Source of the DNA: Amoebidium appalachense
Lineage: Eukaryota > Protista > Ichthyosporea
NCBI GenBank assembly: GCA_963693365.1
Contig: CAVNZM010000004.1
Coordinates: 8,655,093-8,719,092, forward strand
Reading direction: 5' to 3'
Length of the DNA stretch: 64,000 bases
This document shows positions 1-64,000 of the stretch, piece after piece (position 1 is the first letter of the stretch; the number at the start of each line of letters is the position of its first letter). A program made the position numbers and the translations under genes. The notes under the pieces are model-generated. The model ran no database searches, was not told where the DNA came from, and was given only the letters and a program-made list of their open reading frames with translations.

Positions 1-70
1 AACCCCACCGCTTCCTTTACTCGTCCACCCTTCTCCCTTATCCCCCACCTTTCCCTTCCCCCTTCCTTCC

Positions 71-112
<42 letters not shown>

Positions 113-123
113 ACCCCATGCAG

Positions 124-29376
<29,253 letters not shown>

Positions 29377-29535
29377 TTCCGTAACTGCCTCATAAGTTTT
29401 AATGCGGGAATCATAAAGTTTTCGATGTCTTTTTTACAATTATTATAGCAAGAATGAATAGAAACCATCGGTTTACCAGAGTAATATATTTGAGCAAGTG
29501 TTCTTTATGATGCTATAGAGTTGCGCAGGGGACAT

Positions 29536-29569
<34 letters not shown>

Positions 29570-29678
29570 CGATCGTGCGAACCTGGTGATCTATCAATCC
29601 GATGTGTGGTAGCTTATTTAGAGTTTCTTCGTTTTGGCTATCTCTCTCCTCTCCCCCCCCCCCCCCCCCCCCCCCCAG

Positions 29679-29711
<33 letters not shown>

Positions 29712-30346
29712 CACATGCCTTATACCCAACACACATCATCAAGTTGCTTTGAATGTTCTGAATGAAATTACGTATTGGTGTAGCGCCATGCCGTCTTGCG
29801 TTGGTATTGGCAGATCTAGAGCGACCGTGGCCACATGATGCGAAAAACATGAACGGTTGAAACAGATTTATCATTAGAAGAGGCATGGTGTTTCGTTTTT
29901 TTTTTTGGACATGGTGTGCATGTCGGGTAGCACGTGTGAATTGAAATTTAGTGATACATAGTTTTCGTCTCACATGGCATGAATGAATGAATGAATGACA
30001 AGTTTAGTTGGATTTAGATAGTACTACTAGTAGTATTGATAAGGCCTAAGTGAACACTGCGATTTCAACAATGACGCAAGTAAAACAGGATGATAATTCA
30101 TCTGTGATGATTATAACAATAATTATCATAATCAAATATAATTCACTAACTTTATCGCGCATATCCATGTCACGCTCAGTTACTAACGTCAAACATAAAA
30201 TAAAAATGCATCCCGAATTCAACGGCGTGTTCACCCAAACCAGTTGGCAGCCTGTTACTTTGATCCATGTTTTTTTTGTTTTTTTTTGTATCAGTTTGAT
30301 CGGGCCTGGGCACCAGGGTGGGTGGATGGTTGAAGGGTGTGTGTGT

Positions 30347-30386
<40 letters not shown>

Positions 30387-30464
30387 GAGGGGGGGGGGGG
30401 GGGTGGGGGGGAGAGGGGCCTGTGTGGGGGGTAGGGGTAGGGAGGGGAGGGGGGGTTGTGTGAC

Positions 30465-30496
<32 letters not shown>

Positions 30497-30520
30497 GGTG
30501 TGGGTGGGTGTGTGTGTGTA

Positions 30521-30610
<90 letters not shown>

Positions 30611-30719
30611 CACGTGTGTGGGTGCATGCCCATACATACTCTGTTCGGGGGCCGCACATTCTCTCAGTCATAGATATTAATCCACTGTCCTTTCAAATCA
30701 ACCATGTATGTTAGCTTAG

Positions 30720-30868
30720 CCAATAGTACCGGAGCACTCTAGCTAGAGTACTGTCGGTGCTGGGTGGAAGACGGTAGTCCCCCTGAGGGCCCAAGAGGTC
30801 CCTCAGGGAACAAAACGGGATATTAAAAATAATAATAATAATAAAAATAAAATAAAATAAAAAACTTT
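30720..30868 (+). repeat. Dispersed ~150-bp repeat, copy 1 (inverted relative to 37085-37230)
   Basis: Shares the blocks ctagctagagta, gctgggtggaagacg and gggaacaaaacggga(t)tatt plus an A-rich tract with the reverse complement of 37085-37230. Confidence 0.7.
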
Positions 30869-31260
30869 CAAATCACTGGCAAACCTAGCCTCTGGCTTCA
30901 TCTTCTCACTGTTTCTGGTTAAATTTTGGATCTGAAAGCGTGCTTTCCTTCAGGTTGCAACCCCAATATTGTCCACCTATCAAGGACTGGGCCCAATGCC
31001 CTCTGCCAAAATGCCATCCCAGTACTGGTGTATGAACATACAGTCATGGCTAACCATGATGATATAGCGACACTCGAGTGATCACAACCAACCCCCCTCC
31101 CCCCTCCCCCCCCCCCCCCCGCCCCCCCGCCCCCCTCCCCCCCCCCTCCTTCCCTCCCTTCCCCCTCCCTAGGGCCTTCCCCGTTCCTCCCCCCCAGCCT
31201 GTACACAGCCCCCCTCGGACCCCTCCTCCCCTCCTTTCCCCCTCCCTCAACCTGGCCCCC

Positions 31261-31292
<32 letters not shown>

Positions 31293-31465
31293 TTCTCCCC
31301 CTCAGCTCTCTGGAAGGTGGCCAGTGAGTGGATGTTTGTGTGTGTGTGTGGTGGTGTGTGTGTGTGGGGGGGGGGAGGGGGGGGGGGGGGGGGGGGGGGA
31401 AGGGAGGGAGGGAGAGGGAGGGAGCTGAGTGGACGTGGGCGTGTGGGGAAGCCGCTGAGGGGGCC

Positions 31466-31498
<33 letters not shown>

Positions 31499-31812
31499 GG
31501 GGGGGGGGAAGCGGGGGAGATTGAGTGTTCACAATATTATCTATGATGCATATGGGTGGGCGGGCGGCTCACTGAATTCACGGCTATGCATATGATGTGT
31601 AGCAGCGCTGCTCAGTGACGTTCACTGCCGTTAATCACGTGTGGCATGCAGTGGGGAACTCTTTGTTTTAATTACTTGAAAATAATGTGCGCGTGGATGA
31701 CGTCGAAGGGTGTGTGAACCTGTGCGTGTCTGTGCACGTGTGTGTGTGTGTGTGTGTGTGCCACAGTGTGTGTGAGAGAGAGTGTGTGTGTGTGCCACCA
31801 CTGGTGTGTGTG

Positions 31813-31861
<49 letters not shown>

Positions 31862-32707
31862 GTGCGTGTGTGTGCGTGTGTCACATGATGCATGTGTCAC
31901 TACGGTATGTCGTCAAGTAACTTGAGCGCACGTTCGGCGAATGGGATGGGGCATTTGGCAAGGGCTCGATTTCAACTTGATACGTGCATGCAGGCAGCGA
32001 GAGGCAGTAGGGGTTTACGCTGTTTACTCGAGGCAAAGAGAACCAGTCTCAGGTATGGGGGGGGGGGTTTTTGCTCGGAATATCCCCTCAGCGGTATATC
32101 ATGATCACGTACATAGATGTCGGGTGGTGACTATATATCAGGGTTTACTTTCTCTACGAGACACCATAAAGACTACAAGGAGAAATCAATTAGTTGGGGT
32201 TCCCCGTTTTTAGTATAAAATCAAGGATGTTGTAATTTACAGGTAGGCTATCTTTCTGGGTGTCTGTTGTGAATGTGACGTGTGTGTGTTGCGGTATTAT
32301 GTGGTCTATCAAACTACATTTGGCGATACATGACCGGTTAAACTGGTGTGTGTGTGTGTTGTTTGGGCATGCAAATGATGCCACCTTATACTTATTAGAT
32401 CTCCACTGTATAGCACGTGTACAGTAAAAGCGTGGTAATTGATCAATAATACCATCAGCTAGAGAAAGACCAGTTCTACAGGAAGGTAATATGTATTTAG
32501 GTGTTATACACTTGCGAGTGCCATATTTGGCAATATGGTTGAGGCGGTCAGTATATATAAAACGAGACATAAGGCTTAGTTTTTCAAGGTGTATGCTTTC
32601 ATCGGGTCTAGCACTAGTGTCGTGTGGTATCTTTTTCCATTTGTTATATTGCGTGATTATCTCATTGCGGAAAGTCACGTGAGCTCCCACGTATCATACG
32701 GCCCGAA

Positions 32708-33019
32708 CATGATACGTATGCCAGCATCACTATAGACTAAGTTGCAAATAATTTGCAAATAATTGCATCATTAACTCAGTACAGTTAACCAGGTTAAAAG
32801 ATCATCCGCCATGAAGCACGTGCTTGTGTGCACCATTATGCCACCATCAGATTGTGATGGCCCCCTGCACTGCCTTCAAATCCATACACGGCCTTAAAAA
32901 TGTTGTTTTCAGTGCCACCCAATGATCGTTTAACCTGGTTAACTGTACTGAGTTAATGTTGCAATTATTTGCAATTTATTTGCAACTTAGTCAATAGTGA
33001 TGCTGGCATACGTATTATG
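32708..33019. mobile_element. MITE-like element with ~105-bp terminal inverted repeats
   Basis: atacgtatgccagcatcactatagactaagttgcaaata...gtacagttaaccaggttaaa (32712-32800) pairs with tttaacctggttaactgtac...tgatgctggcatacgtat (32929-33015); non-coding ~110-bp core. Confidence 0.8.
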
Positions 33020-34807
33020 CATATGCAGTTGCACTGGCATCATGAATCCCTCCACGGCGTCGCTGAGTCACTGACAAGTTGAATCAGCCGCTCCAGCGAG
33101 CAAAGAGCTCTCAGGCTGTCACTACAGGCTACGCGTAATAGTTCTTCCTTTTTATATTTCAACGGTTTTGTAAGGGGACTGTGGACAACAAGTGCAAAAA
33201 CGTGCAAGTGGAAGTTCCGCCATGCATGCCTGCATGATTGTTAGCAGTGACACGAGTTGATAGTGAATTTAATGGCATTGTTTTCATGTGTGCACTGCCC
33301 AGTGCGCCTACTAAATCGACGAATGAGCCGCGAATTCTTGCCAATTTGGCATTGGCAATGGCCCATGCATACCATGGGCATCGCATGAGGCGGATATAAT
33401 ATGGCATCATATGTGGCCTGAAATCAACTTGATTCCATTCAACTTGAACTTCGGCACCGGCAGTGGCCAGTGGCACCGCTTGCGGGCCGCAGCCGTTCGT
33501 GAGCTCACGTGAGCACATGTTGGTGTCTTGCTTCTTGCAATTAGCCGACAGGAGATTTCTCCAGCCTAAGGTGGTCTTAAGTTTTAGGAGATAATTCTGC
33601 TCCATGAAGGTGGTGTTGTGTATATAAAATCAGTTGCCACGATATATAACTGTATGACGGTGACGGGAAGCCTCGTGACCCCGAACGTGCACCATATTTT
33701 TCAACCATGATATGCATGCATGGCTTCAACTTATTTCACAGAATTCACCTCAGAATTCATGCATGGCGTTTTCATGAACTGAAAAAGGCGGTGAACTGTA
33801 CATACGGCGGCTTTTTTTCCAGTGTCAGCGGGCAAATAAATAATAAATTTCCCCTTTGAAATTTTCCTCCTCTATATTATTCTGGGCGTGGAAGGCGTGG
33901 TTCCGTTTTCTACATAATAGAAGGTTTCAAGGCCTATTTCTAAAGACCTCCAATCAGCCCCTCGGCATGCAACATATTGGCCGGCGCGCCGAAAACGTCA
34001 CCCCTGAGGGCGCTTTAAAAACTTTAGTCAGAAACATTGAAAAGTATAGTAAATCTAAATGCGAGCGATTCGTAAATGTCAAAGCACGAGTCAATCTGTT
34101 TTAATTATGCATTGCGGTTAAATAGCTGTTTTATAAGTCTTTAATGAGTGGCTTTTTAAAACAAATTTAAATTCAAATTTGTGCTACTACATCTACATCG
34201 ATCTAAATCGGTTTGACGACCAAATGAGACAAAACGAGATCGCATGTTGAATACATTGTGGCTTTGACAGGATAATCAGTGATCATGGTAAGAGTTATGC
34301 AAGTACATAATGCAAGGGTTGATCACTTCGAAGCCCCACATGTACACATGTCCAGTAGTGTGACACGTTTAAACAAACGGTCCGTCCAACACGTTGTCAC
34401 AGACGGTTAGTCTACTTGTCATTTTGGGCATTTCGCCCCATTCAATGCTTGTCTGCTCTAACATCCACAAGGACAAAAAGCAAAAAGGCCTCTTGACTGC
34501 TCGTATCAAACAATCCGTGTGAAAACACCCAGAGGGTATACTACAGTGCTATATCGTAACACAGTCTCGATTTCCACTGCGACGTGCCATCTCAGGTTAC
34601 CAACGCGGACTCAGCAGGCACCCGAAGGGCCTTAGCACTTATAACGTTAAACTTTCCATATTATACTCACCTATAACAGCTATACATAGCAGCGGTGGTA
34701 GTCAGTCTCACCTTGTTGAGCTCAGCGTGACTTTGCTCTGCACATGCACACAGCTGTTCAGAAGTTTCACTGTTATTCCTCAGGCGCAGCCAGATTCCGA
34801 CTCGGAG

Positions 34808-35815
34808 ATGTGTGCATACCTAACAGCGAAGAAGAGCCAAAGTGGCCAGGCGGCCGCGGCATACCCACCACTTGCAGGTTTCCTTCAGTCTATGTCGCCA
34901 TACCCCCTGTGTGCACATTGTCCCGCCAATGACCTCTCCAGCTTTCTCTACAACATGCTCGGCAAGCTGGCCATCAACCACGGCCTACTAGTAGTGGGCC
35001 TCAACTATGCGCAGCGGATTGTTACATCCCATGCCCATTTACCAAATGCACAAAAACACCGCAAGCAATGTGATGGTGCCGCCGATCTTCCAAACGGACA
35101 CAACATGCCATCAGATTCTACAGACGACGAACAATACCACGTTAATGCCCCCGCCGCGACGGTGGGCAGGCCGGGGTTGGCTTGTGGGCATTGCTTGGCC
35201 GTGTCCTGCCTCGTTTTGGCGGGAAAATACTTGGAGGATAACCACCGGCCTTCTTACCGCCTTTGGATGTTAGCGTCGCAACTTCCGCATGATAGACTGA
35301 AGAGTATTGAGCTCGAGGCACTGTGCGCACTAGACTTTAGCCTTCACATCTCGCAAGATGAGTTCTGGCTGCTGTGCAAAGGGTACGAAACAGACCCTGC
35401 CGTCCTCTCCTGGCACTATGTGTCGAGGTTAAATCTCAATACCGAGGCTCATGACAGAGTGGCACAGGTACACCTACCCTCCTTTGCACAGAATCAACAT
35501 AACACCAAGCCACTCATGGACACACCGCCAAATACGCCGCCAACGCCTGCAACGTCAACACAAGCGCCCTCCCCACCCTCACCTCCACACACCGCTCCGG
35601 AAGCGGCACTGCCTGGAGAAAGAGAAAATCCCGCTATCCGCGTCGGAAAAAGGCCTTTGGCGCATGGTGTTGAGGTTAGTCTTGGAGAGGAGAGAAATTG
35701 TGATGGATGGGAGAAGGAACAAGGTTCATCTGCACGTGTGAGTGGGTGGGAGCCAGAAACAAAGAAAAGGCGTGTGTCACATGCGGTATCAGTACCTCGG
35801 CCCAGTCCATTATGA
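34808..35815 (+). CDS. Pho80/Pcl-family (PHO85/CDK5-type) cyclin, intronless CDS
   Basis: ORF 34727-35815, first ATG at 34808. Cyclin-box motifs: LSSFLYNML..LLVVGLNYAQRI, CLAVSCLVLAGKYLEDNH...WMLASQLPHDRLKSIELEALCALDFSLHISQDEF. Pro/Thr/Ser-rich tail with TP/SP sites and KKRR. A possible upstream acceptor (cctcag at ~34783) leaves the start uncertain. Confidence 0.8.
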   Translation: MCAYLTAKKSQSGQAAAAYPPLAGFLQSMSPYPLCAHCPANDLSSFLYNMLGKLAINHGLLVVGLNYAQRIVTSHAHLPNAQKHRKQCDGAADLPNGHNMPSDSTDDEQYHVNAPAATVGRPGLACGHCLAVSCLVLAGKYLEDNHRPSYRLWMLASQLPHDRLKSIELEALCALDFSLHISQDEFWLLCKGYETDPAVLSWHYVSRLNLNTEAHDRVAQVHLPSFAQNQHNTKPLMDTPPNTPPTPATSTQAPSPPSPPHTAPEAALPGERENPAIRVGKRPLAHGVEVSLGEERNCDGWEKEQGSSARVSGWEPETKKRRVSHAVSVPRPSPL

Positions 35816-37084
35816 TCATTATTTGGCAGTGTGTCTTATTCTTGCTTGATTCAAGTTTAAAATTGACGAGTTGATAATTGATATTGTGCATATACATAGA
35901 TAGGACGAATAGTGGCAGTATCTTCATATACTGAGCTAATCAGAATATTCATGATATGTTGACTCTAATTTTCCGAATAACGTGAACGGTTGTTAAACAT
36001 GCACGTACTCAAAATAATGATTAGTGCTTGTATCCGACGCTTTGGTTGCTGTAAGCGACACTATTCTATGCCACGGTTGAATCAGAAAAAGTTTATTTCT
36101 CGTGAGGAACGCCGTAGTACGGCTGTGTCCAACAATGTCTCTTAATGGAGCTTCTTGTAGAAACTCTGGAGTGCCACGGTGACTGTACATGTAACTGTGC
36201 TCTGTGTCCATATGAAACACTTCATTATCAAATCAAAATCCCCTTGTTAATACTGAGAGAACTCTGGATGCAACAGGTACATACTGCTGAAGGAGCGATT
36301 AAGCTACCAGATGATCATCATACTCAGTTACGGTTGTTATCTGATAAGAGAATACCGCTGCTGGTAATACACTGTGCTGCTGCTCTCAAGTCACCTCGAT
36401 TTTCTTATCTATTTATAATAATGAAGGATTGGCTAGGATTCAATGTCCCGACAGCCTGCCCAGCGTTAAATCCTGAGATAGACCTGCTTGTGATTGGATC
36501 CGCGGCTATGACGTATGACATGGGCCGCATGGGGTTCACACAAAGAACGTTCATTAGACAACCGCTACAAAACTTAAAAACACTAATGTAATTAGTGCAC
36601 GACGTCAAAAGCTCGGAAGTTTTATAGAAAAATATTGATATATTAACAGGTAACACATTATGTATTTTTTAACAGGTAACACATTATGTATTTTTTAGCC
36701 ACAAATGAATCAACATCAAATCAACATCACCAACAAGTGTCAGGTTCTGCATTGATGATAAATATGATGACGGTTGATTAATTTCTATGTTGCACACCCA
36801 ACATGAAAGTAGTGCCACTTGGCCTTTTAAGTTTTCACTTTTTGAGATGCCAGCATTGAGACCATGAATATTAAGCTTATGAAACATTGTTTGAACCTGA
36901 CCATCTAAATATACCATGCCCAAGTGCTGCTGGTTTTAATACACAACGGTAGCAGTTACCTATATGTGATACTTTTGCCCCTTCATATCATTGCCCGCCG
37001 ACTTTTGAACTTGGACTCGGCATACTTGGTGTCGCACCGGGCCTTGAATACATAGTACATATCAGTACACTTTTTTTTTTCAAA

Positions 37085-37230
37085 ACTTTTTTTTTTTTTT
37101 AATTAAGTTTTCAATAATCCCGTTTTGTTCCCGGAGCGGACCCCCAAGAGAGCCTCTACCGTACGCGTCTTCCACCCAGCCCCAACTACTGTATACATAC
37201 TCTAGCTAGGGTGCTATGGTGCAGTATTAG
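37085..37230 (-). repeat. Dispersed ~150-bp repeat, copy 2 (inverted relative to 30720-30868)
   Basis: Reverse complement reads agcaccctagctagagta...gctgggtggaagacg...gggaacaaaacgggattattgaaaa, then poly-A. Confidence 0.7.
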
Positions 37231-37349
37231 TACCCCGGGTCATTCAGGATTCAGATAATTTAAATATCGTGTCACTGAAGATACTTGCTATTTTTTTGAG
37301 GAGAATTAAGATTCTAAGGGCTACCGAGGTTGGGGGGAAAATGAGATAA

Positions 37350-37381
<32 letters not shown>

Positions 37382-37390
37382 AGAGGGGGG

Positions 37391-40300
37391 TGTCGTATAG
37401 CTGTGCCCTTCGGCCGTGCAGGAAGGTCATCGATCGTCCGAGACTCGGCGTGTGTGTGTGATCATTGTAAGACGGACCCGCACGTAGTGCCGGGCCGCTT
37501 ACGAGTGTGTGGATCTATCATACGAGTGCCTACTAGTGGTTGCACCAGAGGTATAAATGTCCAGTGCGCCCACACTCTCGGACAGATTGAAATCGAGCAC
37601 CGCACGGTCACAGTCTGAGTACGAGAGGGAGTGGAACCACAGCAAAGGCCTCACACGACTGCACTATTAAATATGCACCTGAACCGTGTACTTGGCCCAA
37701 GTGTCCCACCTACTCACGCCTCACATCTCCGAAAACGGTACCATTTCACATACATCTCACATTGGCGTCCGCTAGGATTGCATTTCACTCAGCCTTACAC
37801 CGAACCAGCCACTTGGCAGTGAAAAACTTTCGGAGCTCACGAGTAATGCAAAACCTGCCTCGTTCTCTCATCCTCCGGGAAGGAGACTAAAACTTGTTGT
37901 ATTCACAACAAACAGCGTATTCACGCTCCGCCATACCGGGGTCACAATGACCACCGTGGCAAACCAAAACTAAACAACTGCAACTCCTGACAAAGCACGA
38001 GCTGCTCGGGAACTCAACACAGAACGTAGTCATATATACGATAGCTTTTTACCTATTACTGTTGCAAATTTGTGTTGTGCAAAGCAGACTCAATCCGCGT
38101 GCTTCGCACGTCCAAAGATCTTTGTGCTCCAAACGCACACTGAGCTCGAGTACGCTAGGCCTGTACGCTGGTCAACTTGCACACAGTGATCTCTGAACAA
38201 ACACATCACAGATGTAAAAGCATAACGGTTTCAAATTGCACAAAAATCACCAAAACGGTGCCACGATTGGTTTCACACCACCAACTGTACAAAACGTTTT
38301 TCTCCAACACAAGGATATGTGCTTGCAGTTCAAACACGCAACACAAAACGTTTTGACTCCAGAAGCACGGCCATCTAGAAACACCAGTGTTTCTAGATGG
38401 CCGTGCTCCAGCAGTCACTCATGGTTCACACGATTATGATGTGCAACAGTCAGATGCCAACACTTTATTTTTGAGCAGTCTCAAGTCGATGGCCACGACT
38501 AGAGCAGGCGGAAAACGCATCCCTGCCTGAGTAAAAAAAATATGCTGTCTAATACACACATATAGCACACAGGAAACAACTTTACCTTCGAAGCTTCGTG
38601 TTGGCAAACCCGCGGCGCCCAGGCAAACGAGCTCCGTTGGTGCGCGATCAACCAATCCAGATGGGCGACCAATCAGGCGCTACTGCATGCTGATTACAGC
38701 AGCCGGTCCGGATTTTAGGCATAAGGAACGCGTCCGATGCCTAATCTACCGGCAAGGCAAGGGTCAGTAGCCGCCAGCACTATATATGTTTCGAAAACAT
38801 AAAAGGTTTGCATATCATGTGCATTTTCTATGTCAAAGTGGCGCTAGGCAGGCAATTATTGCTGTGTCTCGACATTCTAAGTGGACATGTTCGGCACAGA
38901 TCTCTGCCTAAAGCCCATAGCAAAACGGCATAACTAAAATATGACTGTTACCCAATCGCGTGCTAGCGGTCGGCTGCGAACCATGACGTGCTTGAGTTGA
39001 GAAGCTCCTCTTGTACGAAGTGTTGTGTGGCACGGCTTCACTTTGTCAGAACCGTTCACAATAAAGCACAACATCACTTGTGCACGTGTAATAATAAACA
39101 CACATACGGTTGTTTAATCATTCCTGAATTAACAATCGTGCCCACTTGCTAGAAGCATCGTTCATCTGCTCATGCAAATGGCACCCGGTTTTGCTCAACC
39201 AAACACGCAAGGAATGAACAAATGCGCCATTTCCAAAATGCGTGTAAAGATGGAAACCTGGCATGCAGTCTCGCAAGCTGCAAGCCATCCAAAAAAACCC
39301 TTCCAAGGTTAACCATCAAGCCCATCATCTGAAACGAATGCAAACACAAACGTGTATACAACTTCGTGTTAGCCCTCATGGATCGTATGATGGTTGATGC
39401 GAAAGTTGAACCAGAATGATGTGAGCACAAATTTTAGTGTTGCCCAACCCATGGCGCCTAAAAGAGCAACATAGGGGCATTTCGACTACTAAAAAGTCAT
39501 CCTGTCACTAAAATACACCAGGGAGAAATTGTGGCAGCAAATCAGGAAAATCACCCATCTGAATGAGAAACTCATGGCCATAATTTGGGTACTTACGTAC
39601 GACACACGTACAAGGGCACACGAGTCAAAGTGCTGAAGATGCCACTCAACCCGAAACTGGGTTTGGGGCCACGCTTGTCGCAGCAAGAGTCGGTTAACGC
39701 AACGATCTCTTGCTACCTCATCGGTGACTGGCACAAGGTGACTGAAATCCTCCCTTTGTCAACACTAAGTTAATCACACACGGTGTTTGGCACACACGTG
39801 AACTACATGTGTAAAACACAGAAGTATCACGACTCCTTTTATGCTCTTGAGAAAACGCTTGCCTAAAGTACTTGCTATTTCTCACTTTGAGTCTAATATT
39901 AATACACCATACACTCCGCCACTGAGGTCAGGCAGTTGGTTGTGCCAGGAGTTAATGGTTGTTTCACAGACAAAAACCGAACACACAGCTGTTACATCTT
40001 ATATGCATGAACGGTGATAAATTTAAAAGGAGTGTACGCTCAAGTGTGCACGCACAGAGTTAAAACACACAACGGTATTACCAGTTCCCGAATGCATATG
40101 AAACGTGTGGTTTTTTTGTCTATTTGGCCTACTTGACCTCGACTTGCGCAAAGGTTGAAAACCCCACAGTTGGCCGTGGGCAGTGTTTGTATCGACCAAC
40201 CAGGCAGAAAAGAAACAGAAAACAAAAGCGAAAAAAAAAAGTACTGCCGAATGCTCTTGGTTCAAACACTGAAAGGGTCCGGTTCTAGGTTGTGTCCCGG

Positions 40301-41077
40301 TTCCCATTCACGTTTTATCGGTGTCGTAATCTCTTACACCGCAGTCAGTGCCTTATCCAAACAAACATAACCATCAAAAGCGTCCCTTAGTTTTATAAAA
40401 CTAAACTCCTTTGTTTGATCTAAGGGAGGGGGAATGTAAGACGGACCCGCACGTAGTGCCGGGCCGCTTACGAGTGTGTGGATCTATCATACGAGTGCCT
40501 AATTGCTGACCAATTAGTGGTTGCACGAGAGGTATAAATACCCAGTGCGCCCACACTCTCGGACAGATTGAAATCGAGTACCGCACGGTCACAGTCTGAG
40601 TACGAGAGTGAGTGGAACCACAGCAAAGGCCTCACACGACTGCACTATTAAAGATGCACCTGAACCGTGTACTTGGCCCAAGTGTCCCACCTACTCACAC
40701 CTCACATCTCCAACCGCGGTACCATCTCACATTCATCTCACATCATGCAGCGTGAGAGCTATCCTGCCTGTGAAGTGCGTATCTTGAGTATTGACTCTGT
40801 ATTTGGATTGAATAGTCGAACCTCTTTTGTCGATTGGTAGACTAGACTAAGTGAGCTGAGCTGATTGGCTGGGTACCAACGTAGTGGGTAGCAGCCAGGG
40901 TATATAAAGTAGGGGGGCTCTTTTGCCAGTAACAACAACACTTAGCTGGCATCACTGCCGATGTAAGTAGACACGCTAGAGCTCAGTAGTGTGCGGGTTG
41001 GGGCTAGCTTGAAGCCGTCCATCAACCCCCCTTCATGATTATCATATACACACGCAGCACATAGTGACGATACAACA
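37391..41077 (+). mobile_element. Older solo LTR (~410 bp; 37391-37465 plus 40747-41077) split by the nested LTR element
   Basis: Begins TGTCGTAT and ends ATACAACA (7/8 inverted terminal match, TG...CA). Internal ATTGG and TATATAAAG at ~40864-40909. Flanks GGGGG/GGGAG approximate a TSD inside a G-run. Confidence 0.55.
37466..40742 (+). mobile_element. Non-autonomous or decayed LTR retrotransposon (LTRs 37466-37761 and 40435-40742)
   Basis: Two ~300-bp direct repeats TGTAAGACGGACCC...CATCTCACA. 4-bp TSD TCAT (37462-37465 and 40743-40746). PBS-like TTGGCGTCCGCTAGGAT follows the 5' LTR; polypurine tract AAGGGAGGGGGGAA (40421-40434) precedes the 3' LTR. No long ORF in the 2.7-kb interior. Confidence 0.9.
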
Positions 41078-41640
41078 GGGAGGGAGGGGGGGGGGGGGGG
41101 GGGAGGAGGAGGAGGGGAGGATTCGGAGGAGGGACTGTGGCGGCTTCCCTATTTAGTCTAGCATTATTATTATCAGGCTGTGGCACAAGAAAAGCCCTTC
41201 AACAGCAAATATTTCTTTCAGGCTGATTATCTTTGAAGTCCTCCGAAGGCTTATGCTTTCAACGGTTACTAATCAAAAGACCCAAAAGTCAATGTGTCTG
41301 TGTGTCACGGTGTGTGTGTGGGGGGAGGGGGGGGGGGGGGGGGGGGGGGTTGAATCATTGTGGGTGAGTGTTCTGTCCTTTTGTGTGTATGTGTGTTTGG
41401 TGGTTATTTGTGTGTGTGTGCTTGTGCGAGTGTGTGCAACCGGCTAAGAAACAGTGAAACGGTTTACACTGAGTGGACCCACGGTGCCCGCACACGTTTC
41501 TTAAATAATACTCCCTGGCTTTTTGCGTTTAGTTTCTGTGCGACAGTGTGTGCATATATCTGTGTGTGCATTTATATTTGGGGTTCGTTTGTCACTGGGT
41601 GTGTTTGTGTGTGTGTGGTGTGTGTGCACACTTGTGTATA

Positions 41641-41735
<95 letters not shown>

Positions 41736-41799
41736 CGCGCGTGCGCGTGTGTGTGTGTCCGTGTCACGGTGCACGGTGTGTGTGCACTCCCCCTCCCCC

Positions 41800-41830
<31 letters not shown>

Positions 41831-42559
41831 AAAGAACTCTCGCCGCCCAGAAAAAGGAATCAGAGGATGTCGGGGGGGAGGGGGGGGGGGGGAGGGGGGG
41901 GAGGGGGGGGGGGGGGGGGGAGGGGGGGGGGGAGAGGAGGAAGGAGGGGGGGAGCTGGGGGCCACACTGGGGGCTGTGCGAATTTCAAAATGTGTGCATA
42001 TGTCTGTGTGTAAGTTTGGATTTTGTGTTCGTTTGTCACTGGGTGTGTTTGTGTGTGTGGTGTGTGTGTGTGTGGTCATTAGTATGATAAAAACCGTTAC
42101 GGGGCACTGCTCCATTTTCCGGACGTGGCTTTCAATCGAATATCATTGGCAAATACGTTGTGTAATTCCATTGGCTGTCCGGCTACATCCCAATTTCTAT
42201 TGGCGGAAGCGGCGAGCAGGTGACGGGACGGTCTGGGTGGTATAAAAGACAGTACCCAAGTATCGCGGGTCATGTTGTGTACGGTGTGGCACACATGTTT
42301 TCCCTCGCATTGGATTAAACTAAATCAACCCGTGTCTCTCCAAACTGTTTAGTTCTATCTTAGAAACCACTCTTCCTAATCTTTCGTAAGCCTTGTTTAT
42401 GCATCACTCCACACACAGACAGAACTTTACGGGGGGGGAACTCCGGCGGAGGGAGGGGGGGGGGGGGGGGGAGGGGGGGGGGGGGCATGGGGTTTACGGT
42501 GAGCGTCAGCACGTGGTGATGATTATGGCAATGGTGATGGTGGTGGTGGTGGTGTTTGT

Positions 42560-42646
<87 letters not shown>

Positions 42647-42655
42647 TGTATGTGT

Positions 42656-42707
<52 letters not shown>

Positions 42708-43132
42708 CACTGGGGGGGGGGGGGGGGGGGGGGGGGGCAGGAATTACCTTTCTCAATCATTCACGTGCCATATTCACCTGACATATGCAGACACAAGACA
42801 TTCAACGTGCCCTGTGACTTCAAATACGCGCCGCACTTTTTTAGTGACTGAGTGCTATACGTATGTGTGCACGGCAGCCTAGAAGTACCGTGGACCAGTA
42901 CCGTAGAATGTACTATGTAGTACTGTATCAATGCATTGGGTAAGACATTTGATGCATGTGTATGTCTGGGTTGGGGGGGATAGTCACGGCCAAGAAGTTG
43001 TGTTTGTGCAGAAAAGGAATGTTTGCGCATGCCCGTGTGTGTGTCACGGTGTGTGTGTGCGCGCGCATTCTTTATAATAACAATATCTCTTTTTTCATTT
43101 TTTTTTCTTTCAGAAATTTTCTTTGTGTGTGT

Positions 43133-43189
<57 letters not shown>

Positions 43190-43239
43190 GCCGTTTGTGT
43201 GTACCACGGTGTGTGTGTCAGTGTGCGCAGTGTGTGTGT

Positions 43240-43277
<38 letters not shown>

Positions 43278-43286
43278 GTGTGTGCG

Positions 43287-43322
<36 letters not shown>

Positions 43323-44440
43323 ACACAGTGTGTGCGTGTGTGCATGTGTGTGTGGGGGGGCGGGGTGTAACTTGTGTTTGCACGCCGTGTCGATATGTAA
43401 GCCTCAGTAGTACGTGTGTGCAACAACATCCGATTGAGTGCAGACATGTGGCGTATCGTCATCATAATAAGCGCACTTAGACTAAATAGCGTGCCGTACG
43501 TGCAGATGCGTCCTCATAATATGTACAGTAACTTCTATGTGTAACAGTTCAGCCTCCCCCCCCCCCCCCCCCCCCCTGCCCCCCCTCTCACCGCCAGAGA
43601 AAAGAACCATTCCGTCTCTCCTTACCCACCTTCCCCCCGCCGCCCCCCAACCCCCCACCCCTTCCGGAAGCCCCCGCCAGCCCAGGGCCTCTCGAAATCC
43701 CCCCCCCCCCTCCCCCGCCCTCCCGTAACTCTCCCCCCCCCCCCCCCCCTTCCCCCCCTCCCCCCGGCCCCTCTGGTCACGGTGGCGCAGCTGGAACATT
43801 TGCACTAGAATCTCTCTCGCTTAGAGTCTCAGGGAAAAGCCACATGTATTGTAGTGACTGTCTTGTTAACGTTCGATATAACATGCCAGGAGTTCTGGTC
43901 TTGCGAAAGTTGTGGAGCGGCTACGGGCTCTACCTATTCCTCTGCCACAAATTACAATCTAAGAAAATCTGACCTCTGCTCACTGAACTGGCATCATCAG
44001 TGCGCCGAATACAGCTTCCAAAAAGATCGCATGAATGCTCCCCCCTCCCCCCCCCCCTCCCCCCCCTCCCCCCTCCCCCCCCCCCCCTCCCCCCCTCCCC
44101 CCCCCCCCCCCCCCCCCCCGGCGCTCCCCCTGTGCAACGGCAGCACATTTGCGAGGGCAGCCAAAACATCATTATGCGACAAGAATAGCTTAGCCCAACA
44201 CACAGCATGATAATCATAACGCAAGCGTCCGCACAAATATGCGACTCCAGTAACAATCCCAAGCTGGCAAAATTTAATTTATGAGGTATTCACAGAATTT
44301 TAGGAACCTCCAAGCCTCATTGCAAGACTTTCGAGTCCTGGTATATATAGACATTTCCCTTGTATGATGCATAGCACAATACCCCCCCCCTCCCCCCACC
44401 CCCCCCCACCCCCCCCCGACCCTCTCCCCCTCCCCCTCAG

Positions 44441-44477
<37 letters not shown>

Positions 44478-44869
44478 TTCCCCCCCCTCCCGGCCCCTCC
44501 CCTCCCCCCTCCCCTCCCCCCTCCCCTCCCGCCGTTCCTCCTCTCCCCCCCCCCCCCCCCCCCCCCCCCCTCCCGCGCGAAGGCCCACTGGAGCTTCCCT
44601 GGGGACCCTCCTATGACATTGCGTAAGTTGTTTATGTTCTGGGGTAGTTGCTCGTGACCTGCAGCTTCCTCTAATTTTTTATTCTTTTTTTTTCGCCACT
44701 ACCGTACAGAAAGACCAACCTAATTTTTTTTTTTGCTGGATGCCTTCAAATTGAATACCCCGGCCCGGGGCCATACACGTAAACTTCCGGAGAGTCAACA
44801 GTACTTCTCACTTTGTTTCATAGTTGTCTAAGTGTGCCCCTGTCAAGGTAACTTACGGACTGGTGCAGG

Positions 44870-45290
44870 TGTGTTTTCCCCCGTGTTTTCATGATATGTT
44901 TTGAATTTCCTCCTTCTTTTGTCCTAGGTGATTTCCGTGTTTTTCTCTGTGGTTTGCTTATTATGTGTTTTTTCTCTGTCACGTTTGTGTGTGTTTTTCT
45001 CCGTGTTTTGTGTGGTTTTCTCCGTATACTATGCTTTCCTCTGTGTTTTGTGTGTCCTTGTTTTGCATGTTTTTCTTCGCGTTTTTTTGTGTTTTCTCAG
45101 GCCGTGTTTTGCGATTGTTTTTTCTACGTGTTTTGTGTGTTTTTTCTGTGTGTTTTGTGCGGTTTTGAAAATAACTTCCACGTGTTATTTAATGTCTTGC
45201 TCTATGTTGCTCTATGTTTTGTGTGCCATAATCTCCATATTCTACGTGTATCTTCCTCCGTGTTTTGTGCATCCGTGCTATGTGTTGTCT
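44870..45290. repeat. Degenerate (TGTGTTTT)-like low-complexity tract
   Basis: Repeating gtgtttt/tgtgtgtt motifs; yields spurious F/V/C-rich ORFs in three frames. Confidence 0.7.
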
Positions 45291-45695
45291 GAAATCTGTA
45301 TAGACAGTCATGTACAAGATTCTGCAAATTGGCCACTTGCACCATTTGTAGTTTAGAGGCATGCAACAAGATCACGTATTGAGAGACTTCAAAGCTTCTT
45401 CATTGGCCTTTTTTGTTTCTAATATTAAAAATTTGTATTACTACATAGGGAATAACGGTCCTGTCCTCGACCTGCAAATTATACATTTCAACTTTTATTT
45501 TTAAACCGTACAACTGGCACCGGGTACCCTGATAAAAGCGCACACACTATTGCATCAACAGTACACCCAAGTGGCAATGATTATCGACACCTAAATTAAC
45601 TAAATGTCCTCTTGCTAGTGCTAGTGACAGCTGCATATGGCCCCAATCCGAAGCCTAAGTTAAAATATAATCATTATATAATTTATAAACTAAGT

Positions 45696-47759
45696 TTATA
45701 ACGCTGTTCTCCGAAGCTCATAACTACTATTTGTCCACGGGGTCTGCAATGATGAAGAATGCAGTGCTGTTTGGGACCCAACCCCTGCCAGCGACGCGCG
45801 AAATGAAGGATTATGACTGGTTTGGGCGAGACTCTCCTGTTGCGTCATTAAGAAGATTTGTTCCTTAAGTTTCTGCCTCCTCCTCCTATTCCTCCTCCTC
45901 CAAACAACCGCTGTTAGTATGCAGCAAAAGCACAGACACAAAAGAAGAAACAAACCTCCCAACCCACCCAACACATAAATCATCATTCTATGTACCGACA
46001 CGCTTTGACTTGGTGCAGGTTCCGGTGAATTTGCGACAGGGCTTTCGTAGAAAACACCGAAATTTCCCTCCGTCATCAACTCCCCTGTATCCCTACGAAC
46101 ACCCCAAGCCGCAAAATCGCGCCGGCGCCGGCGTTGTGTTGTATCGAGGTAGTCAACAAGCACGGTCCACGTGAGCGTGATGTTGTTGCTGGTGGTGGTG
46201 GCGGCGGCACAGGTCAGCGCAGCCGTGACGGGGATGGGCATCTGAATTTCTTGTACAGCAGGTACATATGTTTGGGTAAGGTTGGTGATATCGGCGTAGG
46301 GAGGTGCATAAGGGGTGCAGTCGCCATCGGACGTGCGCTTGAATGCGGTGACATTAGCCCCAGACAGACCCACCCCAGTGGCGTTGGTCCAAATGCGGAT
46401 GGACCAATAGGAAGTGGCGCCGAGGTCGAAGACGGACGTGGGGCGGGTGGTGGCGTAGGTGGTGTCCTCGCGGAGAACAACATCGAGGGTGAACAGGGCT
46501 GAGAGGTTGAACTCGGTGACATTGCAGAAGTTGTTGGTGCTGATGAAGAACTCGATGTCGGCAAAGTTGGAGAGCATGTTGGGGCAGGTGCCTGCAGCAA
46601 CGCTGCTTGCCTGGCAGCCAATGGGCACGTTGAGGGCCTTGTACTGGCCCGTCATGTCGCAGCTGGTGATGTTGAACTCGATGGTGCTGTCGCAGATCTC
46701 GTTGACGGCCAGGCCGTTGCAGCCCGCACCCAGCACCCAGTTGCTGGCATTGGACGTGGGGATGTTCATGTTGGTCATCGTGAGCGAGCCGTTGGCCCCG
46801 CCCGCAATGGTGTAGGGGGCCGGCAAGTTTACGGTGATGATGATGGACGACGTGTTGACGCCGTCGACCTCCTTGACGCCCAGCTTGGTGATGACGGCCT
46901 GCAGGTCGGCCTGGGGGCAGTTGACGGTGATGGTGGCCGACACCGTGCCCTCGCGGTTGATCTGCACACGCAGCTTGGCAACGGCATTGCCGTCACGCGT
47001 CACGGGCACACGCAGGTCCTTCGTATCCGTTATTCTGACAACTCTCTCTTTCATATCCACAGATATATCGGTGAGATAATTTACGAACTTTGGGTCTGAA
47101 ATATTGTCAATTGCCACACCACAGTTGCCCAGTCGGTTAAAAAGCACGGAAAAAAGGACGGATGCACGGCACGTGTCGCCGTAGACAACAAATTTGTAGT
47201 CGGTAAGAGAAGGGTTAGAATTTGAACCGCCGGTCCCATCTTCGAGATATGAGCAATTTCCAAACGAGATATCTGCGACGTAGCGCGTTTCAAACCAGTA
47301 GCCCAAATCTAGTTCTATGTTCACTTTGTTGTTTCTAATGTTTGGATTCGTAATTCCGACGGAGAAATTCGCTTGCAGTGCGTATGGATAGGCCAATTTA
47401 CAAGGAGTGCCAAGGGTGCGGTGAATAATTGCGATGGAATATATATCGATTTTCACGTTGGGTTTGGGCACCTCGAACACGTAGGGCACGTCGGTGCCGG
47501 GAACCAAAAACGTTGTGTTGTCGGCACCAGTTACAGAAATGCTCTCATTGATAACGATGGGTGCATTGATTGTGTGTTTGCCTGACATAAACATAACTGT
47601 ATCTCCAGAACGTGCCGTTGATATCTTCGTTGCTGCATTTTCGCTCGGCAATATTTGTATTTGGGCCGCTTGTATGACGTTCACTAGTTGGGCAAGTCCA
47701 ACGAGACAGAAGCACATGTAGTGACGGAAAGAGTTCCCTGCAGCAGCTCGCTTTGCCAT
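45696..47759 (-). CDS. Intronless type-I single-pass membrane glycoprotein with a beta-helix-type N-terminal cap and a ZP-/FRAS1-FREM-C-terminal-like ectodomain
   Basis: 694-codon ORF, first ATG at 47759. Signal peptide (..MCFCLVGLAQLVNVIQA). ARSGDTVMFMSGKHTINAPIVINESISVTGA matches the typical start of right-handed beta-helix proteins. Many N-x-S/T sites and cysteines; RRRRR furin site; TM helix IYVLGGLGGLFLLLCLCFCCILTAVVW followed by RRRNRRRR; short Ser-rich tail. The CDS call is strong; the family assignment is inference. Confidence 0.85.
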   Translation of the reverse strand: MAKRAAAGNSFRHYMCFCLVGLAQLVNVIQAAQIQILPSENAATKISTARSGDTVMFMSGKHTINAPIVINESISVTGADNTTFLVPGTDVPYVFEVPKPNVKIDIYSIAIIHRTLGTPCKLAYPYALQANFSVGITNPNIRNNKVNIELDLGYWFETRYVADISFGNCSYLEDGTGGSNSNPSLTDYKFVVYGDTCRASVLFSVLFNRLGNCGVAIDNISDPKFVNYLTDISVDMKERVVRITDTKDLRVPVTRDGNAVAKLRVQINREGTVSATITVNCPQADLQAVITKLGVKEVDGVNTSSIIITVNLPAPYTIAGGANGSLTMTNMNIPTSNASNWVLGAGCNGLAVNEICDSTIEFNITSCDMTGQYKALNVPIGCQASSVAAGTCPNMLSNFADIEFFISTNNFCNVTEFNLSALFTLDVVLREDTTYATTRPTSVFDLGATSYWSIRIWTNATGVGLSGANVTAFKRTSDGDCTPYAPPYADITNLTQTYVPAVQEIQMPIPVTAALTCAAATTTSNNITLTWTVLVDYLDTTQRRRRRDFAAWGVRRDTGELMTEGNFGVFYESPVANSPEPAPSQSVSVHRMMIYVLGGLGGLFLLLCLCFCCILTAVVWRRRNRRRRQKLKEQIFLMTQQESLAQTSHNPSFRASLAGVGSQTALHSSSLQTPWTNSSYELRRTAL

Positions 47760-48964
47760 TCTTTGAAACACTGTGTGCACGTGTGTGTTATGCGGTCAAA
47801 AACATAGTTTAATTTCCAGCTTAGGTTCTTGCCTAAGTTTTAAACTACAATGTGCTAGTGGTGGCTATTACAGCTGACAATTTATTCTCTAGATCTGCAG
47901 GCTAGATGATGTAGGTCCTTACGGTAACCTGATAATGTTTAGATTTGAGTAGGGATCAGCTGGGGATGATACTGGTGTGTGTGTGTGCGCGAACAAAAAA
48001 AAAGAGAGGAAGACCGCCTGAGGCCATTAATATACGGTATGTATCGGTTTTTGTGCTCTGACTACCGTAAAGGTTGATAAGCCACATCAGGGGGAAAAAA
48101 AAGTCGAGATCCACTGAGTTCTGCATTGACTAACAGAATCACCTGTAACCAGCACAGTTGCAATCAAACACATCAAACGCAGATTGTTAAATGACTAAAC
48201 ACCACCACCGCTTGGCACTAACCACAAATAACTAGTTTTTGAAGGGCCTAACTTCTATAGCTATGTTTAATATATGTAAAGTGTGTATGTAAGTGACGTG
48301 CGTATTACAGTGTGTAGCTCAGTCAGTCCAAGCTTGGGTCAGTGAGTCACCTTGATAAGTTCAACTGCCCACATTCCTGAGGAAATCGGCACGCGGAATG
48401 ATTGGTCTTTTCAGATAAGTTCATCCAATCAGACTGCAAGCCTCAAAATTGGCGCGCATTTTATATCTTGGCACTTGTGCTTGTAGTGGCCCGTAGGGGA
48501 AAACATTTGTCGTTTTGCTCTCTCCACCCACAATGCCTCAAGTTTGGTCCTCCTTCTATATCGAATGCTACATACTGTTCAAAATGCATATATGAAAATG
48601 CGGCTTACGGGAATAATTAGGGATGCCCCCCGCGCGGCCCTTACTAATTATAAATTAAAGCCTTTTACCTGCCCGCATTCCACGGTGGGGTTTCCCCACA
48701 TGTACACGCGTCGCCCGTATGCGTGACGTAGAGTCGAAGTTCACGGCCGCGGAGATCTGCCGCCAGCACCGCTGGGACGGACATTTTGTGCGCGGTATGC
48801 TCCGGATCACAGCTACGTAGACCATGATAAATAAAACTACAAAAAAAGTAGGAATAAGGCCCAAAGTGAAAGTCAATCCCAGCGAATTTCCCTTTGTAAG
48901 TTTTATTTTAACGCACTCGAAATTTATTTTCTTCGAAAACGAGGAGATCTAGAGGAGAAGCCTT

Positions 48965-49100
<136 letters not shown>

Positions 49101-49102
49101 AC

Positions 49103-49141
<39 letters not shown>

Positions 49142-49836
49142 GCAAACGTTTGAGCAGTTTGGCTATGCATAGGCATCCATAAAAAAACATCTAAAAAGTA
49201 GGAATAGGCATCCATAAAAAACAACTAAAAGATTAGGGATATGAGGAGGCCTTGCAAGTATGACTTGTTTCAACGGTGACCCGTCTATCATGATCGATGA
49301 CGTGGCGTTTGTGGCACTGCACGTGAATTTGTAAACCTGTGTGGAGTGGCTATGCATGATGCATGTGCCACACCACAGTGTGTAATTTGGTGTGCACGCG
49401 CGATTAATAATAGTATTTCAAAATTGTCACGAGTTCAGGTGTGTGTGCGTGCATGTCTCTCTCTGACAGTGTGTGTGTGTGTTGTGTGCGTGCTTGTGTG
49501 TGCGTGTGCGTGCGTGTGTGCGTGTGTGTATGTGTGTGTGTGTGTGTGTGTTGTGTGTGTGACTGTGACTGTGTGACACTGTGTGTGTGTGTGTGTCTGT
49601 GTGGGTGGGTGTGACTGTGTGTTTGTGTTCACGGTGCAGGCCTAAAAGACAAACTTTTCAAGTGTGCAGTTTTTGAGTATCCAGCCTCAAGGGTGGGCCC
49701 AAGTTGTGACGCGCGCGCATGTGTGTACGATGCTGTGTGAGTGGTCAGCACAGACTGAATGACTCTGCTGTGTTTGTGATCCCCCCCCCCCCCCCCCCCC
49801 CCTCCCTCCCCACACACCTTTTTTTTTTGTTTTTTT

Positions 49837-49900
<64 letters not shown>

Positions 49901-50112
49901 ACAAGTGGCCAAGGTACACAAATGCAATTCTTTATTTTTTTTAGGTCAACAGAGCACCTTTAACGGATAAGATGTGCTATTTAAGGAAGTAACAATCAAA
50001 CGGAGGTTAATTCTTTGAATTTATCAGGGTTATTTCATTGTATTGTGCAAAGGAACAAAAAGAGTGGTTTCTAATTGACAAACATGCATGCAATCGACGA
50101 GCGCACGTGGAC

Positions 50113-50216
<104 letters not shown>

Positions 50217-50386
50217 ACGCGCACAAGCGCATGAGTACATGGTGTGTGTGTGTCTGTGTGCCTCTGTGTGTGCGTTTGTGTCTGTTTGCATGTGTACGCA
50301 TGGCATGATCAAGACGAGCAATCAACGTGAAGCACAAGTGACAAAAACGATGTTACGGTAACGTTGCACAACGTGACCAGTCGTTT

Positions 50387-50941
50387 TTAGTTCCAGACCT
50401 TGAGGAAGCTGTCCCACGAGCCCGTGCACAGAGCCATGCCGTCCACAGACACACCGAGGCACGACACACGGTTTTCGTGCCCTGGAAAGGGAGGGGAAAA
50501 AAAGAAAAAGAAAAAAGTTGAAAATATAAGAAGGTGTAAACCGGATAACAGAAATGTTATGGAAATGGTGATGGTGTGGTGGTGGCCGGAGGAGGAGGGG
50601 GGGGGGGGGGGAGGATGGATTTGAAGGTGGGACACAACCTAAGGGCATGGTGCAGGGGGCCCCACGATAAGGCCTGCAATCAAAAACACAGCCACAATGA
50701 TACAAAACGCACACTATCCTCTTCAATTATCACCTCGGATTCAGACTGTCTTCCCATTTGTCGAAGAAAGAGGGGGAGGGGGGAGGGGCGGGGGGGGGGA
50801 AGGGGGGAGATGTCTGCACCAAAGGATAGCAACCATGACAGCAAACCCATTAAAAAACCACAAAATAAAAACGCACAAAGCAAAATAATACCGTGCAGGG
50901 CGGCCGGGCGGCCGGGCACGAGGAGGAGGAGGAGGGTGCGA

Positions 50942-50983
<42 letters not shown>

Positions 50984-51113
50984 GGGGTTTACCGGAAAGG
51001 GTGCCTGAGCGGGTGCCCTTGAGGGTGTCCCACACGTTGCAGTTGAAGTCATCGTAGCCGGCAAACAACAGACGGCCAGACTTGGAGAACCCAACGGACG
51101 TGATGCCTGTGTG

Positions 51114-51200
<87 letters not shown>

Positions 51201-51341
51201 ATGTGTGTGCGTGCGTGTTTGTGTGTGTGTGTGCATGTGTGGGAGTATGCGTTATGAGGCGGGTTAACATGGGAGTGTACCCTAGAGAGCATTACACAAT
51301 GGTAAAGGCAAGCGGAGGGTGCCGTGGAGGTGTGTGTGTGT

Positions 51342-51372
<31 letters not shown>

Positions 51373-51541
51373 GAGGAGGATAAAAAGTACGAAGTGCAAA
51401 TCAGCACGAATAACACAATGCAGATACACAAACGTTGGGCCGGGGGGGGGGGGGGGGGGAGGGGGGGTAGCATGTGATACGGAGTACGAAGCACACATTC
51501 ACAACGAACAACACAATGCAGTGTCCGGGAAGGGGGGGAAA

Positions 51542-51575
<34 letters not shown>

Positions 51576-52032
51576 GTAGTCCTTGGTGTGTGTGGGCGTA
51601 TTGATAGGGATGCCAGGCAAGTATGCGTAATGATGTACATGCGGGTAAGATAGGTGGCCATGCCCATGGAGGAAAGGAGCAAGGAAGAAAGGCAGAAAAG
51701 GGGAATGAAGGGCGAGGGTGCAGTTGATGTGCAACAGGTGGGATGGCGGCAACCGGGGAGTGTTTGTGGAGGGCCGCGCTCACGGCGACGTATGGGAGGA
51801 TGTCCGTGATGTGTGCATGTGTGTGTGTGTGTGTGTGCATGTGTGTCTGTGTGCGTCTGTGTGTGTGTTGTGTACGCGCGCATGTGGATGTGGATGTGGA
51901 TGTGCACGTGCATGTAAGCGTGTGCCTGCGCATGTGCATGTGGGTGCGCTGTGTGCGTGTGCGTGTGCTGTGTGCATGCATGCGTGTTTGCGTCTGGATG
52001 CCATGTGTGTGTGCGCGCACATGTGTGTGCGT

Positions 52033-52080
<48 letters not shown>

Positions 52081-52396
52081 GGGATAGGTTACCGCAAAGG
52101 ATGCTGTCGTGGGTGTAGACGTTCATTTCGGTGTCTGCACGGACATCGAACAGACGGCACGAGGAGTCATCGGACCCCGTGGCAAAGGCCTGCACGTGCA
52201 CGGCTAGGTGAGGACGGCAGCATACACGCAAGTGCCGCAAGCACACACCGGCAGACACATGCATGGACAAACACACACACACACACGTACACAAACAAAA
52301 GCGAGCACATACGACACGCGCACGCACACAAAACACACACACACACACACACAGAGAGAGAGAGAAAGAGAAAGATATAGTGAGGGAGAGGAAGAA

Positions 52397-52439
<43 letters not shown>

Positions 52440-53699
52440 TGGGAGGGAGGGAGGGACATGCGCAAGCAAAAAAAATAAATAAATAAAGGACATCCACATC
52501 CACATGCACATGCACACACGAGGAATAAAGTAGCACACATCCATTGGCATGCGTTAGATAAGTGGAACGGACAATGCCGGGACCTTGTGTGTGTGTGTGT
52601 GTGTGTTGGGGGGGGGGGGGGGGGGGGTTGAATGCGGAACACGGCACGAAGTACGCATACACGAAGGACACATGCAAAGGCAAACATTCAAGTATGCAAC
52701 ATAGCCATGCGCGCAGTATGCGTCATAAGCAGAGCCCATCCTCAGGGAGGGCCCAAGTCATCAATTGCGTCTGAGTTTCGACCCCTTAGCCCGCGTATAT
52801 ACGACCCTCCAACTCAGACAGCAGCATCAACTGAACTTGGGAGGGTCAACCCGTCTTGATCAAAGACGAGCAGGGTTGCTTATGCAAGCAAGGTGAGCAA
52901 AACGGTGAATATGTGTGTGCAAACTAATGCAGTGCAGCGAAAAATGCGAATGTGCTTACAGATGCACGACACAGAGCAACCATGCCCGGTTGCATTTGGG
53001 GGGGGGGACGAAATAGCGGTTGAAATCCATATCCTGAAAATAAAGCAGGAGTTGGAAGACAACGGTAGAAATAAAGGATTACAACGAAAACTGAACAGAA
53101 TGTCCTAGGTCAGTATGTGTGGATACAGGGCCGTTGTTAGGTGGGTGTGATTGTGTATATGTGTGTGGGTGCGTGCGAGCCGCGCGCGTGCATGTGTGCG
53201 GGTCCGCGTGTGTGTGCCAACAAGCATGCAGGTGTGTGTGCGGATGCGCCGCGCCCAATGTACTGTGTGTGTGTGTGTGCGCGCCTATATATGTGTGTGT
53301 GCGCGTGCCTGTGGACTTTGGTGTGTGTGCATGTATGCCTGCATGTATATCTGCAACACAAGCAAATATACCCCCCTCTCCCCCCCCCCCCCTCCCCCCG
53401 CCCCCCTCCCCCCCCTTTTTTTTTCTCGTTTTTAAGGGGTGCATACATCTCCACCCGGGAACAGAGCCACGGCGTTGATGTCAGACTCGTGGCCGGTGAA
53501 GGTCTGCACACACTTGCCAGACCGGATGTCCCAGTGCTTGGCAGTGGCATCACATGCACCTAAATTAGAGATGTGAAAAACGAGAGGTTAGATTTGTGTG
53601 TGTGTGTGCTGAGGAAGGAGGGGGGGGGGAGGAATTGATGTGGAACATAAGTCTCCCGTTCGTGGAATGGGTTTGGGGGTTGTGTGCGTGCGTGTTCGT

Positions 53700-53732
<33 letters not shown>

Positions 53733-54889
53733 CGTACGTGTGTGTGTGTGTGTGCGTGTGTGTGTGTGCGTGTTGGGGAGGGAAAGGGGGGCAGGGGGGG
53801 GGGGGGGGGGGGAGAAGTAGACAGGAGGATGGGAGTCATGAAGGCAAAACCATGTGAAAACCAACAAAGAGAAAAACACGAGACGAAGCCAAAACGACAC
53901 AGGAAGATGATACTACTTGAGCATGAACAAAGCCCATCGTCCGCCCGCAAGCAGGGGAGGGGGGGGGGAGGGGGGGGGGGGGGGGGGTAAAATGCATCAT
54001 GGCGAACAAGACACAATGGTAAACAACACAAAAACAGGGCGCAGGGGGAAGGTAACGAAAAAAGAATGTGGTGAAGAGGGCGACACGTGGGGACTGAGTT
54101 TTCATTCTCTAAGAGAGCTAGGCACGTGCAAAACACGTTGGAGAGCGAAGAATGCGTTTATTTTGGGTTATTTGGGAGGGGGGGACACAAAGGGGTTGGA
54201 TATGCACAAGATTAGATATAATAACGTACCGGAGGGCCAGACTCATGCAAAACACGGTGTAGAAAAGAGAATGCAGAATTATAATGGAGGGGGTCACAAG
54301 GGGGTTGGATATGTGTAAGACTGGATATACAACACAAGATTGGATATATCAACATGCCGGAGACGAACGAGTTCTCGTTCTTGGAGAGGACCAGACTCAT
54401 ACAAACCACGGTGCAGAAAGAAGAATGCGGGATTTAAATAAAGGGGGCCACGAGGGGGTTGGATATATACAAGACTGGATATACATAAGACTCGATGATA
54501 TCAAGAAACCTTAGAAAACAGAGTCCTCTTTCTTGGAGAGGGCCAGGTTTACTCAAAACACGCAAAACACGGTGCACAAAGGACAATGCGGGATTCTAAG
54601 GGAAGAGGAAAACAAGGCGGTTGGATATATACAAGATTGGATATAACAACCTACCTGAGAAGAAGGAGTTCTCGTTCTTGGAGAGGGCCAGACTCATGAC
54701 GTCACCGGTGTGGCCCTGGAACTGTGTCTTGAGCTGCCCGGTCTCGATGTCCCACAGCGCACACGTCATGTCCCCGCTGCTGGTCACGATCTCCTTGTCG
54801 CTGAGGAACCGGCAGCACGACAGGTAGCCTGAAAGCATACGCGTGTGTATGTATGTGTACGTGTACGTGTGTGTGGGAGAGGGGAGACG

Positions 54890-54952
<63 letters not shown>

Positions 54953-55598
54953 CACGCGCGCTTTTTACAACGGAGGGAGTGTGCTTGGTGGGGAGAAGGG
55001 GGGGGGGGGGGGGGGGGAGGGGGGGGGAGGGGGGTACAAGAAAGTTACACGAGCGGCGTGGGTTGGTGTATGTTGTGAGGGTTGCCCGTGGGTGTTGGTA
55101 ACGGTTGTGGAGGGAATGGATGGGGTGTATGGCCGTACAGTATGCAGCACAAAGGTGCACAGCAGCAACAGCACAACGTTGTATCCAAATATCTACGTGC
55201 CATACACGTGCACGCGTGCCTGCTGATATATATATAGAGCTTCGTTTTGCCTAGGTAATGTAGAGGGGAGAGAATATTTTGCAGAACTCGAACACACCAG
55301 ATGACACAAAATGGCATGCTGCATATCAGTGTATCGTTATGTCGACAGGAGGCACAAGCCAAATCATCCATACATAATGCCTGATGGTCACGGAACTGAA
55401 AATACGGGAAACCGTTCCTTTTACACATTGTGTCGATCATCCATCCGCAATGTACAGGGGCGGGTGAGGTTACTTATGCGATCAAGACTTGAATAGAAAA
55501 TTTGACACAGTGATATGTGCTGAAGATTAGGGTTGCAGCTTAGATGGAGGGAGGGTGGCGTCGTGTGCTTGTGTGTGTGTGTGCGTGCGTGCGTGCGT

Positions 55599-55651
<53 letters not shown>

Positions 55652-57798
55652 GGCAAAAAAATATCGTGCACATGTGTGGTGTGTTTGTGAGTATGTGGGT
55701 CTTGGCTGTGGGTAGCAGTGTGTATGTGCTAGAATTGCGAGAGAGAGGGGAGGGGGAGGAGGGGGGGGGGGGGGGGGGGGTTGTTGATGCGGAACACGGT
55801 ACGAAGTATACATACACGATGAGAAGCCTAGTGCAGGGCACGTGCAAATGCAAACGGGGGGGAGAGGAAGGGGTGGCGACGAAATCACCCAAGAACACAA
55901 GCAAGCATACAAACATAACACAAGCCAAAAAAAAAAAAAAAAAAAAAAAAAACCCATACCGGTGTGGGCAGCAAGCTCACGGCTCACGCGCACAGCGCCC
56001 TCCCTAGTGCGCAGGTTGTAGATGGAGCAGATATTGTCCAGACCGCCGCAGGCCACAAAGTTGCCCGAGGGGGCATAGGCACAGGTCATGACCCACGACG
56101 AACGAAGGGGGATGGCGTGAACCTTGTTGGTGCTGATGGCGTCCCACACAATCAGCTTGCCGTCCTGAGACGCACTCACAAGGTGTCTGTGTGTGTGTGT
56201 GTGAGGGGGGGAGGGAGAGGGGAGGAGGGGGAAGGGGAGAGGGGAGGAGGAGGTAGGGGAAGGAAGGAGGGGGAAAATGGGGGGGGAAGAGAGGAGGGCG
56301 GGAGGGGAAGAGGGAGGAGACGGGAAGATGGAAGGGGCCGGTGAGAGAGAGGAACAGGGGAAAGAGGGTAGAAGGAAGGAGTGAAGGGAGGAACGAAGGG
56401 AGGTGGAGAGAAGGGGAGGGGAGGGAGGGGGGGGGGGGGGGGGGGGGGGAGGGGGGGAGGGGAAGCGGTTAGTTTGGGCGTGTCAAACTGTAGGTGTGTT
56501 GGGTGTGTGTGTGTGTGCGCGCGCTTTTGTTTGCGATGAAAAGACGTCTGTGGTTCGTGAAAAAGGAAAGTGCCTTTGTCCGTGTGTTCGTGTGGATGTC
56601 CGTGAGTGTTTGTGAGTGTGTGTGCATGTTTGTGTGTGTGTCGAGGGGGAAAGTGGTTGGGAGGAAACGGGCAAGAGAGGAAGAAGGAATGAAATCAAAA
56701 TACCACGCAGATTTTGGACAACCAAGCACTCATTCAAGTATGCGTTTAAGTAGAGCGCACCCTAGGTGGGTGTATGTGTGTGTGTGTGCTTGGGGCGGGC
56801 GGGAGGGGGGGGGGTAATGTGTACGACGTGTGTGCGTGCGGTAAATGTGCCTTTATGTGCGTGTTAACGTCTGTGCATGTGCATGTAGATGTGCGTGTAC
56901 ATGTGTGTCTGCGTGTGTGTGCGTGTGTTGTGTGCATGTGTTACTGGAGACAGGGGGAAATGACGGCATGAAGGGGGGAAAGGGGGCGAATTGGGGAGCA
57001 CAATGCGAGTAGGAAGACACACACTAGAGATGCAAACGGTAAATCATGCTTTGTGATTCAACAGGCCCCTTGGTCGGCACGCCCTGGGGGGAAGGGGGGA
57101 GGGGAGGGGGGGGGGGGTTTTGAATGCGGAACACAGTACGAAGTACGCATACACGATGAGAAGCATGGTGCAGGACACATGCAAAGGCAAACATTCAAGT
57201 ATGCAGCATCAGCCATGCGCACAGTATGCGTCATAAGCAGAGCCCATCCTCAGGGAGGGCCCAAGTGGGGGGGGGGGTTGAATGCGTGATTGAGTACAAG
57301 TACACATTCGCAACGGACAACACAATGCAGAGTGCAAACCACACATAAAAAGAGTATGCCCAATAAGCAGAGCCCATCCTCAAGAGGCGTCCAAGTCATC
57401 CACAGTACCCGAATTTCGACTTATCCACCTCATGGGGGAGGAAGGGGGGGGGGGGGGGGGGGGGGGAGGGGAGGGGGGAAGGGGGATAAGTATGTGCCGT
57501 GGGGGGGGGGGGGGGGGGGGGGGGGGTGGGGGGGGATGCGAGGAGTTAATGGGGTAGACTTCAACAAGACCGAGGAACGAGGTCGGAGTGACTGGAAGGC
57601 AAAGGGGGGATAGAGGGGGGGAGGGGAGGGGAAGAGGAGAGGGGGACATGGAATGCTACACACATTGCCAAGCACATACTCTCAACAGGAAACCTGGTGC
57701 GGATGTGCAAGAAAGCGTACAGAGGTGTGCAACCTAGCTCGCGCGCGAAACCCAGCTCAGACAGGTATACCCTGGCACGCACTGGAGGGGAGGGGGAA

Positions 57799-57835
<37 letters not shown>

Positions 57836-58454
57836 GGTATATTCGGATGTGTTAGAGAATACGAAGCACACATTATTGACGGACAACACGAAACAAAATT
57901 GCCAAGCACACATCAAGAATATGCATCATAAGCAGACCCCATCATTGAGGGGAAGGGGGGTAAACATCAACAGAACCCCTGGGGAGGGGGGGGGGGAGGT
58001 GGGAGAGAGAGAGAGAGAGAGGAGGGGGGGGGGGGGGGGGGGGGGTTTACCTGTTGTCGGTGGACCAGTGCATGGCGTAGATTTTGGCCAGATGGCCCCT
58101 GAGGGTGCGGCGCACACGCAGCATCACCTTGGGCAGGTCAGCAACATCTGGGGGGGGTTCATTAGTGATATGTTGCAATTCCGTAAAATTTCGCACGCAC
58201 GCACGCACGCACGCACGCACATGCACATGCACACACACACGGTGTGCACCACAAGTAGAGCTCACACACCCTCGGGAGAAGGGGGGGAAGACGGGTGGTG
58301 GTGGTGGTGGTGGTGGGGGGGGGGGGGGGGGGGATGAATGTGTACACAGTACAAAGTATAAGCACAGCAGATGACCTATACGGAGATATGCAAAAGAGGG
58401 TGGGGCGGGACGGGGCAGGGCAGGGTGGGGTGGAGCGGTACGGGCTGGCTGGAG

Positions 58455-58492
<38 letters not shown>

Positions 58493-58688
58493 GTAATCAC
58501 TTAACTTCACAGCGGATAACATATGTAATGCATACCAGCAAACCCCCCCCCCCCCCTCCCCCCCCCCCCCCCCTCCCCTACCCCCCGCCACCACCACCAC
58601 CACCCACCCCGCACAGAGAAAAGAGAGAGCAAGGAAGAAAGAAAAGAAAAGAGAAGAAGAAGCAAAGCAACACGAAAAGAAAAAGGAG

Positions 58689-58719
<31 letters not shown>

Positions 58720-58878
58720 AAGGGTAAAATAACATAAAATTTAACTAACGTATCAAAAAATACCTCCGCATGCGTCCCTGAGAGTGGTGTCCCTCTTGGA
58801 CTCCCTCTCGGCCTTGATCTTGGCCTTGATCTCGTCGGCCTCCTTCTTGAGCTGTGCAATCCGATCGTCCGCAGACAT
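50387..58878 (-). CDS. GNB: Heterotrimeric G-protein beta subunit (343 aa, WD40)
   Basis: Exons (minus strand): 58878-58764, 58147-58051, 56186-55960, 54828-54655, 53559-53447, 52189-52093, 51106-50993, 50481-50387. All introns GT-AG; total 1032 nt in frame. Translation includes [89 protein letters not shown] and [11 protein letters not shown]. Confidence 0.97.
52628..52791. repeat. G-beta-locus intronic repeat family, full-length copy (near-identical to 59303-59466)
   Basis: ttgaatgcggaacacgg...cccatcctcagggagggcccaagtcatcaattgcgtctgagtttcgaccccttagcc; one mismatch seen against 59303-59466. Partial or diverged copies at ~51385-51520, 55783-55855, 57120-57425, 57840-57950 and 59214-59270. 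Confidence 0.85.
54090..54700 (-). repeat. Degenerate tandem array derived from the G-beta exon 4 / intron 4 junction
   Basis: About 4 units of 110-150 bp. Each carries exon-derived sequence (gagggccagactcat and/or ttctcgttcttggagag) plus intron-derived ggggttggatat..caagattggatat. Confidence 0.75.
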
Positions 58879-58891
58879 CTTGGCTGCAAGT

Positions 58892-61800
58892 CTGTGTTAC
58901 CAACGGGGTTAAAAAAGTCAGTGCACCAAAAATGACCCATGAGGGGTTAATAAGGAACACGCAGGTGTTCAAGTCAGCCATCGTGCACCCAATGTAACCC
59001 ATGAGGGGTTAATGGTGACCACACAGGGGTTAAGTAAGTAGCCGTGCAGCAAAAATAATACATGCAAGGGGGTAATGGGTAATAGTGACTTGAAGACGGG
59101 TCAAAGTGGTTAAAGCCATCTTCCCTGCCCCTCTGTGACCACCCACCCACAAGTTAATTAAAGGGGTGGTGGTGGTTGGGGGGAGGGGGAAGGGGCATGG
59201 GGGAAGAGGGGGGTTGAATGTGCTACAAAGTACGAAGCACACATAAACAACGGACAACGCGATGCAGATTGGAGGGAAAGGGGGGGGGGGGGGGGGGGGG
59301 GGTTGAATGCGGAACACGGTACGAAGTACGCATACACGAAGGACACATGCAAAGGCAAACATTCAAGTATGCAACATAGCCATGCGCGCAGTATGCGTCA
59401 TAAGCAGAGCCCATCCTCAGGGAGGGCCCAAGTCATCAATTGCGTCTGAGTTTCGACCCCTTAGCCGGGGGAATGCAGTGCAACACACAGTACCATGTAC
59501 CAAGACGCAAAAAGAAAACCGTATTTAGAACATGTGACATGTCTGTGGAGGGGGTTGGGGGGGGGGGGGGGGGGAGGGGGGGAGGGGGGGAGGTTGGAAG
59601 ATAGAAAGCAAGAGGAGTAAATGCAGCACAGAGCTAACTTCAATCAAGGAAACCAAAACAAGAAAAAGGAAAGAGAAAGAGAGAAAGAGAGTAATACAAT
59701 TTGTGAATACAAAAGGTGCCCAGGGGAGAGAGGGGAAGGGTGGGTGGGTGGGTGAGTGGTGGTGATGGTGGTGGTGGTGGTGGTGGTGGTGGTGGTGGGG
59801 TGGGGGGGGGGGGGGGGGGGGAGGGGGGGGGGGGGGGGGTCGCTAAGTTGCTACGCACCCACCCCTTGACTGCAATGAATACCAAGAAAGTCGAAGAGTG
59901 GGGCCCTAGGGGGATGAATACAGCAAGACAGAACAACACGGTGAAAAGAAAACATTGGCACAGTGATGCAACGGGGAAAGGCAACACAGATACTAAACAC
60001 GTGCCCCACAACCACTCAACCACACAGATATCCACGCATGCAAGATTGCACGCACACACACACGCCAGCACGCATGCGCCCCCGTGCGCGCACGCGCGTA
60101 CACACACACACATACACACACGCACACGCACACACACACACACACACACACATACACACACGTGGGCATGCACGTACACACACACCCACGCACCTACACA
60201 CGCGTGCGCGCACGTACACACACAAGCACGCACACACCCAAAAAAAAAAAAAACACCTGCATGTAGGCACACAAATACACGGACCCCCCCCCCCCCCCCC
60301 TTTCCCCCCGCCCCCCAAAAAACACACACACGCACGCACACCTTACCCCGCCACCACCACCACACACACACACACACACACAGAAACACACCTCTGCCGG
60401 TGAGCCCATGCACGTGCGCACACACTCTTACACACAAAAGACCGTGCCAAAACCACCAAACATGCACGTGGGCACCTATGAAAACACGTGCATACACACA
60501 CATGCGCACGGATGGTTCACGGACTCACAGACACTCAGATCCAGGTGTATATATATACACTAAAACTCAGGGTGGGTGAGCATAGGTGAGGGGGTAATGA
60601 CGGTAACTTCGAAGAATAAGCACAAAGATAGTAAAGAGGATAACGTGTGTGTGTGTGTGTGTTGGTGAGTGCACACCTTCACAGCACTCCAACACAAGCA
60701 CATACATGTCACAAAGATGCTACAGAGAAGACAGAGAGACTGGCACAATCCCTGCGTGGCCTGCCAGACTAACATCCACCCATATCAACACACTTGCAAC
60801 ATGAAAAAAAAAAGCATGCACATCCACCAAGAACACGCACAACAACAAAAGACAAGCAAGGGCACACAGACACCCAAACATTCACACATCCCTTCAAAGC
60901 CGTACACGTCTCTCCAAGTGCCTAATTGCTGACAAATACAAAGCACACCCACCTTCAAACGTTCCCTCCCCTCTCCCCATCCCTTTCCCCCTATCTTGCC
61001 CACCACCGCTAGCCACCCACTTTCTCCTCCACATGCAGACCCATTGATACGGCAACCCAGTATATGTCCGTCCGTTTGTCACCTTCCCAAGTTCCGTTCC
61101 ACTGAGCATCACACGACCACAATTTCCTTTCCTATACACCAAGAAAACCAGAAAGAACATAGCCAGGTACCCCCTCGAGGACCCAGAACAAGCATCACAC
61201 TAAGAAACCATCGTGCTGGTAGATGTGTTTATCTGTGGACTGTTTTTAAGGAAGCACACAAGCGCTCGCACAAGAAGCCCCCCAAAGACCGCAGCCATGC
61301 TTGAAAGGACGTGGCAACATGTGGAAGTGATTAAAGACAATAGGAGAGAAGAACCAGTGCAGTTGCCAAGAAATAAGCGGCTAGAAAGAGAAACTCATAC
61401 ATCAATAGACAGAATACGCAAGCCCCATTCCAAGCTACTATACGAGTGCGCTACAGAAGGGAATTACACGATTAGCAAGCATGCAATCATATGCTGCACG
61501 TAGGAAATTATGCGCACATCAAGGGACTAGAGAATTACAAGTTGAGCGCTTGCACACCTTTGGTCCTCATCCGACCTAGTTAAGGAGACCCAGCCTACAC
61601 TGCCACCTTTCTCCATGCCTACCACTATCAAAGATTCAACCGACTTTTCCACTGTGTTCCCTCCCCCCTCCCCCCCCCCCTTCTCCGCGCCCCCCCTCCC
61701 CCCCCCCTCCAAAAAAAAAAAAAGAGAGAAACGAAGAAACTTTTGTGCGTGCCCGACCTAACAAGCCTAAGAAAACTTCTGTAGGACGTGTGGGTTGGAC

Positions 61801-62290
61801 AAAACAAAGCCGGTTTGCACAATCACTCTAAAGAATTGGACAATCCACACTGCTGTTGTCCAGACGAGCATGTTCAACTTTCCACCAAGAATAAGTCAAG
61901 CGCAGACAAAAATCCAGCTGGGAAGTACAGATAACGGTGTTGTGCATAGTTAACGCCCTTGCAGACGCATGTGCAGAAACCAAACCCATGCAAAAGCACA
62001 TATAAGCATAGAGGCACACGTGGGGACCCGAGAAGACACACAACCACACATACACGCACGCACCACACACGCGTGCACACAAACATAAAAACACACATGC
62101 GCGCACACACACAGAGAGAGACCCAGACACAGTGACACACACACACAAAGACACACAGAGGCACACAACCGCACACATGCACCAAAAGAATGTACGCAGC
62201 TCTCTACACGTGCTGGAACACACGAGTAAGCGTGTGCGCACCAACACGCACGCACACATAGACAACACACACACACACAAATCCACTTAC
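58892..62290 (-). other. Putative 5'-UTR intron of the G-beta gene
   Basis: Minus-strand acceptor ttaaccccgttggtaacacag| 13 nt before the ATG; strong donor AAGTG|GTAAGT at 62290. The interior has the same C/G-run and CA/GT composition as confirmed introns. Additional small exons cannot be excluded. Confidence 0.45.
59303..59466. repeat. G-beta-locus intronic repeat family, full-length copy
   Basis: Near-identical to 52628-52791, in the same orientation, also immediately after a long G-run. Confidence 0.85.
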
Positions 62291-63464
62291 CACTTGACCG
62301 TGTGTTGCCTGTGGGGTATTCCGAGTTCCACCAGAGGAGTCCAAACCCCTCACGATAACTAAAACGTGCGTTTTGAATTGACTTGTAGGACCCAAAAAGA
62401 AAAGCACGCTGGTATTATCACGTTCTTGCACTCTATCCGCCCCCTTGATCTCCTAGATGTAAGATGCTATGTGTGGCCTTTTCACACACGGTTTATGAAA
62501 CTGTTACAACACTAAGTAGTTCCCAGAAGCCATCAGCTGATGTCTCAAGCACAACGAAAGCAAGGCTGGCAGCGTAAAACGGCGATTAGTAACGAAACGC
62601 CCTTCAGCTATGTTTTCTATATTTTCTGCTTTTTTCCTTGTTGTATTCCTCTATTCTTCTTTTTGCGAGCTCCTGCAAAAGCCTGAAGGATTTTTTTCTG
62701 ATCAGGAGAATCACGGGTGCGCGGGTTCGTTTGGCGCTGGGCGACCGCTAAGACATTGGAATGCAATAATATGCGATCACGAAACAATTTTAGCTCCAAT
62801 CGATTAGGCAAAGTTTCTGGGTTTGATTGGTGAATCTTAATAATTACGATTGTATTTTGTTGCAAATTATGATGTAGGGCTTGACCAAGGGTGGCCGGTC
62901 ATCAACATTACGCTGTAGGTAACTAAACAGTTGAAACGAAGATTAGCGACGTATACTATAGTTCGATATATATATATCTAAATATTTATCTTGTTGGTGG
63001 GAGTACTGTTGGCCTTGGTGCCTGCACCACAACAACGGCTTCACAGCTCACAAGCATGTTTAAAATAAACAGCAAACCCCTTCCCTCCCCCCCTTCTCCC
63101 CCCAACCCCCTCTCCCCGTCTCTTCCTCCCTCCCCCCCCTTTCGGGTTATCTAACCTAAAAGCAGAGGTATAAGGTTGGTTCTGGGCTGCTATTTGCTGA
63201 TACAAATTCAAAATAAAAAAAAGAAAAGGAAAAAAAGCAACGTAGGCCTAAGGGAAAAGTTGACACACTTTATACTGACCGTGTGCTATAGGGTATGGAG
63301 GTCCATTGCAATAAGCCAAGATGTAAGATCTGGCAATCTTTAACGCGGTGGCAAATGTGTATGCAAATTGAAGCGAAAACACCCACAACACCATTCACAC
63401 AAGTAAAAACACACACGTAACAAATCAACAGCAGATGCACAACAAAAAGGCTTAGCGCGATGAG

Positions 63465-63802
<338 letters not shown>

Positions 63803-64000
63803 CGAGTGACACGCACAAACTGGTTATCAACTAGCTGTATGCAAAGGTAAAGGCCTCCATTTATTGCCCAACCTGATCAAGTCCATCGAAAACCCCAAGG
63901 AGGTGTGTTTTCTTGCAGTTTTTATGGAATGTGCTTGTAAGTCTCATTGCTCACAGCACTGTGGCATTGCGTCATTAGTCTACTGGCAGTGCTTTGACAG

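Follow-up and report, generated by a model that had tools for sequence, protein, structure and literature searches.

Predicted ZP-C-like domain and furin-type cleavage site in a family of ichthyosporean membrane glycoproteins

In ZP proteins, polymerization is activated when the tail of the ZP-C domain is cleaved, since this severs the link to the membrane and releases the external hydrophobic patch; endoglin, in which losses of canonical cysteines are also known, is described in the same source as staying membrane bound and not polymerizing (PMC7456536). In uromodulin, the freed strand is reported to be replaced by the linker that joins the domains of the following subunit (bioRxiv 2020.05.28.119206). 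The canonical ZP module is presented as an animal trait in a 2026 review, which mentions incomplete ZP-like sequences in the choanoflagellate Salpingoeca rosetta (PMC13361971). Since the latter had already been noted, a ZP-like fold in a non-animal is not entirely without precedent, and the protein described here resembles these sequences in coming from a unicellular holozoan and in having a noncanonical ZP-like domain. FRAS1 and FREM2 are reported to have a furin site immediately before the membrane helix and to undergo furin-dependent shedding (PMC2855323), in agreement with what a preliminary description of our locus had stated. The region before the helix of Fras1 has been called "unique," and the complex is described as making cord-like suprastructures, the anchoring cords (PMC10095167). 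In the literature outside subscription journals and bioRxiv supplements, we found no report of ichthyosporean ZP-like proteins or of a ZP-like domain in FRAS1/FREM2.

The window analyzed here, a stretch of DNA of 64,000 nucleotides, contains on its minus strand (47759..45696) an open reading frame (ORF) of 687 codons that runs from ATG to stop without interruption. By its sequence features, the product, P0001 (687 amino acids), is a type I membrane glycoprotein, and the gene (45696..47759) is intronless, as had been proposed: an alignment with the Amoebidium protein P0002 had no large gap, and no GT..AG joint was found in eight sequencing runs. The surrounding DNA is rich in microsatellites and contains pieces of a G-protein beta gene; because of these neighbors, the window is taken to be eukaryotic, and in this setting a gene so large without introns is unusual. 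The preliminary description had placed the gene in an apparently non-animal genome, and indeed, the closest named relative is from Amoebidium parasiticum, with 96% identity across residues 248 to 470. The motifs quoted at that time were all found again: P0001 has 19 cysteines, 16 N-glycosylation sequons (N-terminal to the membrane helix in 15 cases), RRRRR at residues 543 to 547, GNFGVF at 565 to 570, a hydrophobic helix at about 594 to 620 (peak hydropathy, 2.72) with CLCFCC at 608 to 613, and a basic stretch C-terminal to the helix. A signal peptide region, which had also been claimed, is present at residues 1 to 31 (47667..47759) according to hydropathy, family alignment, and predicted structure, but it is weak (peak hydropathy, 1.67), and judged from the family alignment, Met15 may be the true start.

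Residues 32 to 117 (47409..47666) probably form a short beta-helix-like domain, to which both a profile match and structure rows point. The family profile of this part matched residues 438 to 521 of the PL6 lyase structure 5gkq (E = 7.9e-14), that is, the second, C-terminal beta-helix of PL6 alginate lyases (AlyGC and BcAlyPL6), and for the family member P0010, every matching row in the structure atlas was a beta-helix, with TM values below 0.5. Only this stretch of about 85 residues matched by profile and the full catalytic beta-helix of PL6 is absent; therefore, PL6 enzyme activity is not expected. The beta-helix is followed by D1, an Ig-like beta-sandwich (residues 118 to 272; 46944..47408) that is an unproven candidate for ZP-N, and by D2, an inserted beta-sandwich with six conserved cysteines (residues 273 to 414; 46518..46943), inside which lies the segment earlier likened to FRAS1/FREM2. 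D3 (residues 415 to 572; 46044..46517), which includes the strand after the furin site, is ZP-C-like in the predicted structure and in structure searches. The proprotein convertase site RRRRR (46119..46133) lies in a loop predicted to be disordered (pLDDT below 50 for residues 540 to 556), and the strand past it, residues 558 to 570 (46050..46088; pLDDT of 94 for block 561 to 570), is predicted, also from the aligned ranges, to complete D3 as the equivalent of the external hydrophobic patch. The transmembrane helix (45900..45980) carries a Cys cluster that is likely palmitoylated; the helix is followed by the basic stop-transfer, a cytoplasmic tail predicted to be disordered, and the stop codon (45696..45899).

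When P0001 was searched with phmmer against all 1.84 billion representative proteins, 39 matches were obtained, the longest of 1,859 amino acids. A profile of residues 118 to 573 was matched by 38 of them; the remaining one is P0039, a beta-helix/SLH protein. We looked up 21 of the 38, and the 18 that were named are all ichthyosporean, with one from A. parasiticum, nine from Creolimax fragrantissima, and eight clusters from Sphaeroforma arctica. P0002 is 73% identical to P0001 over 540 residues, and loose contig ends from the same runs as the unique flanks of the window translate by eye to P0002 stretches (KEYVDKISLT, FVNTVQPNEI, and DGSQRRRRR). The window thus very likely comes from an Amoebidium, an ichthyosporean and not an animal. 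The named members are annotated as hypothetical or only after their SdrD-B inserts, apart from P0030, whose automatic label, "Peptidase A1," had no backing from Pfam.

Conservation was counted in a 40-row alignment, using the rows with a residue at the given column. Four cysteines of D1 (120, 169, 197, and 213) were invariant (31/31, 32/32, 33/33, and 34/34 rows, respectively), and Tyr228 was kept in 29 of 33 rows. The six cysteines of D2 were kept in 26 to 29 of 27 to 30 rows and the two of D3 in 31/33 and 32/33, and Tyr537 was present in 31/31. For the C-terminal features, the 31 rows with Tyr537 were used except P0023 and P0026, truncated proteins that are misaligned there. The motif R-x-R/K-R was found within 72 residues of Tyr537 (mostly 5 to 13) in 28 of these 29 members, a membrane helix in 27, and at least three cysteines close to the helix in 21. 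Thus, the features of P0001 exceed chance. Cytoplasmic tails are not conserved across the family, and several members have long tails together with a Cys-rich helix. Long SdrD-B/CarboxypepD-like repeat arrays are present in P0008, P0009, P0016, P0017, P0019, P0023, P0026, P0027, P0040, and P0041, at no fewer than two different insertion sites in the module: between D1 and D2 in P0009 and P0041 and within a D2 loop in P0008. SdrD-B repeats are known from bacterial surface proteins, and arrays of them are typical of adhesins. In P0006, D2 and D3 are separated by a PAN/apple-like insert (E = 9e-4, below the Pfam cutoff); PAN domains also accompany ZP modules in invertebrate proteins.

The preliminary description had likened P0001 to ZP-module proteins, which is partly supported: the predicted structure bears it out for D3, and D1 stays a candidate. 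The fold comparison suggested there gave a ZP-C-like fold for D3, and in both lists of structure matches the top rows were from four ZP-C families (endoglin, betaglycan, ZP2, and uromodulin), with identities of 6 to 13% and a Z margin above generic Ig folds of 1.6 in one list and 3.2 in the other. ZP-C rows aligned with about 120 to 127 residues of D3, compared to about 95 to 118 for most of the non-ZP rows with a single domain. In the six top-scoring ZP-C rows, the alignment extends through residues 570 to 573; contrary to this pattern, the ZP3 precursor rows 3nk3 and 3nk4 end at 558 and 541. D1, an Ig-like sandwich with Tyr228 upstream of D3, was not singled out as ZP-N. The profile searches that had been suggested as well gave no ZP match, neither with Pfam for P0001 and its relatives nor against PDB sequences. 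The set of canonical cysteines (Cys1-4 of ZP-N; Cys5-7, 6-8, and A-B of ZP-C) is not matched in the family, of which several had already been described as missing: none of the invariant cysteines of D1 is in its last strand, and the two of D3 are not the standard set. Also, the short ZP-N/ZP-C linker is absent, and a domain of 140 residues (273 to 414) separates D1 and D3. Like uromodulin, ZP2/ZP3, betaglycan, endoglin, and the nematode standalone ZP-C proteins, P0001 has a ZP-C-like last domain with a cleavage site in its C-terminal loop, a plug strand after the site, a membrane anchor, and a Cys-rich Ig-like domain upstream; unlike them, it has an N-terminal beta-helix and occurs outside animals. 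Cysteines and linker exclude the family from the canonical ZP module, but its C-terminal switch would work like that of one, and we are confident that at least a ZP-C-like cassette is present.

Since the family retains each part of the ZP switch in the same order, we lean slightly toward P0001 being an ichthyosporean type I membrane glycoprotein that is likely cleaved by a furin/kexin-type convertase, shed, and likely builds a layer of the cell coat or wall by strand exchange between subunits; cleavage, location, and polymer are predictions. The full chain through to the polymer has an even chance of being correct. As sequence and conservation suggest, P0001 would be made as a disulfide-bonded, N-glycosylated precursor and would be secreted. 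The strand following RRRRR is predicted to complete D3 and to hold it closed. By analogy to ZP proteins, a cut in the disordered loop would sever the tether and leave the strand free to depart, and the opened groove of D3 could then accept the strand of a neighboring subunit to give filaments or a mesh. This exchange is the weakest step because D2 replaces the short linker used by uromodulin; thus, the donor strand would have to originate elsewhere. The N-terminal beta-helix and the SdrD-B stalks of other members may be displayed accessory parts that bind glycans or mediate adhesion. If this is true, cleavage-gated matrix assembly would be as old as the ancestor that animals share with Ichthyosporea, with an expanded ichthyosporean family that has the whole regulatory cassette, in contrast to the incomplete choanoflagellate sequences. 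The nine Creolimax genes and eight Sphaeroforma clusters would then offer candidate coat or wall proteins in species that are tractable in the laboratory.

Alternatively, P0001 could be a nonpolymerizing receptor or adhesin with a ZP-C domain, like endoglin and betaglycan, that is matured or shed by cleavage or whose pieces remain joined by the plug strand, with the beta-helix or SdrD-B stalk binding the ligand. Indeed, endoglin and betaglycan gave the four best rows in one structure list, but Z gaps below 1 among ZP-C rows are ties, and thus, the ranking names no function. The interruption by D2 of the linker required for uromodulin-type strand exchange, the adhesin-typical arrays, and the long tails and Cys-rich helix of several members would also fit a receptor, whereas the lack of conservation in the cytoplasmic tails would not, and the furin site is, in 28/29 members, between the last core strand of D3 and the plug strand, which is the position that activates polymerizing ZP proteins. 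We therefore regard this chief alternative as rather unlikely. Even less probable is convergence, in which D3 would be a generic Ig-like sandwich that acquired furin site and membrane helix separately, without common ancestry with ZP: the same four ZP-C families top both lists, their alignments are longer than those of most single-domain non-ZP rows, and the cleavage site and last strand are at ZP positions.

P0001 is like FRAS1/FREM2 (the Fraser complex) and sea urchin ECM3 in having a furin-type site just ahead of the C-terminal membrane helix, but it has one-fifth of their size and no Pfam match to CSPG repeats, Calx-beta, VWC, or furin-like repeats. CSPG repeats and Calx-beta were also absent from the best five families per protein for the 39 relatives, none of which has a FRAS1/FREM-like length. 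A search of 2,885 long candidates, which was a weak one, gave seven matches, with no FRAS1/FREM among them. We take the membrane-proximal region of FREM2 to have its motifs in an order and at a spacing like those of D1, D2, and D3; the likeness spans several hundred residues and goes past the segment quoted earlier. Homology of this region of FREM2/FRAS1 to D1-D2-D3 is fairly probable, as a lead rather than a result. For FRAS1/FREM2, the Fraser syndrome genes, the family provides a way to ask if their unannotated C-terminal region is a cryptic ZP-like module. More tentatively, D1-D2-D3 with cleavage site, plug strand, and anchor could be an ancestral three-domain ZP-like polymerization module that predates animals. 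Ichthyosporeans would build a wall or coat with it, FRAS1/FREM2/ECM3 would retain it as their "unique" C-terminal region and may form anchoring cords with it, and the canonical ZP module would be derived by loss of the middle domain.

The gene is a mosaic. Codons 248 to 470 have a GC3 of 87% and 96% identity to P0002, whereas codons 1 to 247 have 48% and 43% and codons 541 to 687 have 46% and 29%, respectively; the step in GC3 is significant (P = 9e-20). The main tract common to paralogues (46315..47021; high GC3) has about 96 to 98% DNA identity, and a second, short tract (46147..46244) differs from a paralogue contig at 1 of 98 bases. In a tree of 17 near-full-length rows without SdrD-B arrays, the distance between P0001 and P0002 was 1.01 for residues 33 to 246 and 0.08 for 247 to 540, whereas three other pairs were level across both segments (1.14/0.96, 1.29/1.22, and 0.91/1.08). 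Single contigs without differences covered the flanks of P0001 in runs X1 and X4, and the core gathered several paralogue contigs that departed at 47021, 46244, and 46147; the junction at 47021 was bridged by contigs in at least seven of eight runs. The simplest reading is that the core likely arose by gene conversion from a P0002-type paralogue. The genome has several more family members, some of them more diverged.

Evidence for selection on this copy is mixed. In strain run X7, the unique coding parts had 5 single-nucleotide polymorphisms (SNPs) in 1,246 bases, fewer than the partly low-complexity 3' flank (18 SNPs in 1,096 bases plus 5 indels; P = 0.003) but at a density similar to that of the part of the 5' flank that was covered (5 SNPs in about 1,040 bases). 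That last similarity, the low GC3 of the unique parts, the weak signal peptide, and Cys281, which sits where most members have Tyr, would be expected if the family were functional and P0001 a decaying or little-used chimeric duplicate, family-like only through conversion from an active paralogue. We consider this very improbable: the frame is intact, the unique coding parts had no indels, 3 of the 5 coding SNPs were synonymous, all 12 conserved cysteines are present, and the unconverted N-terminal parts of P0001 and P0002 scored alike against leave-out profiles (45.0 versus 42.9 and 110.6 versus 114.5 bits).

Elsewhere in the window, an intronless ORF of 335 amino acids (34808-35815, plus strand) had a weak match to Cyclin_N (E = 6.5e-4, below the Pfam cutoff). 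It sits in a stretch nearly without microsatellites (32 to 40 kb), where CpG observed/expected is about 0.8, compared to about 0.4 to 0.6 across most of the first 32 kb. Exons of the G-protein beta subunit, one of them with a WD40_Gbeta match (E = 3e-45), are found at about 52000-59000 (minus strand) amid long CA repeats and G/C runs. Weak matches to a myosin head (1249-1896, plus strand; E = 7.6e-6) and a PH domain (10172-11341, plus strand; E = 0.005) perhaps mark exons of a single unconventional myosin gene.
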